Shown here piece after piece: positions 1-64,000 of a DNA stretch of 64,000 nucleotides (positions are counted from its first letter, which is position 1; every line of letters starts with the position of its first letter). Both the position numbers and the translations under genes were made by a program. The DNA comes from Clostridia bacterium (GTDB taxonomy: Bacteria; Bacillota; DSM-521; Neomoorellales; SLTJ01): the NCBI GenBank assembly GCA_024653205.1, contig JANLFO010000002.1, forward strand, positions 15,776 through 79,775. Direction: 5' to 3'. Below the pieces are notes generated by a model. That model did not search any database and was not told the DNA's origin. It worked only from the letters and a program-made list of their open reading frames with translations.

Positions 1-306
1 AGCGTCAACCAGCACCGTCGGCGCCACCACGGCCAGGCAGCGGGCCCAAGGGTCTACCAGGACCGGAACCGCACTTTCGGCCCACACCTCCCGGGCCGCC
101 TCCGGCTCCTCGATTCTGACCCCCCGCATCCCCTCCACGGCAACTTCGCCCTCGTATACCGCCTCGGCCAGGGCTACGGTTCGCCGGATCACGGTGGGAC
201 GGGAGAGTTCGAGCATGAGAACGCGAAAACCGCTGCGCCAGAGGCGGTGGGCAATGCCGGTGGCCAGGTCTCCCGCGCCTCGGATTATCACTGTTTCCGA
301 CCTCAC
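1..306 (-). CDS. yqeB: YqeB-family (XdhC-like Rossmann) maturation protein of selenium-dependent molybdenum hydroxylases; 5' part only, runs off the left edge
   Basis: Absent from the ORF track because it is open at the window edge. Manual minus-strand translation from GTG (complement of 304-306) gives VRSETVIIRGAGDLATGIAHRLWRSGFRVLMLELSRPTVIRRTVALAEAVYEGEVAVEGMRGVRIEEPEAAREVWAESAVPVLVDP.... SD GGGAGGAA is the complement of 317-324. Confidence 0.6.
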   Translation of the reverse strand, partial: MRSETVIIRGAGDLATGIAHRLWRSGFRVLMLELSRPTVIRRTVALAEAVYEGEVAVEGMRGVRIEEPEAAREVWAESAVPVLVDPWARCLAVVAPTVLVDA

Positions 307-325
307 AACCCGCGTATTCCTCCCA

Positions 326-1681
326 TCACTCCGGAGCCTGCTCCGGTGGGGCGATCCTTCGCCGCACTGCTTCCAGGTCTTCAGGCGAGTCTACGTCCAG
401 GTATACGCCCTCGTCCTCCACGGGTACGGCCAGGCCATTCGATCGCAGCTCCCGGGCTCCTCGGTCACCGGTAAGGCTATACAGGTCGGGAAAGCGACGG
501 CGGTCGACCAGCACGGGGTGCCCGGGGCGGCCGGCACAGGTGGGGTAGACTGCTTCCGCCCCGGTGCGGCCGTAGGCCGCCAGGATCGCCTCGACGGTAT
601 CCCGCCGCACCAGGGGGACGTCGCCCAAGAAGACCAGGACCGCCCGGGTTTCCGGGGGCAGGACGGCCAGACCGGCCTTAAGGGAGGCAGAGAGCCCCTC
701 CCGGTAGCGGGAATTGGTCAGGCGAACCACCGGCCGATCGCCCAGGGCCCGGGCTGCCTCGTCCGCCCGGTGTCCCAGGACCACTACCACCGGCTCCAGC
801 GGGCAGGCCAGGACGGTGTCCACTACCCGCTCTAGAACCGTCTTGCCACCCAGAGGGTATAGCAGCTTATTTCCTCCGAAGCGGCGGGAAAGGCCGGCGG
901 CCAGCACCAAGGCCCCCACTCCCAGCGGTCCGGAACCGGTCCACACCTCCGGTGCCTCGTCTTCGCGGACCTGCCCCAAAACGCACCTTTCCGCCCCCGC
1001 AGGCAACAAGAGACGCGCCGCCAGGCGGGCTGCCGCCAGGCCTTCCTGCCGCGGCCGGTTGAGCCAGACCGCCAACCGGCCGCCGGGAGCCTGGTTCCGG
1101 GCCCGGCGCAGGGCTTCGGTCAGGGCTGCGACCAGGTGGCGGACCTGCACCGGCTCTCCGAGTCTGGCCTCCGCAATTGCCGCCACCTTCTCCGGCCGGT
1201 GAACCCACGGGTCTTCAAGCGGCCGGCCCAAGACCTCCAGGCCGGCCAGGGCCAGCACCAGGCGGGTGGATGGGGGCACCACCGGCTCGTGGGGGGCGTA
1301 GCCCTTCAGCAACCTGCCTGCCGCACCGTCGGCCTCCACCAGCACCCAGGCGCGGGGGAGGTGGGCGGTTAGAGCGTCCACCTCGTCCGGGGTGAGGCCT
1401 ACTACCTTGCCCCCGCGCAGGCCCCGGGCCACGAACAGGCGCTTCCCGGCGCCGATCCCGTCAATCGCCGCCCTGACGCCCCGGGGATCGTCCCCGGTGT
1501 AGATTACCCGGTCGGCCTGGTCGGGAAGGGGAGGATACATTCGGGTAGTGGTGGTCAGCACCACCGCCTCGCCCCCGGCGGCCAGCTCCCGCCCCAGTCG
1601 GTAGACCAGGGTGGTCTTGCCGCCGGCGCCGATCAGGGCAGTCACCCCGGGTTCATTGAGAGCCAGCACTTCACGCAGCAT
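326..1681 (-). CDS. Fusion of a YqeC-family selenium cofactor accessory protein (N-terminal) with molybdenum cofactor cytidylyltransferase MocA (C-terminal)
   Basis: 451-aa ORF. N-terminus TALIGAGGKTTLVYRLGREL...VLVEADGA is YqeC-like. C-terminus GALVLAAGLSRRFGGNKLL...FLGDVPLV is a MobA/MocA-type nucleotidyltransferase. Confidence 0.8.
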   Translation of the reverse strand: MLREVLALNEPGVTALIGAGGKTTLVYRLGRELAAGGEAVVLTTTTRMYPPLPDQADRVIYTGDDPRGVRAAIDGIGAGKRLFVARGLRGGKVVGLTPDEVDALTAHLPRAWVLVEADGAAGRLLKGYAPHEPVVPPSTRLVLALAGLEVLGRPLEDPWVHRPEKVAAIAEARLGEPVQVRHLVAALTEALRRARNQAPGGRLAVWLNRPRQEGLAAARLAARLLLPAGAERCVLGQVREDEAPEVWTGSGPLGVGALVLAAGLSRRFGGNKLLYPLGGKTVLERVVDTVLACPLEPVVVVLGHRADEAARALGDRPVVRLTNSRYREGLSASLKAGLAVLPPETRAVLVFLGDVPLVRRDTVEAILAAYGRTGAEAVYPTCAGRPGHPVLVDRRRFPDLYSLTGDRGARELRSNGLAVPVEDEGVYLDVDSPEDLEAVRRRIAPPEQAPE

Positions 1682-1688
1682 GATAGTT

Positions 1689-2711
1689 CTACTTGCCGAA
1701 GGGGCAGACCGGGAAATGGCATTCCGGGCAGCGGCGGCACAGCCCGCCCACCGCCCGGGAGAGTATGTCCTCGCGGGAGAGGGTCTCCCCCGCCAGCAGC
1801 CGGGGCAGGACCAAATCGAACACCGTAGCCGGGTCGTGCATCACGCAGGCCGGCAGCCCCAGCAACGGCACCGTGTCCAGGTAGGCGAACATGAACATGG
1901 CGCCGGGAAAGATGGGGGTGCCGCGGGTTACTACCCGGGCTCCGGTCCGGCGGATGCCCGCCGGGGTGGTATCGTCCGGGTCCACCGACATGCCGCCGCA
2001 GACCAGTACCATCTGCAACCCTTCGGTGACCATCTGCTGGATGGCCCGGGCGATTGCCTTGGCGTCGTCGGGCAGGTAGAGAACGCGTTCCAGTTCCTGC
2101 TCAAAGGCGGAGAGCTTGCCTTTGAGGGCGGGGGCGAAGGCGTCGGCTACGCGTCCGGTGGCGAGTTCGTTTCCGGTTATAATGGCGCCGATCCGCACCT
2201 GGCGCCAGGGCTTGACCTCCGCCGCCGGCCCCAGCGGGGCCAGGCGCCGTTCCAATTGGGCCAGCCATTCTTCGCGCACTGCCAGAGGGATGATCTTCAC
2301 CCCGGCCACCATCTCTCCGGACTGTACCGGCTGACCGTCGTGCAGGGTAGCTACGGCGGCGTCTCCTTCCCGGTTCACCGCCTCCACCACCGGACGGTAT
2401 ACCCGCAGCAGCCCGGGGCCTTCCGCCACCAGGTTGGCCCTGCCCTCCTGGGGAGGGGTAACCTTAAGGCCGGGTCCGGCCAGGGCCTGCGCCAGGCGGC
2501 AGGCGGCGTCGTCCTCGTGTACTTCGCCGGCTTCGGGTTCGTAGACGTAGACGTACTCCCTGCCCATGGACAGGAGCTCGGGCACGTCCTCGGGCCGGAC
2601 CACGTGGCCCCGGCGGAAGGCCGGACCCTTGAACCGCCCGGCCACCACCCTGGTAAGGTCGTGGCCCAGGGCCATGCCTATGCTGTCTCTGACCGGCACC
2701 TTCCTGAACAT
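1689..2711 (-). CDS. Molybdopterin-binding (MoCF-biosynthesis/MoeA-like domain) protein
   Basis: 340-aa ORF with IGAIITGNEL...VLVCGGMSVDPDDTTP...IFPGAMFMFAY and a C-terminal CRRCPECHFPVC Cys cluster. Sits in the hydroxylase operon. Confidence 0.7.
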   Translation of the reverse strand: MFRKVPVRDSIGMALGHDLTRVVAGRFKGPAFRRGHVVRPEDVPELLSMGREYVYVYEPEAGEVHEDDAACRLAQALAGPGLKVTPPQEGRANLVAEGPGLLRVYRPVVEAVNREGDAAVATLHDGQPVQSGEMVAGVKIIPLAVREEWLAQLERRLAPLGPAAEVKPWRQVRIGAIITGNELATGRVADAFAPALKGKLSAFEQELERVLYLPDDAKAIARAIQQMVTEGLQMVLVCGGMSVDPDDTTPAGIRRTGARVVTRGTPIFPGAMFMFAYLDTVPLLGLPACVMHDPATVFDLVLPRLLAGETLSREDILSRAVGGLCRRCPECHFPVCPFGK

Positions 2712-2753
2712 TTGTTTGTGCCCGAAGGCCCTCCTCCCTCCGGCCGCGCCGGC

Positions 2754-3728
2754 CTACTCGCCCGACAGCGCGCGTCTGATCAGGGTCCTGGCTATCTCCA
2801 CCTTGTAGGCGTTGCCGCTCAGGGGTTTGGCTGCGGCCAGCGCCTCCTCGGCCGCCTGGGCGGCGATTCCCGGCTCCAGGGGCCGCCCCTTCAGCATTTC
2901 CTCCGCGGCCCGTGCCCGTACCGGGCCCGGGGCTACTGCCCCCAGCACCAGGCGGCAATCGGTAACCACCCCGTCTTCTTCCTTCACCACCGCGGCCACG
3001 CTGGCCACGGCAAAATCAATGGGCCGGCGCAGGGTGAACTTCAGGAAGCGCTGCCGGGCACCGGCAGGGGGCCGGGGCAGGTCCACGCCGACCACTATTT
3101 CGTTGGGCTCCAGGTTCTTGCCCAGGGGATGGTAGAAGTCGGTTACGGGCACCTTTTTCTCGCCCCCGGGCCCCGCGATCCTTAACTTGGCCTCCAGGGC
3201 GGCCAGGGCCACGGCGGTATCCGAGGGGCAGACGGCAAAGCAGCGCCTGGCTCCCAGGATGGCATGGAAGCGGTTGTCCCCTTGGGGGGCGTAACACTTG
3301 GTGCCGCCTTTGCGGGCGCAGGGAAGGCTGCCGCCAAGCCGGGCCGGGTAGCGGTAGTACCAGCAGCGCACCTCCTGGCACAGGTTCCCTCCCAGGGTGC
3401 CCATGTTCCTGATCTGGGGGGAGGCCACGGAGTGGGCGGCCTCGGCCAGGAGCGGGTAGTCTTCCCTTATGAGGGAAGAGCGGTCCAGATCCGCCAGACG
3501 CACCAGGGCGCCGAGGTAGAGGCCGTCCGGCCTTTGTTCCTGGACATCCAGGCCGGGCACGGTCTTGAGGTTGATCACCGCCCGGGGGTAGCGGGGCAGG
3601 CAGTCGGCCTTTAGCAGGCCCAGAAGGTCGGTTCCGCCGGCATTGAGCACCGCCTCGCCCGCATAGGTCTGAAGCAACTCCAGAGCCTCGGAAACAGATC
3701 GGGCATTGTAATGCGCAAACGATCTCAT
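2754..3728 (-). CDS. Xanthine dehydrogenase family, FAD-binding (medium) subunit
   Basis: 324-aa ORF. LNAGGTDLLGLLK is an FAD_binding_5 motif, with a CO-dehydrogenase flavoprotein C-terminal region. ATGA-type overlap with the upstream large subunit. Confidence 0.85.
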   Translation of the reverse strand: MRSFAHYNARSVSEALELLQTYAGEAVLNAGGTDLLGLLKADCLPRYPRAVINLKTVPGLDVQEQRPDGLYLGALVRLADLDRSSLIREDYPLLAEAAHSVASPQIRNMGTLGGNLCQEVRCWYYRYPARLGGSLPCARKGGTKCYAPQGDNRFHAILGARRCFAVCPSDTAVALAALEAKLRIAGPGGEKKVPVTDFYHPLGKNLEPNEIVVGVDLPRPPAGARQRFLKFTLRRPIDFAVASVAAVVKEEDGVVTDCRLVLGAVAPGPVRARAAEEMLKGRPLEPGIAAQAAEEALAAAKPLSGNAYKVEIARTLIRRALSGE

Positions 3729-6013
3729 CCCGCCTTCGCCCCCTCAGACCTTGCTTTTCCCAGTGCTCTTAGCACTCTCTCGGGAGTTGCCGGGTATTCC
3801 GTGAGCCAGGTGCCGATGGCGTTGGAAAGGGCCATAAGCACCGCCGCCGGGCCGGGGGAGGTGGCGATTTCGCCCACGCCTACGGCGCGGAAGCGGTGGG
3901 TGGGAAAGGGGGTTTCCAGAATCACGTGCTCCAGGGGCGGCAGGTCCAGGAAAGTCCGCCACTTGTAGTCGGCCAGGTTGGCGTTGAGCACCCAACCGTG
4001 CCCGGGGTCGACAACGGTTTCCTCGAAGAGGGCGCTGTCTATGCCCGCCGAGCCCAGGCAGCCGTTAAGCTGGCCGCGTATTCCCAGGGGGTCGATTACC
4101 TTGCCCACGTCCGTGGCGTTGACCACCCGCAGCAACCTGGTCTCGCCGGTATCGGTGTCCACCTCCACCTCCACGAAGCTCATCAGGCAGTTGGCCAGGG
4201 TGAAATCGGGCTCGAAGCGGCCGAAGCCCACGATGGTCCGGTCCACCCCCATGGCCTTCCAGGACAGCCGCCTCTGGGGATCGGACCTGACGAATACCTC
4301 CCCGTTTTCCGTGTCCAGATCCTCGGGCGCAGCGCCCAGCTTGGGGGCTAGGAGTTCAAAGAGCCTGCTCTTGGCGTCCTCGGCCGCCCGGATCACGGCG
4401 CTGCCGATGGCGTAGGTGCCCCGGGAGCCTACCGAGCCGAACTCGTAGGGGGTGATGAGCGAGTCCGCCGGTGCCATGGTTACCCGCTCCGGAGGCAGCT
4501 GCAGTACCTCGGCCGCCATCTTGATGTAGTTGCTCCAGTTGCCGGTGCCGAACTCGGTCACGCTGCAGAAGATTACCGCCTTGCCCTCCGGGTGCAGCCG
4601 CACCAGGGCCTCGGAGGCATCTTCGCCGATGTCGGCGTTGCCGTGTACTCCCACTCCTACGCCCACCCGCTTGCTTGCGCGGACTTCGGTGGGCTTTAGC
4701 CACCCCTTCCACTTCTGTTTCCAGCCGAAGATCTCGGCTCCCTTTTCCATGGCCGCGGTGTAGTCCACACCCCGGTAGGTGTACCAGTAGCCGTCCCGCC
4801 AGTAGTAGCCGTCGCCGGGCTTGATGTAGTTCTTTTTGAGGAACTCAAAGGGGTCAAGGCCCAGTTCGGCCAGGGCCCGGGAAAGTATGGGCATCAGAGA
4901 GCACTTGAGCTCCTGGCCCCCGAAACCCCTCACCATACCCGAGGCGGCGCGGTTGGTGCACACTACGGTGGGCTTGAGTTTCCAGTTGGGGCAGCGCACC
5001 ATGATCTGCACCTCGCCCAGGCCCACGGCTACCTGAGCCTGGGTGGTCATGGAATAGTAGCCCGTATCCACGTACCACTTCCCGGCCACGGCGGTAACGG
5101 TTCCGTCCCTCTTTAGCCCTACCCTTGCCTGGATGCGGGAGCCGAGTCTCAGGGTAAAGGTGGCCAGGTGCTCCTCCTTGCTCATTACCATTTTCACCGG
5201 ACGGCCGGTAGCCCGGCTGAGCAGGACGGCGTAACCGTACCAGCGCCAGGCCAGGATCTTCGATCCGAAGCTGCCCCCGCAGGGCAGGCCTATGGTCCTG
5301 ACCTCAACCTCCCGGTTCAGGGCATGGTAGAGCATGATCTTGTCCTGATAGGGAAACTGGGTGGACAGCCACAGGGTGGCCCGGTTGGGCTCCTCCCAGA
5401 GCGCGATTGCCCCGGGCGGTTCGGCGGGCAGGGGATTGGGGAACCCCTGGTAGGCGGCGCTGCCTTCCACTACCACATCCGCCTCGGCGAAACCCTTCTC
5501 TACGTCACCGACTACCAACTCCTTCAGGGACTTGGGGCCGAAAAAGGGCATGCCCGGCGTAACCACGTTGCCCGGGAACTCGGAATAGAGCTGGGGCGCA
5601 TCCGGTTTCAGAGCCGCGTCAACGTCCAGCACTGCCGGGAGGACCTCGTACTCCACCTCGATAAGGCCCAGGGCCTCCCGGGCGACCTCTTCACTGGTGG
5701 CGGCCACCAGGGCCACCGCGTCGCCCACGAAGCGCACCTTCTGATCCAGGATGCGGGTGTGGCGCGGCGTGCCGCCTCTCCAGCCGGGAGGAACGTCTTC
5801 GTAGGTAACGACCGCTTTGACTCCTTCCAGTTCGAGGGCCCGGCTCTTGTCGATGCGCTTGATAACCGCATGGGCGTGGGGGCTCGGCAGGACCAGGCCA
5901 TAGAGCATGCCGGGCATTTCCAGGTCGTTGAGGTACCGCACCCTGCCGGTCACCACCTCCACGGCATCGCGCCGCGGTACCGGCCGGCCGACAAACCGGT
6001 AGTTTTCACCCAC
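3725..6013 (-). CDS. Xanthine dehydrogenase/aldehyde oxidoreductase family, molybdopterin-binding large subunit
   Basis: Track ORF is 3725-6088. Start trimmed to the GTG at 6013 (VGENYRFVGRPVPRRDAVEVVTG...), 8 nt after SD GGGAGGTGA. The GTG at 6022 (GTGA overlap with the small-subunit stop) is the alternative. Confidence 0.9.
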   Translation of the reverse strand: MGENYRFVGRPVPRRDAVEVVTGRVRYLNDLEMPGMLYGLVLPSPHAHAVIKRIDKSRALELEGVKAVVTYEDVPPGWRGGTPRHTRILDQKVRFVGDAVALVAATSEEVAREALGLIEVEYEVLPAVLDVDAALKPDAPQLYSEFPGNVVTPGMPFFGPKSLKELVVGDVEKGFAEADVVVEGSAAYQGFPNPLPAEPPGAIALWEEPNRATLWLSTQFPYQDKIMLYHALNREVEVRTIGLPCGGSFGSKILAWRWYGYAVLLSRATGRPVKMVMSKEEHLATFTLRLGSRIQARVGLKRDGTVTAVAGKWYVDTGYYSMTTQAQVAVGLGEVQIMVRCPNWKLKPTVVCTNRAASGMVRGFGGQELKCSLMPILSRALAELGLDPFEFLKKNYIKPGDGYYWRDGYWYTYRGVDYTAAMEKGAEIFGWKQKWKGWLKPTEVRASKRVGVGVGVHGNADIGEDASEALVRLHPEGKAVIFCSVTEFGTGNWSNYIKMAAEVLQLPPERVTMAPADSLITPYEFGSVGSRGTYAIGSAVIRAAEDAKSRLFELLAPKLGAAPEDLDTENGEVFVRSDPQRRLSWKAMGVDRTIVGFGRFEPDFTLANCLMSFVEVEVDTDTGETRLLRVVNATDVGKVIDPLGIRGQLNGCLGSAGIDSALFEETVVDPGHGWVLNANLADYKWRTFLDLPPLEHVILETPFPTHRFRAVGVGEIATSPGPAAVLMALSNAIGTWLTEYPATPERVLRALGKARSEGAKAG

Positions 6014-6018
6014 CTCGC

Positions 6019-6555
6019 TCACCTCCCGGTGTTTCGGGCGGCCGCCTGCACGGCCTCCAGTACCTGATAGTGGCTGATGCAGCGGCAAAAATGACCGGAT
6101 AGGGCTTCCTTAACCTCGTCCTCGGTGGGATTCGGGTTTTCGTTCAGCAGGGCCCTGGAGCTCACCAGTATGCCCGGGGTGCAGAAACCGCACTGGAACG
6201 CACCGTGATCGATGAAGGCCTGCTGCAGGGGATCCAGCTCTCCGGTGTCCGGGTTCTGGAGCCCCTCGATGGTGGTAATCTCGCGGCCGGCACACTCCAC
6301 GGTGAGCAGCATGCAGGACAGTACCGGCTTTCCGTCCAGTAGGACGGTGCAGGCCCCGCAGCCGCCGTGGTCGCACCCGATCTTGGTGCCCTTCAATCCC
6401 AGGGTTTCGCGCAGGGTATGGGCCAGGGTATGGGTGGTATCCACCTGCCCCGGCTGTTTGCCGATCTCCAGCCTGTAGGGTCGGCCGTTCACCGTAAGGG
6501 TGATCCGTTCGGCCCCGGCTCCGCTTCCCCGCTGCTCGTAACCGGTCTCGACCAT
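6019..6555 (-). CDS. Xanthine dehydrogenase family, [2Fe-2S] small subunit
   Basis: GCDHGGCGACTVLLDG and CGFCTPG ferredoxin-type Cys motifs. Start trimmed to the ATG at 6555, preceded by AGGAGGGGG. Confidence 0.9.
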   Translation of the reverse strand: MVETGYEQRGSGAGAERITLTVNGRPYRLEIGKQPGQVDTTHTLAHTLRETLGLKGTKIGCDHGGCGACTVLLDGKPVLSCMLLTVECAGREITTIEGLQNPDTGELDPLQQAFIDHGAFQCGFCTPGILVSSRALLNENPNPTEDEVKEALSGHFCRCISHYQVLEAVQAAARNTGR

Positions 6556-6716
6556 GACTAGTAACCACCCCCTCCTAGAGACTGCCATTCAGTTTGAGGC
6601 GATTCTATCATAAGTTCAAAAGGCTCTCAATTACCGCCGGTTGAGCAGCCTTTCGGGATGTTGTCGGCCGGCGGCTACGAGTCGGTGTCTGCCGGTTGTT
6701 TTCCGCGCCCGGGCGT

Positions 6717-8315
6717 TTACCGTGCTTTTTCCTGAAGCCGACGCCGCACCTCGCGGCGCAGGATCTTGCCGGTAGGCGACTTGGGTAACTCCTGCAGGAT
6801 CACCACCCGCTTGGGTCTTTCGTATCCGGCCAGGTGAGGCTTGCAGTGTTCGAGCAACTCCTCCTCCGTGGCCACCGTTTCCGGCCACAGAGCCACTGCG
6901 GCGGTTACCATTTCGCCCCACTTTTCGTCCGGCAGGCCTACCACCGCTGCCTCCTTGACCGCAGGATGGCGGCAGAGAACGTTTTCTACGTAAGAGGGGT
7001 ATACGTTCTCCCCCCCGGTCACGATCATGTCGTCCTTGCGGTCCACCAGGTACAGATAGCCGTCCTGGTCCATCAGCCCGATGTCGCCGGTGAAAAGCCA
7101 CCCGTCCCTGATCTTCTTCCGGGTGAGTTCCTGCTGCTTCCAGTAGCCGGGAGTGGTGGTCTCCGCGCGCACGGCAATCTCACCGATCGTGTTGCGGGGC
7201 AGCTCGTTGCCCCGGTCGTCTACGATTCGTACCCACAGGCCGTAGTGGGGCCGTCCCACCGAGCCGAGGCGCTTCCTGGCGGTCTCGGAAGCCCCCTCGC
7301 GTAGACCGGCCAGGTGATCTTCCCGGCTAAGGGTGGACACCAGAGGCCCGTTTTCGGTAAGTCCGTAATTCTGGATGAAGCGGTGGGCGCCGAAGAATCT
7401 TGCCGCCTTCTCCAGCAGCGACTGGGGCATCGGAGCGCCCACGTACTGGATGGTTTTGAGATTGTCGAGCCGGTAACGGTGCAGGTCTGGCTGTTCCAGT
7501 AAAGCGGCAATCATGGTGGGGACTACTTGGACAAACGTGACGCGTTCTTGTTCCAGCACCTCAAGCACCGTCCGGGCCTCGAACCGGGGAAGCAATACGT
7601 TTATTCCCCCCACGTAGGCAATCGCCGAGGCGGTAGCGTGTCCCCCGGAATGAAACAGGGGCATGACCACCAGAGCCACGTCCTGCGGGGTCAGACCCAA
7701 TTCGGTTACGTGGGCCTTGGCGGATTCCAGCTGCATATGGTGGGTGAAGACCACCCCTTTAGGCCGGCCGGTGGTGCCGCTGGAATAGATTATGTAGGCC
7801 GGATCTTCGTCCTCCATTTGCACCTCCGGTTCGCGGGAATCGGCGGTCGCCAGGGCCTCTTCGTAGGCCTCGCCAATAGCGGGCGGCGAGGTGGCGTCGA
7901 ACACCAGCAAATGCTCTAGGTTTCTTAGCTGCGGCCGGATGGAGCTTACCGGTTCGACAAAATCCTCATGCAGCAGGAGGATCTTGCTTTCGCTATTGTC
8001 CAGTACAAAGGCCACGTTGTCTGCCGACAGCCTCCAGTTGACCGGCACCCCCACAAAGCCGCCCTTCTCGCAGGCCTGCATCCATTCCAGGTATTCCGCG
8101 CAGTTGTAGGCCAGTATGGCTACCCGTTCTCCCTTTTCCAGGCCTCGGCTTCTCAAGGCCCAGTAGAGCCGATTGGCCCGGGAGGCCAGCTCGGCGTGGG
8201 TCAGACGCCGGCCCCGGTCTATTACCGCCGGGCGGTCCCCCAGGTAAGCAACGTTCTTCTTCCAGAGCTCTTTGCACCAGCTTTCGGCCAAGGACCTGCC
8301 CCCTTTCCTGAACAC
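6717..8315 (-). CDS. AMP-dependent acyl-CoA synthetase/ligase (substrate unknown)
   Basis: 532-aa ORF with the AMP-binding signature YSSGTTGRPKGV, plus GDIG...DRKDDMIVTGGENVYP and PKSPTGKILRR. Confidence 0.85.
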   Translation of the reverse strand: MFRKGGRSLAESWCKELWKKNVAYLGDRPAVIDRGRRLTHAELASRANRLYWALRSRGLEKGERVAILAYNCAEYLEWMQACEKGGFVGVPVNWRLSADNVAFVLDNSESKILLLHEDFVEPVSSIRPQLRNLEHLLVFDATSPPAIGEAYEEALATADSREPEVQMEDEDPAYIIYSSGTTGRPKGVVFTHHMQLESAKAHVTELGLTPQDVALVVMPLFHSGGHATASAIAYVGGINVLLPRFEARTVLEVLEQERVTFVQVVPTMIAALLEQPDLHRYRLDNLKTIQYVGAPMPQSLLEKAARFFGAHRFIQNYGLTENGPLVSTLSREDHLAGLREGASETARKRLGSVGRPHYGLWVRIVDDRGNELPRNTIGEIAVRAETTTPGYWKQQELTRKKIRDGWLFTGDIGLMDQDGYLYLVDRKDDMIVTGGENVYPSYVENVLCRHPAVKEAAVVGLPDEKWGEMVTAAVALWPETVATEEELLEHCKPHLAGYERPKRVVILQELPKSPTGKILRREVRRRLQEKAR

Positions 8316-8477
8316 TTTAGAATACGACCGAGGGGGCCCGTGCTCCTGCCCGGGCCGGGAGTCCGAACGAATCTAACCCGCGCCCAAGTTTTTTGGTGGG
8401 ACTCTACATAGACCGGAAAGGAATAGAAATGTTAAAATTAAGCGGAAATCCAGCATTTTCTCCTGGGGGGATGGGAC

Positions 8478-10205
8478 ATGTCGGGTCGCTTGATCCGGGA
8501 GGCCGTGGTAGACGCGCTCATTGCCGAGGGCGTAAAGTACGTGTTCGGTCTGCCGGGAGGCCAGATGGTGTTCACTTTTAATGACGCTCTGTACGACCGC
8601 AGGGACGAGATCAGGAGCATAATGGCCCGGGACGAGCGGAGCGCCGGCTTCATGGCCTGTGGTTACGCGCAGATGAGCCGGGGACCGGCGCTGTGTTACG
8701 GTACGCTGGGACCGGGTTTCACCAACCTGATTGGCGGGATGTGCGAGGCCTACCGGGGTTCCTGGCCGGTCATATTTCTCTCCTGTAGCACGCCACGGCT
8801 GACGGCCGGCCACGGGAGCATGCAGGAGATACCTCAGATGCAGATGGTGGCGTCGATAACCAAGTGGTCCTGGCACCTGGAGGTTCCCGATCAGGTTTAC
8901 TGGATGATGCGGCAGGCTTTTTCCGAGGCCTGCAGCGCCCCACCCGGCCCGGTATACATCGAGATACCCACGGACATGGGCAGTACCGTGGTGGAAGGAC
9001 TGCAGTATCAGAAGAGCTGCCGGGTCCTGGGGTTTGAGCCCTCAGACGAGGCCGTTGCCGAGGCCGTGGACCTGCTTCTGAGGGCGGAGAGGCCGGTGAT
9101 CATAGCCGGCGGCGGAGTGCACATGGCGCGGGCCTGGGCAGAGCTTCGGGAACTGGCGGAACTGGCGGGTATTCCGGTAGCCACCACCTGTACCGGCAAG
9201 GGCGCCATTTCCGAAACGCACCCGCTGGCCATAGGAGTGGTGGGCAACGAGGGTACGCGGTTCACCAACGAGTACGTGGAAGAGGCCGATCTCGTATTCT
9301 GGGTGGGCTCGGCCATGGAAGACCTGGAGACCTCGGTTTACACCCGGGGCAGGGGAAAGGGAAAATTGATCTGCGCCAACGTCAGTCCCACCCACATCAA
9401 TCGCGTGTGGGTGCCCGACGTAGCGTTGATGGGTGACGCCAGGCTGACCCTGCGGAAGTTAGTGCGTGAGATTAGGGGCCGCAATCTTCCCCGGTCGGAT
9501 TTCCCGGAGCGGTCGCGGGTAAAGGAGTTGCAGGCCCTGAAGCAAGTGTGGGAGAAGGAAATCGAGGAAGAGGTACGGAGCCTCGGCTCCGTTCCTATAC
9601 ACCCGGCGCGTATTGCCAAGGAGATCGACCGGTTGAAGCCGGAGAATCTGGTGCTGGCAGCCGATTCCGCCTTCAACAGTTTTTGGTTCCAGGGCTATCC
9701 CTACTTCAAGATCGTAAAGCCCGGCAACAGCATTGCGAAATCCCAATTCTCCTTCATCGGTTTTGCCGCTGCGGCGGCCATCGGCGCCAAGCTGGCCACC
9801 GATGACCCGGTGCTGGCAGTGTGCGGCGACGGCGGCTTCCACTTCGTGATGCCGGAATTGGCGACCGCCGTAGAATACCAGATTCCGGTGGTCTTCCTGG
9901 TCATGGATAACAACGCCATCGGTTGGATCAAGTACTGGCAGCAGGTGGTACATCAGGAGCGCTATCTGGACACGGACTTCAACCCGCCTATCGACTTCAC
10001 CACCGTAGCCAAAGCATGCTCCTGCCGGTCCCTGCCCCTGGCCCGCCCCGAGGACATCGCCGAGGTCATGCGGGAAGCTTTCCGTATCACCGCCGAAGGT
10101 GAACCGGTGCTGGTTCACGCCCGCGTAGATTGGTCGGCCCGGTGGTGGGGAAGCGACGACGTGGTGAAGGTGTATACCGAGGGGAGAGTTCCGAGACCGG
10201 TGTAA
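8478..10205 (+). CDS. Thiamine-diphosphate-dependent enzyme (acetolactate synthase large subunit-like family; specificity unknown)
   Basis: 575-aa ORF. N-terminal PYR domain (YVFGLPGG...ARDERSAGFMACGYA) and a ThDP motif GDGGFHFVMPEL...VMDNNAIG. Confidence 0.85.
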   Translation: MSGRLIREAVVDALIAEGVKYVFGLPGGQMVFTFNDALYDRRDEIRSIMARDERSAGFMACGYAQMSRGPALCYGTLGPGFTNLIGGMCEAYRGSWPVIFLSCSTPRLTAGHGSMQEIPQMQMVASITKWSWHLEVPDQVYWMMRQAFSEACSAPPGPVYIEIPTDMGSTVVEGLQYQKSCRVLGFEPSDEAVAEAVDLLLRAERPVIIAGGGVHMARAWAELRELAELAGIPVATTCTGKGAISETHPLAIGVVGNEGTRFTNEYVEEADLVFWVGSAMEDLETSVYTRGRGKGKLICANVSPTHINRVWVPDVALMGDARLTLRKLVREIRGRNLPRSDFPERSRVKELQALKQVWEKEIEEEVRSLGSVPIHPARIAKEIDRLKPENLVLAADSAFNSFWFQGYPYFKIVKPGNSIAKSQFSFIGFAAAAAIGAKLATDDPVLAVCGDGGFHFVMPELATAVEYQIPVVFLVMDNNAIGWIKYWQQVVHQERYLDTDFNPPIDFTTVAKACSCRSLPLARPEDIAEVMREAFRITAEGEPVLVHARVDWSARWWGSDDVVKVYTEGRVPRPV

Positions 10206-10249
10206 GGGCAGAAACCAGGTGCCTACGCCATTTGCACTCCAGTTTTGGG

Positions 10250-10299
10250 GGCCGGCGCGCGGCCGGGACTGCTTCCGGTCGGGCTGCCGGCCTCTTTTG
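10250..10299 (+). terminator. Putative intrinsic terminator after the ThDP-enzyme gene
   Basis: GGCCGGC (10250-10256) pairs with GCCGGCC (10286-10292). There is inner GC pairing, followed by TCTTTTGC. Confidence 0.4.
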
Positions 10300-10470
10300 C
10301 TGATGAAGGTAAAAAGTCTTAAGAGGGCGGGCATGGTCCCTCTGTTACGAATACTCGGGCACGACGAGCGATACAGGTCGAGGGCAGGCGCCTAGCCGGA
10401 GGCGTGAGCCTGAGGTACAATAGCTAAAGACGCGGCGTTAGCGCAAAGGTCGTGGAGAGGAGGGAGTGCG

Positions 10471-11523
10471 GTGCGCTTATTGGCACTGGTCTTGGGCGGC
10501 AACACTCTTCAGACCTGGATGGTAGCGGCCCTGATAGGCGCGACCGCTCTGGTGGCTCTGTGGTTGGCCAAGAGACTGATTGGCCGGTTTCTTGCGGTCG
10601 TGAGTGAGAGAACCAAGAGCGAAACCGAGAGTCTGGCATCCAAAATACTGGCAAGAACGGGCTTTTGGTTTCTCTTGGCCGTTTCCCTTTATTTGGGCCT
10701 TTCCTTGGTGGATTTGCCGGAGCGGGCTACCGGGATCGTAAGCAAAGTGATGGTTGTTCTGGTCTTCCTTCAAGTAGGCCTTTGGGGTAATGTCATAGTC
10801 ACTCACCTGGTGGCGGGGAACATTAAGGCCCGACTGGGGGAAGACGACGTCGGCGTAGCCACGGTTTACGCCGTCGGCTTTATGGCGCGGTTGATTCTTT
10901 GGGCGGTGGTTTTCCTTCTGATTCTTGAGAACCTGGGAGTAAACATCACTACCCTGGTAGCCGGACTGGGTATCGGCGGCATCGCCGTGGCCCTGGCGGT
11001 GCAGAACATTTTGGGGGATCTATTCGGGTCGCTATCCATCTTGTTGGATAAGCCGTTTGTGATCGGAGACTTTATCATCGTGGACAATTACATGGGCACG
11101 GTGGAGCATATAGGCCTCAAGAGCACGCGTATTCGGAGCCTCTCCGGCGAACAACTCATTTTCTCTAATTCCGATCTGCTCAAGAGCCGAATTCGCAACT
11201 ACAAGCGCATGTACGAACGCCGGGTAGTCTTTTCTCTGGGGGTAACCTACGAGACACCGTATGAGAAGCTGGAGCGCATCCCGGTTCTGATCCGCGAGGT
11301 CATAGAAGCGCAGCCGGGGGTACGCTTTGATCGGGCTCACTTCAACGAGTACGGCCCCTTCTCCCTCAATTTCGAGGTCGTGTACTACGTGTTGAATCCG
11401 GACTACGACACCTACATGGATATCCAGCAGGCCATTAACCTGGCTATTTTCCGCCGTTTTAAGGAGGAAGAGATTGACTTCGCCTATCCCACCCAGACCT
11501 TGTACCACAAGACCGGGCCGTAG
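10471..11523 (+). CDS. Mechanosensitive ion channel, MscS family
   Basis: 350-aa ORF. N-terminal TM helices, then the MscS core LGDLFGSLSILLDKPFVIGDFI...GTVEHIGLKSTRIRSL. SD GGAGAGGAGGGAG lies before the GTG. Confidence 0.85.
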   Translation: MRLLALVLGGNTLQTWMVAALIGATALVALWLAKRLIGRFLAVVSERTKSETESLASKILARTGFWFLLAVSLYLGLSLVDLPERATGIVSKVMVVLVFLQVGLWGNVIVTHLVAGNIKARLGEDDVGVATVYAVGFMARLILWAVVFLLILENLGVNITTLVAGLGIGGIAVALAVQNILGDLFGSLSILLDKPFVIGDFIIVDNYMGTVEHIGLKSTRIRSLSGEQLIFSNSDLLKSRIRNYKRMYERRVVFSLGVTYETPYEKLERIPVLIREVIEAQPGVRFDRAHFNEYGPFSLNFEVVYYVLNPDYDTYMDIQQAINLAIFRRFKEEEIDFAYPTQTLYHKTGP

Positions 11524-11706
11524 CTCTTTGCGGTACCGGTAATTCCTCAGACACAGGGTATTTGGCCTACACCGCCGTCTGCCGAAGGCAAGTAAGCGTG
11601 TTCGCTCTCGGCAGTTATCTGCCTACTCAGGGCTTGGGTGGTTCTCTGACCGGTTGTAGGTAGTTATATGGACCGCGAAGCTTGATTATCTTTATGAGGA
11701 AGGCAT

Positions 11707-11736
11707 TTGACAACAAACAACCTACGATTTTATAAT
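11707..11736 (+). promoter_or_regulatory. Consensus sigma-A-type promoter of the opuA operon
   Basis: TTGACA (11707-11712), 18-nt spacer, TATAAT (11731-11736). Lies 25 nt upstream of the opuAA ATG. Confidence 0.6.
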
Positions 11737-11761
11737 AAATTGGAAGTTGGGAGGAGAGGTT

Positions 11762-12967
11762 ATGGCGAAGATAATTGTTGAGCAGCTCACTAAGGTGTTC
11801 GGTCGCAACCCGGAACGGGCGCTACAAATGCTTAATGAGGGCCACGATCCGGCTGAGGTGTTTCGGAGCACCGGGCTGGCGGTGGCCGTGTGGAACGCTT
11901 CCCTGTGTGTGGAGCAGGGGGAACTGTTTGTTATCATAGGTCTTTCCGGTAGCGGCAAATCCACTCTGATACGCTGCCTCAACCGGCTGGTGGAACCGAC
12001 CGCAGGCAGAATCGTGATCGACGGTGAGGACGTTACGGTCATGGATGGCCGTCAGTTGCGTCAGTTCCGGCAAAGAAGGCTGGGGATGGTGTTTCAGCGT
12101 TTTGCCTTGTTCCCCCACCGAACGGTTTTGGAAAACGTGGAGTTCGGGCTGGAGATCCAGGGCGTAGATTCCAGGGATAGAAGGGAGAGGGCCATGGCTA
12201 TGCTCGAGCTCGTCGGGCTGTCCGACTGGGCTCAATACAAGCCGGACGCCCTCAGCGGTGGCATGCAGCAGCGGGTTGGCCTGGCCCGAGCTCTGGCCAG
12301 CGATCCGGACATTCTGCTCATGGATGAGCCCTTTAGCGCCCTCGATCCCCTTATCAGGCGGCGGATGCAAGATGAGCTCCTTCAGCTTCAGCAGCGGCTG
12401 GGCAAAACCATTATCTTCGTCACCCATGATCTCGACGAAGCCCTGAAACTCGGCGACCGCGTGGCCATTATGAGGGCGGGCCAGATAGTGCAGGTGAGCA
12501 GCCCGGAAGAGGTTCTGGCCAGGCCGGCAGACGAATACGTGGCGGAGTTTACTAGAGACGTTAATCCGATAAAGGTGCTTAAGGCGCGAAACGTGATGTG
12601 GCCGCCGGACCCTCTGGTGTTCCTCAAGGACGGACCACGGGTGGCCCTAAGACAAATGCAGGAACGAGGTCTTTCCAGCGCCTTTGTGGTGGATAAGAAC
12701 CGGCGCCTAAAGGGTCTTCTGACGGTGGATGCCGCCTTAGCGGCCATCCGCCAGGGGCAGGATAACCTAGAAGATCTGGTAGAGGCTGATTTCCCCAGGG
12801 CCCACCCGGATACTTCACTGGAAGAACTGATTTCTACGGCAGTCAGCAGCCGGTACCCCATCGCCGTGGTCAACGGCGACGGGGTGTTGCAAGGCATCAT
12901 AGCCCGCGTGGCCGTGCTGTCCGCGTTGATCGGACCTCAAGGAGGAGAGGAACGTGCCGTATCTTAG
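11762..12967 (+). CDS. opuAA: Glycine betaine/proline betaine ABC transporter, ATP-binding protein with tandem CBS domains
   Basis: Walker A GLSGSGKST, signature LSGGMQQRVGLARAL, CBS-type C-terminus. ATG at 11762 follows GGGAGGAGAGG (the track start 11747 is a TTG inside the SD). Confidence 0.9.
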   Translation: MAKIIVEQLTKVFGRNPERALQMLNEGHDPAEVFRSTGLAVAVWNASLCVEQGELFVIIGLSGSGKSTLIRCLNRLVEPTAGRIVIDGEDVTVMDGRQLRQFRQRRLGMVFQRFALFPHRTVLENVEFGLEIQGVDSRDRRERAMAMLELVGLSDWAQYKPDALSGGMQQRVGLARALASDPDILLMDEPFSALDPLIRRRMQDELLQLQQRLGKTIIFVTHDLDEALKLGDRVAIMRAGQIVQVSSPEEVLARPADEYVAEFTRDVNPIKVLKARNVMWPPDPLVFLKDGPRVALRQMQERGLSSAFVVDKNRRLKGLLTVDAALAAIRQGQDNLEDLVEADFPRAHPDTSLEELISTAVSSRYPIAVVNGDGVLQGIIARVAVLSALIGPQGGEERAVS

Positions 12968-13811
12968 TCTACACGTGGCCGATTGGGTAGACAAGGTCGT
13001 CGACTGGTTGGTGACCAAATACGACGCCGCCTTTGACACCTTAAAGGCGCCTTTGGTAACCTTCATGGACGCCCTGGAGGCGGCTCTGCAAGCCTTACCT
13101 CCGGAGGTGATTCTGATTGGCCTGGCCCTACTGGCCTGGTATCTGGCGGGCAAGAAAGTGGCCGTAATGAGCGCCGCTGGGCTCTGGGTGCTTTATGCCA
13201 TGGGGTTATGGCGGGAAACCATGACCACCCTGGCTCTGGTATTGGTGGCCACGGCTCTTGCCGTGGGCATAGGTATTCCTTTGGGCATCCTGACGGCGCA
13301 AAACCACCGGGTCGAGCAGGTCGTACGGCCCCTTCTCGACTTCATGCAGACCATGCCCAGCTTCGTCTATTTGATTCCAGTGCTGATGCTTTTCGGGATC
13401 GGAAAAGTCCCGGCAGTGTTCGCCACCCTCATCTTCGCCATGCCTCCGGCTGTGCGCCTTACCAGTCTGGGTATCCGTCAGGTGCCGACCGAAGTGGTGG
13501 AGGCGGCCAAGGCCTTTGGGTCCAGCCGCTGGCAGCTTTTGGCCAAGGTCCAGTTCCCCATAGCCCTCCCCACGGTGATGACCGGGGTTAACCAGAGCAT
13601 CATGCTCGCCCTTTCCATGGCCGTAATCTCGGCTATGATCGGTGCCGGCGGCCTGGGAGGGGTGGTCTATGCGGCCATCAGTCGTGTGGAGGTAGGCAAG
13701 GGATTCGCGGGTGGGATAGGCATTGTCGTACTGGCCCTCATTCTAGACCGGGTGACGCAGGGAATCGCCGGACGCAGTGCGGTCAAGAAGAGCTCGACGG
13801 CCTGGGGATAA
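12954..13811 (+). CDS. opuAB: Glycine betaine ABC transporter permease
   Basis: 285-aa polytopic membrane ORF with a BPD-transporter EAA-like loop (EAAKAFGSSRWQLL). Overlaps the opuAA stop. Confidence 0.9.
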   Translation: MPYLSLHVADWVDKVVDWLVTKYDAAFDTLKAPLVTFMDALEAALQALPPEVILIGLALLAWYLAGKKVAVMSAAGLWVLYAMGLWRETMTTLALVLVATALAVGIGIPLGILTAQNHRVEQVVRPLLDFMQTMPSFVYLIPVLMLFGIGKVPAVFATLIFAMPPAVRLTSLGIRQVPTEVVEAAKAFGSSRWQLLAKVQFPIALPTVMTGVNQSIMLALSMAVISAMIGAGGLGGVVYAAISRVEVGKGFAGGIGIVVLALILDRVTQGIAGRSAVKKSSTAWG

Positions 13812-13855
13812 CGCCTGCACTACAAACACGAACAAAACAAGGAGGTTAATTGGAA

Positions 13856-14764
13856 ATGGCTATATCGCGGAGTGTGAAAAAAGGTTGGTGGAAGGTCTGC
13901 GCGCTCCTGGTGGTTTTGTTGATTTCCGCTGCTGCCTGCAGTGGGGGACAGCAGCCGGTCGACGAAGGAAAGGGTGGTTCGCAAAGCAAGGGCAAGCTGG
14001 TCTTTGGCGTTACTCCTTGGACCAGTACCATTCCACCCACTTATGTGGCCAAGCACATTCTGGAGGATTTGGGTTACGAGGTGAAGCTGCAGGATGCCGA
14101 GGTGGGCGTGGTTTTCGCCGGTTTAGCCAAGGGTGACGTTGACATTTTTATGGACTCCTGGCTCCCGGACATGCATCGGGAGTTTATGGATCAGTACGGA
14201 GAAAAGATCGATGACGTTGCCGTGAGCTATCGGGAAGGGGTCCTGGGTTGGGTGGTGCCTGCCTATTCGCCGGCCAATTCCATTGCCGAACTGAACCAAT
14301 ACAAGGACAGATTCGGAGGCAAGGTTTACGGTATCGACGCCGGTGCGGGCATGATGAAGACCTCGAAGGCGATTATCGAAGCCTACGGTCTGGATTACGA
14401 GTTGGTCGACGGCAGCGAGCAGGCCATGCTCACCATGCTGGAGGACGCCTACAGTAACAAACGTGACATCGTTATATTGGGCTGGCGGCCGCACTGGAAG
14501 TTTGCCAAGTACGACCTGAAGTTCCTGGAGGATCCCAAAGGCTTTTGGAAGAGTTCTGAGGTTCACGTCCTAGTGCACAAGGGGCTTGACCAGAAGGCTC
14601 CGGAGGCTTACGCCTTTCTCAAGAACTGGCGAATACCTATTGAGGATGTGGAAGATATGATCCTTAGACTAGAGCTGGAAAGCGCCGATCCGACGCAGCT
14701 TGCGGCCGATTGGGTAGAGAATAACCAGGAGAAGGTGGAGGCCATGCTGAAAGACGTAAAATAG
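13856..14764 (+). CDS. opuAC: Glycine betaine-binding lipoprotein (substrate-binding component)
   Basis: Signal peptide plus lipobox LLISAAAC. OpuAC/ProX-like sequence (WTSTIPPTYVAK...GWRPHWKF). ATG at 13856 is 10 nt after GGAGG. Confidence 0.9.
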   Translation: MAISRSVKKGWWKVCALLVVLLISAAACSGGQQPVDEGKGGSQSKGKLVFGVTPWTSTIPPTYVAKHILEDLGYEVKLQDAEVGVVFAGLAKGDVDIFMDSWLPDMHREFMDQYGEKIDDVAVSYREGVLGWVVPAYSPANSIAELNQYKDRFGGKVYGIDAGAGMMKTSKAIIEAYGLDYELVDGSEQAMLTMLEDAYSNKRDIVILGWRPHWKFAKYDLKFLEDPKGFWKSSEVHVLVHKGLDQKAPEAYAFLKNWRIPIEDVEDMILRLELESADPTQLAADWVENNQEKVEAMLKDVK

Positions 14765-14894
14765 CCGGCGGCTTTTTCCTCGGCTACTTTGGTTCGATGT
14801 TCGAGCGCGGGACCATGCAGGCGCTACCTTTGTTCATCGGGGGCATCGCCGGACTGGTAGCCGCCCGTGACCGCGCCTTTCACCGTGGCACCCG

Positions 14895-15263
14895 TTATCG
14901 CTGGCTGGTATTGCACGGATCTGTAGTCTGGGTAGGCACAGAACTGATCCGGGGCGTGATTCCCGTTTGGGGTACCTGGGGTTTTGGGGCAACCGGCAGG
15001 CGAAGATGTTGGCCGGGCGTCAGCCCGGGGTGAAGGTACAGGGCGGGATTGCAGGAAATCAGCCTTTCCAGACGGTAGCCGCCCGCGACGGGACGAAGCT
15101 GGAGTACGTCTGTGCCGACGGGTATCTCTACCAACCGGCCGACCTGCTCCCATCCGGCCAGCACCGTTTCCGAAGGGATTGGGGTGTAAAGGACGCACGG
15201 TGCGGTATTATCCAGCCAGGCATACACGATGGTGCCTGCCTCCGTTTCTTTCTTCCGTTGCAA
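14895..15263 (-). CDS. ylzJ: YlzJ-like protein
   Basis: VLYTPIPSETV...RLERLISCNPALYLHPGLTPGQHL matches the YlzJ family as I remember it (ILYTMMP...IVRLLSTDP.HYL...PG). Sits directly downstream of tepA, as in B. subtilis. Start uncertain: TTG 15263 or GTG 15227 after GGAGG. Has a roughly 40-aa Pro-rich tail. Confidence 0.6.
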   Translation of the reverse strand: MQRKKETEAGTIVYAWLDNTAPCVLYTPIPSETVLAGWEQVGRLVEIPVGTDVLQLRPVAGGYRLERLISCNPALYLHPGLTPGQHLRLPVAPKPQVPQTGITPRISSVPTQTTDPCNTSQR

Positions 15264-15361
15264 CCCGGGCTTCGCCCAAACACGGTCGGATCGAGTTTGG
15301 AGGTGGCGAGGCCCAGCCGGGTCGGCAGCGGCGTGCGCCGATCCCGAGCGCAGACCATCTC

Positions 15362-16114
15362 CTAGTGCATGGCCTTGCGTGCGGCGATCAACTCCTGCAA
15401 CTTGGCCACCGCCTGGGCAAGCCCGCCCACCTGGTCGATCAGCCCCACCTCTACCGCATCCCGGCCCACCAGCACCGTCCCTATATCCCGGGCCAACTCG
15501 CCGGAGCGGAACATCAACTCCCGGAACTTGGCCTCGCTGATGCGGGAATGCTCGGCTACGAAGCGCACCACCCGGTCCTGCATCTTGTCCAAGTAGTCAA
15601 AGGTCTGGGGTACGCCGATCACCAGCCCGGTAAGCCTGATGGGGTGAATGGTCATGGTGGCAGTTTCGGCAATGAAGGAGTAGTCCGTGGCCGTGGCCAC
15701 GGGGACGCCGATGCTGTGCCCGCCGCCCAGGACCAGGGAAACCTTAGGCTTGGAAATGCTGGCCACCATCTCGGCAATGGCCAGCCCCGCCTCCACGTCA
15801 CCCCCGACGGTGTTGAGAACCACCAGCAGGCCTTCTACCGCCGGGTTTTGCTCAATGGCAACCAGTTGCGGGATCACATGTTCGTACTTAGTGGTCTTAT
15901 TCTGGGGAGGCATTACCATGTGCCCCTCTATCTGGCCGATTATGGGGAGCACAAAGATATTGCTCTGGTAATCGGCTACTCCGGTTTGTCCCAATTCCTT
16001 AAGACTCGGGAGCCGGGTAGTGGCCGCAGGGTCGGAAGCAGGCTCACCGGTTGACGGTTGGGCCAGGAGAGAACGAAAGCCGAGCTGATGGGGACCGGAC
16101 TGGCAAAACGGCAT
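15362..16114 (-). CDS. tepA: ClpP-fold serine protease TepA (translocation-enhancing protein)
   Basis: [34 protein letters not shown]...[17 protein letters not shown]...GGGHSIGVP...[11 protein letters not shown] is near-identical in motif order to B. subtilis TepA. SD GGGAGAAAGGAGG. Confidence 0.85.
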
Positions 16115-16297
16115 TACCGTCGGGCCTCCTTTCTCCCTATAGTCTTAGATCAATTGCTTGCTCCGATACCAGGCTAAAGCAGGTATTGTTCGTAAGCCCG
16201 ACGAACCATAAACCTATATGGAAGGAAAAGGAACGGCAAGGTGGTCTGCCTGGACGCCGGATTCGGGGAAAGGCGTCCGGTGCTGAGGAGGCTGAAA

Positions 16298-16390
16298 GCC
16301 GGGTTATCCCCGGTTTCCGAATGCCGGGGCGATCTCATCTAGTACATTGGCTCCCGACCAGGCGTATTCACGGGTGCAGCCGGATGCCGG
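16298..16390 (+). repeat. Partial (5'-end) copy of the long-hairpin repeat family
   Basis: GCCGGGTTATCCCCGGTT (16298-16315) is identical to 25897-25914. AGTACATTGGC (16341-16351) and GCCGGATGCC (16379-16388) follow in the same order as in copy A. Confidence 0.45.
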
Positions 16391-16457
16391 GGGCTGGCCT
16401 CGGGATGCCAGTAGTGGTATTATCATGACGGCAGGATCGTGTCGAGGAGGGGTGGCG

Positions 16458-17234
16458 GTGAACGCCGGTCAGGCGTTGGTGCTGGGGTTGGTGCAGGGTC
16501 TCACCGAGTTCTTGCCCATCAGCAGCTCGGGGCACCTGGTTATCTTCCAGGAGTGGTTGGGAGTGGGTACCCCGGGCCTTCTATTTGAGGTTATGGTACA
16601 CTTCGGTACCCTGCTGGCCGTGGTAGCCGCCTTTTGGAGGGATATCCTCGATATCCTTCGCCGCCCCTGGCACAAGATGCTGGTCCTGATCCTGGTGGGT
16701 ACGGTTCCTGCCGGCCTGATGGGGTTGCTGTTGGAGCCCGTATTCAGCGCCGCCTTCGAGTCGCTGTTCGTGGTGGGAGCGGCGCTTCTGGTTACCGGGC
16801 TGCTGCTCTGGTGGGCGGGACGGAGGCCTCCCGGCCGGAAAGGACTTGCCACCACCAGCCTTCTCGATGCTCTGGCCGTGGGCTTCGGGCAGGGTCTTGC
16901 CATTACCCCAGGGCTCTCCCGGTCGGGTACTACCATTGCCTTCGCGTTGCTTCGGGGGATGGAACGGCAGATGGCTTTCCGGTATTCGTTCCTGCTTTCC
17001 ATTCCGGCGGTCCTGGGGGCCAACCTGTGGGAAGCCAGATCCCTGGCCGGAGAAGTAGGGGGTATAGGGATTCCCCCAACCTACTGGTTGGCGGTGGGGG
17101 TAGCGGCCATAAGCGGCTACGTAGCCATTCGTTTCCTGCTTGCGGTGCTAACCCACGGGCGTCTCTACTGTTTCTCATACTACTGCTGGCTTCTGGGTGG
17201 GGCGGTGCTGCTCTCCGGGGCGGCCCTGGCCTAG
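16458..17234 (+). CDS. uppP: Undecaprenyl-diphosphate phosphatase
   Basis: [22 protein letters not shown]... is the BacA/UppP signature. Start trimmed to the GTG at 16458 after GAGGAGGGG (track start 16347 lies inside the repeat). Confidence 0.9.
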
Positions 17235-17250
17235 CCGGGAGGTGCTTTAC

Positions 17251-19506
17251 GTGGGTGGCGGGCATACCAAACCCCAGACCGTACCCAAGAACCGACGCTA
17301 CGAGATCGCGGGGGTCTTGCTGCTTACCCTGGCGCTGCTGGCCATGGCCGGCCTGGTACTGGGCCCGGACCATCCCTGGCTGGCCCACCGCTTGGGCTTT
17401 GCCGGGAAAGTTTTGGAGGAAGCGCTCAGGAGCCTCGCGGGCCGAGGACGCTTCGGCATCCCCTTGCTGTTAAGCCTGCTGGCCGTGAAGGTCATGCGCG
17501 AACGGGAGTCGCTGCGTTTCTCCGGCCGGGATTGGGGATTGGTGATCGGTTACCTGGTGCTTCTTACCGGCTTGCATCTCCCCTGGGCGCAGGACAACCC
17601 CATGATCCCGGGCCAGGAAGGCCAGGGAGGCGGAACCTTGGGGGCGGTGCTGGTGTTGATGTTGGTCAAGGCGTTCGGTCAATTGGGCACCTATATGGTG
17701 CTGGCCGCTTTAGGATTGGTCTCCTTTCTCCTGGTCACGGATCTCTCCCTGGTGGAGGGGGCCGGCGCGGTGGGGCGCCGGGTAAGGAGCGTCGGTCCGC
17801 GTCTGCGTACGCGGCTGGAGCAGTTCCTGTTCGAGGAGGAAAAGGGAGAGGGCGAGGCAGAGGAACCCTCTCGCTCGAGATCTTCCGGGCAGGAACCCCC
17901 ACAGACCGGGCAGCGGGCCAGGGTGAAGGGCAGGCCCGGCGCTCCACCGGTCCGGACGGTCGAGGCGCCGCCGGTAGAGCCGGCGGCAGAGGATCGCGAG
18001 GAAGAAACCCCCTTGGTGGTACGGGCGGAACCGACGGTTAGGCCCGAACCGCAGGAGGAATTGCCGGAGGCCGAGGATGAACCCTTCCTGCTGCCGCCGC
18101 TCTCACTTCTGCGCCGGGCATCCAAGGCCCGAAACCTGCCCTTGAGCAAGGAAATATACGAGAAGGCGCAACTCCTGGAGCAGACGTTAGAAAATTTCGG
18201 GGTGAGCGTCAAAGTTACCCAGATAAGCTGCGGTCCCACGGTTACGCGCTACGAGGTTCAACCCGCGCCGGGGGTTAAGGTGAGCCGCATAATCAGCCTG
18301 GGGGACGACATTGCCCTGAGTCTGGCTGCCGGCGGTGTACGCATCGAGGCCCCGATTCCGGGCAAGGCGGCGATAGGGATTGAGGTTCCCAACCGGGAGG
18401 TCGCGGTAGTGCATCTCCGGGAAGTGTTGGAATCTCAGGAGTTCCAGCAGTCTACCTCCAAGCTCACCATTGCGCTGGGCAAGGACATCGCCGGCCGGCC
18501 GGTAGTGGCGGACCTGGCCAAGATGCCCCACCTGCTGATTGCCGGAGCCACCGGGTCGGGCAAGAGCGTGTGCCTGAACGGCCTGATCTGCAGCCTGCTG
18601 TACAAGGCCAGGCCCACGGAGCTGAAGTTCATGCTGATAGACCCCAAGATGGTCGAACTGACGGGTTACAACGGGATTCCGCATCTGCTTACCTCGGTAG
18701 TGACGGATGCCAAGAAAGCCGCCGCCGCCCTGCGCTGGATGACGACGGAAATGGACAACCGCTATGCCCGCTTTGCCGCCGCCGGGGTGCGCGATCTCCG
18801 GCGGTATAACCGGGCCCAGCGATTGACCGGTCGCAAGCCGCTGTCTTATATTGTGGTAATAATAGACGAGTTGGCCGAACTCATGATGGTCGCACCGGCC
18901 GAGGTGGAAGACTCTATCTGCCGCCTGGCCCAGAAGGCCCGGGCCGCCGGGATCCACCTGGTGGTGGCCACCCAGCGGCCCTCGGTGGACGTAATAACCG
19001 GGCTGATAAAGGCCAACATCCCCTCCCGCATTGCCTTCGCCGTTTCCTCTCAGACCGATTCCCGGACCATTCTGGACCTGGGAGGAGCGGAGAAACTCAT
19101 CGGCCGGGGTGATATGCTCTTCTTCCCGGTGGGAGCGGTAAAACCCATACGGGTGCAGGGCGCCTACGTGTCCGACCGGGAGGTCCAGAACGTAGTGAAC
19201 TTCCTGCGCCAGCAGACCCTTCCCGAGGTGACCGAGGAAATAGTCTTGCCCGAAACTCCGGAGACGGGTCGGCCGGAGGAGGAAGACGAACTCCTGCCCC
19301 AGGCGGTCAGGGTGCTTCTGGAAAGCGGCCAGGCTTCCATCTCCATGTTGCAGCGGCGGCTGCGCATAGGCTATGCCCGCGCTGCCCGGCTGATCGACAT
19401 CATGGAAGCGCGGGGAATGGTGAGCGGGCAGGATGGAGCCAAGCCCCGCTCCCTGTTAATAGGCTGGGACGATTACTATCGCATGTTCGGGAAGGCTCAG
19501 GGATAA
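17251..19506 (+). CDS. ftsK: DNA translocase FtsK/SpoIIIE
   Basis: N-terminal TM helices, a Pro/Glu-rich linker, motor domain with Walker A GATGSGKS, and a C-terminal gamma (winged-helix) domain [24 protein letters not shown] at 17251 follows GGGAGGTG. Confidence 0.92.
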
Positions 19507-19529
19507 TCGAATATAGATCAGATATAGAG

Positions 19530-20312
19530 ATGAAAGTCCCGGAAGACCAAGGTGAGGTGGTAAGGGTGAAAAGCATTGGCAGGGTGCTGAGGGAGGCAAG
19601 AGATAGCCGAGGGATACCACTCGCCGAGGCGGAGAGGGCCACCAAGATCCGCTCCCGCTATCTAGAGGCCCTGGAAGCGGATGACCTCTCCTCTTTGCCC
19701 GGCCGGACCTATGCCTTGGGTTTTCTACGCAGCTACGCGCGTTACCTGGGACTGGACGCCGACACCGTAGCTTCTTTGGTGGAGGAGTTCAAGCGAATCT
19801 GGCCACCGGAGGCAACCGAGGAACCGGAATACGCGTTGAAGGTTCCGGCACCCCGGCGGAGGGCGCGGAACGGCAAGCGCAGAAACGGAGCCATTGTCCT
19901 AGTGGTGGCGGCGGTGGTGGTAATAGCCCTGCTTTTGCCCGGCCTGATCTTTGGACCCCCTCCTGCGCAGCCCCCTGCGCCGGCTCCCAGTATTCCGAAC
20001 CACACGCCGGAACCGGCGCCCGAACCGTCACCCGAGCCTGCGCCTGAGCCCACCCCTGCCGGGGTAGAATTGGAGATAACGGCCGACAAGGGGCCGAGTT
20101 GGTTGGAGGTGACGGTGGACGGCGAGCCGGCCTACCGGGGGCTGTTGGCTCAGGGGCGGGAGATATCCTTTTCCGGGAGAACCAGCATAGCGGTCAAGTT
20201 CGGCGACGCCGGGGCGGTAAGCGTAAGGCTCAACGGCCAACTTCTGGGTCCTATGGGTAATCGGGGCCAGGTACTGAGGAGGGAGTTCAGGGCATCGACC
20301 GAGCCTTCATGA
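19530..20312 (+). CDS. rodZ: RodZ-like cytoskeleton protein (HTH + TM + DUF4115)
   Basis: N-terminal HTH LREARDSRGIPLAEAERATKIRSRYLEALE, one TM helix, a PAPEPSPEPAPEPTP linker, and a C-terminal beta domain. Confidence 0.75.
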   Translation: MKVPEDQGEVVRVKSIGRVLREARDSRGIPLAEAERATKIRSRYLEALEADDLSSLPGRTYALGFLRSYARYLGLDADTVASLVEEFKRIWPPEATEEPEYALKVPAPRRRARNGKRRNGAIVLVVAAVVVIALLLPGLIFGPPPAQPPAPAPSIPNHTPEPAPEPSPEPAPEPTPAGVELEITADKGPSWLEVTVDGEPAYRGLLAQGREISFSGRTSIAVKFGDAGAVSVRLNGQLLGPMGNRGQVLRREFRASTEPS

Positions 20313-21640
20313 AGCCAAAGACTGCGGCTCCCGCCTGCCGGGTGGCAATCGTCAGCCTGGGCTGCGCCAAGAACCAGGTGGACACGGAAGTGATGCTGGC
20401 CTGCCTGGCTCAGGCCGGTTGCCAGCCCACTAATTCGCCGGCAGCAGCCGACGTGATCATAATCAATACCTGCGGTTTTGTAGAGGCGGCCAAGCGAGAG
20501 TCTATCGAGGCGGCCTTAAGAGCTCTAAAGCAGAGGAAAGCAGGCGCCAGGCTGATCCTGGCCGGCTGTCTGGCCCAGGGCTGGGGAGCAGAACTGGCCG
20601 AGGAGCTTCCGGAGGCAGACGCGATAGTTGGCCCGGGTTGGGCCGGGGAAATAACCACCATAGTTGATGAGGTGTTGGCCGGCCGCCGGGTGCTGGCTCT
20701 GCGGTCGGCCGGAGAATGGGAAAACGCGGCCTTGCCCCGCTTGCTGACCACCAGGCCCGGGAGTGCCTACCTGAAGATCGCCGAAGGCTGCAGCCACCGC
20801 TGTTCCTTCTGCGTGATCCCCCGTCTGAGAGGCCCCTACCGTAGCCGTCCCGAGGAGGTAATCCTGGAGGAAGCGGCGCAGCTGGTGGACTGCGGGGTTA
20901 GGGAGCTGGTGCTGGTGGCCCAGGATACGGCTGCCTGGGGCCTAGACCGCTACGGCGAGTTTCGTCTGCCTCAACTGATTCGACGTCTGTGCCGCTTGGA
21001 GGGTGTGCGCTGGGTCCGCCTCCTCTATCTATATCCCACCCGCGTGACGCCGGACCTGTTGACGGCCATAGCCGAGAACGAAAAGGTATGCCGCTATTTT
21101 GATCTTCCGCTTCAGCACGTTTCACCGCGCGTTCTTGCCCGCATGGGCCGGCCCTCCATGAACCGGGTCTGGCCGGTGCTCGAGCGTATCCGCCGGCTGA
21201 TGCCGGAAGCCGTGCTGCGGAGCACTTTCATCGTCGGCTTTCCGGGAGAAACCGAGGAAGACTTTCGGCAGCTGCTTTCCTTCCTGGAAACCGTCCAACC
21301 GGACTGGGTAGGAGCCTTTACCTTTTCCCCCGAGGACGGCACTCCTGCCGCCCGTCTGCCGGAAACCGTACCGGAAGAAATCAAGAAGGAACGCTGGAGG
21401 AGGCTGCTGGCGCGGCAACGAGAGATCACTGCCGCCAGACTCGCCGCCTGGGTGGGCCGCAGGGTCGAGGTACTGGTGGAGAAAAACCTCGGCCCGGGGA
21501 GGTGCCAGGGGCGCACCCGAGGACAGGCTCCGGAAGTAGACGGTACGGTGCTGCTCCGGGGCGAGGCGCGGAACGGAGAAATCGTTCCCGCCACCATTAC
21601 GGGTGTTCGCGGGTACGACCTTCTCGGCCAAACCGGCTAA
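20309..21640 (+). CDS. rimO: Ribosomal protein S12 methylthiotransferase
   Basis: MTTase N-domain VAIVSLGCAKNQVDTE, radical SAM CSHRCSFC, and a TRAM C-terminus. ATGA overlap with rodZ. Confidence 0.9.
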   Translation: MKPKTAAPACRVAIVSLGCAKNQVDTEVMLACLAQAGCQPTNSPAAADVIIINTCGFVEAAKRESIEAALRALKQRKAGARLILAGCLAQGWGAELAEELPEADAIVGPGWAGEITTIVDEVLAGRRVLALRSAGEWENAALPRLLTTRPGSAYLKIAEGCSHRCSFCVIPRLRGPYRSRPEEVILEEAAQLVDCGVRELVLVAQDTAAWGLDRYGEFRLPQLIRRLCRLEGVRWVRLLYLYPTRVTPDLLTAIAENEKVCRYFDLPLQHVSPRVLARMGRPSMNRVWPVLERIRRLMPEAVLRSTFIVGFPGETEEDFRQLLSFLETVQPDWVGAFTFSPEDGTPAARLPETVPEEIKKERWRRLLARQREITAARLAAWVGRRVEVLVEKNLGPGRCQGRTRGQAPEVDGTVLLRGEARNGEIVPATITGVRGYDLLGQTG

Positions 21641-21677
21641 ACTTTCCCAGCCCCTCGGCCGCCCCGGTCGTGATATA

Positions 21678-22190
21678 ATGACCGACAGGTTGGGGGGAAG
21701 GAAATTGGCGGTTATACGCTGGCCGGTAATACTCTTGGCCTTCGGCCTAACCCTGGCGATCCTCGCCGGAGCCTACCGCCTATACCAGGAATACGGGGTA
21801 GAGCATCCCCTGGAAAGACGGGTGGCGGCCACGGGTCTGGCAGAGGACGTCTCGTGGCAACCGGAGGAAAAGGAACTGGCGGTGCGGCTCCGGCCGGTCT
21901 CCGACCTGCGGGAGGCCTACGGAAGGTTGGAGGCCGCGGCCGGTCAGGGGGTCAGCTTGCGCGTGCTCGATCGGCCCAATGCCAAGTTAGAAGCTGTTTG
22001 CCGCCGGGTGGAACCCGCGCTGTACGAGGCGGCGGCACTGAACAGCTACGTCGCCCTGGCCGAGCGGGTGGAAGCTGAGGCCACCCGGGCGGGGCTGGAC
22101 GGCTGGTCGGTTCAGGTGGACGAGCAGAGAATCTATCTCGCCCTCCGGGAGGGCGAAGCCTTTATTTACCGCATAGTAGCCCACCGTTGA
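21678..22190 (+). CDS. Hypothetical membrane-anchored protein
   Basis: Single N-terminal TM (WPVILLAFGLTLAILAGAY) and a soluble domain with no motif I recognise. Start is ATG 21678 or TTG 21705 (after GGGGGGAAGGA). Confidence 0.5.
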   Translation: MTDRLGGRKLAVIRWPVILLAFGLTLAILAGAYRLYQEYGVEHPLERRVAATGLAEDVSWQPEEKELAVRLRPVSDLREAYGRLEAAAGQGVSLRVLDRPNAKLEAVCRRVEPALYEAAALNSYVALAERVEAEATRAGLDGWSVQVDEQRIYLALREGEAFIYRIVAHR

Positions 22191-22310
22191 CCATACCCTC
22201 CGGGGCCAGACATTGCCAGCGCCACCGCCAACCTGCCCGTGCTATAATCGCGGTGCAGTTCGGCTTTACCCTGTCGGGCCTTGCGGGGTCCGAGCGGGAG
22301 GTCTACGGCG

Positions 22311-23801
22311 ATGTTTCTGGAAATGGTTGTCGGCTCCGGCGCGGCATTCCTGGCCTTTCTCGCCTGGCAGGGGGTCAACGTGACTCCGGTGCTGGCGTTG
22401 ATAGCGCTGGCAGTTCTTCTCTACTACCTGCTTGAACGGCGGGCGGAGCCGGTGACCTCGGCGGCAGGCGTGCGATCGGTGCCTACCAAGGTAACCTTCG
22501 AACACATCGGGGGTCAGGGGCCGGCCAAGAAGGAGCTTAAGGAGGCTCTGGACTTCATTCTCCGGGCCGAGGCGGTCAAGGCCATGGGGATCCGGCCTCT
22601 CAAAGGAATTCTTCTGGTGGGACCGCCGGGCACGGGTAAGACGCTGTTGGCCAAGGCCGCCGCCTCCTACACGGACGCCGTGTTCCTGGCCGCCAACGGG
22701 AGCGAGTTCGTGGAGGTATACGCCGGGGTGGGCGCCCAGCGCGTACGCAACCTGTTCCGGCAGGCCAGGAAGCTGGCCGCACGCACCGGCAAGAACCGGG
22801 CGGTCGTCTTTATCGACGAGATCGACGTGCTGGCGGCCAAACGCGGCACCTTTCAGGCCCACCAGGAATACGACCAGATGCTCACCCAACTCCTGGTAGA
22901 GATGGACGGCCTGCGTGCGGAGGACCGGACACAGCTTCTGGTCATCGCCGCCAGCAACCGCGTGGATCTTCTGGACCCGGCCCTTCTCCGTCCCGGCCGC
23001 TTCGACCGGGTAGTCCGCGTGGACCTGCCAGACCGGCAGGGAAGGCTGCAGATTCTCCAGTTGCACAGCCGCAACAAGCCCCTGTCTCCGGAGGTAGACC
23101 TGGAGGCCATCGCCCGGGAAACCTTCGGCTTCTCGGGGGCTCACCTGGAAAGCGTGGCCAACGAGGCGGCCATTCTCGCCTTGCGGCAGGGCTCACCGGT
23201 GATCGAACCCCGTCACTTCCGGGAGGCGGTGGATAAGGTCATGCTGGGCGAAAAGCTGGAGAGAAAGCCTACCCCTGAGGAGCTGTACCGCATAGCGGTT
23301 CACGAGAGCGGCCACGCCGTTGCCAGTGAACTCATCTTTCCCCAATCGGTTACCCAGGTTACCATTACTTCCCGGGGACAAGCCCTGGGCTATATCCGCC
23401 AGACGCCCGGCGACGATTTCTACCTCCTCACCAAGGAGTATCTGGAAGGCCGGATTCAGGTTCTCCTGGGCGGCCTGGTAGCCGAGGAAACGGTGCTGGG
23501 CAGTGGAAGCACCGGCGCGGCCGCGGACCTGCAGGAGGCCAGACGCCTGGCCAAGGAGTACGTGGAGGCCGGATTGTCCGATTTGGGGGCGGTTTCGCTG
23601 GAGGACCTGCCCCCGGTACTGAAGTACCGCGGTCTGGCAAGGGTGCTCGAAGAGCTCAAGCAGCGGGTGGCCGAGCGCCTGCGACCCTACGGCCCGGCGT
23701 TGGCCCGGCTGGCCCGTGAGTTGGTGCGGGAAGAGACCCTGTCCGGAGATCACCTGCGGCGTCTCTTGAGAGGAGAAAGCGAGGAAGGTTCGGGTGCCTA
23801 G
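22311..23801 (+). CDS. FtsH-paralog AAA+ zinc metalloprotease (short form, no periplasmic domain)
   Basis: Two closely spaced TM helices, Walker A GPPGTGKT, Walker B VFIDEID, SRH, and M41 domain HESGHAV...LGGLVAEE...GAAADL. ATG at 22311 is 9 nt after GGGAGG. Confidence 0.8.
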   Translation: MFLEMVVGSGAAFLAFLAWQGVNVTPVLALIALAVLLYYLLERRAEPVTSAAGVRSVPTKVTFEHIGGQGPAKKELKEALDFILRAEAVKAMGIRPLKGILLVGPPGTGKTLLAKAAASYTDAVFLAANGSEFVEVYAGVGAQRVRNLFRQARKLAARTGKNRAVVFIDEIDVLAAKRGTFQAHQEYDQMLTQLLVEMDGLRAEDRTQLLVIAASNRVDLLDPALLRPGRFDRVVRVDLPDRQGRLQILQLHSRNKPLSPEVDLEAIARETFGFSGAHLESVANEAAILALRQGSPVIEPRHFREAVDKVMLGEKLERKPTPEELYRIAVHESGHAVASELIFPQSVTQVTITSRGQALGYIRQTPGDDFYLLTKEYLEGRIQVLLGGLVAEETVLGSGSTGAAADLQEARRLAKEYVEAGLSDLGAVSLEDLPPVLKYRGLARVLEELKQRVAERLRPYGPALARLARELVREETLSGDHLRRLLRGESEEGSGA

Positions 23802-25221
23802 ACGGCCCTGGGTGGCGGACGTTCTGGCTGGCCTGCTGGGAGCCCTGGTGGTCGTGAACTTGCTGGGCGGTGCCTGCTTCCGGGTAGGCGCCTTTGAAGT
23901 GGGGATGGAGATAAGGCTGCCGGCCCGGCCGGAAACCAGGGTGGTGCTGCCGCCGGTAGGGAAGTTAGCGGCGACAAGCCACGCCGCACCGGTAAGACTG
24001 GAGTTCACCCTGGTAAACATAGACCTTGACCGGCTGCTGGAGCTCATACGTGGAGAGGATGAGGGCGGCTCAAGAGAGCTGCTCGGTGCGTTGCGTGAAG
24101 AAATAAGGCCCCGGCTATGGCATTACGGCGTTCGGGTGCTGGTGCTGGCCGGCCTGGGCGGAGCCGGGGCGATGCTGGTCCTCCGCCGCCGGCAGGCGTG
24201 GCCTTACCTGCGGGCGGTTATCGCCGGAGTGGCCTTCGTGGGGACGGTATTGGGATGGGCGGCGCTAACCTTTAACCAGGCCGCCTTTGCCGCCCCTCGA
24301 TACGAAGGCGCCCTGCGGTACGCCCCCTGGGTGGTGACTCTGGCCCAGGAGGCTGCCGGTGACCTCGCGCGCCTGAATCGTCAGATGCAGGTCATGGGCC
24401 AGAATTTTGCCGAACTATCCCGGCGGTTGCGCCGGCTGGAGGAGGCCGCTCCCCTGGAGGGTGCCCTAAAGGTACTCCTGATTTCCGACCTTCACAATAA
24501 TCCCACCGCCTACGGACTGATCGGCGAGGTCGCCTCCGGTTTCGAGGTGCAGGCGATAATTGATACCGGTGACGTCACCGACTACGGCACCCGCCTGGAA
24601 GGAAGCATTGTCGATAGATTGGGCCGCTTCGGGGTCCGGTACTATTTCGTCCCCGGCAATCACGACTCGCCGGCGGTGATAGAGGAGATGGCCCGCCTGC
24701 CCGGCGTTCGCGTGCTGACGGCCGATCTGGTATCCATAGAGGGCCTCAGGGTGTTGGGATTCGCCGATCCGGCGGCACTAAGAGCGGAAACGGTGAAGAA
24801 TGCCGGCGGGGACCTGGCCCGGGCGGCCGAGGAACTGGATCGGCTGGTACAGGCCCAAGATCGCCCCCCCGAGGCGGTGGCGGTACACAACCCCGCGATG
24901 GCAGAGGCACTTGCCGGAAAGGTCCCGGTAGTTTTGTTCGGCCACACCCACCGCCAGGAGATTGCCGTCCGGAAGGGAACTCTATTCATATCCGCCGGAT
25001 CTACCGGGGCGGAAGGAGTGAGGGGGCTTCTGGGAACCGAGCCCGGCGTCTATTCCCTCGCGGTGCTGTACTGGAAATCCCAGGGCTCCGGTTGGTACCT
25101 TGCCGGGGTCGACTGGCTACGGGTTCCGGCCGGCGAGCACCGTCTGGTCCTGGAGCGACAGATCCTCTCCGCGCCCGAGCGGGAGCCGGCGGTGCCAGCA
25201 GCCGGGGAATCGAACGGGTGA
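23794..25221 (+). CDS. Membrane-bound calcineurin-like metallophosphoesterase
   Basis: N-terminal TM segments, then LLISDLHNN...DTGDVTDYG...FVPGNHDS...LFGHTH phosphoesterase motifs. Confidence 0.75.
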   Translation: MPRRPWVADVLAGLLGALVVVNLLGGACFRVGAFEVGMEIRLPARPETRVVLPPVGKLAATSHAAPVRLEFTLVNIDLDRLLELIRGEDEGGSRELLGALREEIRPRLWHYGVRVLVLAGLGGAGAMLVLRRRQAWPYLRAVIAGVAFVGTVLGWAALTFNQAAFAAPRYEGALRYAPWVVTLAQEAAGDLARLNRQMQVMGQNFAELSRRLRRLEEAAPLEGALKVLLISDLHNNPTAYGLIGEVASGFEVQAIIDTGDVTDYGTRLEGSIVDRLGRFGVRYYFVPGNHDSPAVIEEMARLPGVRVLTADLVSIEGLRVLGFADPAALRAETVKNAGGDLARAAEELDRLVQAQDRPPEAVAVHNPAMAEALAGKVPVVLFGHTHRQEIAVRKGTLFISAGSTGAEGVRGLLGTEPGVYSLAVLYWKSQGSGWYLAGVDWLRVPAGEHRLVLERQILSAPEREPAVPAAGESNG

Positions 25222-25305
25222 TGTTCCCCGCGAAGTACGCCGGACCAACGGCGCCTGACCGGTGGGCGGGCGAAAAGTTCCGGATGCCGAGGGAGGGCGA
25301 AAGCG

Positions 25306-25869
25306 ATGCGGCTCTTTGCGGCCGTGGAACTGCTGCCGGAGCTCAGGCAGGCCTTGAGGAAGCTGGTGGGCCGTCTGGCAATGTCGCAGGCGGATGTGAA
25401 GTGGGTAGAAGGTGAAAACTTCCACCTTACGCTCCTATTCCTGGGAGAAGTGGATAGGGAGTTGCTGCCTGAGCTTAGTCGGGCGCTGGCCGAGGCCGCC
25501 CGGGGCGTTCCCGCTTTTCACCTGAGGTTGGAAGGCCTCGGCACCTTTCCCGGCCCGGGGCGGCCGCGTGTGATCTGGGTGGGCGCAGACGGCGGCGGAG
25601 AGTTGGGCCGGCTTCAGAGCCGGGTGGTCGAGCAGGCAGGGCCTTTTGCCGAGCGACCGCCGGAGCGTACGCCTTTCCACCCCCATATCACCCTGGGGAG
25701 GGTACGCTCGCCTCGTGGCCTGGCAGGGCTAAAGGCTCTTCTAGAGGAATACCGGGAGGAGAAGGTTGGGGTACAGGAGGTTTCGGGCTTTTCGTTGGTC
25801 GAGAGCCGGCTTTACCGGAGCGGGCCGGTGTACACCACCGTCGACCATTTCTGGTTGGAACGGGCGTAG
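25306..25869 (+). CDS. thpR: RNA 2',3'-cyclic phosphodiesterase (2H family, LigT/ThpR)
   Basis: Two HxT/S motifs (HLTLLFLG and HITLGRV) in a 187-aa ORF. Confidence 0.85.
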   Translation: MRLFAAVELLPELRQALRKLVGRLAMSQADVKWVEGENFHLTLLFLGEVDRELLPELSRALAEAARGVPAFHLRLEGLGTFPGPGRPRVIWVGADGGGELGRLQSRVVEQAGPFAERPPERTPFHPHITLGRVRSPRGLAGLKALLEEYREEKVGVQEVSGFSLVESRLYRSGPVYTTVDHFWLERA

Positions 25870-25896
25870 AGCGCTTTGGTAACCAGGGCTACCTTC

Positions 25897-26130
25897 GCCG
25901 GGTTATCCCCGGTTGCGGGCTGGCAAGCGGTACCGGGTGCTTCTGAGTACATTGGCACCTTGCCGGATGCCCCGGAGGCGGGCCGCAGGCCGTGGACGGC
26001 CGAGGCGGCGGGGCGCCACGGTCGGCGCCTCCGCCGCCCGCCGGAGGGCGAAGCCCAAGCCCTAGTAGGTCGGCAAGATAACAGTGCGAACGGGGAGCAC
26101 CCGGTACCGCCCGTGGGAAAGTGGGGATCC
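25897..26130 (+). repeat. Long-hairpin repeat element, copy A
   Basis: Left-end motif GGTTATCCCC (25901-25910). Perfect 15-bp closing stem 25927-25941 / 26096-26110. 42-nt block 26087-26128 is identical to 60967-61008. Confidence 0.8.
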
Positions 26131-26166
26131 ACCAGGCTGCCTCGCCGAGGGATCCCCACTTTTTCG
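26117..26166. terminator. Bidirectional terminator-like hairpin at the copy A / copy B junction
   Basis: 13-bp perfect stem AAAGTGGGGATCC (26118-26130) / GGATCCCCACTTT (26150-26162), 19-nt loop. An A-run lies 5' and TTTTT lies 3' (26160-26164). Confidence 0.5.
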
Positions 26167-26374
26167 AGGGGAGTGCTGGTTTTGCCCGAGTACCTAAAGC
26201 GTGCCGGGTACCGAACTAGGTGAGAGCGAGCGCGGAGGCCGGTCGGAGGCCAAGGATGGCCGGAGCCGCGCCGGCGCCATGGACGGGTTCTTGCGCGGGA
26301 AGCCGGCCGAAGCGCGAAGGTCGAACCCTAGTTTGGTCGGCTAAGCGACCGGTACGAGGGGCAAACCAGCACTG
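26150..26374 (+). repeat. Long-hairpin repeat element, copy B
   Basis: Arms 26171-26193 and 26352-26374 pair (AGTGCTGGTTT, GCCC, GTAC). The interior aligns block by block with copy C. Confidence 0.75.
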
Positions 26375-26386
26375 CCCCGAACGCCG

Positions 26387-26416
26387 TTGACACCTTTTAG
26401 CAGGGTAGGATATAAT
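26387..26416 (+). promoter_or_regulatory. Consensus sigma-A-type promoter of recA
   Basis: TTGACA (26387-26392), 18-nt spacer, TATAAT (26411-26416). Confidence 0.7.
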
Positions 26417-26454
26417 CCGAGCGGGTTCAATCCGTGCCGGGTAGGGGGATGAAG

Positions 26455-27468
26455 GTGCTGGATAAAGAAAAATCGTTAGAGGCCGCCCTCCAGCAAATCG
26501 AGAGACAGTTTGGAAAAGGTTCCATCATGCGGTTAGGCGACGCCGGCGCCATGTTTACCGTGGACGTAATACCCACCGGAGCCATTTCTCTGGATCTGGC
26601 CCTGGGTGTGGGTGGAGTACCACGGGGCAGGATCGTTGAGATCTACGGACCGGAATCTTCGGGGAAGACCACCGTCGCCCTGCACATCGTGGCAGAGGCC
26701 CAAAAGTTGGGCGGCACCGCCGCCTTTATTGATGCGGAGCATGCCCTCGACCCTTCCTACGCCCGGAACCTGGGGGTAGACGTGGACAACCTTCTGGTCA
26801 GCCAGCCCGATACCGGCGAGCAGGCCCTGGAGATCGCCGAAACCCTGGTTCGCAGCGGTGCCGTAGACGTGGTGGTCATCGATTCCGTCGCCGCTTTGGT
26901 GCCCCGGGCGGAGCTGGAAGGTGAAATGGGGGACGCCTACGTGGGCCTGCAGGCGCGGCTCATGTCTCAGGCCCTCCGCAAGCTGGCAGGGGCCATCAGC
27001 AAGTCCCGTACGGTTGCCATCTTTATCAACCAATTGCGGGAGAAAGTAGGCGTGATGTTCGGCAGCCCGGAGACTACGCCCGGCGGCCGGGCTCTAAAGT
27101 TTTACGCCTCGGTGCGCCTGGAAGTGAGAAAGGTAGACGTGGTCAAGCAAGGCACGGACACCGTGGGTAGCCGCACCCGGGTTAAGGTGGTCAAGAACAA
27201 GGTGGCACCTCCTTTCCGTCAGGCGGACTTCGACATAATCTACGGGGAGGGTATTTCCCGGGAAGGCTGCATACTGGACCTGGCGGTGGAGAGGCAGGTA
27301 GTGCAGAAGAGCGGTGCCTGGTATGCCTACGGCGAGGAACGCCTGGGACAGGGCCGGGAAAATGCCAAAGAGTATCTCAAGGAGCACCCGGAGGTGTCCA
27401 GGGCCATTGAGGAACAAATCCTCAGCCTCCTCAACCTGCGGCAGCCGCGTCGCCCTCCGGAAGCGTGA
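26455..27468 (+). CDS. recA: Recombinase RecA
   Basis: Unambiguous RecA sequence ([46 protein letters not shown]). Start set to the GTG at 26455, 6 nt after AGGGGGA. ATG 26449 and GTG 26434 (track) have no usable SD spacing. Confidence 0.95.
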
Positions 27469-27958
27469 GCCCCTGCAATTCGAGGAAGCCCTGCGCTTAG
27501 CCGTGCGCTGGCTGGGCCGCCGGGACCGGCCCGGAGGAGAACTGGAGCGGAAGCTGTGCGAGAAGGGTGCCGACCAGGCAGTGGCCGCCCGGGTCGTAGA
27601 GCATCTCCGGGAGCGGGGATGGCTCGACGACGCGGGCTGGGCCGAGAGATGGATAGCTGCGCACCTGGAAAGAGGGTGGGGCCGGCACCGGCTGGTGGGA
27701 GGGCTGCTCGGGCGGGGTTTCTCCCGGGCCGAGGCCGAGGAGTTGGTGGCGCGCCTGGTCGGCCGGGAAACCGAGGTGCGGGAAGGTCTCAGGGTTCTGC
27801 AGCGAAGGTGGAGGCCTCCGGAAGGCGGAAACCGCTGGGCGTCCGCATCCTCGTTTCTTAGGCGCCGCGGTTTTAGCGGAGAGAGCCTTGCCGCGCTGAA
27901 GAAGAGGCTCGAAACCGAAGGGTGGGCCGACCTTGACAACCCGGAAGAGGGGGAATAG
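27362..27958 (+). CDS. recX: Recombination regulator RecX (start unresolved)
   Basis: RecX-type three-helix repeats ([19 protein letters not shown]...[18 protein letters not shown]...). Candidate starts: ATG 27362 (107-nt overlap with recA), CTG 27473, or GTG 27503 (which would truncate helix 1). Confidence 0.75.
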
Positions 27959-28048
27959 AATACAGCCAGGAAACGAGGTAGGCTCCTGCCAGCGTTTTGG
28001 CCAGGACAACCGGAGGTAGAAAACGGCAAAGCGGAATGTAGTCTTCAG

Positions 28049-28076
28049 GGCCGAGTTTCTACTCGGCCTTTTACTT
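28049..28076 (+). terminator. Intrinsic terminator after recX
   Basis: GGCCGAGT (28049-28056), loop TTCT, ACTCGGCC (28061-28068), then TTTTACTT. Confidence 0.75.
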
Positions 28077-28093
28077 CAAGGGGGTGAAAACGC

Positions 28094-29638
28094 ATCGGCA
28101 ATATCTGGCTATTACTCGGTGCAGGTATACTCCTGCTACTCGCCGGAACTCTGATCGGTTACTGGCTGAGGAAACGGCTTGCCGAGGCACAAATAGCTTC
28201 TGCAGAAGCCGAAGCCCAAAAGATCCTCCAGGAAGCAGTAAGGGAAGCCGAAGCCAAGAAGCGCGAGGCGGTACTCGAGGCCAAGGAAGAGGTCCAAAAG
28301 TTGCGCTCCGAGCTGGACAGGGAGGTCCGGGAACGTCGGAGCGAACTGCAACGGCTGGAGCGCCGCCTGGTGCAGAAAGAAGAAAGCCTGGAGCGCAAGA
28401 CCGAGTCCATAGAGCGCAAGGAAGCGGCATTACAGCGTAAGGAGCAAGAGGTAGAAAGCCTCAGGGCAAAGCTGGAAGAAACCTATCGCCGTCAGTTGAG
28501 CGAGCTGGAGCGGGTGGCCAATCTCACCTACGATGAGGCCAAGGAGTTGCTCCTGGCCCGCGTGGAGGAAGAGATCAGGCACGAAACCGCCAACCTGGTT
28601 CGAGAACTGGAGGCCCGCGCCAAGGAAGAGGCGGAGAAGAGAGCCCGGGAAATAATAACCCAGGCCATTCAGCGCTGCGCCGCGGACCACGTGGCCGAGA
28701 CAACCGTATCGGTAGTGAGCCTGCCCAACGACGAGATGAAGGGGCGGATAATCGGGCGGGAAGGCCGGAACATCCGCACCCTGGAGACCCTAACCGGCAT
28801 AGACTTGATCATCGATGATACGCCAGAGGCGGTGATCCTTTCGGGGTTCGATCCCATCCGGCGGGAAGTCGCCCGGTTGGCCCTGGAAAAACTCATTGCC
28901 GACGGACGCATACATCCCGCCCGCATCGAAGAGATGGTCGAACGGGCGCAGAAGGAACTGGAACAGAAGATCAGGGAGGAAGGGGAGCAGGCCGCGATCA
29001 AGGTAGGTATCCAGGGCCTGCATCCGGAACTCATCCGGCTGTTGGGAAGGCTTAAATATCGTACGAGTTACGGTCAGAACGTGCTCCAGCACTCGATCGA
29101 GGTCGCTCAGCTGGCTGCGGCCATGGCGGCCGAGCTGGGAGCGGACGTGCAGTTGGCCAAGAGGGCAGGCCTGCTGCACGACCTAGGCAAGGCCGTAGAC
29201 CACGAGGTGGAAGGACCCCACGTGACCGTGGGTGTGGACCTGGCCAAGAAATATCGGGAAAGCCCGGAAGTGGTGCACGCCATCGCCGCCCACCACGGGG
29301 ACGTCGAGCCGCGTACGGTTGAGGCGGTCCTGGTTCAGGCCGCGGATGCCGTGTCTGCCGCCCGGCCGGGGGCCCGGCGAGAGACACTGGAGGCCTACAT
29401 CAAGCGGCTGGAGAAGCTGGAAGAAATCGCGGATTCCTTTGACGGCGTGGAAAAGGCCTATGCTATTCAGGCCGGGCGCGAGGTGCGCATCATGGTCAAG
29501 CCGGAGAAGGTAAATGATCAGGAGGCGGTGCTGCTCGCCCGGGATATAGTCAAAAAGATCGAGACCGAGTTGGAGTATCCGGGGCAAATAAAGATAACGG
29601 TGATCCGAGAAACGCGAGCGGTTGACTACGCCAAATAG
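28094..29638 (+). CDS. rny: Ribonuclease Y
   Basis: TM anchor [22 protein letters not shown], a coiled coil, a KH domain ([12 protein letters not shown]) and an HD domain (LLHDLGKA). The track ORF starts at TTG 28301 and omits the TM and coiled-coil region, which is in frame but has no ATG/GTG/TTG. ATC at 28094 sits 6 nt after AAGGGGGTGA. Confidence 0.9.
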
Positions 29639-29657
29639 GGCGGCCGCAAGAGAGGAT

Positions 29658-29693
29658 CGGCGCGGGGCAGGAGGATTCACCTGCCCCGCGCCG
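29658..29693 (+). terminator. GC-rich hairpin after rny (terminator-like, no U-tract)
   Basis: Perfect 14-bp stem CGGCGCGGGGCAGG / CCTGCCCCGCGCCG with an 8-nt loop. Starts 20 nt after the rny stop. Confidence 0.4.
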
Positions 29694-29746
29694 AACTAAC
29701 CCCAGTATCGGCCCTGTCCGGTCAGGTCGGTAAAGGTAGGTGAGGG

Positions 29747-30277
29747 TTGGTGAATAGTCCCGGTCAGACGGACGCTACTTCCGAAAGCGTCGGGCTGCTT
29801 ATTTCCCTCCTGGTGCGCTACCCCGAAGTGGCGAGCATCAACTACGAGCCCAAGACTCACGCCTTGAAGTTCACCTTCATACTTAAAGAGGTCCTCTCAC
29901 CGGAAAGGCTCCGGCAGCTCGAGCGGAGGTTTGCCGAGTGCCTGGAGGCCCTGGCGTACTTAACCAAGCGAAAGTGTCGCCTGGCCAGCCTGGAGGCCAG
30001 CGTTCACGAGAACCTTACCTTCCTGGAAGTCAGACGGGATATGGCCTCGCTTACCGAAGAAGAGATTTCTCTCCTGATCGGTCTGCTGCGCCAGGAATTC
30101 GGAAACTCTCTGGTAAGGGAGCAGAACGACCCCACGCTGGAAGAGGAACTCCTGGCCGAGGAGGATCTGATCAGCCATATGCTGGAAAACGTGAGGGAGA
30201 AAGTTCCCGATAAGCGCCTTATCGCCTTCCGCGAGGAGGGCAAGGTGCTGGTGTTTGCCAACCGAAATCGGCTATAA
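29747..30277 (+). CDS. Hypothetical cytoplasmic protein (no recognised domain)
   Basis: 176-aa ORF with host-like codon usage and SD AAAGGTAGGTGAGGG. Inserted between rny and ymdB. Confidence 0.55.
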   Translation: MVNSPGQTDATSESVGLLISLLVRYPEVASINYEPKTHALKFTFILKEVLSPERLRQLERRFAECLEALAYLTKRKCRLASLEASVHENLTFLEVRRDMASLTEEEISLLIGLLRQEFGNSLVREQNDPTLEEELLAEEDLISHMLENVREKVPDKRLIAFREEGKVLVFANRNRL

Positions 30278-30293
30278 GGTGGCCCTGGCAGCG

Positions 30294-31094
30294 GTGCGAT
30301 TCGTGGTCATCGGCGATATCGTGGGTCGGCCGGGGAGGCGGGCACTGCGCAGGCTCCTACCCGGCCTACTGCACGAGACCGGGGCGGAAATGGTCATCGC
30401 CAACGGCGAGAATGCCGCCGGGGGTAACGGTATTACCCGGGCCGTGGCGGCGGAGCTGTTCGGAGCCGGGGTGGACGTGATCACCACCGGGAATCACGTG
30501 TGGGACCAGAAGGAAGCCCTGGAGCTTCTGGACGAGGAGGCGCGCATTCTGCGGCCGGCCAACTATCCGGCAGGGACGCCGGGACAGGGGTGGCAGGTTT
30601 ACCGTACCCGCAGCGGCCGGGCGGTGGCGATAGTCAATCTCGCCGGTCGGGTGTTTCAGGCAGATCTGGACTGTCCCTTCCGCCTCGCACACGCGCTGGT
30701 GGAGGAGATCCGGCCGCGTACCCCGATCATACTGATCGATTTTCACGCGGAAGCCACCTCGGAAAAGCAGGCCTTTGCCTGGTACATGGACGGCCGGGTA
30801 AGTGCGGTCGTGGGTACGCACACGCACGTTCAGACCAGCGACGCCCGCGTTCTGCCCGGCGGTACGGCCTACATTACCGACCTGGGCATGACCGGGCCGC
30901 GGGATTCGGTCATCGGCGTGAAGAAGGAACTCGTAATCCGGAAGTTCCTGACCCAGATGCCGGTGAGGTTCGAGGTGGCGGGTGGTGCGGTGCAAATGGA
31001 CGGGGTGGTAATAGACGTGGACGCGGAAACCGGGCGGGCGCTGGACATCAGGGCGGTGAGGTGCCTTTTGGAGGCGGGAGAGGATTCCGGTTAA
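30294..31094 (+). CDS. ymdB: YmdB-type metallophosphoesterase (2',3'-cyclic-nucleotide 2'-phosphodiesterase family)
   Basis: VRFVVIGDIVGRPGRRAL...ANGENAAGGNGIT...DFHAEATSEK...GTHTHVQTSD. GTG at 30294 gives the family-typical N-terminus. Confidence 0.9.
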   Translation: MRFVVIGDIVGRPGRRALRRLLPGLLHETGAEMVIANGENAAGGNGITRAVAAELFGAGVDVITTGNHVWDQKEALELLDEEARILRPANYPAGTPGQGWQVYRTRSGRAVAIVNLAGRVFQADLDCPFRLAHALVEEIRPRTPIILIDFHAEATSEKQAFAWYMDGRVSAVVGTHTHVQTSDARVLPGGTAYITDLGMTGPRDSVIGVKKELVIRKFLTQMPVRFEVAGGAVQMDGVVIDVDAETGRALDIRAVRCLLEAGEDSG

Positions 31095-31110
31095 AAAAGT
31101 TTTATTGCCG

Positions 31111-31137
31111 GAAGGAATTTAGTAAAATTACGAGAAT
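31111..31137 (+). promoter_or_regulatory. Possible sigma-H-type promoter of spoVS
   Basis: GAAGGAATT (31111-31119; consensus RNAGGAWWW), 11-nt spacer, CGAGAAT (31131-37; consensus RNNGAAT, first position mismatched). Lies in an AT-rich spacer. Confidence 0.35.
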
Positions 31138-31179
31138 ATACACATTCACCACTACACTCTATTCCTGGGGAGGTCAAGT

Positions 31180-31440
31180 ATGGACGTCCTGAAGGTTTCG
31201 GCAAAATCTAATCCCAACGCGGTGGCCGGCGCATTGGCCGCGGTATTGCGGGAAAAGGGTGGGGCGGAGATCCAGGCTATCGGGGCCGGAGCCATAAATC
31301 AGGCCGTGAAAGCGGTGGCCATTGCCCGTGGTTTTGTGGCCCCGGGCGGACTAGATCTGATCTGCATCCCGGCCTTTACCGACATCCAGATCGACGGCGA
31401 AGAGAGAACGGCCATCAAGTTTATCGTGGAGCCCAGGTAG
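31180..31440 (+). CDS. spoVS: Stage V sporulation protein S
   Basis: 86-aa ORF MDVLKVSAKSNPNAVAGALAAVLREKG...AIGAGAINQAVKAVAIARGF..., essentially invariant SpoVS sequence. SD GGGGAGG. Confidence 0.95.
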   Translation: MDVLKVSAKSNPNAVAGALAAVLREKGGAEIQAIGAGAINQAVKAVAIARGFVAPGGLDLICIPAFTDIQIDGEERTAIKFIVEPR

Positions 31441-31481
31441 TTTTCTCCACCCGGGCAACCGTTTGTTGAGTCCGAGAGCAG

Positions 31482-31525
31482 AAGGCCTGTTGGCCTCTTA
31501 GGGCGGAAACAGGCCTTTTGCTTTG
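31482..31525 (+). terminator. Intrinsic terminator after spoVS
   Basis: AAGGCCTGTT (31482-31491) pairs with AACAGGCCTT (31508-31517), followed by TTTGCTTTG. Confidence 0.7.
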
Positions 31526-31568
31526 CGTCTTATCTCTTCTTAATAAGGATACGGGGAGGTAGCCGGCC

Positions 31569-32546
31569 TTGGAGCAAAGATGGGTGGAGGCCGCAGAACG
31601 GCTGCACGGAATTTACCCGGTGGTGGACGCCCATTGCGATACCGTGCTGCGCTGGATTCAGGGCGAGAGCCTGGTTTCCGCTCCTTCCGGTCAGGTCGAC
31701 CTGGGCCGCCTGCGCCAAGGAGGCGTGAGGCTCGTCTTTTGCGCCCTATTCGTGGAGAGGACTTATCCCCCCGGCAGCCGCCTGCTGCGGGCTCTGCAGC
31801 TGCTGGATCGTTTTTGGCAGGAATACGAACGCCACCCCCGGGACCTGCTCCTCATTCAGAGCCGCGGCGATCTGCGAGACCTGGGGACGGATTCCCGCAT
31901 AGGAGTGCTGCTCACCCTAGAAGGGGGGGAGGCGCTGGAGGAAGAGCTGGCAGTCCTGCGCCAGTTTTACCGGCTGGGCCTGCGAGGGCTGGGGCTAACC
32001 TGGAACCAACGCAACGCCCTGGCCGGCGGGGTGGCGGAGCAGCGCGCGCCGGGGCTCAGCGACTTCGGGGCGGAGGTGCTGAGAGAATTGAACCGGCTGG
32101 GCATGGTAGTGGATGTGGCCCATCTGAGCGAGCGTGCTTTCTGGGAGGTCATGGAGATGAGCCGGGGCCCGGTGGTGGCCACCCACGCCAACGTCTATCG
32201 CCTCTGCCCCCACCCACGTAACCTTAGGGATGCCCAGCTTAAGGCCCTGGCGTCCAGCGGAGGAGTGATAGGCGTTACCTTTGTCCCCGGCTTTGTGGAT
32301 CGCGACGCGCCCTCCCTGGATCGCCTGGTAGATCACCTGGAGTACCTGTGCTCGCTGGTCGGGGTGGAGGCCGTGGGCCTGGGCAGTGATTTTGACGGCG
32401 CCGAGGACCGCCTGCCGGGCTTGGAGGATGCGGGCTGCCTGCCCAGGCTCACCGCCCGGCTTTTGGCCCGGGGCTTTCGCGAGGAAGACGTGGCCAGGGT
32501 CCTGGGAGGAAACTGGCTGGCCCTGCTCGAAAGAGTATTACCCTAG
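31569..32546 (+). CDS. Membrane dipeptidase (peptidase family M19)
   Basis: VVDAHCDTVL, LTLEGGE, GLTWNQRNALAGG, DVAHLSE, ATHANV and GSDFDG motifs in family order. Confidence 0.85.
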   Translation: MEQRWVEAAERLHGIYPVVDAHCDTVLRWIQGESLVSAPSGQVDLGRLRQGGVRLVFCALFVERTYPPGSRLLRALQLLDRFWQEYERHPRDLLLIQSRGDLRDLGTDSRIGVLLTLEGGEALEEELAVLRQFYRLGLRGLGLTWNQRNALAGGVAEQRAPGLSDFGAEVLRELNRLGMVVDVAHLSERAFWEVMEMSRGPVVATHANVYRLCPHPRNLRDAQLKALASSGGVIGVTFVPGFVDRDAPSLDRLVDHLEYLCSLVGVEAVGLGSDFDGAEDRLPGLEDAGCLPRLTARLLARGFREEDVARVLGGNWLALLERVLP

Positions 32547-32561
32547 AGGAAGTGAGAACGG

Positions 32562-33401
32562 TTGGAATGCGATCTTCACGTGCATACTCGGGCCTCGGAC
32601 GGAGCCTTGACGCCGGAAGAGGTGGTAAGCCGGGCCGGGGAAGTGGGACTAAAGGCGGTGGCGATAACCGATCACGACACCACCGCCGGAGTGGAAGCGG
32701 CCCTTGAGGCGGGCAGGAAGCTGGGGATACTCGTCGTCCCCGGCATCGAGATAAGCACCGAATGGCGGGAGGAAGAAGTCCACGTCCTGGGTTACTGGCT
32801 GGACTACCGCCACCCCTGGCTGCAGCAAAGGCTCGCCCGGCGGCGGGAGGGTCGGCTGCGCCGGGCCCGCAAGATAGTGCAGCGCCTATCGGAATTCGGG
32901 CTGGAAATAAGCTGGGACCGGGTGCTGGATCTGGCGGGCGGGGCGGCGATAGGCCGACCCCACATCGCCATGGCCATGGTGGAGAAGGGCTACGCCGCCA
33001 GCCTGGAGGAAGCCTTCAGACGGTATCTGGACCGGGGGGCTCCGGGCTACGTGCCGCGTACGCCCCTGAGCCCCGCCGAGGCCGCAGATATTGTGCGGCG
33101 GGCGGGCGGGGCTCCGGTCTTGGCCCACCCCGGGCTTCTGAAGAAGAGGGAAATACTTGTCGAGCTGCTGGAGATCGACCTGGTGGGCCTGGAGGTGTAC
33201 TATCCCGGTCACGACGCCGAGACCACGGCCTGGCTGGAGAAGGTGGCCGTAGAGCGGGGGCTTCTCCTCACCGGAGGTTCGGACTTTCACGGTTACGGGG
33301 GCGAAGGCTACGCCGAACTGGGTGCAACCGGGGTCTCCCTGGAAGTGCCGGAGGCCCTGAGGGCGGCAGCCCTCCGGGACCGGGAGGGCAGGCAGGCCTA
33401 G
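32562..33401 (+). CDS. PHP-domain phosphoesterase (TrpH/YciV-like)
   Basis: CDLHVHTRASDGALTPEE...AITDHDT...GIEIS...LAHP...GGSDFHG. Confidence 0.85.
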   Translation: MECDLHVHTRASDGALTPEEVVSRAGEVGLKAVAITDHDTTAGVEAALEAGRKLGILVVPGIEISTEWREEEVHVLGYWLDYRHPWLQQRLARRREGRLRRARKIVQRLSEFGLEISWDRVLDLAGGAAIGRPHIAMAMVEKGYAASLEEAFRRYLDRGAPGYVPRTPLSPAEAADIVRRAGGAPVLAHPGLLKKREILVELLEIDLVGLEVYYPGHDAETTAWLEKVAVERGLLLTGGSDFHGYGGEGYAELGATGVSLEVPEALRAAALRDREGRQA

Positions 33402-33494
33402 GCCTGATGCCGCTGCTCTCCTCGGGGGCCTTGGCGATCCCCGGTCTGCCTTGCCGGAGGTTGGCGTTCCCCCCGCCGACCGGCGAGGCTTTAG

Positions 33495-34112
33495 GTGCTC
33501 GGTGAAACCCGGGCGGCCGGCGACAAGTGGGGCAACTGGATCGGGACGCTCGGTGACAGGAGGGAAGTAGGGATCGGTAACGCGCGCGCCGAATTGGTCT
33601 TGGTGACCGGCGGAGCTGGGAGCGGCCGGCACGCGCTGGCCGGGAAGCTGGCGGCGGAGCTGGGAGCGGCCGTCTTGCACCTTTGCGTTGAACGGTCGAT
33701 TGAAAAGGCCCCGCCCCCGCCGCGGTTGGAGAACGGGGCAGGCACACGGCAGGTGCGCGCCGAGTCTCTCCTGGAGACCCTGAAGCAATGGGAGGTCGGC
33801 GGGGAGGCCGTAGTGCTGGACGACCTGGCAAACTGGGTGGCGGCCCGGCTGGAAGTGTCGGGCTCCCGCGGCGGGTCGATGCCTTCGGGTTCGGAGGCGG
33901 TTCTTCGCGAAACGGAACTCCTTCTCGATACCCTCCGGCGTCGCCACCTTGCGACGGTGGCCCTGACCCGCGAGGTCGGGTGGGATGTGGTGCCGGACCG
34001 GCTGGAGGATCGGCTTTACCGGGATACTCTGGGCTGGGTAAACCAGGCCTGGGCCCGGACGGCGGATGCGGTCTGGCTCACCGTGGCCGGAGTGCCTTTT
34101 CGCCTGAAGTAA
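33495..34112 (+). CDS. CobU/CobP-like protein (adenosylcobinamide kinase/guanylyltransferase homolog) with a degenerate active site
   Basis: C-terminus LTREVGWDVVPDRLEDRLYRDTLGWVNQAWARTADAVWLTVAGVPFRLK is clearly CobU-like. The N-terminal P-loop reads LVTGGAGSGRHALAG (no Lys-Ser/Thr). Start uncertain: GTG 33495, or ATC 33573 placed 9 nt after AGGAGGGA. Confidence 0.65.
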   Translation: MLGETRAAGDKWGNWIGTLGDRREVGIGNARAELVLVTGGAGSGRHALAGKLAAELGAAVLHLCVERSIEKAPPPPRLENGAGTRQVRAESLLETLKQWEVGGEAVVLDDLANWVAARLEVSGSRGGSMPSGSEAVLRETELLLDTLRRRHLATVALTREVGWDVVPDRLEDRLYRDTLGWVNQAWARTADAVWLTVAGVPFRLK

Positions 34113-34173
34113 GCCCTGGAAAGGGGAAGCAGAGCTGGGCGGCCTGGAGCGAACGGTCGTTATATGGCTGGCG

Positions 34174-35097
34174 GTGCTCCTGGACTGGGCCATCGGTGAT
34201 CCCCGGTGGCGGGTGCATCCGGTGCGCCTCATGGGACAGGTGATCGCAGCCCTGGAGAGGCCGGCCCGGTTTGTCGGCCGGCGACCCTGGTCCCTGCGCC
34301 TGGCCGGCGGACTGACGGTGGCGGTAGTGGTCGGAGGTTCGTACCTGCTGCCGTGGTGGTTCCTCCAGTGGCTGATGTCAAGACATAGTTGGCTGGCGTT
34401 GGTTTTGGAGGCAACACTTATTGCCGGAGCGGTGGCCGCCCGCAGTCTGGGCGAGGCGGCCACCGCAGTTTACCAACGTCTGGCGGCCGGGGACCTGCCC
34501 GGAGCCAGGATTGCCGTTTCCGAGTTGGTGGCCAGGGATACGGAACACCTGACTCCGGAGGAAGTGGTCCGGGCGGCGGTAGAAACGGTGGCGGAAAACA
34601 CGGTGGACGGTGTGACCGCTCCCTTCTTCTACGCCCTCCTGGGGGGAGCCCCTCTGGCCCTCGCCTACCGCGCGGTAAACACGTTGGATTCTATGTGGGG
34701 CTACCGCGACGAACGCTACCGGGACCTGGGCTGGTGCGCGGCCAAACTCGACGATCTGGCCAATTATCTGCCCGCCCGCCTCACCGGCTTGCTGCTCTGT
34801 CTGCTCGCGGGCCTTGGGGGTTTTTCGGGCAAGAGGGCCTGGGAGGTTCTCCGGAGGGACGCGCGCCGGCACCCAAGCCCCAACAGCGGCTTCCCCGAGG
34901 CGGCGGTGGCAGGCGCTCTGGGAATACGGCTGGGCGGCGTCAATCGTTACCGGGGCAAGGAGGAATTTCGGCCTTACCTCGGTGAACCCTTGGAACCGCC
35001 GGACAAGGCGCACATTCTGAAGGCCGTACGGCTGATGTGCCGGACCGCCTTGTGCTTTCCGGCGGCGGGCACCGCGCTCTTGCTGTTGTTCCGGTAG
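34174..35097 (+). CDS. cbiB: Adenosylcobinamide-phosphate synthase
   Basis: LLDWAIGDPRWRVHPVRLMG... is the CbiB/CobD membrane protein signature. An in-frame upstream extension (CTG 34135 after GGAAAGGGGAAG) would add MGGLERTVVIWLA. Confidence 0.85.
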   Translation: MLLDWAIGDPRWRVHPVRLMGQVIAALERPARFVGRRPWSLRLAGGLTVAVVVGGSYLLPWWFLQWLMSRHSWLALVLEATLIAGAVAARSLGEAATAVYQRLAAGDLPGARIAVSELVARDTEHLTPEEVVRAAVETVAENTVDGVTAPFFYALLGGAPLALAYRAVNTLDSMWGYRDERYRDLGWCAAKLDDLANYLPARLTGLLLCLLAGLGGFSGKRAWEVLRRDARRHPSPNSGFPEAAVAGALGIRLGGVNRYRGKEEFRPYLGEPLEPPDKAHILKAVRLMCRTALCFPAAGTALLLLFR

Positions 35098-35128
35098 GAG
35101 CCACCGACGGGTACTTCTAGGAGGAAAT

Positions 35129-35890
35129 GTGAACCACGTGCTTCGGGAAATAGGGCGTCTTCGTCTGGCACTCGCCTTTCTTACCCGGTTGCCGGTCGGA
35201 GGCAGCCGGTGGTCGCCGGGAGACTACCGGGGAAGTCTGCTCTGGTTTCCCGTGGTAGGCGCGGCGATAGGTCTGCTCCAGGGAACCGTTGCCTGGGCGG
35301 CGGCGCGGTTTCTGCCCGCGCCGGTGGCGGCAGCCTTGACCGTGGCGGCCGGCGTGCTCTTGAGCGGGGGACTGCACCTGGACGGTCTGATGGACACTGC
35401 CGACGGGCTGGCCAGCGGTCGCCCGCCCCGGGAGGCCCTGGAGGTCATGAGAGATAGCGCGGTGGGGGCGTACGGCATAATGGCAGTCTGTCTGGTACTT
35501 CTGCTCCAGTATTCAGCCGCCCTCTCGCTCCTCAACCTGGACTACTCGCTCCTTGCCGGTATATATACCTCCATAGTCACCCTTTCCCGGGCCTCACTGG
35601 TTAGTGCGATTTGCCTTCACCCGTACGCCCGCTCCCAGGGTTTGGGCAGCGCCTTCCGGGGGTCAGGGAAAAGAGAGGCGGTCGGGGCATGGGTCACTTC
35701 GGCGCTGGTATGCGTGGCCCTGTGTCGCCGGTGGGGACCGGTGCTCTTGGCCGGCTCGCTGGCGCTGGCCCTGACATACGGCTTCCGTATGGCCCGGGTT
35801 TTCGGCGGCCTTACCGGCGACATGTACGGTGCCCTGGCGGAAATAGAGGCGACGATTCTCTTGCTCGTGGCGGTGGCCCTCTGGACCTAG
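35129..35890 (+). CDS. cobS: Adenosylcobinamide-GDP ribazoletransferase (cobalamin synthase)
   Basis: LALAFLTRLPV...HLDGLMDTADGL and polytopic membrane topology. SD AGGAGGAAA. Confidence 0.9.
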   Translation: MNHVLREIGRLRLALAFLTRLPVGGSRWSPGDYRGSLLWFPVVGAAIGLLQGTVAWAAARFLPAPVAAALTVAAGVLLSGGLHLDGLMDTADGLASGRPPREALEVMRDSAVGAYGIMAVCLVLLLQYSAALSLLNLDYSLLAGIYTSIVTLSRASLVSAICLHPYARSQGLGSAFRGSGKREAVGAWVTSALVCVALCRRWGPVLLAGSLALALTYGFRMARVFGGLTGDMYGALAEIEATILLLVAVALWT

Positions 35891-35917
35891 CCGCACCGTA
35901 GTAGGGAGGGTGGGTAA

Positions 35918-36826
35918 ATGGAGGCCACGGTGGCCGTGCCCGGGTGCTGCGGGGAACTGGTGGAAGGCCTGCTGGGCGACCACGACTTTCTGATAAGCTG
36001 CCCGGTCAACCTGGTCTCCGTAGTTACCGTGCGATTGACAGAAGGCCGCCCGGGAAGGATAGAGGTGCCGCCGGGAAAGGAAAAGACCAGGAAGGCGGTG
36101 GGTGCCACGCTGCGGTATCTCGGCCGGGCGGAGGCCGGAGCGCGGGTGGAAATCGTCTCCTCCCTGCCGCCGGGTAAGGGTATGGGTAGCAGCAGTGCGG
36201 ACGTATGTGCGGCCATTGCCGCCACGGCGCTGGCCCTGGGCCGCAGGCTGGATTATGCCGAACTGGCCCGACTGGCGGTTTCGGTAGAACCCACCAACAG
36301 CACCTTTTTACCCGGGCTAGCACTCTTCGATCATCTGCAGGCGCGCTTCTTCCGGCTTCTCGGACCCCCTCCGGCCATGGCCGTCCTGGCCGTGGACTGC
36401 GGCGGAGAAGTGGACACCCTGGCTTTCAACCGCCGGCCGGATCTGCGCGAACTCCGGCGACGGGCCCGGCCGCTCACCTCCAGGGCCCTGCGGCTTATCG
36501 GTCTGGGCCTGAGACAGGCGGACCCCCGTCTGGTTGCCCGGGGCGCCACCTTGAGCGCCTGGGCCAACCAGCGTATCCTGCCCCAACCCCTGTTCCGGCC
36601 CCTGCTCCGGTGGGCTCTGGCCCGGGGAGCCTGGGGGGTGAACGTGGCGCACAGCGGTACGGTGGCGGGGGTCCTTCTCGATCCCCACCGACCGGACGTG
36701 GAACGGCTGGTGGACGAACTGGCGGCGAGCTTTCCGGGAATAGAGCGGGTTTACTGGCTCCAGATGGTTCCCGGTGGGGTCATGGCCGCCGGGGCAGGAG
36801 TGCGGGGGGGCCAAACGTGGGATTAG
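35918..36826 (+). CDS. pduX: GHMP-family kinase, PduX-like L-threonine kinase
   Basis: GELVEG...SSLPPGKGMGSSSADVCAA is a GHMP motif. Positioned between cobS and cobD. Confidence 0.7.
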   Translation: MEATVAVPGCCGELVEGLLGDHDFLISCPVNLVSVVTVRLTEGRPGRIEVPPGKEKTRKAVGATLRYLGRAEAGARVEIVSSLPPGKGMGSSSADVCAAIAATALALGRRLDYAELARLAVSVEPTNSTFLPGLALFDHLQARFFRLLGPPPAMAVLAVDCGGEVDTLAFNRRPDLRELRRRARPLTSRALRLIGLGLRQADPRLVARGATLSAWANQRILPQPLFRPLLRWALARGAWGVNVAHSGTVAGVLLDPHRPDVERLVDELAASFPGIERVYWLQMVPGGVMAAGAGVRGGQTWD

Positions 36827-37893
36827 TGGAACACGGAGGCAATCGCTGGCGGGCGGGCCTGCTCTACGGCCGTGAACCCGGGACCTTCCTGGACTTCAGC
36901 GCCAATCTTAATCCCCTCGGGCCCCCTCCGGGGCTGGAGGACTGGCTGGCGGCCCGGATGCAGGAGGCCGCCTACTATCCGGACCCCGAATACCGCCGGC
37001 TGAAGAGTGTGCTGAAAGAACATCTTTCGGCCTCCGGTGCCGTGGTGGTAGGCAACGGGGCGGTAGAGCTTATCTGCCTTCTGCCCCTCCTGTTGCGGCC
37101 CAACACGGTACTGGTTGTGGAGCCGGGGTTCGGCGAGTACGCGGCCGCGGCCCGGGCGGCGGGCGCCCGGGTCCGGCAACTGGTACTCAGCCCCTCTTGC
37201 GGGTTTGTTCTGCGGCCCGAAGAACTGGAGGCGAAACTCCGGGGGACGGAAATGTGCTTCATCGGCTGGCCCAACAATCCCACGGGTAACTTTCCCCTGG
37301 CCCCCGGGGATTTGGAGGCGGTGATCGCCCGGCACCCGGAATGCCTTTTTGTAGTGGACGAATCGTTTATGGACTTCGTCCTGCCGCCGGGAGCGGCCAG
37401 CCTGGCGGGGGCCGTGCACCGGTTAGCCAACCTGTGCGTGCTCTATTCACTTACCAAGTTCTTCGCGCTGCCCGGCCTTCGGCTGGGCTGCGCGGTAACG
37501 AGCCAGGCCCTGGCGGAAAGGCTGGAGCAGGGCAGCCCTCCCTGGAGGGTGAACGTTATGGCGGCCAGGGCGGGAGAGTACGTCCTGGAGCAGAGGGGCT
37601 ACGCCGAATATACCCGCTCCGTGATTCACGGGGAGCGCACCTTGCTCTCCCAAGGTCTGAGGGAGCTAGGCTATTCCCCATTTCCGGCAGAGGCCAACTT
37701 CGTGCTGATTCACCTGGGCAGGGGAACCCAGGGGCAGGAACTGGAGGTAGAACTGGGCCGGCGGGGCCTGCTGATACGGCGGTGTGCCTCCTTCACCGGC
37801 CTGGACGATCGCTTCATCCGGGTGGCCGTACGCCTGCGTTGGGAAAACGCACGCCTCTTGCGCGCCCTGGAGGAGGTCGGGGGGAGGAAGTAA
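36817..37893 (+). CDS. cobD: L-threonine-O-3-phosphate decarboxylase (class I/II aminotransferase fold)
   Basis: HGGNRW...FLDFSANLNPLGPP...YPDPEY...YSLTKFFALPGLRLG. Track ORF 36205-37893 trimmed to GTG 36817 (or 36826), overlapping the pduX stop. Confidence 0.85.
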   Translation: MGLVEHGGNRWRAGLLYGREPGTFLDFSANLNPLGPPPGLEDWLAARMQEAAYYPDPEYRRLKSVLKEHLSASGAVVVGNGAVELICLLPLLLRPNTVLVVEPGFGEYAAAARAAGARVRQLVLSPSCGFVLRPEELEAKLRGTEMCFIGWPNNPTGNFPLAPGDLEAVIARHPECLFVVDESFMDFVLPPGAASLAGAVHRLANLCVLYSLTKFFALPGLRLGCAVTSQALAERLEQGSPPWRVNVMAARAGEYVLEQRGYAEYTRSVIHGERTLLSQGLRELGYSPFPAEANFVLIHLGRGTQGQELEVELGRRGLLIRRCASFTGLDDRFIRVAVRLRWENARLLRALEEVGGRK

Positions 37894-37896
37894 ACC

Positions 37897-38541
37897 TTGG
37901 AGCGACCCACGCGGATATACCTGGTGAGACACGGAGAAACCGAGTGGAATTCCCTGGGGCAATACCAGGGTCATCGGGACGTGGACCTGAGTGATCTGGG
38001 CCGGCGGCAGGCGGTGTGCCTCCAGGAGAGGTTCCGGGGGGAACAGTTGGCCGCCTTCTATGCCAGCGATTTGCGGCGGGCGGCCGAAACCGCGGCCGTT
38101 ATCGCCGCTCCTCACGGCCTGGAGGTGCAACAGCTGCCTGCCCTCCGCGAGATGGACTTCGGCCATTGGGAAGGGTTAACCCACGGGCAGATAGCCGCGC
38201 TCTATCCGGCGGAGTTCAAGGCGTGGTTTCGGGGTCCGGGTACGGTAGAGGTGCCCGGCGGGGAGAGCTTCGCCCGGGTGCAGCAGCGGGCCTGGGCGGC
38301 CCTGACCGAGATCGTGGCCCGCCATTCCGGCCGGAAGGTGCTGGTGGTTTCCCACGGGGGCACCATCCGCGCCCTCATCTGCGCGGCCCTGGGGTTGGAC
38401 GCGGATGCCCTCTGGCACCTGGCCCTGGATAATGCGGCGGTAAGCGTGCTGGACTTTTACTCCCAGGGTCCGGTGTTGAGCCTGCTCAACGATTGCAGCC
38501 ACCTCCGTTGCCTTTATAAACCCCCGGCTGGGCAGTCATAA
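37897..38541 (+). CDS. cobC: Histidine-phosphatase family protein, probable alpha-ribazole phosphatase
   Basis: [12 protein letters not shown]...SDLRRA...VVSHGG. Last gene of the cob cluster. Confidence 0.75.
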
Positions 38542-38559
38542 TAGCAGCGGAGGTGTAGT

Positions 38560-40321
<1,762 letters not shown>

Positions 40322-40334
40322 GGGAGGTGGAGAC

Positions 40335-41213
40335 ATGCCTTACGAGGGGTTGATCTACCGTCCGCCCAGTGAAGCCCACAGCCTTATCCTGCAGGTAACC
40401 GTAGGCTGCTCGCACGGCGCCTGCACCTTCTGCAGCGCCTACCTGGGTAAACGTTTTCGCATCAAGGAGTGGGAGGAAGTCGAGGAGGACATCCGGCTGG
40501 CGGAGACCCACTATCGTCCCCTGGTGGAGCGGGTCTTTCTGGCCGACGGCAACGCCCTGGTCATGGATACGGAGCGCCTGCTCCGCCTGCTGGAGCGTCT
40601 GTACCGGGCCTTTCCCAATCTCAAGCGGGTAGGAATATACGGCGGTCCCCGGGACATTCTGCGCAAGACCCCGGAGGAACTGCGGGCCCTCAAAGAAGCG
40701 GGCTTGGGCATTATTTACCTGGGAGTAGAAACCGGCGATGACGAATTGCTGCGGGCCATCCGCAAAGGAGTGAGTTCTCGGCAGATGATTGAAGCCGGAC
40801 GAAAAGTCGTTGAGTCCGGCATAGCCCTTTCCGTAACCGTGATTGCCGGGTTGGGCGGTCCTGCGTTGAGCGAGCGTCACGCGCGGCGCACCGCCGAAGT
40901 GATAAACGCCATCGATCCCCCTTACCTGGGCGTGCTCACCCTCATGGTCGAGGAAGGCACGCCCCTGGCCGAGGAGGTGCGGCAGGGGCGGTTTACCCCG
41001 CTCACGCCCTGGGAGGTGTTGAAGGAGCTCCGCATGCTGGTGGAGGGGCTGGAAACCACCGCCTGCCTGTTCCGCGCCAATCACGCCTCCAATTACCTGC
41101 CTCTGGGGGGCGTGCTGGCCCGGGAGAAACCCAGGGTATTGGCGGCCATCGATCGGGTTCTTGCTGCCCAGGACGACCGCCTCCTCCGGCCGGAGAGCCT
41201 GCGGGCCCTCTAG
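40335..41213 (+). CDS. Radical SAM protein of unknown function with an Elp3-type CX4CX2C cluster motif
   Basis: MPYEGLIYRPPSEAHSLILQVTVGCSHGACTFC..., ATG at 40335 after AGGGAGGTGG. TIM-barrel-like GIIYLGVETGDDELL. Confidence 0.8.
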   Translation: MPYEGLIYRPPSEAHSLILQVTVGCSHGACTFCSAYLGKRFRIKEWEEVEEDIRLAETHYRPLVERVFLADGNALVMDTERLLRLLERLYRAFPNLKRVGIYGGPRDILRKTPEELRALKEAGLGIIYLGVETGDDELLRAIRKGVSSRQMIEAGRKVVESGIALSVTVIAGLGGPALSERHARRTAEVINAIDPPYLGVLTLMVEEGTPLAEEVRQGRFTPLTPWEVLKELRMLVEGLETTACLFRANHASNYLPLGGVLAREKPRVLAAIDRVLAAQDDRLLRPESLRAL

Positions 41214-41497
41214 CGCCACTCCGGCGGGGCGGGCACATAGCCAGCCCGCTCCAGGACCGCCGCCAGGATGGTTTCCGGCTTTCGCCCTCGTGCCTCGATG
41301 ACCGGCACCGGGTACTCCACGTCCAGACGGCCGCCGAAGTCGCGGTCCAGGCCGGATATCACTACGGCCTGACAGCCCTCGAGGTCGGACCGTTCGGCGC
41401 CGACGTCCTTGATGGGGCGCACCTCTACCCCGTTGGCGGCCAGGTACTCGGCCACATCGCCCAAGGTCTCTTCTACCGCTACCACCGGTCTGACCAA
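41210..41497 (-). CDS. ykuS: UPF0180/YkuS-family small protein
   Basis: 95-aa ORF VAVEETLGDVAEYLAANGVEVRPI...GCQAVVISGLD, resembling B. subtilis YkuS. SD AAGGAGGGG before the TTG. Confidence 0.7.
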   Translation of the reverse strand: MVRPVVAVEETLGDVAEYLAANGVEVRPIKDVGAERSDLEGCQAVVISGLDRDFGGRLDVEYPVPVIEARGRKPETILAAVLERAGYVPAPPEWR

Positions 41498-41602
41498 AAG
41501 CTCATCCCCTCCTTATCCTTAAGGTGCTCCGGCAGCGGACGGTTTATCCCGCTAACCCGGCAGCAGGCGGCGCATACTGATTTAGAGGGGGTGTAAGGAC
41601 GG

Positions 41603-41878
41603 GTGGGCAAACGTGTTGAGGAAATCCTGGGCTTCTGTTCTGGCCGGCCCGGCCGTCTGCAGGCGAGATTGGGGCGATTGGAAAGCCGGCTGGATCTGGC
41701 GGTGCAGGAGCCTCGGCTCCGGAAGGACACGCCGGCCGGAGTGGAGTTCGTCGGCGCGGACGGAACCAGTAGCCTGGTGCTTCTGGAGGAAGAGATCGCC
41801 CATCTGCGTCCCATAACGGGCGGCCAGGGCCTGGTAATTTCCCTGGACGGGGGGACCGAGCTCGAATACCGGTTCTGA
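41603..41878 (+). CDS. Hypothetical small protein
   Basis: 91-aa ORF with host-like codon choice. GAGGGGG lies 10 nt before the GTG. No recognisable domain. Overlapped by three antisense ORFs that I regard as GC artefacts. Confidence 0.4.
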   Translation: MGKRVEEILGFCSGRPGRLQARLGRLESRLDLAVQEPRLRKDTPAGVEFVGADGTSSLVLLEEEIAHLRPITGGQGLVISLDGGTELEYRF

Positions 41879-42073
41879 CCGGTGCGGGGCGTCCCGGGTC
41901 GAGGCGAGGAGCCGTCCGGCGGCGGTCGGTGGGCCCGGTTTCTGCAGCGTGATAGCCCGGGCTGCGCTCCGGACCGGACGCAAGCCGGCGGGGTGGCGGG
42001 CGCACGGGACCGCAGCGCCGCCACCCGGCCCTCTGACGAATCCCCCCTGGGGATAACTCAGCCCGGCCCTCGG

Positions 42074-42102
42074 TTGAAGCCCACGGGAGGTCATGGTAGA
42101 AT
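42074..42102 (+). promoter_or_regulatory. Sigma-A-type promoter of miaB
   Basis: TTGAAG (42074-42079), 17-nt spacer, TAGAAT (42097-42102). Confidence 0.5.
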
Positions 42103-42150
42103 AGGTCGGACGAACGGGTCAACATAACGCCTGTGTAGGGGTCTGTCGCC

Positions 42151-43470
42151 TTGACCGGAGCGAAGAAGTATCTCACCTTTACCTACGGCTGTCAGATGAA
42201 CGAACACGACACCGAGGTTATGGCCGGGCTGCTGGAAGAGGCGGGATACCGGCCCGCCTTGGGTCCGGAAGAAGCGGACCTGATTCTTATCAACACCTGC
42301 TCGGTACGGGAGAAGGCGGAGAACAAAGTCTTCGGCCAGTTAGGCCAACTCTCCGCCTGGAAGCGGCGGCGGCCGGGCCTGATCATCGGCGTCGCGGGGT
42401 GCATGGCCCAGCGATTGGGAGAAACGCTTCGCCGCAAGGCCCCGCAGGTGGACTTCGTGGTGGGCCCCGGCGATCTGCACCGGCTGCCGGAACTGGTCCG
42501 CCGGGTGGAGGAGGAGCGGCAATTCGTGCTGGCCACCGGTTGGCCGGGAGGCGAACCGGTGGAAAACCTGCCCGTGAGGCGGGCGGATCGCATCCGGGCC
42601 TATGTTAACATCAGCTTCGGCTGCAACAACTTCTGCAGCTTCTGCATAGTGCCCTATCTTCGGGGGCCGGAGCGCAGCCGGCGGGCGGAACACATCCTGG
42701 CCGAAGTGGAGGCCCTGGCCCGGGAAGGCTACCGCGAGGTAATGCTGTTAGGTCAGAACGTGAACACCTACGGGCGCGACCTGCCGGGCGGGGTGAGCTT
42801 CGGCGGTCTGCTACAGCAGGTGGACGCGGTTGAGGGGCTGGCCCGCATCCGCTACACCACCTCCCACCCGCGCGATTTCGGCCCCGAACTGGTAGAGGTG
42901 GTGGCCTCCGCCCGGAAGGTCTGCGAGCACTTCCATCTTCCCGCCCAGGCCGGATCGGACCGCGTCCTGGAACGCATGCGCCGGGGATATACCCGCGAGC
43001 ACTATTTGCGCCTGACCGAAATCATCCGGCGCCGCCTTCCCCATGCCAGCATTACTACCGACCTAATCGTGGGCTTTCCCGGAGAAACCGAGGAGGATTT
43101 TGAAGCCACCCTGGACCTGGTGGAGAGGGTGCGCTTCGATGCCGCCTTTACCTTCATGTATTCTCCCCGGCCGGGCACGGCGGCGGCGGCGTTTCCGGAC
43201 CAGGTGCCGCCGGAAGTCAGGCGGGAAAGGCTCGTGCGCCTCAACCGCCTGCAGAACCGGCTGACGCGGGAAAGCAACGAAAGGCTGGCAGGCGAGACCG
43301 TAGAGGTGCTGGTGGAAGGACCGAGCAAGACAAATCCCGAGCGGCTGTCCGGGCGTACCCGCACCAACAAGATCGTGGTGTTCTCCGGGCCGCCCGAACT
43401 GATAGGGCAGCTGGTGAACGTGCGCATAACCGAGGCCCAGACCTTCAACCTCTTCGGCGAACTGGTCTAG
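42151..43470 (+). CDS. miaB: tRNA-i6A37 methylthiotransferase
   Basis: YLTFTYGCQMNEHDTE, radical SAM CNNFCSFC, and a TRAM C-terminus. Confidence 0.92.
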   Translation: MTGAKKYLTFTYGCQMNEHDTEVMAGLLEEAGYRPALGPEEADLILINTCSVREKAENKVFGQLGQLSAWKRRRPGLIIGVAGCMAQRLGETLRRKAPQVDFVVGPGDLHRLPELVRRVEEERQFVLATGWPGGEPVENLPVRRADRIRAYVNISFGCNNFCSFCIVPYLRGPERSRRAEHILAEVEALAREGYREVMLLGQNVNTYGRDLPGGVSFGGLLQQVDAVEGLARIRYTTSHPRDFGPELVEVVASARKVCEHFHLPAQAGSDRVLERMRRGYTREHYLRLTEIIRRRLPHASITTDLIVGFPGETEEDFEATLDLVERVRFDAAFTFMYSPRPGTAAAAFPDQVPPEVRRERLVRLNRLQNRLTRESNERLAGETVEVLVEGPSKTNPERLSGRTRTNKIVVFSGPPELIGQLVNVRITEAQTFNLFGELV

Positions 43471-43481
43471 GGGGAGAGCCA

Positions 43482-46118
43482 ATGCAGGAACTCACGCCCA
43501 TGTTGGACCAGTACCGGCGCATTAAGGAGCAGTACCGGGACGCCCTGGTGTTCTTTCGCCTGGGAGACTTTTACGAAATGTTCTATGAGGATGCCGAGAT
43601 TGCCTCCCGGGAACTGGAAATCACCCTCACCAGCCGGCCGGCGGGAAGGGCGGGTGCGGTGCCCATGTGCGGGGTGCCGTATCACGCCGCCGAAGGCTAC
43701 ATAGCCCGGCTGGCGGCCCGGGGCTACCGGGTTGCCATCTGCGAGCAGACGCCGGGTACCGAGGGCCGGTCCAAGCTCATGGACCGGGAAGTGGTACGGG
43801 TGGTCACGCCCGGCACCGTACTCACCGACGGCGTTCTCCTCCCGAAAGAGAACCATTATTTGGCCGTGCTGGTGGGAACCCAGGAGCACTGGGGCGCGGC
43901 CTACGCCGACGTGTCCACCGGTGAGTTCTATTTCGGCAGTTTCGCCCGGCGGCCGCAGGCCCTTGAGGAAGAACTCACGCGCCTATGTCCGGCGGAGGTA
44001 GTGGTAGCCCGGCCGGAGGACCGGGACGCGGTTTCCGAAATAGCCGCGCGGCTTGGCCTCAACCTGAGCTTTTTTGCTGCCGCTGCCCGCGCACCCGAGG
44101 AGATCCTGGCCCGGCATTTTGGCCGCACCCCGGAGGAACTGGCCGCCGGCGCCGGACCGGGAGCCCTGCAGGCGGCGGGAATCCTGGTGGCCTACCTTCT
44201 GGAGACCCAGAAAAACAGTCTCGAGCACCTGCGCCCGCCCCAGCGCTACAAGTCGCCCACCCACATGGTGTTGGACGCCGCCACCAAGCGGAACCTGGAG
44301 CTTACCGTCGGCCGCCACACCGGCACCCGCGAAGGGTCACTGGTGGCGGTACTCGACTTCACCCTCACTCCCATGGGCGGGAGACTGTTGCGGCGGTGGA
44401 TTGAAAACCCCCTGATCGAGATAGACGGCATTCGCGCCCGGCTGGACAGCGTAGAGGAACTGCTGGACCGGCCGCTGGTGGCGCACGAGCTGCGCTCTCT
44501 GTTGGGCGGGGTGCGGGATCTGGAAAGACTGGTGGCCAAGGCGGTTTACGGTACCGCCGGTCCCCGCGATCTCCTGGCGCTAAAGGATTCTCTGATGGTC
44601 TTGCCCCGGATAGGGGAAGTGGTGGGGCGGCTGGAAAAGGGATTGGCGGCCTGCCTGGGGCGCGATTTCGATCCCGTAACCGACCTGGCGGCCCGGCTGG
44701 AGGAGGCCATCGACCCCCAGGCGCCTCCGGGACTCGAGCAGGGGGGCATAATCCGGACGGGATACCATCCGGAGGTCGATCGCCTGCGTCGGGCGCGAGA
44801 GCGCGGCCAGGAGTGGATCGCCGGGCTCGAGACCAGAGAACGGGAAAGGACCGGCATCAAGTCCCTGAAGGTGGGTTACAACCGGGTCTTCGGATACTAC
44901 CTGGAGGTTACCAAGCCGAACCTCTCGCTGGTGCCGTCCGACTACCGGCGCAAGCAGACCCTGGTTAACGCGGAGCGCTTCGTTACCCCCGAGTTGGCCC
45001 AGTACGAGGAGCTCATTCTGGAGGCGGAAGAGAAGCTGGTAGCACTCGAGCAGCGTCTTTTTGCCGAGCTGCGCCGGGAGGTGGCCGCCGCGGCCGCCCG
45101 CATTCAGCAGGCGGCGGCAAGGGTGGCGACCTGGGACTGCCTGCAGGCCCTGGCCGAGGCTGCCGCCCGGCACAACTACGTGCGGCCTGAGGTCAATGAA
45201 GGTCCCGACCTGGTCATCCGCCAGGGCCGCCACCCGGTGGTAGAGTGCCACCTGCCTCCCGGAGAGTTCGTGGCCAACGACACCTGTCTGGACGGGAAGG
45301 AACAGCGGCTGGTAATTCTCACCGGGCCCAACATGGCCGGCAAGTCCACGTACATGCGTCAGGTGGCGCTCATCGTGCTTCTGGCGCAGATGGGCAGCTT
45401 CGTTCCCGCCGCCTACGCCCGGATTGGAGTGGTGGACCGGATTTTCACCAGGGTGGGAGCGGCCGACGATCTGGTATTCGGACGCAGCACTTTTCTGATG
45501 GAAATGCTGGAGTGCCGGACCATAGTGGAAGAGGCCACGGCCCGCAGCCTGGTGGTGATGGATGAGGTGGGCCGGGGCACCAGCACTTATGACGGGCTCA
45601 GCCTGGCCCAGGCCCTGCTGGAGTACATCCACCGTGAGATCGGCTGCCGCACTCTCTTCTCCACCCATTACCACGAGCTAACCGCGCTGGAGGACAGCCT
45701 GCCGGGAGTGGTGAACTACACCGTGGCCGTGGAGGAGAAGGAAGGCCGGCTTGTCTTCCTGCGTACCGTAGGCCGGGGGCGGGCGGACCGCAGCTACGGC
45801 ATCCAGGTGGCGGCCCTGGCCGGACTGCCCGAGCCGCTGCTGCGGCGGGCGCAGAAAGTGATGGAAGGGCTCACCCGGGGGGGAGAGGTGGGGCAGGCCG
45901 TCCCGGCGCCGGGCGAACGGCAGTCCGCCTGCTCGTCCCCGCAGGTACCGGAGGACGGGGGCCAACTCCGGTTGTTTGCCGAGGTCGGCCCGGTTGCCGA
46001 CGGACGGGAGCGGGCGGTGGTGGCGGAATTGAGGCGCCTCGATCTGGTGAGCATGACTCCCTTAGAGGCGCTCAACAAACTGTACGCATTGCAGACTCGC
46101 CTCAAGCGGGTACGCTAG
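43482..46118 (+). CDS. mutS: DNA mismatch repair protein MutS
   Basis: TPMLDQYRRIKEQYRDALVFFRLGDFYEMFYEDA, Walker A GPNMAGKST, 878 aa. Confidence 0.97.
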   Translation: MQELTPMLDQYRRIKEQYRDALVFFRLGDFYEMFYEDAEIASRELEITLTSRPAGRAGAVPMCGVPYHAAEGYIARLAARGYRVAICEQTPGTEGRSKLMDREVVRVVTPGTVLTDGVLLPKENHYLAVLVGTQEHWGAAYADVSTGEFYFGSFARRPQALEEELTRLCPAEVVVARPEDRDAVSEIAARLGLNLSFFAAAARAPEEILARHFGRTPEELAAGAGPGALQAAGILVAYLLETQKNSLEHLRPPQRYKSPTHMVLDAATKRNLELTVGRHTGTREGSLVAVLDFTLTPMGGRLLRRWIENPLIEIDGIRARLDSVEELLDRPLVAHELRSLLGGVRDLERLVAKAVYGTAGPRDLLALKDSLMVLPRIGEVVGRLEKGLAACLGRDFDPVTDLAARLEEAIDPQAPPGLEQGGIIRTGYHPEVDRLRRARERGQEWIAGLETRERERTGIKSLKVGYNRVFGYYLEVTKPNLSLVPSDYRRKQTLVNAERFVTPELAQYEELILEAEEKLVALEQRLFAELRREVAAAAARIQQAAARVATWDCLQALAEAAARHNYVRPEVNEGPDLVIRQGRHPVVECHLPPGEFVANDTCLDGKEQRLVILTGPNMAGKSTYMRQVALIVLLAQMGSFVPAAYARIGVVDRIFTRVGAADDLVFGRSTFLMEMLECRTIVEEATARSLVVMDEVGRGTSTYDGLSLAQALLEYIHREIGCRTLFSTHYHELTALEDSLPGVVNYTVAVEEKEGRLVFLRTVGRGRADRSYGIQVAALAGLPEPLLRRAQKVMEGLTRGGEVGQAVPAPGERQSACSSPQVPEDGGQLRLFAEVGPVADGRERAVVAELRRLDLVSMTPLEALNKLYALQTRLKRVR

Positions 46119-46185
46119 AAGGCCGAGACGCCAGAAGAGACCTAGACCCGAGAGGGGCAGGTGACCGCAGATTGCGGCGATAAGC

Positions 46186-47880
46186 GTGTTGGACCCCGAA
46201 ACCGCGGCCCGGATTGCCGCCGGGGAGATAATCGAACGGCCCGCTTCGGTGGTGAAGGAATTGGTAGAGAATGCCGTCGACGCCGCAGCCCGCCGGATCG
46301 AGGTACACGTTACCTCCAGACCCGACTGGCAGGCTGTGGTCCGAGATGACGGCGACGGCATTCCTGCCGAGGAGGTAGAGCTGGCCTTCGCCCGCCACGC
46401 CACCAGCAAGCTTACCGGCGTCGAGGACCTACGGCGGATCTCCACCTTGGGCTTCAGGGGGGAGGCCCTGCCCAGCATTGCGGCGGTGGCCGAGGTGGAG
46501 ATGCTCACCCGTCCGGCCGGCGCCGCCGGGGGAACCAGGGTGCGGGTGCGCGGGGGAAAGGTGCAGGAGCGGGTTCCCTGGCCGTGCGCTCCCGGCACCC
46601 GGGTGACGGTGAGCGACCTCTTCTTCAACCTCCCGGTCCGGCGCGGGGCACTGGCCGATCCCGGGCGGGAGGGCCTGAACGTGGCCGAGACCGTGGCCCG
46701 CCTGGCCCTGGCCCACCCCGACCGGGCCTTCAGCCTGGCCGCCGACGGGCGCCTGGTCTTCCGAGCGCCCGGCCGGGGCGATCTGCTGGGCGCCGTGGCG
46801 GCGGTGTGGGGAAGCGACCTGGCCCGGGAAATGATGCCGGTAGAAGGGGAGAGCGGCCGCCTGCAGGTTCGAGGGTACCTGGGGCGGCCCGGGGTGGGTC
46901 GGGCGGACCGGCGACGCCAGCTTCTGGTGGTGAACGGCCGGCCGGTGGTTTCGCAGGAGTTTTCCCGGCTCCTGGAGCGGTTGTACGCGGGGCAGGTGCC
47001 TCACGGGAAGCATCCGGTAGCGGTATTGCATCTGCTTCTTCCTCCGGAACAGGTGGACGCCAACGTGCATCCGGCCAAGCTCACTGTACGCCTCCTCTCC
47101 GAAGAAGAGATCTGGGAGGCGGTATACCGCTGCCTGCGGCCGGCGTTGGAAACGAGCTCGGGTCCGTCCAGGGCGGTTCTGACCCCGCCTGCCTCCGGAG
47201 TGCGGCGGGGAGAAAGCGGCACGGGGATGGTTCACGAGGTTGACCCGGGTAAGATGCAGGTGTATGACGCCGGTTTGCGGGCCGGCCCGTTTGAACCCGA
47301 GGTGCTCTTTCTGCCGCCGTTGGAGCCCATAGGTCAGCTCGCCGCCACCTACATACTGGCGCAGGCCGGCGGCGAGCTGTACATTATCGACCAGCATGCT
47401 GCGCACGAGCGTATTCGCTACACGGAATTGGGCCGCCGGGAACAAACCGGCGGGGCGACGCAGCTGCTGACCGCACCCCTTTCCCGGCAACTGGCCCCTC
47501 AGGAAACGGAGCTCTTCTGGCGTCACGCGGAGGTCTTCCGGCGCCTGGGTTACCTGGCGGAGCGGTTCGGGCCCGCCGGTATACTGTTTCGGGGTCTGCC
47601 GGCAGGTCTGCCCTCCGAGGACTCGTTGCGGGTGTTGGAAGAGGTACTGAGTTCCCTGGCGCAGGACCGCGGCGCGGAAGCGGAGCTGGCCGAGCGCACC
47701 CGAAAGGCACTTGCCTGCCGGGGGGCAATTAAGGCCAACCAGTACCTGGACCTGCGGGAAATGAGCATGCTCTTGGAGGAGTTGCGCCGGGTTCCCCAGC
47801 CGTACACCTGTCCCCACGGGCGGCCGGCGATATTGCGCTTTTCTCGTGAGGAGTTGGCCCGGGCCTTTGCCCGGCGCTAG
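46186..47880 (+). CDS. mutL: DNA mismatch repair protein MutL (endonuclease type)
   Basis: IAAGEIIERPASVVKELVENAVDA is a GHKL ATPase N-terminus. The C-terminal domain has DQHAAHERIRY, an endonuclease motif. Confidence 0.95.
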   Translation: MLDPETAARIAAGEIIERPASVVKELVENAVDAAARRIEVHVTSRPDWQAVVRDDGDGIPAEEVELAFARHATSKLTGVEDLRRISTLGFRGEALPSIAAVAEVEMLTRPAGAAGGTRVRVRGGKVQERVPWPCAPGTRVTVSDLFFNLPVRRGALADPGREGLNVAETVARLALAHPDRAFSLAADGRLVFRAPGRGDLLGAVAAVWGSDLAREMMPVEGESGRLQVRGYLGRPGVGRADRRRQLLVVNGRPVVSQEFSRLLERLYAGQVPHGKHPVAVLHLLLPPEQVDANVHPAKLTVRLLSEEEIWEAVYRCLRPALETSSGPSRAVLTPPASGVRRGESGTGMVHEVDPGKMQVYDAGLRAGPFEPEVLFLPPLEPIGQLAATYILAQAGGELYIIDQHAAHERIRYTELGRREQTGGATQLLTAPLSRQLAPQETELFWRHAEVFRRLGYLAERFGPAGILFRGLPAGLPSEDSLRVLEEVLSSLAQDRGAEAELAERTRKALACRGAIKANQYLDLREMSMLLEELRRVPQPYTCPHGRPAILRFSREELARAFARR

Positions 47881-47894
47881 GGAGGCACCGGCAC

Positions 47895-48905
47895 GTGCGT
47901 TTGTGGGTAATCCTGGGGCCCACGGCGGTAGGCAAGTCCGAGGTAGCGGTAGAGGTGGCCGGACTAGTAGACGGTGAGGTGGTAGTGGCCGATTCCATGC
48001 AGGTGTACAAGGGGCTGGACATAGGTACGGCAAAACTCGGCGAGCGGCAGAAGGTGGCCGGCAACGGCCGCTATATACCGCACCACCTGGTGGACGTGAC
48101 CACGCCCGACCGGCCTTTCAGCGTAGCCGAATACCAGCGCCTGGCCAGAAGAGCAATTACCGACATTCTGGCCCGGGGAAGAACCCCCATTCTGGCCGGC
48201 GGATCCGCTCTTTATTTGAGGGCCATGATCGATCCCGATTATACCTTTCCGCCCCTGGCCGCCGACCCCGCCCTGCGGCACAGGTTGCGGCGCCGTGCGG
48301 AAGAGCAAGGGAGCGCCGCCCTCCACCGGGAGTTGGCGAGTGTAGATCCGGAGAGTGCCGCGCGGCTTCACCCGAACGATCTCCGCCGGGTGATACGGGC
48401 ACTGGAGATTTACCATCTGACCGGACGGCCGGCCTCGCGGTGGCGACCCGCAGCCGGGCACTCTCTCCCTTACGCCCCAAGCCTCATCGGTTTGATTCTC
48501 CCCCGCTCGCTGCTTTACGAGCGCATAGACCGGCGGACGAAAGAGATGCTGGGCCGCGGCTGGGTGGAAGAGGTGAAGGGTCTCCTTGAAGCGGGATACT
48601 CGCCTGCGCTTCCCGCGCTTCAGGGCCTGGGCTACCGGCACATTGTGGCCTACCTCCGGGGGGAGTGCACTCACGAGGAGATGGTACGCCTCATACAGCG
48701 GGACACACGGCGGTTTGCCAAGCGGCAGCTGACCTGGTTTCGCCGGGACCGGCGCATCCGCTGGTTTGATGTCAGCCGTTATCCAAACGCCCGTATTCTG
48801 GCCGCGGAAATAGTGGCCGAGATCGGCAGGACTACCGGGGCAGGCGTAGAATATATAACCGAGATGAGCGCTAAACCACCGCTGGAGGGAAAACCTGGTG
48901 AGTAA
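47895..48905 (+). CDS. miaA: tRNA dimethylallyltransferase
   Basis: [18 protein letters not shown]-loop, plus [17 protein letters not shown] and RQLTWFRR. Confidence 0.93.
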
Positions 48906-49149
48906 GGGTCAGATTAACCTTCAAGACTGGTATTTGAACCAATTGCGCAAGGAGAACGTGCCGGTCACCATCTACCTGGTTAACGGGTTCCAGCTCAAGG
49001 GCGTGATCCGGGCCTTTGACAACTTTACGGTAGTGGTGGATGTAGAAGGCCGCCAGCAAATGGTTTATAAGCACGCCATCTCTACGGTAATGCCTCAGCG
49101 TCCGCTCAATCTGGCCCAGGCTCTCGCCCAGCAGGAGGGTCTCTCGTAA
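48898..49149 (+). CDS. hfq: RNA chaperone Hfq
   Basis: [40 protein letters not shown]...[10 protein letters not shown], Sm1/Sm2 motifs. Confidence 0.95.
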
Positions 49150-49181
49150 GCCGGCTCCGGTTGCCGAGGAGGTATCGGCCC

Positions 49182-50168
49182 ATGACCGTCCTTCCCTTCC
49201 TTCCCCGCAAGAGCGGCGCGGCCTGGGTATTGGTGCTGGTGCTTGCCCTGATGCTGGCGGCCGGATGTAGCCGCAAGGCCGAATCAGATCCCCTCCGAGT
49301 AGGTGTAATTCCGGTCGAGGATAACTTCCCCTTCTTTGTGGCCGAGCAGGAAGGGATGTTTGAGAAGCTCGGGCTAAGAGTGGAACTGGTGCCCTTCAAC
49401 AGTGCCCGAGACCGGGATCTGGCCCTCCAGGCGGGCAAGATCGACGGCGAGACCGCCGACCCGGTGGCCGTGGCTCTGCTGCGCAAGTCGGGCACGGCGG
49501 CGAAGATCATATGCCTTACCATGGGCGCCCGGCCGGAAGAGGGACGTTTCGTGCTGCTGGCCGCCCCCAGCGGGCGGGTGAAGAATCCTCAGGACCTGCG
49601 CGGAGCCACGCTGGCGGTATCCGAAAACACGGTTATTGAGTACGTTGCCGATCAGTTGCTGGCCAATGCCGGCCTCAATCCCGCTCAGGTTAGCAAGACC
49701 CCGGTGCCGGACATGGCCCAGCGGCTGCAATTGCTTCTCGGCGGCCGGGTAGACGCCGCGGTGCTCCCGGATCCGCTGGCTACCCTGGCGCAGGAGCAGG
49801 GGGCGCCGGTACTCATGGATGATACCCGGCAGAAGGAAAACCTCTCCCAAGTGGTGCTGGTCTTCCGGGAGGAAGTCATCCGGAGCCGCCGGGACGACCT
49901 GGTCAAGCTGGTCCGGGCCTACCAGCAGGCGGCGGCAGAAGTGACGGCCCGACCGCAAGCGTTCCGGGAGCTCTTCGTGGAGCGCACCCGCCTTCCCGAA
50001 GCCCTCAGGGATACCTATCTTACGCCTCGCTACTCTGCCCCGGCGCTCCCGCAGCCGGAGGATCTGGACAGGGTTATACGCTGGATGGTCGCCAAGGGAC
50101 TGCTGTCCGATCCTTATTCGTACCACGATCTGGTGGAGGAAGGGGTTCTAAAGGACCTGGAGCCATGA
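49182..50168 (+). CDS. ABC transporter substrate-binding lipoprotein (NMT1/SsuA/TauA-like)
   Basis: Lipobox LAAGCS. ATG at 49182 is 9 nt after GAGGAGG. Substrate not assignable. Confidence 0.8.
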   Translation: MTVLPFLPRKSGAAWVLVLVLALMLAAGCSRKAESDPLRVGVIPVEDNFPFFVAEQEGMFEKLGLRVELVPFNSARDRDLALQAGKIDGETADPVAVALLRKSGTAAKIICLTMGARPEEGRFVLLAAPSGRVKNPQDLRGATLAVSENTVIEYVADQLLANAGLNPAQVSKTPVPDMAQRLQLLLGGRVDAAVLPDPLATLAQEQGAPVLMDDTRQKENLSQVVLVFREEVIRSRRDDLVKLVRAYQQAAAEVTARPQAFRELFVERTRLPEALRDTYLTPRYSAPALPQPEDLDRVIRWMVAKGLLSDPYSYHDLVEEGVLKDLEP

Positions 50169-50929
50169 CCGTGCCTTTTCTGGAGGTAGACGCGGTTAGC
50201 CTGGTTTATTCCCAGAACGGGCACCGGATCGGCGCCCTGGAAGAGGTCAGCCTGGAGGTCGGACGGGGTGAGAGTTGGGCGATAATCGGGCCGTCCGGGT
50301 GCGGCAAGACCTCACTACTGTACCTCATGGCCGGGTTGCGGCCGCCTACCCGGGGGGTGGTCCGGGTGGAAGGAAAGGTATTGACCGGACCCCGACCCCA
50401 AACCGCCCTGATCCTCCAGGACTACGGCCTCTTCCCCTGGAAGAATGTCTATCAGAATGCAGTTCTGGGGTTGGAGATCCGCGGGGTTAGCCACCAAGAG
50501 CAGCGCCGGCTGGCCATGCCCATCCTCCGGGAACTGGGGTTGGAAGAGTTTCTCTCCTGCTATCCCGGGCAACTGAGCGGAGGACAGCGGCAACGGGTGG
50601 CCATCGCCCGCGCCCTGGCCCTATCTCCAGATCTGTTGCTGATGGACGAACCCTTGTCCGCCCTGGACGCCCTGACGCGGGAGGGGCTGCAGGACCTGGT
50701 CCTCGAGATTTGGAGGCAGCAAGGCCTCACCATGGTACTGGTTACCCATAGCATAGAGGAAGCGGTTTACCTGGGCAGAAAAATTGTGGTTCTCACTCCC
50801 CGTCCGGGCAGGGTTCTGGAAATAGTCGATAATCATCTGGCCGGCCTGCCCTCTTTTCGACAGTCCCAGACGTTTTACCAGCAGTGCATCCGGCTACGTC
50901 GTCTTCTGGAGGTAGGGGAGAGTGGGTAA
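50165..50929 (+). CDS. ABC transporter ATP-binding protein (NitT/TauT family)
   Basis: GPSGCGKTS, LSGGQRQRVAIARAL, LLMDEP. Confidence 0.85.
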   Translation: MTVPFLEVDAVSLVYSQNGHRIGALEEVSLEVGRGESWAIIGPSGCGKTSLLYLMAGLRPPTRGVVRVEGKVLTGPRPQTALILQDYGLFPWKNVYQNAVLGLEIRGVSHQEQRRLAMPILRELGLEEFLSCYPGQLSGGQRQRVAIARALALSPDLLLMDEPLSALDALTREGLQDLVLEIWRQQGLTMVLVTHSIEEAVYLGRKIVVLTPRPGRVLEIVDNHLAGLPSFRQSQTFYQQCIRLRRLLEVGESG

Positions 50930-51659
50930 CCGGTTACAGCTCGGGCTGGGTCTCCTCTGGGTGCTTCTGGCCTGGGAAGTACTGTCCCTTGCCCTTAATC
51001 ACCCCGCCCTTCCCGGCCCGCTGGTGGCGCTGGCGGACCTGATTCGTCATGCCGGCCGCCTTTGGCCCCACTTCTGGTACAGCTTCTACCGGGTGGTGCT
51101 GAGCCTGTTGGTGGGCCTGGTCACCGCCGCTCCCCTGGGGTTGGCTGTGGGTCGCAAGGAAACCCTCGACCGCCTGCTCATGCCTGCGGCTTATCTCCTC
51201 TACCCGGTACCCAAGATAGCTTTTCTGCCCCTGGTTTTTCTCCTGTTGGGTATCGGTGATGGGGCGCGGATCTTCCTGGTCACCACCATTATTTTCTTTC
51301 AGATCCTCGTGGCCAGTCGGGACGCCGCCCGGGGTATTCCCCAACAATCTATTCTCTCCATGCTTTCCCTGGGGGCGAGGCCCGGACAGGTGTTTCGCCA
51401 CATCATTCTTCCCGCCTGTCTTCCCGGCATTCTGAGTGCCCTGAGGGTAAGCCTGGGCACGGCCATTTCCGTACTCTTTTTTACCGAAACCGTAGCCGGG
51501 ACTACGGGACTCGGTTACTATATTTTCGACTCCATGTACCGGGCCGACTACCCGCAGATGTTGGCCGGCATTGTGGCCATAGGCCTTTTGGGCCTGATGC
51601 TCTTTGCCTTCATAGATTGGCTGGAGCGGCGGCTGTGCGCCTGGCAGTACGTAGTGTAA
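50922..51659 (+). CDS. ABC transporter permease (NitT/TauT family)
   Basis: 245-aa polytopic ORF overlapping the ATPase gene stop. Confidence 0.85.
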   Translation: MGNRLQLGLGLLWVLLAWEVLSLALNHPALPGPLVALADLIRHAGRLWPHFWYSFYRVVLSLLVGLVTAAPLGLAVGRKETLDRLLMPAAYLLYPVPKIAFLPLVFLLLGIGDGARIFLVTTIIFFQILVASRDAARGIPQQSILSMLSLGARPGQVFRHIILPACLPGILSALRVSLGTAISVLFFTETVAGTTGLGYYIFDSMYRADYPQMLAGIVAIGLLGLMLFAFIDWLERRLCAWQYVV

Positions 51660-51796
51660 CCTGAGTTATAGCCTGCCGGCAGGGCAAACCGGGGATCACC
51701 AGGTGGTCTGGCTGGGTGGCATCGGGCCCGACCGAGCCGGGAGGCAGGAACCTGCCCAGAACAAACCAGGTTAGCCGGTTTAAGGAGGAAGAGATC

Positions 51797-52432
51797 ATGC
51801 CGGACACGCTGGTACGCTTTAAGGCCGGGGAATTGGAGCTGGAGGGCCTGCTGGCATGCCCGCCTGAAGCCAGGGCCGGAGTGGTAATCTGTCATCCCCA
51901 CCCCTTACACGGCGCGAACATGCGCAATTTCGTGGTGCGGGCGGTGGCCAAGTCTCTTCAAGCCCGGGGCTTTGCCACCTTTCGCTTCAATTTCCGGGGA
52001 GTGGGCAACAGCGAAGGCGAGTATGACGAGGGCCGGGGAGAGGTAAACGATGCCCTGGAGGCCCTGGCCTATCTCGGCGCCCGGCTTGCGCCCGGAACTC
52101 CCCTGGGATTGTGCGGATATTCTTTTGGCGGAATGGTAGCCTTCCGGGCTGCGGCGGCAGGCGCAAGAATAGCCGCCCTGGCCGGGATAGCTCCCTATCT
52201 GGTGATGGATCCCCCGGAGGTGTTGGCGGGCTACAGCGGGCCCAAATTCATCGTCGTCGGTACCGCCGACGACGTTGTCGATCCGCGCCGGCTCAAGACG
52301 TTGGTAGATTCCACCATGCGTGGGTCCAGGGAATTTCGGCTTCTTGACGGTGCCGACCACTTCTTTGTAGACCGCGAGGCCGAGGTAGGCGAGGTGGTGG
52401 CGGAGTTCTTTACCACCTGCCTGCCCGGGTGA
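51797..52432 (+). CDS. Alpha/beta hydrolase (COG2945-like)
   Basis: VICHPHPLHGANM...FRFNFRGVGNSEG...CGYSFGG nucleophile elbow. ATG at 51797 after AAGGAGGAAGAG. Confidence 0.7.
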   Translation: MPDTLVRFKAGELELEGLLACPPEARAGVVICHPHPLHGANMRNFVVRAVAKSLQARGFATFRFNFRGVGNSEGEYDEGRGEVNDALEALAYLGARLAPGTPLGLCGYSFGGMVAFRAAAAGARIAALAGIAPYLVMDPPEVLAGYSGPKFIVVGTADDVVDPRRLKTLVDSTMRGSREFRLLDGADHFFVDREAEVGEVVAEFFTTCLPG

Positions 52433-53324
52433 GCCCTGCCTCCCGGGCCGCAGCCAGGGCGGCGGCATACTCCTCTCGGGTAAGCCGGCGGTCGAGAGGT
52501 GGGTACCGCCCGGCCTTATGGGCCGGGTAGTACTGGGCCATGATATTGACGAAGGTATGGCGGGAAAGCTCTCCGGCGATAAAGCGGAGGATCTGTTCGG
52601 TTCCGGCCAGGTTATCCGGCAGTACCAGGTGGCGGACCAGCAATCCCCTTACCGCCAGACCGTCCGGCCCTACCACCAGGTCGCCCACCTGCCGGTGCAT
52701 CTCCTTGAGGGCCTCTCTGGCCCTCTCCGGGTAATCCGGTGCGCCGGAGTATCGGGCGGCAGGTTCCTCATTCCAGTACTTGAAGTCCGGCATGTAAATG
52801 TCTACTACCCCGTCGAGGAGGACCAGGGTTTCCACGGCCTCGTAACCGCCGCAGTTATAGACCAGGGGCAGGGAAAGCCCGCGCTCCAGCCCTATGGCCA
52901 GGGCGCCCAGAATCTGCGGCACGAAGTGGGTAGGGGTGACCAGATTGAGGTTGTGGCATCCCATATCCTGCAGGTCGAGCAGCACGCCGGCCAGTTCCTC
53001 CTCACTCACTACCCGACCGGCACCACCGTGGCTTATCTCCCAGTTCTGGCAGAAGACACAGCGCAGGTTGCAGTGGCCAAAGAACACCGTGCCCGAGCCG
53101 TGCCGCCCGACCAGAACCGCCTCTTCGCCGAAGTGGGGACCGTAGTCCGCCACCGCGGCCCGGGCCCCCGCCCGGCACTTACCCGTTTCCCCCGCGAGCC
53201 GGTTGACCCCGCAGGCATGGGGGCAGATATTGCAGGCGCGAAGCCGTTCGGTGGCCATTTCGGCCCTTCGCCTGAGCTCTGCCGGTCCGGTCTTGAGGTA
53301 GGCGGGAACCGCCACCCCTTTCAC
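52410..53324 (-). CDS. Radical SAM protein, PflX-like (COG1313) activase homolog
   Basis: CNICPHACGVNR...GKC accessory cluster and GHCNLRCVFCQNWEIS radical SAM motif. Start is GTG 53324 or 53315 (track start 53417 is upstream). 3' ends overlap the hydrolase gene by 23 nt. Confidence 0.75.
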   Translation of the reverse strand: MKGVAVPAYLKTGPAELRRRAEMATERLRACNICPHACGVNRLAGETGKCRAGARAAVADYGPHFGEEAVLVGRHGSGTVFFGHCNLRCVFCQNWEISHGGAGRVVSEEELAGVLLDLQDMGCHNLNLVTPTHFVPQILGALAIGLERGLSLPLVYNCGGYEAVETLVLLDGVVDIYMPDFKYWNEEPAARYSGAPDYPERAREALKEMHRQVGDLVVGPDGLAVRGLLVRHLVLPDNLAGTEQILRFIAGELSRHTFVNIMAQYYPAHKAGRYPPLDRRLTREEYAAALAAAREAGLTRAGRW

Positions 53325-53542
53325 CTGCCTTCCTGGCCGATGCTCTTCCCGTATTCTGAGGCTAATTCGCCACCTGCCGGCGGCCTCCTGCCGGCTGGCG
53401 AAAATTGGTGCCGACACCCGAATCCTAGCCTTCGGCGGGCGGACATATACATGCCTGACGAGAGGTGCCAGAGAACTGACGGGTCCGTACCAGAGGTTCC
53501 GGAAACCGGGGATAACCTCAGGTACCGAGAGGAGGAAGAACG

Positions 53543-54502
53543 GTGACCCGGCTCAATCTCCTCTACGGCGGCCGGGCTCCTTCCGCTCAAGAGGGAGGCC
53601 GGAACCCGGCCGGCGGCGCCCCGGCCCTCGAGCCGGCCAACGGCCAGCGACGGGTTAGGCGCGAGCCGGAGGCCCTGGCCGAGTTGGACCGGCTGGTCGG
53701 TCTGGCCCGGGTAAAGGAATTGGTGCGCGAGATCTATGCCTACCTCGAGGTTGGCCGGTGGCGCAGCCGCGAGAACCTGACCACCGTTCCTACTGTACTG
53801 CACATGGTCTTCCGGGGTAACCCCGGCACCGGCAAGACTACGGTGGCCCGGCTGCTGGGGAGGCTTTTCCGGGACTTGGGTGTGCTCTCCCGGGGCCACC
53901 TGGTGGAGGTAGAGCGGGCGGACCTGGTGGGACAGTACGTGGGACATACGGCGCAGAAGACCCGAGAGCAGATAAAGAAGGCGCTGGGGGGCATCCTGTT
54001 TGTAGACGAGGCCTACTCTTTGGCCCGGGGCGGCGAGAAGGACTTCGGCCGGGAGGCCATCGATACGCTGGTCAGGGCTACGGAGCTGCACCGCAACGAG
54101 TTCGTCCTGATCCTTGCGGGCTATCACGCGGAAATGGAGCGCTTCCTCCGCACCAACCCGGGGCTTTGCTCACGCCTGCCCCTGGAACTCGTCTTTCCCG
54201 ACTACAACGTCTCGGAGTTGCTGGAGATCGCCAGGTACATGCTCTCCGAACGCGACTACCGCCTGAGTCCCGCCGCCGAGGCCCTGCTCGAGCGCCACCT
54301 GCGCCAACTGGTGCTAACCGGCCAGGCAGCCCAGGGTAACGCCCGCCTGGTACGCAACCTGCTCGAAAAGGCGATGCGGCGGCAGGCGTTACGCCTGCTG
54401 AACCAGGGGCAGGCCACCCGAGAGGAACTGATGTCCCTGGAACCCGCTGATTTCGGTCCCCTGCTTTGCTCTCTCGCCCCTCCCCAGGAAGTTCAGGCGT
54501 AG
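53543..54502 (+). CDS. spoVK: Stage V sporulation protein K (CbbX-type AAA+ ATPase)
   Basis: HMVFRGNPGTGKTTVARLLG...ADLVGQYVGHTAQKT...GGILFVDEAYSLARGGEKDFGREAIDTLV, near-colinear with B. subtilis SpoVK. Confidence 0.85.
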   Translation: MTRLNLLYGGRAPSAQEGGRNPAGGAPALEPANGQRRVRREPEALAELDRLVGLARVKELVREIYAYLEVGRWRSRENLTTVPTVLHMVFRGNPGTGKTTVARLLGRLFRDLGVLSRGHLVEVERADLVGQYVGHTAQKTREQIKKALGGILFVDEAYSLARGGEKDFGREAIDTLVRATELHRNEFVLILAGYHAEMERFLRTNPGLCSRLPLELVFPDYNVSELLEIARYMLSERDYRLSPAAEALLERHLRQLVLTGQAAQGNARLVRNLLEKAMRRQALRLLNQGQATREELMSLEPADFGPLLCSLAPPQEVQA

Positions 54503-54645
54503 CCGGAGGCAACGCCCTCCTGCCGGCATCAAGAGCACGCGAAAGCCCTGTTGGCCGGGCGTGCCGGAGGTAAGACATGCCTGGTCCGGCAGGAAGGCCG
54601 ATAAGGAAGGGCGAATCTAGATGGGAAGAACTGGGAGGGATTGCC

Positions 54646-55938
54646 ATGTTCTCTTACCGGGGGTGGCTTAAACAGCAATACCATTTTCACGAGTCTCTGG
54701 TAGACCTGGGGCTGGCGGTAGACGAGGAGGTTCGGGCGGTCTTTAAGGAGCTGGAGGCGGTGGCCAGGGTCAACCATGCCCGGGTTCTCCACGCCTTCCT
54801 GGAAGCAGGGGTGGCTGACTATCATTTTGGCGGCAGCACCGGCTACGGCTACGGCGACCTCGGCCGCAGCACCCTGGAGGAAGTATTTCGCCGGGTATTC
54901 GGGGCAGAAGCGGCGCTGGTTAGAACCTCGATCGCTTCCGGTACCCACGCCTTGGCGCTGTGCCTGTTTGGGGTGCTGAGACCGGGAGATGAGCTTCTGG
55001 TGCTGGGGGAGATTTACCCTACGTTGCGCGGTTTGGTGGGGTTGGACGGGGGAGGTCCCGGAAGCCTTTCCGAGTGGGGGATCGAGTGCCGGCAGGCCCC
55101 TCTGGACACGGATCCGGAAGCGGTTCTGCGGCCCAATACCCGGGCCGTATTCCTGCAGCGTTCCGCCGGTTACAGCCGGGGCTCTTCCCTGGGGATCCCG
55201 GTGCTTTCTCAGCTCATCAACCGTTTCAAGCGGGTGGCTCCGGAAGTCATCATAATCGTGGATAACTGCTACGGCGAATTCGTAGAAATGCTGGAGCCCT
55301 CACACGTGGAGGCCGATCTCGTAGCCGGCTCACTCATCAAGAATCCGGGAGGAGGGCTGGCTCCGGCCGGGGGCTACGTGGTGGGCCGGCAGGATCTGGT
55401 GGAGCGGGCGGCGGCGCGCCTTACCGCCCCGGGGCTGGAGGGACTGGTAGGCGCGGAGCCCCAGGGCTACCGGCTCCTCTACCAGGGTCTCTACCTGGCG
55501 CCGCTGATGGTAGCCGAGGCCCTCAAGACGGCGGTTTTTGCCGCCCGGCTGTTCGAGCGCCTGGGCTTTGAGGTCTTCCCGCCCCACAATGCTCCCCGCA
55601 CGGACATCGTACAGGCGGTGGAATTGGGCAGCCCGCAAAGGCTCCTCGCCTTTTGCCGGGGTCTGCAAAAGGCGTCACCGGTGGATTCCCGGGCCCTGCC
55701 CGAACCCTCATACCTGCCCGGCTACAGGGGGGAAGTGCTGATGGCCGCCGGCACGTTCGTCCAGGGAGCTTCACTCGAGCTTTCCGCCGACGCCCCCTGG
55801 GAGCCGCCTTACACGGTGTACCTCCAAGGCGGTCTGTCCTACTGCTACGGCCAGATCGGGGTACTGGCCGCAGCGCAGGAACTCCTGGCCGCAGGTCTGC
55901 TGCCCAGGCCTTTACAGGAGGATATTGTCGCCCGGTAG
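54646..55938 (+). CDS. ynbB: Methionine gamma-lyase-family / aluminium-resistance-family PLP protein (YnbB-like)
   Basis: NHARVLHAFLEAGVADYHFGGSTGYGYGDLGR...GSLIKNPGGGLAP. ATG at 54646 after GGGAGGG. Confidence 0.8.
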   Translation: MFSYRGWLKQQYHFHESLVDLGLAVDEEVRAVFKELEAVARVNHARVLHAFLEAGVADYHFGGSTGYGYGDLGRSTLEEVFRRVFGAEAALVRTSIASGTHALALCLFGVLRPGDELLVLGEIYPTLRGLVGLDGGGPGSLSEWGIECRQAPLDTDPEAVLRPNTRAVFLQRSAGYSRGSSLGIPVLSQLINRFKRVAPEVIIIVDNCYGEFVEMLEPSHVEADLVAGSLIKNPGGGLAPAGGYVVGRQDLVERAAARLTAPGLEGLVGAEPQGYRLLYQGLYLAPLMVAEALKTAVFAARLFERLGFEVFPPHNAPRTDIVQAVELGSPQRLLAFCRGLQKASPVDSRALPEPSYLPGYRGEVLMAAGTFVQGASLELSADAPWEPPYTVYLQGGLSYCYGQIGVLAAAQELLAAGLLPRPLQEDIVAR

Positions 55939-55985
55939 CGAATTCCCTTGGGAAAAGGCGGACGAGGCACGGGAGGCGATACCCT

Positions 55986-57281
55986 CTGGGCACACAAGCC
56001 ATAAGGATAGGATTGCTCGGTCTGGGCACGGTAGGAAGCGGCGTCGTCAAGCTCCTGCAGGAGAACGGGGAAGACATTGCCACCAAGGTGGGATGCCCGC
56101 TTCGCATTGAGCGCATTCTGGTGCGGGATAAGAATAAACCCCGCCCGGTGGCGGTGGACCCTGCACTGATCACGGACGATCCCGCCGACATCCTGGAAGA
56201 TCCGGCTATCGAAATCGTGGCCGAACTTATCGGCGGCCTGGAGCCGGCCCGGGAATTCATCCTTCGCGCTCTGGAAGCCGGAAAGAACGTGGTAACGGCC
56301 AACAAGGACGTACTGGCCGTGCACGGACAACAGCTGTTGCAGGCGGCAGAAGCCCGGGGGCTCGATTTCTTTTTCGAGGCCAGCGTGGGCGGAGGTATAC
56401 CTATAATCCATCCCCTGAAGGAATTATTGGCCGCCAACCGTATCCGCCAGGTGCTGGGGATCGTCAACGGCACTACCAACTTTATCCTGACCAAGATGAC
56501 GGTGGAGGGCAAGGATTTTGCGGAGGCTCTCGGCGAGGCCCAGGCTATGGGGTACGCCGAGAGCGACCCTTCTGCCGACGTGGAAGGGGCAGATGCCGCC
56601 CGCAAGCTGGCCATACTGGCTTCCATAGCCTTCAACACCCGGGTGACCTATCCGGAGGTATACGCCGAGGGAATTGGCCGGATCTCCGCCCGGGACATCC
56701 TTTACGCCGGCGAGCTGGGCTACGTGATCAAACTCCTGGCCATCGGCCGGGAGGAGGAGCAAGAGGTAGAGGTTCGGGTGCATCCCGCCCTGGTGCCCAA
56801 GGATCATCCCCTGGCTACGGTTTCGGACGTGTTCAACGCCATCTTTATTCGCGGCGACGCCGTGGGAGAAGCCATGTTCTACGGCCGCGGCGCCGGGCAA
56901 ATGCCCACGGCCAGCGCCGTAGTGGGGGACCTGATGCTGGTGGCCAGAAACCTGCTCCACGGGTCCACCGGCCGGATAACCTGCACCTGTTACCGGCAGC
57001 TTCCCGTCCGACCCATGGGCCGGGTGGAGTGCAAGTACTACCTGCGGTTCACGGTGAAAGACCGGCCGGGAGTTTTGGCCCGCATTGCCGGGGCCTTCGG
57101 GGAGGCCGGGGTCAGCCTGGCTTCGGTTATTCAGAAGCGGAGCTTTGAGGGCTGGGCGGAACTGGTGCTCATTACCCACCGGGTTCGGGAAGAGAACCTC
57201 CAGAGGGCCCTCGCCATCATCCGGGATCTGCCGGTGGTCAAGTCGGTGGACAACCTGATCCGCGTGGAGGAGGGAATCTAG
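55986..57281 (+). CDS. hom: Homoserine dehydrogenase
   Basis: [20 protein letters not shown]...VTANKD...[10 protein letters not shown]...NGTTNFILT... plus a C-terminal ACT domain, colinear with B. subtilis Hom from its residue 3. No canonical start near the N-terminus. CTG at 55986 lies 9 nt after GGGAGG (55971-55976). The track start 55653 lies inside ynbB. Confidence 0.9.
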
Positions 57282-57282
57282 T

Positions 57283-58332
57283 TTGAACTGGCCCGGGGTT
57301 TTGGCCGTTTACGGCGAATTCCTACCCCTTACCCCTAATACCCCTCACCTTACCCTTTACGAGGGAGGGACTCCGCTCTTGCCCGCTCCCAAGCTTTCCC
57401 GGGCGGTGGGAGCGCAGGTATACCTCAAGTACGAGGGTCTTAACCCCACCGGGTCGTTCAAGGACCGGGGCATGGTGGTGGCGGTGGCCAAGGCCCTGGA
57501 GGAAGGGGCACGGGCCATAATGTGCGCCTCCACCGGCAACACCTCGGCCTCGGCGGCGGCCTACGCCGCCCGTTCCGGCCTGGCCTGCAGCGTGCTGGTT
57601 CCCGACGGCAACATCGCCCTGGGCAAACTGGCCCAGGCCCTCATCTACGGGGCCAGGGTAATTGCGGTCCGGGGCAACTTCGACGCCGCCCTGCGCCTGG
57701 CGCGGACCATCACCGAGAAGTACCCCATAGTACTGGTCAACTCGGTTAATCCGTATCGCCTCGAGGGGCAGAAGACCGCCGCCTTTGAAATCTGCGATGT
57801 GCTCGGTCGGGCGCCGGAGTACCTGGCCATTCCTGTTGGCAACGCCGGCAATATCAGTGCTTACTGGATGGGTTTCAGGGAATACCAAGAACGCGGCCGC
57901 GTGGCCTCCCGCCCCCGGATGCTGGGCTTTCAGGCGGCCGGAGCCGCCCCCATTGTCCTGGGCCGGCCGGTAGAGAACCCGGAAACGGTGGCCACGGCCA
58001 TTCGCATCGGGAACCCGGCAAGTTGGGACAAGGCGGTTCGCGCCTATCAGGAGTCCGGCGGCCTGATCGAAACCGTGACCGACGAGGAGATCCTGGCCGC
58101 CCAGAAGCGACTGGCCTCCGAGGAGGGGGTTTTTGCCGAGCCGGCCTCGGCGGCGTCCGTGGCCGGGGTGCTGAAGCTGGGGCAGAGGGGGTTCTTCCGA
58201 CCGGAGGAGGCAGTGGTCTGCGTGCTTACCGGTCACGGGCTCAAGGACCCCCAGGTAGCCATAGCCCAGGCTGCCGAGCCCATACGGGTACCGGCGGAGG
58301 AAAAGGCGGTGGCCGAGGCGGTGCTTTCGTAA
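57283..58332 (+). CDS. thrC: Threonine synthase
   Basis: LYEGGTPLL...[11 protein letters not shown] (PLP lysine)...GNAGN. Confidence 0.92.
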
Positions 58333-58369
58333 GCCCCGGGGTGGCCGGTGCAGAACGGAGGCTATAGTC

Positions 58370-59347
58370 TTGATTATCAGGGTAAGCGTCCCTGCCAGTA
58401 CCGCTAATCTGGGACCGGGGTTTGATAGTGTCGGGATGGCGCTCTCGCTGTATAATTATCTAGAAGTAGAGGAGCGGGAGGAGCCGGGACTATATGTAGA
58501 GGTTGAGGGTGAGGGGAAGGGCATTCTTCCCTGTCACCGGGAAAACCTGGTGGCAAAGGTAATGCTGGATTTCTTTCAAGAGGTAGGGTACCACCCTTCC
58601 GGGCTCAGTTTGCGCCTGCAGAACAATATCCCCATCGGTAAAGGGCTGGGTTCCTCGGCGGCGGCGGTGGCCGCAGCCCTGGTCGCGGCCAACCGCATGG
58701 CGGGGAGCCCGCTGGGAAGACCGGAACTCTTGGAACTGGGGACCCGCTGGGAGGGACATCCCGATAACGTGGCCGCCGCCCTGTACGGCGGGGTAGTGGT
58801 AACGGTGTGCCATCAGGGCGGAGTAGTGTGCCGTCGCCTGGACCCGCCGCAGCGGCTTCAGGTGGTGGTAGCCGTTCCCGATTTCTCCTTGCCCACTTCC
58901 CGGTCCCGGCGGGTACTCCCGGAGGTGGTTCCGGTAAAGGACGCCATTTTCAATTTGGGCCGGATGGGTCTGCTGGTACTGGCCCTGCTCCGGGGAGATC
59001 TGGAGCTGCTGCCGGTGGCCACGGAGGACCGCCTGCACCAGCCCTACCGGGCCACGCTGATTCCCGGACTGGATGAGATATTCCGCGCCGCCCGCGAGGC
59101 GGGAGCCCTGGGCGTGGCCCTCAGCGGCTCGGGGCCGGCGGTGATCGCTCTGACCACCGCCGGTGCGGTGGGCGTGGGTGAGGCCATGCGCGACGCCTTC
59201 GGCGCCCATAACGTGGAGAGCCAGATTTGGATTCTGGCCCCCACTGGGGAAGGGGCGCAGGTGGCCGCGCCGGAAGACGGAAACCCTCAGTCCGGAAACC
59301 TTTCTTCCTGCGAACCGGATTGTGCGCGGGCGGGCGCCGATCAATAA
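58370..59347 (+). CDS. thrB: Homoserine kinase
   Basis: VPASTANLGPGFDS...IPIGKGLGSSAAA is a GHMP motif. Confidence 0.9.
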   Translation: MIIRVSVPASTANLGPGFDSVGMALSLYNYLEVEEREEPGLYVEVEGEGKGILPCHRENLVAKVMLDFFQEVGYHPSGLSLRLQNNIPIGKGLGSSAAAVAAALVAANRMAGSPLGRPELLELGTRWEGHPDNVAAALYGGVVVTVCHQGGVVCRRLDPPQRLQVVVAVPDFSLPTSRSRRVLPEVVPVKDAIFNLGRMGLLVLALLRGDLELLPVATEDRLHQPYRATLIPGLDEIFRAAREAGALGVALSGSGPAVIALTTAGAVGVGEAMRDAFGAHNVESQIWILAPTGEGAQVAAPEDGNPQSGNLSSCEPDCARAGADQ

Positions 59348-59370
59348 ACCGGGTTGAAGGAGTGGCGGAA

Positions 59371-60588
59371 GTGAGCCTGATAGTCCAAAAGTACGGGGGT
59401 ACCTCGGTGGCCAACGCGGAGCGAATCAAGAATGTGGCCGCCCGCGTGGCCGAGTATTACCGGCAGGGGCATCAGATGGTGGTGGTGGTTTCCGCACGGG
59501 GCGACACCACCGACGAATTGATCGCCCTGGCCAGGGAGATAACCCCCCGCCCGCCGGAGCGAGAACTGGATATGCTCCTGGCGACGGGAGAGCAGCAGTC
59601 TATTGCCTTTGTGGCCATGGCTATTCGGGAACTGGGGCTGCCGGTCATATCCCTTACCGGACCGCAGGTGGGTATCCTGACCGATAACGCCCATACCAAG
59701 GCCCGCATTCTGAACGTCAGCTCGGAGAGGCTAAACGCCGAACTGGCCAAGGGGCAAATCGTGATCGTCGCCGGCTTTCAGGGCGTGACCATTGACAACG
59801 AGATCACCACTCTCGGCCGCGGAGGGTCGGATACGACCGCGGTGGCGGTGGCCGCAGCCCTCAAGGCCGACCTGTGCGAGATCTATACGGACGTGGACGG
59901 AGTTTACACGGCCGACCCCCGGGTAGTGCCGGAGGCACGCAAGCTGCCGGTGGTTTCCTACGACGAGATGCTGGAGATGGCCAGCCTGGGCGCCCAGGTA
60001 CTGCAGCCCCGGGCGGTGGAGTTCGCCAAGCAGTACGGAGTAAGACTGCACGTGCGCTCCAGTTTCAACTATAACCAGGGGACTATGGTTCAGGAGGTAG
60101 GCTCCATGGAGAGGGAAATAGTAGTGACCGGGGTGGCGCACGACCGTAACGTGGCCAAGATAGGAATCTTCGGAGTCCCGGATCGGCCGGGCATCGCCTC
60201 CCGGCTGTTCTCGGCTCTGGCCGCAGAGCGGGTCAACGTGGACATGATCGTGCAGAGCGCCATGCGCGACCAGCGCAACGACATCTCCTTTACGGTGGGC
60301 AAGGACGATCTGGCCAGGGCCGTAGAAGTGGTTGCCCGGGTAAAGGAGGAAATAGGAGCTGAGGGTTACGTATACGATGACGGGGTGGCCAAGGTTTCCA
60401 TCGTGGGCGCGGGCATGATCACCAACCCCGGGGTGGCGGCGCAGATGTTCGAGACTCTGGCGGAGGAAGGCATTAACATTGAGATGATCAGTACTTCCGA
60501 AATCAAGGTGTCCTGCGTCATCCGCGCCGGAGAAACGGAAAAGGCGGTACGGGCGCTGCACCGCAGGTTCCGCCTGGCTCAGGGCTAG
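59371..60588 (+). CDS. lysC: Aspartate kinase (with ACT domains)
   Basis: VQKYGGTSVA...VVVSARGDTTD...GRGGSDTTAVA... and two ACT repeats. GTG at 59371 after GAAGGAGTGG. The 23-nt gap after thrB leaves no room for an L-box. Confidence 0.92.
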   Translation: MSLIVQKYGGTSVANAERIKNVAARVAEYYRQGHQMVVVVSARGDTTDELIALAREITPRPPERELDMLLATGEQQSIAFVAMAIRELGLPVISLTGPQVGILTDNAHTKARILNVSSERLNAELAKGQIVIVAGFQGVTIDNEITTLGRGGSDTTAVAVAAALKADLCEIYTDVDGVYTADPRVVPEARKLPVVSYDEMLEMASLGAQVLQPRAVEFAKQYGVRLHVRSSFNYNQGTMVQEVGSMEREIVVTGVAHDRNVAKIGIFGVPDRPGIASRLFSALAAERVNVDMIVQSAMRDQRNDISFTVGKDDLARAVEVVARVKEEIGAEGYVYDDGVAKVSIVGAGMITNPGVAAQMFETLAEEGINIEMISTSEIKVSCVIRAGETEKAVRALHRRFRLAQG

Positions 60589-60614
60589 GCCTGGGGCTCC
60601 AAAGGCAAAACGAA

Positions 60615-60691
<77 letters not shown>

Positions 60692-60700
60692 ACCGCGTCT

Positions 60701-60729
60701 ATTGTACCCTATTGATCTCGCCTCGTCAA
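60701..60729 (-). promoter_or_regulatory. Sigma-A-type promoter of tRNA-Pro
   Basis: On the minus strand: TTGACG (complement of 60724-60729), 17-nt spacer, TACAAT (complement of 60701-60706). Lies 9 nt upstream of the mature 5' end. Confidence 0.6.
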
Positions 60730-60744
60730 GCGCCGGTCAGCCTG

Positions 60745-61014
60745 ACGTATCCCCACTTTCGAGTTAACTTGAGTTGACTGGCGGTACCGGGTGCTCGCCT
60801 GAGTACATTGGCAACTCGCCGGGAACCGAACTTGGCGAGGACGAGCGCGGAGGCGGGCCGGAGGCCACGGACGGCCGAAGCCGAGGAGCGCCATGGACGG
60901 CGCTTCCGAGGGGAGCCCGCCGTAGCGCGAAGGCTGAGCCCTAGTTTGGTCGGCGAGGTGACAGTACGAACGGGGAGCACCCGGTACCGCCCGTGGGAAA
61001 GTGGGGATAACTCA
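60745..61014 (+). mobile_element. Long-hairpin repeat element, copy C, with TIRs and a flanking direct repeat (MITE-like, no ORF)
   Basis: TIR TATCCCCACTTTC (60748-60760) / GAAAGTGGGGATA (60997-61009). 17-bp perfect inner stem 60780-60796 / 60975-60991. Flanked by GCCGGTCAGCCTG at 60732-60744 and 61015-61027. Confidence 0.7.
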
Positions 61015-61027
61015 GCCGGTCAGCCTG

Positions 61028-61230
61028 GGTGGTCCCCGGTTTCGGGCCGACAAGCGGTGCGGAGGAGCTTCCCTGAGTACGTTGGCACCTTGCCAGGTGC
61101 CGAACTTGGCGAGAAGTGGCTATGGACGGGTTCTTCATCGGGGAGTCTGTCGGAACCCGCAGTTCAACTGCAGTACGGTCGGCGACGGACGCGAGCGGTA
61201 GCAGGTGCAGGCGGGCCATTGCGGGAAGGT
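61028..61230 (+). repeat. Long-hairpin repeat element, copy D (degenerate)
   Basis: TCCCCGGTTTCGGG (61033-61046) is a left-end-like motif. CTGAGTACGTTGGCACC (61073-61089), GAACTTGGCGAG and ATGGACGGGTTCTT are shared with copies B and C. The middle of the core is deleted. Confidence 0.55.
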
Positions 61231-61278
61231 AGATGGCTCGGGCGGCAAGGGTTATCAGGGGAGAAAGGGTGAATCCAA

Positions 61279-62892
61279 ATGGCAACACTGAGCTTCTTCG
61301 GCGCGGCCAGGACGGTCACCGGAGCCTGTTTCTTGCTGGAGACGCGCACCAGCAAAGTACTGCTAGACTGCGGTCTGTTTCAGGGGCCCAGGGCAGTAAG
61401 GGAGCGCAACTATCAGCCGTTTCCGTTCAACCCCGCCTCGATCGATTTCCTGCTTCTCACTCACGCCCACATCGACCACAGCGGCCTCATTCCCAAGCTC
61501 TACCGTCACGGCTTCAGGGGAAAAATCCTCGCCACCGCACCCACCTGTGATCTCTGTGAGGCGCTGCTGCCGGACAGCGCCCACGTCCAGGAAATGGAGG
61601 TGGAACGCAAGAACCGGAAGCTGCAGCGGGCGGGCCGCCCCTTAATTCAGGCCATTTACACCTCCGAGGAGGCCTATCACTGTCTGCGTCTCTTCCAGCC
61701 CGTAGAATACCGGCGGGTACTCGGCCTCACTCCGGAAGTAAAGGCCTGCTTCTACGAAGCCGGCCACATCCTGGGTTCTGCCAGCATCAAGCTTTGGGTA
61801 AGGGACGGGGACGAAGAGGCTACGCTTTTGTTTTCCGGGGATCTGGGGCGGGTGGACCAGCCGCTGGTAAACGATCCCCACCCCCCGGAGGGTGCGGATT
61901 TCGTGATAATGGAATCGACCTACGGCAACCGGCTGCACCCTCCGGGCGGCGACGGCCTGGGGCGCCTGGCGCAGATTATTGCCGAGACCCACCGTCGAGG
62001 CGGAAACGTGCTCATCCCCGCTTTCGCCGTCGAGCGCACGCAGGACGTGCTTTATGCTCTGGGCCGGCTTCTGGATTCGGGGGCTTTGGACCCGGGGCGG
62101 GTATACCTGGACAGCCCTCTGGCGGTGGCAGCTACGGAGATTTTCTGCCGCTACCTTGCCCAGCTGGATGAGGAAACCCAGATCATGGCCGTGGAACGGG
62201 GAGGAACCTGTCCCTTCCTGCTGCCGGGAATGAAGCTGTGCCGTACCTCCGATGAATCCCGGGCCATCAACCAGGTTTCCCAAGGAGCGGTCATCATCGC
62301 CGCCAGCGGCATGTGCGACGCCGGCCGGATAAAGCATCACCTGAAACATAATCTCTGGCGGCCGGAATGCACCGTGGTCCTGGTCGGCTATCAGGCGGAG
62401 GGAACCCTCGGCCGGCGACTGGCAGAAGGGGAGAAGGAGGTAACCATTCACGGAGAGCCGGTGGCGGTGCGGGCGCGCATTGAGAAGCTGGATGATTTTT
62501 CCGCCCACGCCGATCAGAACGGATTGGTTTCCTGGGTGGCCGGCCAGCGCCGGCGTCCCCGTTTGGTCTTTCTGACCCACGGAGAAGAGGAGGCCCTGAA
62601 CACCCTGGCGGCAAGGCTGGAGGAGGAACTGGGGCTTTCGACGGCCATACCCGACTGGAAAGAGCAGGTGCAACTGTCCCCGGAGGACGCCGGCGGGGCG
62701 AGGGAAACGGAAGTGATGGCCGCAGGAGAGCAGCCGGCCGAAGTTGGCTCCAACCTTCAGGAATTCCAGGCAGAACTCAATCGCTTTAAAGGCGCCCTTG
62801 AACGGTGGCAGCGGGAGGAAGTGCGGGCCGGACGCTACCAGGCCGCCCTGGCCCGGCTCCGGAGGTGGCAGGACGAGCTACGGAATGCATAG
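61279..62892 (+). CDS. MBL-fold beta-CASP family hydrolase (CPSF73/Ysh1-like RNA-metabolising nuclease)
   Basis: FLLETRTSKVLLDCG...LLLTHAHIDHSG...ESTYGNR...FSAHAD, with a roughly 80-aa coiled-coil-like C-terminal tail. Confidence 0.85.
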   Translation: MATLSFFGAARTVTGACFLLETRTSKVLLDCGLFQGPRAVRERNYQPFPFNPASIDFLLLTHAHIDHSGLIPKLYRHGFRGKILATAPTCDLCEALLPDSAHVQEMEVERKNRKLQRAGRPLIQAIYTSEEAYHCLRLFQPVEYRRVLGLTPEVKACFYEAGHILGSASIKLWVRDGDEEATLLFSGDLGRVDQPLVNDPHPPEGADFVIMESTYGNRLHPPGGDGLGRLAQIIAETHRRGGNVLIPAFAVERTQDVLYALGRLLDSGALDPGRVYLDSPLAVAATEIFCRYLAQLDEETQIMAVERGGTCPFLLPGMKLCRTSDESRAINQVSQGAVIIAASGMCDAGRIKHHLKHNLWRPECTVVLVGYQAEGTLGRRLAEGEKEVTIHGEPVAVRARIEKLDDFSAHADQNGLVSWVAGQRRRPRLVFLTHGEEEALNTLAARLEEELGLSTAIPDWKEQVQLSPEDAGGARETEVMAAGEQPAEVGSNLQEFQAELNRFKGALERWQREEVRAGRYQAALARLRRWQDELRNA

Positions 62893-62922
62893 CCCTTCTC
62901 CTTCCAGGTTAGGTTATTATTG

Positions 62923-62950
62923 GCCGGTCCTGCGGGACCGGCTTTTGGTT
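62923..62950 (+). terminator. Intrinsic terminator after the beta-CASP gene
   Basis: GCCGGTCC (62923-30), loop TGCG, GGACCGGC (62935-42), then TTTTGGTT. Confidence 0.8.
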
Positions 62951-62969
62951 GGAGGACGGAGGATTACGG

Positions 62970-64000
62970 ATGGCCGTGCCCGTGATGTACGTGGTACGTT
63001 CCTGCCGGGGCGGTATGCTGCAGCACCTGCTTCACCTGCTGCAGTACCTGGATCGCAGCCACTTCCGGCCGCTGGTAGCCGGGACCCCCGAAGAGGCCCT
63101 GGTGGCGGCCCTCCGGGACCTGGACGCGGATTTTCGCCCGCTGCCCGTGGGTCAGGGGTGGCACCCTATCGGCCGCCGGCGGCTACAGCGGGAGTTGGAG
63201 GGCCTGTTGCGGGCCGAAGGCGTCAGGCTGGTGCATACCCACGGCGTGCTGGCGGGTCTGGTGGCGCGGTACCCCGCCTACCGGGCCGGGGTACGGGTGC
63301 TGGTTACGTGCCACAACCTGATCTACACCCGGCCGGGCTGGCCGTGGCGCAAGCGTCTCCTGGCGCGCTGGCAACGGCGTCTGGTTCCCTACACCGATCG
63401 CTTCATCGCCGTCTGCCGGGCCCTGGCCGAGGAACTCCGGCGCTTTGAAGGCGTGCCACCGGAGAAGATCGCGGTAATTCCTAACGGCGTAGACCTGGAG
63501 CGCCTGGATGCGGTGCTGGCGCGGGGCAGGAGCCTGCCCCCGCCGTTCGACCGGGGGCCGGTAGTGGGCACTTTTTGCCGGCTCATCCCGGAGAAAGGGC
63601 CGGACCTGTTCTTGAAGGCCGCCGCCGTGATAGCCCGGCAGGTACCGGAAAGCCGCTTCGTCATAGCAGGGGACGGGCCGTGGCGGCCACACCTCGAGGC
63701 GCTCGCCCGCGGGTTGGGGCTGGGCGGGCGCGTGGGCTTCCTCGGCTGGGTGGAGGAGGCGGCGGGCCTTCTGCCCCGGCTGGCAGTATACGTTCAGGCC
63801 TCCCGCCAGGAGGGGCTCTCCCTGGCGGTGCTGGAGGCCATGGCCGCCCGGCGGCCGGTGGTGGCCTTTCGCACCGGCGGTTTGGCAGAGGTCATCCGTC
63901 CGCACCGAAACGGTCTGCTGGTACCGGCGCAGTCCTGGCCGGAATTGGCCCAGGCGGTAACGGCCTTGCTGCGCGATCGCGGGCTGGCCGATCGCCTGGC
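62970..64000 (+). CDS. Glycosyltransferase family 4 (GT-B, group 1); 3' end beyond the window
   Basis: Not in the track (no stop in the window). Manual translation from ATG 62970 (after GGAGGA): MAVPVMYVVRSCRGGMLQHL...THGVLAGL...FCRLIPEKGPDLFL...FVIAGDGP...ASRQEGLSLAVLEAMAARRPVVAFRTGGLAEVI. Confidence 0.8.
   Translation, partial: MAVPVMYVVRSCRGGMLQHLLHLLQYLDRSHFRPLVAGTPEEALVAALRDLDADFRPLPVGQGWHPIGRRRLQRELEGLLRAEGVRLVHTHGVLAGLVARYPAYRAGVRVLVTCHNLIYTRPGWPWRKRLLARWQRRLVPYTDRFIAVCRALAEELRRFEGVPPEKIAVIPNGVDLERLDAVLARGRSLPPPFDRGPVVGTFCRLIPEKGPDLFLKAAAVIARQVPESRFVIAGDGPWRPHLEALARGLGLGGRVGFLGWVEEAAGLLPRLAVYVQASRQEGLSLAVLEAMAARRPVVAFRTGGLAEVIRPHRNGLLVPAQSWPELAQAVTALLRDRGLADRL

Follow-up and report, generated by a model that had tools for sequence, protein, structure and literature searches.

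The stretch of DNA analyzed here, called the window throughout, comprises 64,000 nucleotides of a contig from a Clostridia bacterium. It carries four copies of a long-hairpin repeat: A and B lie 5' of recA (26434/26446-27468), and C and D lie farther along, where the neighbor of C is a divergent tRNA-Pro gene. No further copies were found when the 64-kb window was searched by nhmmer with the family profile. The features are listed below by position.

25899-26130, + strand: copy A, long hairpin (z = -6.81; nhmmer E = 9e-49)
25905-25910 and 26123-26128, + strand: weak remnants of the outer helix of copy A
25927-25941 (GCGGTACCGGGTGCT) paired with 26096-26110 (AGCACCCGGTACCGC), + strand: helix P1 of copy A
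25988-26001, + strand: apex hairpin 1 of copy A, GGCC-GUGGAC-GGCC, loop at 25992-25997
26013-26028, + strand: apex hairpin 2 of copy A, GCGCC-ACGGUC-GGCGC, loop at 26018-26023
26116-26164, + strand: hairpin at the A-B junction, taken from the MFE structure
26171-26374, + strand: copy B, long hairpin (z = -6.93; nhmmer E = 1.3e-51)
26171-26193 paired with 26352-26374, + strand: closing helix of copy B, unlike A and C in sequence
26248-26261, + strand: apex hairpin 1 of copy B, GGCC-AAGGAU-GGCC, loop at 26252-26257
26274-26290, + strand: apex hairpin 2 of copy B, GCGCC-AUGGAC, loop at 26279-26284
26387-26416, + strand: sigma-70-type promoter, TTGACA-18-TATAAT (12/12 consensus matches; 0.1 expected)
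60742-61013, + strand: copy C, full-length type (z = -10.41; nhmmer E = 4.9e-81)
60749-60759 (ATCCCCACTTT) paired with 60998-61008 (AAAGTGGGGAT), + strand: outer helix P0 of copy C
~60762-60779, + strand: small side hairpin of copy C
60781-60795 paired with 60976-60990, + strand: helix P1 of copy C
60863-60876, + strand: apex hairpin 1 of copy C, GGCC-ACGGAC-GGCC, loop at 60867-60872
60888-60903, + strand: apex hairpin 2 of copy C, GCGCC-AUGGAC-GGCGC, loop at 60893-60898
61027 to ~61200, + strand: copy D, decayed remnant (z = -0.68; partial nhmmer matches, E = 2e-09 and 0.0095)

The repeat measures ~215 nt without and ~272 nt with the outer helix (range 215-275). Copy C had been drawn too narrowly in the original prediction, as its outer helix extends the full element to 60742-61013; its second apex hairpin has a stem prolonged via a tandem G-A internal loop (CC-GA-GGA ... 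UCC-GA-GG). The closing stem of copy A and the arms of copy B proved correct in coordinates and sequence, the 42-nt block said to be shared by the two loci (26087-26128 and 60967-61008) is identical, and the conserved blocks do occur in a common order. The interiors are homologous, as claimed, and A, B, and C are long hairpins (z from -6.8 to -10.4); D retains the 5' arm and AUGGAC (61121-61126), and hairpin 1 and the 3' arm of the closing stem are gone. Because D is a decayed remnant, the two loci do not carry the same ordered pair of elements, as had been supposed.

Copy A is without 19 nt that the alignment places in B and C, and the loop of its second hairpin reads GGU where every other loop of the family has GGA. 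In copy B, hairpin 2 has a 3' arm that is disrupted in the window (GGGTTC) and intact (GGCGCC) in L003 and L004, two public assemblies with the same copy, which differ from the window in this arm. Because of the GGU loop of A and the broken hairpin of B, some copies may be decaying. Between A and B, the 3' outer arm of A (GGAAAGTGGGGATCC, 26116-26130) pairs with a 5' outer arm preceding B (GGATCCCCACTTTTT, 26150-26164) in a hairpin with five consecutive U at the end of its 3' arm, a candidate terminator that the terminator scan did not flag.

Fold and strand

The + strand of the element forms a long imperfect hairpin of ~70 pairs that is kept by compensatory substitutions. For each of copies A, B, and C, 0 of 200 shuffled sequences folded as well as the native one, and near-perfect helices of 15-17 bp and more are present. 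In the RNAalifold consensus of 69 pairs, both partners have changed at 16 pairs among 12 copies, a base of only 12 related sequences. Paired cells amounted to 95.5%, as compared to 33-44% when the partners were slid; double-change pairs numbered 1-6 with slid partners; and the observed values of both measures were reached in 0 of 500 shuffles. The compensatory changes suspected earlier are thus genuine. One of them, AGCGCC/GGCGCT versus GGCGCC/GGCGCC in an inner hairpin, corresponds to alignment column pair 150/168, which is A-U in 7 copies and G-C in 4; the other, a closing helix that in copy B differs in sequence from that of A and C and yet pairs, was also borne out. On the + strand there are 25 G-U or U-G cells as compared to 10 A-C or C-A cells, and in 12 of 12 copies the + strand folds better than the - strand by 4-19 kcal/mol. 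Both the G-U excess and the folding energy favor the + strand, and we think it rather likely that the element acts as an RNA on that strand.

At the apex, a three-way junction carries a pair of neighboring short hairpins, whose (A/G)NGGAY hexaloops are closed by C-G pairs and lie ~25 nt apart. Of 24 loops, 23 retain GGA, and the N position varies. The loops read ACGGAC and AUGGAC in copy C and ACGGAC with AYGGAC in most relatives; the variants are GUGGAC (copy A and L127), AAGGAU (copy B), and ACGGUC (copy A). Conservation is highest at the apex and lowest in the outermost helix. The 19-nt indel reported between A and C is present, and because the copies differ by 19-nt, 4-nt, and 1-nt indels, which shift the frame, a conserved peptide is unlikely, as had been argued; we rejected that reading.

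Family and gene context

At least 12 distinct copies, at unrelated loci, were found in the source MAG, a related Moorellales MAG (Kamch4316, with full-length copies at at least four different loci), and six metagenome contigs. Since further copies exist elsewhere, at unrelated loci, a simple local duplication was rejected. A genome-wide pattern scan matched at least 120 loci, so that copy numbers per genome are lower bounds; many of these loci are chance GC-rich matches, and the MFE-based classifier applied to the loci is crude and noisy. Homology ends sharply at the element boundaries, and the flanks are unrelated among copies. A young subfamily (94-99% identical) exists alongside older, diverged copies; one copy (L125) is nested within another, and an NCBI contig begins inside copy C. 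Copy C had no match in plasmid and phage collections, and a looser twin-loop pattern gave six matches in viral contigs, which look coding or chance-like and do not have the twin-hairpin fold. In a comparison for filled and empty orthologous sites, no flank of a relative's locus matched the window or its extensions; the mobility of the element is thus presumed, and its ends are provisional. That the element is a structured dispersed repeat is virtually certain.

All copies are intergenic. Of 11 scorable loci, 10 share the orientation of the downstream gene; since the genes of the window lie nearly all on the + strand, an orientation that is fixed with respect to replication could explain this equally well. 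Seven loci sit 3' of a co-oriented gene, and in one relative, L036, the TGA of the upstream ORF lies within the first bases of the element and a ribosome-binding site and start codon follow it. Because the upstream gene is divergent, copy C and the copies at L126 and L130 are not 3' UTRs.

The original prediction placed the elements directly upstream of a plus-strand gene, which overlooks the recA promoter (26387-26416) 3' of copy B. Because this consensus promoter separates copy B from recA, the recA leader does not include copies A and B, and a leader or riboswitch reading was rejected. At three loci (A/B at recA, L121, and L128) the element lies just 5' of the -35 box of the next gene, and since the promoter is downstream of the element, transcription of these copies would have to read through from the gene before them. 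The promoter search found none upstream of A or B and none on the + strand upstream of C; at L130 a promoter-like site in the right orientation lies ~27 nt upstream of the element. Across copies, the element ends lack a following U-tract terminator, and promoters or terminators that would consistently bound a discrete RNA are not seen.

Probable relationship to TwoAYGGAY

At the Rfam gathering threshold, cmscan of the whole window returned tRNA-Pro only and thus no match explaining the element. It had been said to resemble nothing known; its apex, however, has the architecture of TwoAYGGAY (RF01731), a motif published by Weinberg et al. in 2010, whose P1 its discoverers describe as "often very large". 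This was the only element-specific Rfam match, the remaining E-value-mode matches (BjrC68, snoRNAs, sX7, and others) being short and due to chance. Copy C scored 17.9 bits over model positions 45-113, below the gathering threshold of 43 bits, and its alignment shares the bracket pattern of an enclosing stem and two GGA-loop hairpins; A and B gave no match at E up to 10. A homolog from Thermincola (L098) scored 34.3 bits over model positions 1-168, also below 43, and matched the family HMM over 124 positions (E = 3.5e-09). It bridges the gap between the window copies and the TwoAYGGAY model. The element search pattern also recovered a genuine TwoAYGGAY RNA (L048, 85.5 bits). The elements are probably diverged relatives of TwoAYGGAY.

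Twin-loop RNAs in other lineages and CsrA

The hexaloops of the element fit C-ANGGAN-G exactly, the CsrA/RsmE consensus published from SELEX and RsmE-hcnA work. Rfam places TwoAYGGAY in the Csr-Rsm clan (CL00106), and the motif has been proposed as a CsrA-binding sRNA (PMC4333381). No experimentally shown partner of TwoAYGGAY was found in the literature searched, and tblastn found no csrA in the window or the fetched loci of the source lineage. CsrA binding is possible, at somewhat less than even odds.

Structured matches occur in Bacillota, Pseudomonadota, Desulfobacterota, and Planctomycetota; the pattern that found these distant loci forces both loops, so that the cross-phylum conservation of the loops is partly circular. 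For three of the phyla, Bacillota, Pseudomonadota, and Planctomycetota (not Desulfobacterota), CsrA is reported as common (PMC13443453). At L037, from a Phycisphaerales MAG, a gene with a Pfam CsrA score of 53 bits is preceded, at a distance of ~235 nt, by an RNA that has a terminator and four or more GCC-AYGGAC-GGC hairpins. Twin units form tandem arrays in Desulfobulbaceae and four-hairpin RNAs in Firmicutes. As a side observation, the putative twin-hairpin class takes long-hairpin forms in Halieaceae, Xanthomonadales, Pantoea, and Thermincola, and other forms in the Desulfobulbaceae arrays, the Firmicutes four-hairpin RNAs, and the csrA-adjacent RNA of Planctomycetota.

Discussion

Our best reading is that copies A to D are members of a rare family of dispersed intergenic repeats that is restricted in lineage and consists of GC-rich, long-stemmed relatives of TwoAYGGAY. 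In function, we propose a proliferating RNA module, transcribed in sense, that presents a twin CsrA-type site, and we put the probability of this composite statement at about 50%. The element would be transcribed in the sense direction along with its neighbors and would work as an RNA, its two C-ANGGAN-G loops, ~25 nt apart, matching a high-affinity CsrA/RsmE site. Both loops could be clamped by a single dimer, whether of CsrA or of some other dimeric RNA-binding protein, and each copy would then be either a decoy that titrates the protein or a handle by which the protein controls the host transcript. A stem of such length may protect the RNA and hold the loops outward, and the family presumably spread by a duplicative or transpositional route.

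Much of what points to spread would also suit a purely selfish, non-autonomous DNA element of the MITE, REP, or PATE kind, whose hairpin acts as DNA (e.g., as single-stranded DNA seen by a transposase encoded elsewhere) and whose apex is the site of that enzyme. The copies stand at unrelated loci with sharp boundaries, the C-type ends (CTGAGTTATCCCCACTTTC and GAAAGTGGGGATAACTCAG) are inverted repeats with outer arms of 13-19 nt, and a young subfamily accompanies older copies; there are also a nested copy, the truncated copy D, a tandem pair, and an assembly break at the repeat, and the fixed orientation could represent strand-specific insertion relative to replication. However, flanking direct repeats were seen at copy C (CCGGTCA) and L128 (GAGCC) and not at L036, L121, or L130, so no consistent target-site duplication is visible; no transposase was seen by eye beside any copy in the ORF lists of the fetched loci; and plasmid or phage collections held nothing similar, apart from the six chance-like viral matches. 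An apex conserved best and an outermost helix conserved least are the opposite of usual terminal inverted repeats, many of the changes from G-C to G-U would leave C-A mismatches on the opposite strand, and across phyla the apex module occurs in sRNA-like settings (tandem arrays, a terminator, and a csrA-adjacent site). Mobility is in any case compatible with an RNA function, and we regard a purely DNA-level role as unlikely.

Two other explanations accept an RNA and dispute its partner. In E. coli, intercistronic REP hairpins stabilize upstream mRNA segments, and the present element could likewise be a generic REP- or ERIC-like hairpin in 3' UTRs or between cistrons that blocks 3'-to-5' exonucleases, insulates promoters, or offers an RNase III site, its GGA loops having no specific partner. 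The intergenic position of every copy, the seven loci 3' of co-oriented genes, the three copies just 5' of a -35 box (recA, L121, and L128), the near-perfect helices of 15-17 bp and more, and the U run ending the A-B junction hairpin all suit this. A plain stabilizer, however, needs neither invariant loops nor a three-way junction, and here GGA is nearly invariant and the apex is the best conserved part; in addition, C, L126, and L130 are not 3' UTRs, and no U-tract follows the element itself, so that we find this explanation improbable. It is quite unlikely that the twin loops bind a partner other than CsrA, whether this is a different dimeric RNA-binding protein or an RNA whose complementary GUCCRU engages in loop-loop pairing. 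The want of an experimentally shown TwoAYGGAY partner in the literature searched and of csrA in the window and fetched lineage loci would fit such a partner, as would the bias of the 3' loop positions to C or U and the invariant closing pairs, which are more constraint than a bare ANGGA core needs. Against it stand the exact fit of the loops to the published CsrA/RsmE consensus, the assignment of TwoAYGGAY to the Csr-Rsm clan, and the multi-hairpin relative adjoining csrA.

TwoAYGGAY has been an orphan motif since 2010, with CsrA binding as the single hypothesis. In the family described here its twin-loop apex persists on a very different, thermophile-grade scaffold and proliferates in the fashion of a mobile element. 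Rfam thresholds miss this family and many similar modules in other phyla, which suggests that annotation captures far less than the real range of the motif. It is mainly in Gammaproteobacteria that RNA antagonists of CsrA are well established, and the known CsrA antagonist of Firmicutes is a protein, FliW; the family supplies concrete short RNAs as candidate ligands of CsrA. At its boldest, the module would be a self-propagating CsrA decoy, a mobile unit seeding twin CsrA sites between genes in a thermophilic Clostridia-class lineage, and a branch of a cross-phylum, largely unannotated class of twin C-ANGGAN-G hairpin RNAs that supplies the CsrA RNA antagonists missing outside Gammaproteobacteria; we consider this extension doubtful. 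Should the loops bind nothing, the family is still a clean case of a structured intergenic repeat that breaks MAG assemblies.

Among known systems, REP/BIME, ERIC, BOX, and Correia elements are likewise short, non-coding, multi-copy, intergenic, and hairpin-forming, with decayed and young copies in genomes, and are co-transcribed with their neighbors, as would be the window elements. The window element is larger than REP, is without GTAG or other known end motifs, is conserved at the apex and not the termini, and has no known RAYT or transposase. The Csr/Rsm sRNAs (CsrB, CsrC, and RsmX/Y/Z; clan CL00106) share with it C-ANGGAN-G loops displaying GGA, a site spacing that suits one dimer bridging two sites, and several copies per genome. 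They have 5-22 sites, as compared to two per unit here; the window elements lack an evident dedicated promoter or terminator and sequence homology to them, carry their sites within a long hairpin scattered in the spacers of other genes, and are only predicted to bind CsrA. The window elements differ from TwoAYGGAY itself in scoring at most 17.9 bits where the threshold is 43 (no score for A and B), in a much longer hairpin, which has ~70 pairs, conserved internal loops, and two or three additional helices, in a far higher GC content, in a clearly dispersed, multi-copy occurrence that includes subfamilies, remnants, and nested copies, and in some loops that are not AYGGAY (GUGGAC, AAGGAU, and ACGGUC). 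Like the window family, TwoAYGGAY is a non-coding orphan, and it occurs in Clostridia, so that the host range fits, and the two have in common two adjacent AYGGAY-loop hairpins inside an enclosing, often very large P1 and, in the C type, a second hairpin with a tandem G-A internal loop.

Results

Copies A and B of the long-hairpin repeat nearly fill the spacer between thpR, a LigT/2'-5' RNA ligase family gene, and recA (both identities were confirmed with Pfam), and copies C and D lie together near 61 kb.

Repeat copies and neighbouring features in the window
25869 to 26434/26446: thpR-recA spacer, thpR stop to recA start
25899-26130: copy A, thpR-recA spacer
26171-26374: copy B, thpR-recA spacer
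26387-26416: promoter TTGACA-18-TATAAT, 12/12 match to the sigma-70-type consensus, 13 nt past B, with the recA start about 20-30 nt further on
60615-60691 (-): tRNA-Pro(GGG) gene, diverging from copy C
60742-61013: copy C, between the tRNA-Pro(GGG) gene (-) and the beta-CASP RNase gene (+)
61027 to about 61200: copy D, a remnant, in the same spacer as C
61279-62892 (+): beta-CASP/metallo-beta-lactamase RNase gene (Pfam)

The coordinates and sequences quoted in the original prediction were all correct on re-checking. Its claim of four homologous hairpins holds for A, B, and C, whose single-strand folding z-scores were -6.81, -6.93, and -10.41 with none of 200 shuffles folding equally well, but not for D (z = -0.68, little better than shuffled controls). 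In D the 5' arm and a single AUGGAC survive, whereas hairpin 1 and the 3' closing arm are gone, which marks it as a remnant. Copy C extends beyond the limits first drawn for it: outside its 15-bp stem (60781-60795 with 60976-60990), 60749-60759 pairs with 60998-61008 as an outer helix, and there is a small side hairpin. At the A-B junction, the 3' outer arm of A (26116-26130) pairs with the 5' outer arm preceding B (26150-26164) to form a hairpin whose 3' arm terminates in a five-U run; a terminator scan did not flag this hairpin. At 26285-26300 within B, the window reads GGGTTCTTGCGCGG, as compared to GGCGCCTAAGCGG in both public assemblies of this locus (L003/L004, 10980-10995); the window version disrupts hairpin 2 and is similar to copy D (GGGTTCTTCATCGG), and the difference could stem from variation between strains, from gene conversion among the copies, or from a chimeric assembly.

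The best conserved part of the element is its apex, a three-way junction of an enclosing stem, hairpin 1 (GGCC-[A/G]NGGAY-GGCC), and hairpin 2 (GCGCC-AYGGAC-GGCGC), the last extended in the C type by a tandem G-A internal loop. GGA is kept in 23 of 24 loops, the adjoining N being C, U, or A. The element had been thought to match nothing known, a view that an Rfam search does not support: TwoAYGGAY (RF01731), an orphan RNA motif, alone matches the elements (17.9 bits, model positions 45-113, below the 43-bit threshold), and in its alignment the enclosing stem and both GGA-loop hairpins reappear. By Rfam's criterion the window copies are not TwoAYGGAY members. They are nevertheless tied to it because the apex pattern also recovered a genuine TwoAYGGAY RNA from a Lachnospiraceae MAG (85.5 bits); because a Thermincola locus (L098) bridges the two, matching the HMM of the window family over 124 positions (E = 3.5e-09) and the full TwoAYGGAY model at 34.3 bits; and because the discoverers of the motif describe a closing stem, P1, that "is often very large (e.g., 24 base pairs)", the same long-hairpin feature by which the window copies were noticed. 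By architecture, the window copies are a long-stemmed, GC-rich TwoAYGGAY variant.

The predicted compensatory stem changes were borne out in an alignment of 12 copies folded with RNAalifold: both sides had changed with pairing kept in 16 of 69 consensus pairs, a count from twelve related sequences whose consensus structure was taken from the same alignment. Sliding the 3' partners by 1-3 columns reduced paired cells from 95.5% to 33-44%, double-changed pairs from 16 to 1-6, and the covariation score from 0.153 to 0.03-0.05, and none of 500 column shuffles reached the observed values. In P1, U-A/A-U/C-G becomes A-U/G-C/C-G at one locus (L013), G-C/A-U/C-G at another (L072), and other combinations elsewhere; A-U becomes G-C in hairpin 2 of four copies, and C-G becomes U-A in the P3 helix of three; these are several independent events. 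G-U/U-G cells outnumber A-C/C-A cells (25 vs 10), two pairs switch between G-C and G-U in about half of the copies, and the plus strand folds better than its complement by 4-19 kcal/mol in 12 of 12 copies. The excess of G-U cells and the better folding identify the plus strand as the structured one, and the alignment indicates that its structure is under selection. A conserved peptide, already considered unlikely, is ruled out because the copies differ from one another by indels of 19, 4, and 1 nt.

When a pattern of the two apex hairpins, which within the window matches A, B, and C only, was run against a single genome from each species, it matched at least 120 loci, many of them by chance in GC-rich sequence. 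In 'Moorellales bacterium Kamch4316-2DMB-05', at least four separate loci carry full-length relatives that share 90-95% identity with C.

Copies in Kamch4316-2DMB-05
acyl-CoA-synthetase-like gene on one side, dehydrogenase gene on the other
hpf and an unknown gene on one side, secA on the other
spacer separating serA from serS
enoyl-CoA hydratase gene upstream of the element

In pairwise comparison of all loci, likeness was limited to the element (210-290 nt) and the flanks were unrelated, so the copies sought beyond the window reveal a dispersed family, and local duplication is excluded. The family is rare, as a stricter pattern recovered just six additional copies from the whole metagenome collection; a family profile found none in the window beyond A-D, and plasmid and phage collections gave no match to the element. 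The twin-loop pattern does match viral contigs, in what look like chance matches. Relative to C, identity falls from 99% (L128) through 97, 95, 94, 91, 90, 88, 87, and 84% to 76% (A), a spread that describes a young subfamily and older copies. At L125 (70-450), a whole C-type element, from P1 to P1, occupies the apex position of a B-type element whose arms still pair around it, and is thus a nested copy. The window is itself part of a MAG, and its genes also occur on GCA_029907445.1 and on contig Ga0417229_000063 of JGI metagenome 3300038743; position 1 of contig JARYLW010000021.1 of the former falls inside copy C, the usual sign of an assembly break at a repeat, so the repeat fragments assembly.

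The downstream gene is co-oriented with the element at 10 of 11 scorable loci (the exception is L129), and the upstream gene is co-oriented at seven and divergent at three (C, L126, and L130). Because genes in the window region are nearly all on the plus strand, the bias may also come from an orientation fixed with respect to replication. At L036, the upstream ORF reaches its stop codon within the element's first bases, and a ribosome-binding site and a start codon come after the element; if the flanking genes form an operon, transcription must run through this copy as an intercistronic segment. The arrangement looks the same at L013 and L072. The element was predicted to lie directly upstream of a plus-strand gene, and B does precede recA, but the recA promoter intervenes. 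Promoter-like sites also follow the element, 9-13 nt past its end, before secA (L121) and before ybxF-rpsL (L128), and at these three loci the copies would be 3'-UTR or read-through sequence and not leaders. The element repeatedly ends just upstream of a -35 box at recA, L121, and L128. Copy C lies outside the 3' UTR of any co-oriented upstream gene because the tRNA-Pro(GGG) gene, which has its own promoter-like site (TTGACG-17-TACAAT, 60729-60701, minus strand), diverges from it; no promoter-like site was found upstream of C. L130 has one in the correct orientation about 27 nt upstream of the element. We infer transcription of individual copies.

Twin-loop RNAs also occur in other lineages, where loop conservation is partly forced because the pattern requires both loops. 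Long hairpins surround the twin loops, with outer arms unrelated in sequence, in Halieaceae, Pseudoxanthomonas, Pantoea, and Thermincola. In the first three genera and families (L015, L019, L027, L028, L034, L040, L074, L078, L083, L101, L102, L109, L113, L115, L120, and L124) no Rfam annotation reached threshold; the arms differ wholly between copies around a constant twin AYGGAY apex, and inverted pairs occur at L028, L113, and L124. In Desulfobulbaceae and other Desulfobacterota MAGs, the twin-hairpin unit forms tandem arrays that repeat about every 54 nt, and a Desulfoarculaceae MAG (KA05) carries 12 or more dispersed, near-identical copies. None of these Desulfobacterota loci (L111 4990-5560, L029 3620-3720, L007, L021, L041, L043, L061, L073, L090, L093, L105, and L119) reached an Rfam threshold. 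RNAs with four such hairpins occur in Desulfosporosinus, Dendrosporobacter, and a Bacillota MAG. In a Phycisphaerales MAG (L037 840-1400), at least four GCC-AYGGAC-GGC hairpins and, after them, a strong terminator precede by about 235 nt a gene whose Pfam CsrA score is 53 bits; this is a candidate in Planctomycetota for a sponge RNA of the Csr type or for an autoregulatory leader. The Actinomycetota and Bacteroidota matches appear to be chance hits in coding sequence.

Discussion

The best reading of these data is that the element is a proliferating, sense-transcribed RNA module, whose long stem would display a twin CsrA-type site that may act as a decoy or regulatory handle. Neither a purely selfish DNA palindrome nor a generic REP/ERIC-like hairpin acting as stabiliser or insulator accounts for conservation of the apex loops instead of the termini, or for the recurrence of the module in sRNA-like settings across phyla. 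Mobility and RNA function are compatible.

A third alternative keeps the same RNA but gives it a partner other than CsrA. CsrA is the leading candidate: the loops and their closing pair read C-ANGGAN-G, reportedly the high-affinity site in CsrA SELEX work and in the RsmE-hcnA structure, and the two GGA motifs are spaced by about 25 nt, within the bridging range of a CsrA dimer. The pattern matches outside the family lend this link circumstantial support. No csrA was found by tblastn in the window or in the fetched loci of the lineage. In a recent survey, CsrA was reported to be widespread in Bacillota, Planctomycetota, and Pseudomonadota, with few cases in Bacteroidota (PMC13443453), and Gardner and Eldai proposed TwoAYGGAY, on motif grounds, as a CsrA-binding sRNA of Clostridia (PMC4333381). 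The repeat family is worth testing at the bench. We conclude that the repeat is real, and that it is a variant of an orphan motif already described rather than a new kind of element.

Follow-up and report, generated by a model that had tools for sequence, protein, structure and literature searches.

Between a tRNA-Pro gene and a gene for a beta-CASP metallo-beta-lactamase-fold protein, a Clostridia bacterium contig (64,000 nucleotides of which were analysed, hereafter the window) carries a non-coding unit with inverted ends, bracketed by a direct repeat and followed by an older unit of the same kind. The locus raises the question of whether the first of these units, copy C, arrived by transposition, and of what placed it so precisely beside a promoter. 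We find that copy C is very probably a recently inserted, non-autonomous MITE, non-coding and belonging to a multi-copy family of uncultured Moorellales (Bacillota). Many copies of this family keep a fixed distance to a -35-like motif, and the copies share a paired interior that covaries with a bias to one strand.

Anatomy of copy C at the tRNA-Pro promoter

Both repeats that first drew attention to copy C exist in the sequence. The inverted 13-mer TATCCCCACTTTC at 60748-60760 (+) has its exact reverse complement at 60997-61009, the direct 13-mer GCCGGTCAGCCTG lies at 60732-60744 and 61015-61027, and in each case these are the sole matches in the window without a mismatch. With up to two mismatches, TATCCCCACTTTC has 8 matches in the window where 1.0 is expected, a number that none of 100 shuffles reached. 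The first-pass annotation was right about the inverted repeats but set their limits too short, as they run 6 nt further outward on each side, to CTG...CAG; the ends of copy C given by the repeat finder are 19 nt long, imperfect and 89% complementary. Copy C and L006, a copy at an unrelated locus that is 99.3% identical to it, match over precisely 60742-61015, and the flanks diverge past this span. The element is therefore 274 bp long, CTGACGTATCCCC...GGGGATAACTCAG, and not 270 bp as proposed earlier, whereas the accompanying claim that the unit holds no credible ORF still stands. No ORF is conserved, the indels between copies are not multiples of 3, and such ORFs as occur are short, overlapping and typical of GC-rich DNA, indicating that coding capacity is absent.

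The direct repeat had been taken for a 13-bp duplication, but the true target duplication is its central 9 bp, CCGGTCAGC. The 13-mer is composed of a G, the 9-bp duplication and CTG. Copy C supplies the CTG of the left-hand 13-mer with its first three bases, and the older copy D does so for the right-hand 13-mer, which overlaps the start of D; the G of the right-hand 13-mer is the last base of copy C. Since the degenerate copy D begins right after, the repeat finder gives the direct repeat a length of 30 nt, with 77% identity.

The presence of a tRNA-Pro(GGG) gene and its promoter beside copy C was confirmed. Copy C adjoins this promoter as had been noted, but the spacing between the repeat and the -35 hexamer becomes 3 nt (60730-60732) instead of 2 nt once the duplication is 9 bp long. 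On the other side, the first of the internal hairpins is missing from copy D. Toward the beta-CASP gene (ATG at 61279), the 3' tip of copy D has decayed and merges with the RBS region, such that in window 61255-61281 GGGTTATCAGGGGA runs directly into the RBS-like GAGAAAGGGTGA. No sigma-70-like promoter was detected on the + strand between the tRNA-Pro promoter and the beta-CASP ATG, and the transcript of the beta-CASP gene probably starts in or upstream of copies C and D. For the beta-CASP/MBL-fold protein itself (61279-62892), the best NCBIfam models are Cas14 (type VII CRISPR) and archaeal aCPSF1, both far below cut-off. Its orthologues are widespread in Moorellales and Desulfotomaculia, and a glycosyltransferase gene lies downstream.

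Table 1. Units of the element family in the window, the neighbouring promoters and tRNA gene, and flanking duplications of copies at other loci
Feature	Position	Strand	Basis or remark
Copy A, 238 bp	25898..26135	+	BLAST and nhmmer; tips 1-2 mismatches from consensus
9-nt spacer GCTGCCTCG between A and B	26136..26144	.	left flank of A (25889-25897) is CTACCTTCG
Copy B, divergent subfamily	26145..26378	+	family alignment, nhmmer
recA promoter, TTGACA-18-TATAAT	26387..26416	+	conserved in relative without A and B
Left 9-bp duplication of mini-element, CCCGGCCCT	42024..42032	.	9/9
Mini-element, 29 bp	42033..42061	+	two 13-nt tips joined by CCT: CTGACGAATCCCC-CCT-GGGGATAACTCAG
Right 9-bp duplication of mini-element, CCCGGCCCT	42062..42070	.	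followed by CGG, then promoter
tRNA-Pro (anticodon GGG)	60615..60691	-	tRNA call, Rfam scan
tRNA-Pro(GGG) promoter, TTGACG-17-TACAAT	60701..60729	-	-35 hexamer 60724-60729
Left 9-bp target-site duplication, CCGGTCAGC	60733..60741	.	9/9 identity with 61016-61024
MITE copy C, non-coding (very probable)	60742..61015, 274 bp	+	ends from 99.3% identical copy L006 and other copies; nhmmer score 271.7
5' terminal inverted repeat, CTGACGTATCCCCACTTTC	60742..60760	+	repeat finder; tip CTGA-N3-ATCCCC matches IS10 end
3' terminal inverted repeat, GAAAGTGGGGATAACTCAG	60997..61015	+	repeat finder and IS10 end comparison
Right 9-bp target-site duplication, CCGGTCAGC	61016..61024	.	9/9 identity with 60733-60741
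Copy D, older and degenerate	61025..61264	+	BLAST and family alignment; nhmmer score 89.9
Copy L006, 9-bp duplication CGGAGCCTG			9/9, abuts CTG...CAG ends
Copy L021, 9-bp duplication GGCTTGGCG			9/9, abuts CTG...CAG ends
Copy L024, 9-bp duplication AGGCAAGGG			9/9, abuts CTG...CAG ends
Copy L033, 9-bp duplication GGATCAGTG			9/9, abuts CTG...CAG ends

A dispersed family with variable duplications

The window contains four units in two tandem pairs, A-B and C-D, found by BLAST and profile search, plus a mini-element. Copies elsewhere were gathered with one conserved internal sequence pattern, and about 30 retrieved overall are not a complete census. At least 20 of them come from a single MAG, 'Moorellales bacterium Kamch4316-2DMB-05 bin25' (hereafter the Kamchatka MAG), which contributed 17 loci. 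Among metagenomes the pattern gave 14 hits, and 7 contigs hold true copies; the other 7 hits (L004, L009-L011, L013-L015) have no similarity to the element and are treated as chance matches.

If the 13-mer were a constant internal part of the element, one of the doubts attached to it originally, every copy would be flanked by the same repeat. This is not so. Six copies including copy C have perfect 9-bp duplications, all of them different (Table 1), and L017, L027 and L034 have near-perfect ones. Two full-length copies, L016 (568-842) and L030 (6240-6503), have no matching duplication, which fits recombination between copies that were each inserted at a different promoter. The first-pass annotation had named as contrary to insertion the finding that other full-length copies lack any duplication, that the 13-mer always belongs to the repeat, or that relatives have both 13-mers with nothing between them; none of these was observed, and other copies do carry duplications.

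The family is also polymorphic in its presence. Between the Kamchatka MAG and the window, whose RecA proteins are 95% and beta-CASP proteins 76% identical, three orthologous spacers differ in occupancy. The thpR-recA spacer is 79 bp long and empty in the Kamchatka MAG, with the same recA promoter, as compared with 564 bp including A and B in the window. Upstream of thpR the situation is reversed, as a full copy flanked by a perfect duplication is present in the Kamchatka MAG and the window has an 84-bp spacer without an element. The spacer from the aspartate kinase gene to the beta-CASP gene, with the tRNA-Pro gene inside, is 690 bp long in the window, where it holds C and D, and 241 bp long in the Kamchatka MAG, where it holds one 5'-truncated copy. 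For copy C, an exact empty site such as had been suggested as a check was not recovered among the same-species strains and related species examined. The same-species strains all carry copy C or have contigs that break inside it, and the nearest other species (76% identity) has another copy in the register of copy C. A 73% relative has a different synteny here, and in a 70% relative the contigs start just upstream of the gene.

These breaks form a pattern of their own. Dispersed repeats usually break assemblies at their copies. In the MAG that matches the window (GCA_029907445.1) the contig begins inside copy C, as does a contig of another strain, and in the 70%-identity relative the contigs start a short way before the orthologous gene, within sequence that has an AYGGAY-like motif (breaks inside copy C or upstream of the relative's gene: L002 1-76, L041 1-92, L044 1-56). 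Contigs end inside other copies in L005, L007, L008 and L029. Because contigs repeatedly break inside copies, the element is a cause of assembly breaks in this lineage.

At the thpR-recA locus, the 9-nt spacer between copies A and B may be a decayed right-hand duplication of copy A, with GCTGCCTCG and the left flank CTACCTTCG identical at 4 of 9 positions in register and at about 7 of 8 when one indel is allowed. Copy B has no 3' tip and runs up to just before the recA promoter; in its outer stem the sequence differs but the pairing is the same. The 3' tip of copy A and the 5' tip of copy B together resemble a terminator, with a hairpin followed by TTTTT (GGGGATCC...GGATCCCCACTTTTT, window 25889-26163).

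The mini-element retains the tips and little else, and still lies between perfect duplications. The promoter of the gene at 42151-43470 is TTGAAG-17-TAGAAT (42074-42102), 3 nt from the mini-element's duplication. Two further places in the window have a tip-like appearance: 16299-16352 (+), with CCGGGTTATCCCCGGTTTC and the core motif TAGTACATTGGC, and about 53521-53440 (-), with CTGAGGTTATCCCCGGTTTC, each upstream of a gene. We do not claim these candidate relics (E, about 16299, and F, about 53521), as the likeness was seen by eye and the family profile (nhmmer) gave no detection.

Taken together, the units are short (below about 600 bp), their inverted ends are conserved across copies, their duplication is fixed in length and variable in sequence, and they are multi-copy with insertion polymorphism between relatives, as is characteristic of MITEs. 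The original proposal, that inverted ends plus a flanking duplication mark a non-autonomous, MITE-like element, is borne out by these variable perfect duplications, the multi-copy family and the differences in occupancy.

The ends also point to an origin. The tips of the MITE read CTGACGTATCCCC and CTGAGTTATCCCC, the ends of IS10 on plasmid R100 read CTGATGAATCCCC and CTGAGAGATCCCC, and all share the pattern CTGA-N3-ATCCCC, with ATCCCC at positions 8-13. The IS10 outside end has a full-length match in 1,845 plasmids, and on R100 it adjoins a gene annotated as 'IS4-like element ISVsa5 family transposase'. The target duplication of IS10 is 9 bp. Given the tip pattern and the 9-bp duplication, the copy C family would derive from an IS of the IS10 group, IS4 family, and the mobilising transposase would presumably be an IS10-group DDE enzyme of that family. 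A search for such a gene, as had been recommended, found neither a cognate transposase gene nor a full-length IS with these ends in the window, the 43 loci, plasmids or viral contigs; IS copies are usually lost from MAG assemblies. A tip-pair scan of the retrieved DNA for inverted tips 20-3000 bp apart returned MITEs only; tblastn of the IS10 transposase against all retrieved loci, blastn of copy C against plasmids and a tip-pattern scan of viral contigs were each negative.

The TTGAC register

The 3-nt spacing between the tRNA-Pro -35 hexamer and the duplication of copy C recurs across the family. At offset 12, which corresponds to the 9-bp duplication plus 3 nt, TTGAC is present at 9 of 44 element ends, and at every other offset it is present at no more than 1; the shorter TTG stands at offset 12 at 14 of 44 ends. 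Counted by copy, a -35-like TTGAC lies exactly 3 nt past the duplication in about 16 of 27 copies. All six copies with perfect duplications keep the register on one side, the hexamer of the mini-element reading TTGAAG. L032 is a further case that the tip regex missed, and the L036 copy (3889-3905) also conforms. With TTGAC occurring in the window at a frequency of 5e-4 per position and strand, the register has P ~2e-21, and at an assumed 1% per position P = 5e-10. The target consensus is N9-SSS-TTGAC(R), with nearly only G or C in the 3-nt linker, and the motif is usually a -35 hexamer that reads away from the element. A recognisable -10 box follows 17-18 nt past the motif in about ten cases, including the tRNA-Pro and gene 42151 promoters. 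The motif is faced by the 3' end of the element in about 10 cases and by the 5' end in 5, and in about 40% of copies neither side has TTG at offset 12.

The arrangement can be seen in window 60724-60741, L006 689-706, L021, L024, L026, L029, L032, L033 and L036 3889-3905. L016 has a TTGAC/TTGAT promoter in the correct register on both sides. A literature search, which was non-exhaustive, found nothing on this MITE family or on an insertion rule in register with a -35 hexamer.

The same register explains the tandem at the tRNA-Pro locus. In the Kamchatka MAG a different copy sits in the same register at the same tRNA-Pro promoter (CGTCAA-GCG-N9-CTGACG), and in the window copy D abuts the same 9-mer that copy C duplicated. 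Repeated homing to one promoter would thus account for the C-D tandem and for the impression of a 13-bp repeat. The A-B tandem falls outside this account because no TTGAC faces copy A.

From these observations we infer target selection, as opposed to selective retention. It is conceivable, though unlikely, that the MITE is real and that the register arose from selection after insertion or from bias in the collection of copies, with no choice by the transposase. Insertions in genes would be purged, leaving intergenic survivors in regions where most TTGAC motifs are -35 boxes; the motif is missing from about 40% of copies; and IS10-type enzymes are usually described as reading a symmetric 9-bp core. 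Selection for intergenic positions, however, cannot set a register to the single base, as seen in the 9 occurrences at offset 12 against at most 1 elsewhere, and P stays at or below 5e-10 even with a generous background rate. All six of the youngest copies obey the register. In L024, moreover, only 5 nt separate the TTGACA from the start codon of thpR, so that it is not a plausible -35 hexamer, which favours recognition of the sequence itself over promoter function. This case favours such recognition together with purifying selection, of which promoter-adjacent copies would be the main survivors.

The internal rod, a proposed insertion route and known systems

Between their tips the copies share a paired interior. 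In an alignment of 23 copies this rod comprises 65 pairs, with 96.8% of cells paired, and compensatory changes affect 20 pairs, as against 6.2 ± 1.5 in shuffles and 4-9 with slid partners. In 23 of 23 copies it is the + strand that folds more stably, with a mean advantage of 16.5 kcal/mol, and G:U outnumbers A:C by 64 to 3, or by 15 to 3 on pairs predicted from both strands. Folding z-scores of the units range from -3.7 to -6.8. The downstream gene is on the strand of the element in 21 of 27 cases, a tentative figure from a crude codon-usage gene call. Paired changes could also be produced by templated 'quasipalindrome correction' in the absence of selection. The strand bias of the covariation suggests that a + strand transcript, or one of the two DNA strands, is under constraint, and the element may act as RNA. 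Through RNase III or RNase E, Correia and ERIC elements affect transcripts (review PMC10969869).

Two neighbouring internal hairpins (window 60855-60918, with equivalents in all copies) have the AYGGAY-like loops ACGGAC and AUGGAC, whose columns rank with the best conserved ones in the family alignment. The Rfam family TwoAYGGAY (RF01731) scores 17.9 bits here over about 64 nt (E = 9.9), as compared with a gathering threshold of 43. We rejected this identity, as the match is far below threshold in copy C and copies A and B have none; the likeness may be a coincidence. A scan of the whole window at Rfam gathering thresholds returned tRNA only, and permissive scans of both loci gave nothing credible.

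The rod invites a reading in which nothing moved: the units would be immobile structured non-coding or cis-regulatory RNAs, with the inverted repeats as a closing helix and the direct repeat as a local tandem duplication. Each unit does form a long rod with z-scores of -3.7 to -6.8 and strong covariation biased to one strand, tandem pairs lie upstream of recA and of the beta-CASP gene, and the direct repeat can be extended to 30 nt (77% identity). On account of this extension, tandem duplication was the first source of the direct repeat to be considered, and it was dropped as other copies carry different 9-bp duplications. An immobile RNA is very improbable given that unrelated loci show different perfect 9-bp duplications, that orthologous spacers are empty in a relative, that a 29-bp derivative consisting of tips only still has a perfect duplication, that the tips match a known transposon end, and that no Rfam family is reached at threshold. 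A structured transcript is compatible with mobility, and all that is left of the RNA view is a secondary property of the element. Integration of the att type by a tyrosine or serine recombinase, for which a perfect 13-bp direct repeat beside a tRNA gene, serving as core site, would be the classic context, has a negligible chance of being correct: with a duplication of 9 bp both this alternative and the concern about an over-long duplication fall away, the repeat differs at every copy, the neighbouring genes include no recombinase, the 274-bp element has IS-type inverted tips, and the insertion lies upstream of the tRNA promoter, the tRNA gene itself not being the target.

We give about an even chance to a joint reading in which the copy C family is a promoter-homing transposon whose transposase reads TTGAC, in practice the -35 hexamer of housekeeping promoters, at 3 bp from the cut, or else reads the RNA polymerase or sigma factor bound there, and in which these sites are a safe haven, tandems arise by re-homing and the interior is a separately selected, strand-specific RNA module with AYGGAY-like loops. 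In the explanation that we prefer overall, an IS10-group DDE transposase would act in trans, bind the CTGA-N3-ATCCCC tips and excise copy C, which would be joined to a 9-bp staggered cut whose repair would create the CCGGTCAGC duplication. The cut would be placed so that TTGAC, usually a sigma-70-type -35 hexamer, falls 3 nt past it, with the element ending about 12 bp upstream of the core promoter and the promoter left intact. At the tRNA-Pro promoter the older copy D would have used the same register before copy C homed to it, and re-use of the same 9-bp target would have put copy C between the promoter and D; the empty tRNA-Pro site would read a single CCGGTCAGC and then directly CTGGGTGGTCCCC. 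The interior of about 230 bp is a conserved rod-like hairpin, more stable as the + strand and probably kept through co-transcription of the element with its neighbours.

A new MITE family alone is a matter of routine annotation, which also accounts for the contig breaks in the MAGs of this lineage. If the register reflects target choice, it would constitute a simple, sequence-defined route by which a DDE transposon reaches harmless promoter-side sites, with a bearing on the survival of transposons in compact genomes and on the rewiring of sequence upstream of promoters, and it could guide insertion tools with predictable landing sites. In the window, mobile DNA abuts about position -47 of the tRNA-Pro, recA, beta-CASP and 42151 promoters. 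The conserved rod suggests that the element is also under selection as a transcript, as has been argued for Correia and ERIC elements.

Several known systems resemble parts of this family. IS10/Tn10 shares the CTGA-N3-ATCCCC tips and the 9-bp duplication, but its hosts are Enterobacteria, whereas the family described here belongs to thermophile-associated Moorellales and no transposase partner was found for it in the DNA searched. The target hotspot consensus of IS10 is NGCTNAGCN. Position counts over the 9-mers of 16 targets with TTG at offset 12 do not contain this consensus; in place of such a core, the conserved sequence is SSS-TTGAC, outside the duplication and on one side. IS-derived MITEs are likewise short, non-coding, multi-copy and bounded by inverted repeats, but their interior is left over from an IS, in contrast to the conserved, covarying rod of the copy C family. 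Correia (CREE, Neisseria), ERIC and REP/BIME elements are comparable as small palindromic intergenic repeats that form long hairpins, lie predominantly just upstream of genes and are often co-transcribed with them. Correia elements differ in duplicating TA and carrying their own promoters; REP elements lack a duplication, and another type of enzyme moves them. To our knowledge, no Correia, ERIC or REP/BIME element has been described in a fixed single-base register to a host -35 hexamer. TwoAYGGAY RNA (RF01731) is alike in its two adjacent hairpins with AYGGAY-like loops, a resemblance that stays below threshold. In being inserted at a defined position beside, and not within, functional genes or promoters, with re-use possible, the family resembles Tn7 (attTn7), Ty3/Ty1 (RNA polymerase III genes) and Tf1 (promoters). 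Those elements employ dedicated target-selector proteins or host transcription factors, whereas the cue here is apparently a 5-bp motif 3 bp from the cut. As a kind of element, this new family of IS10-like MITEs from uncultured Moorellales is ordinary; its single-base register to TTGAC and its strand-biased, covarying core are unusual.
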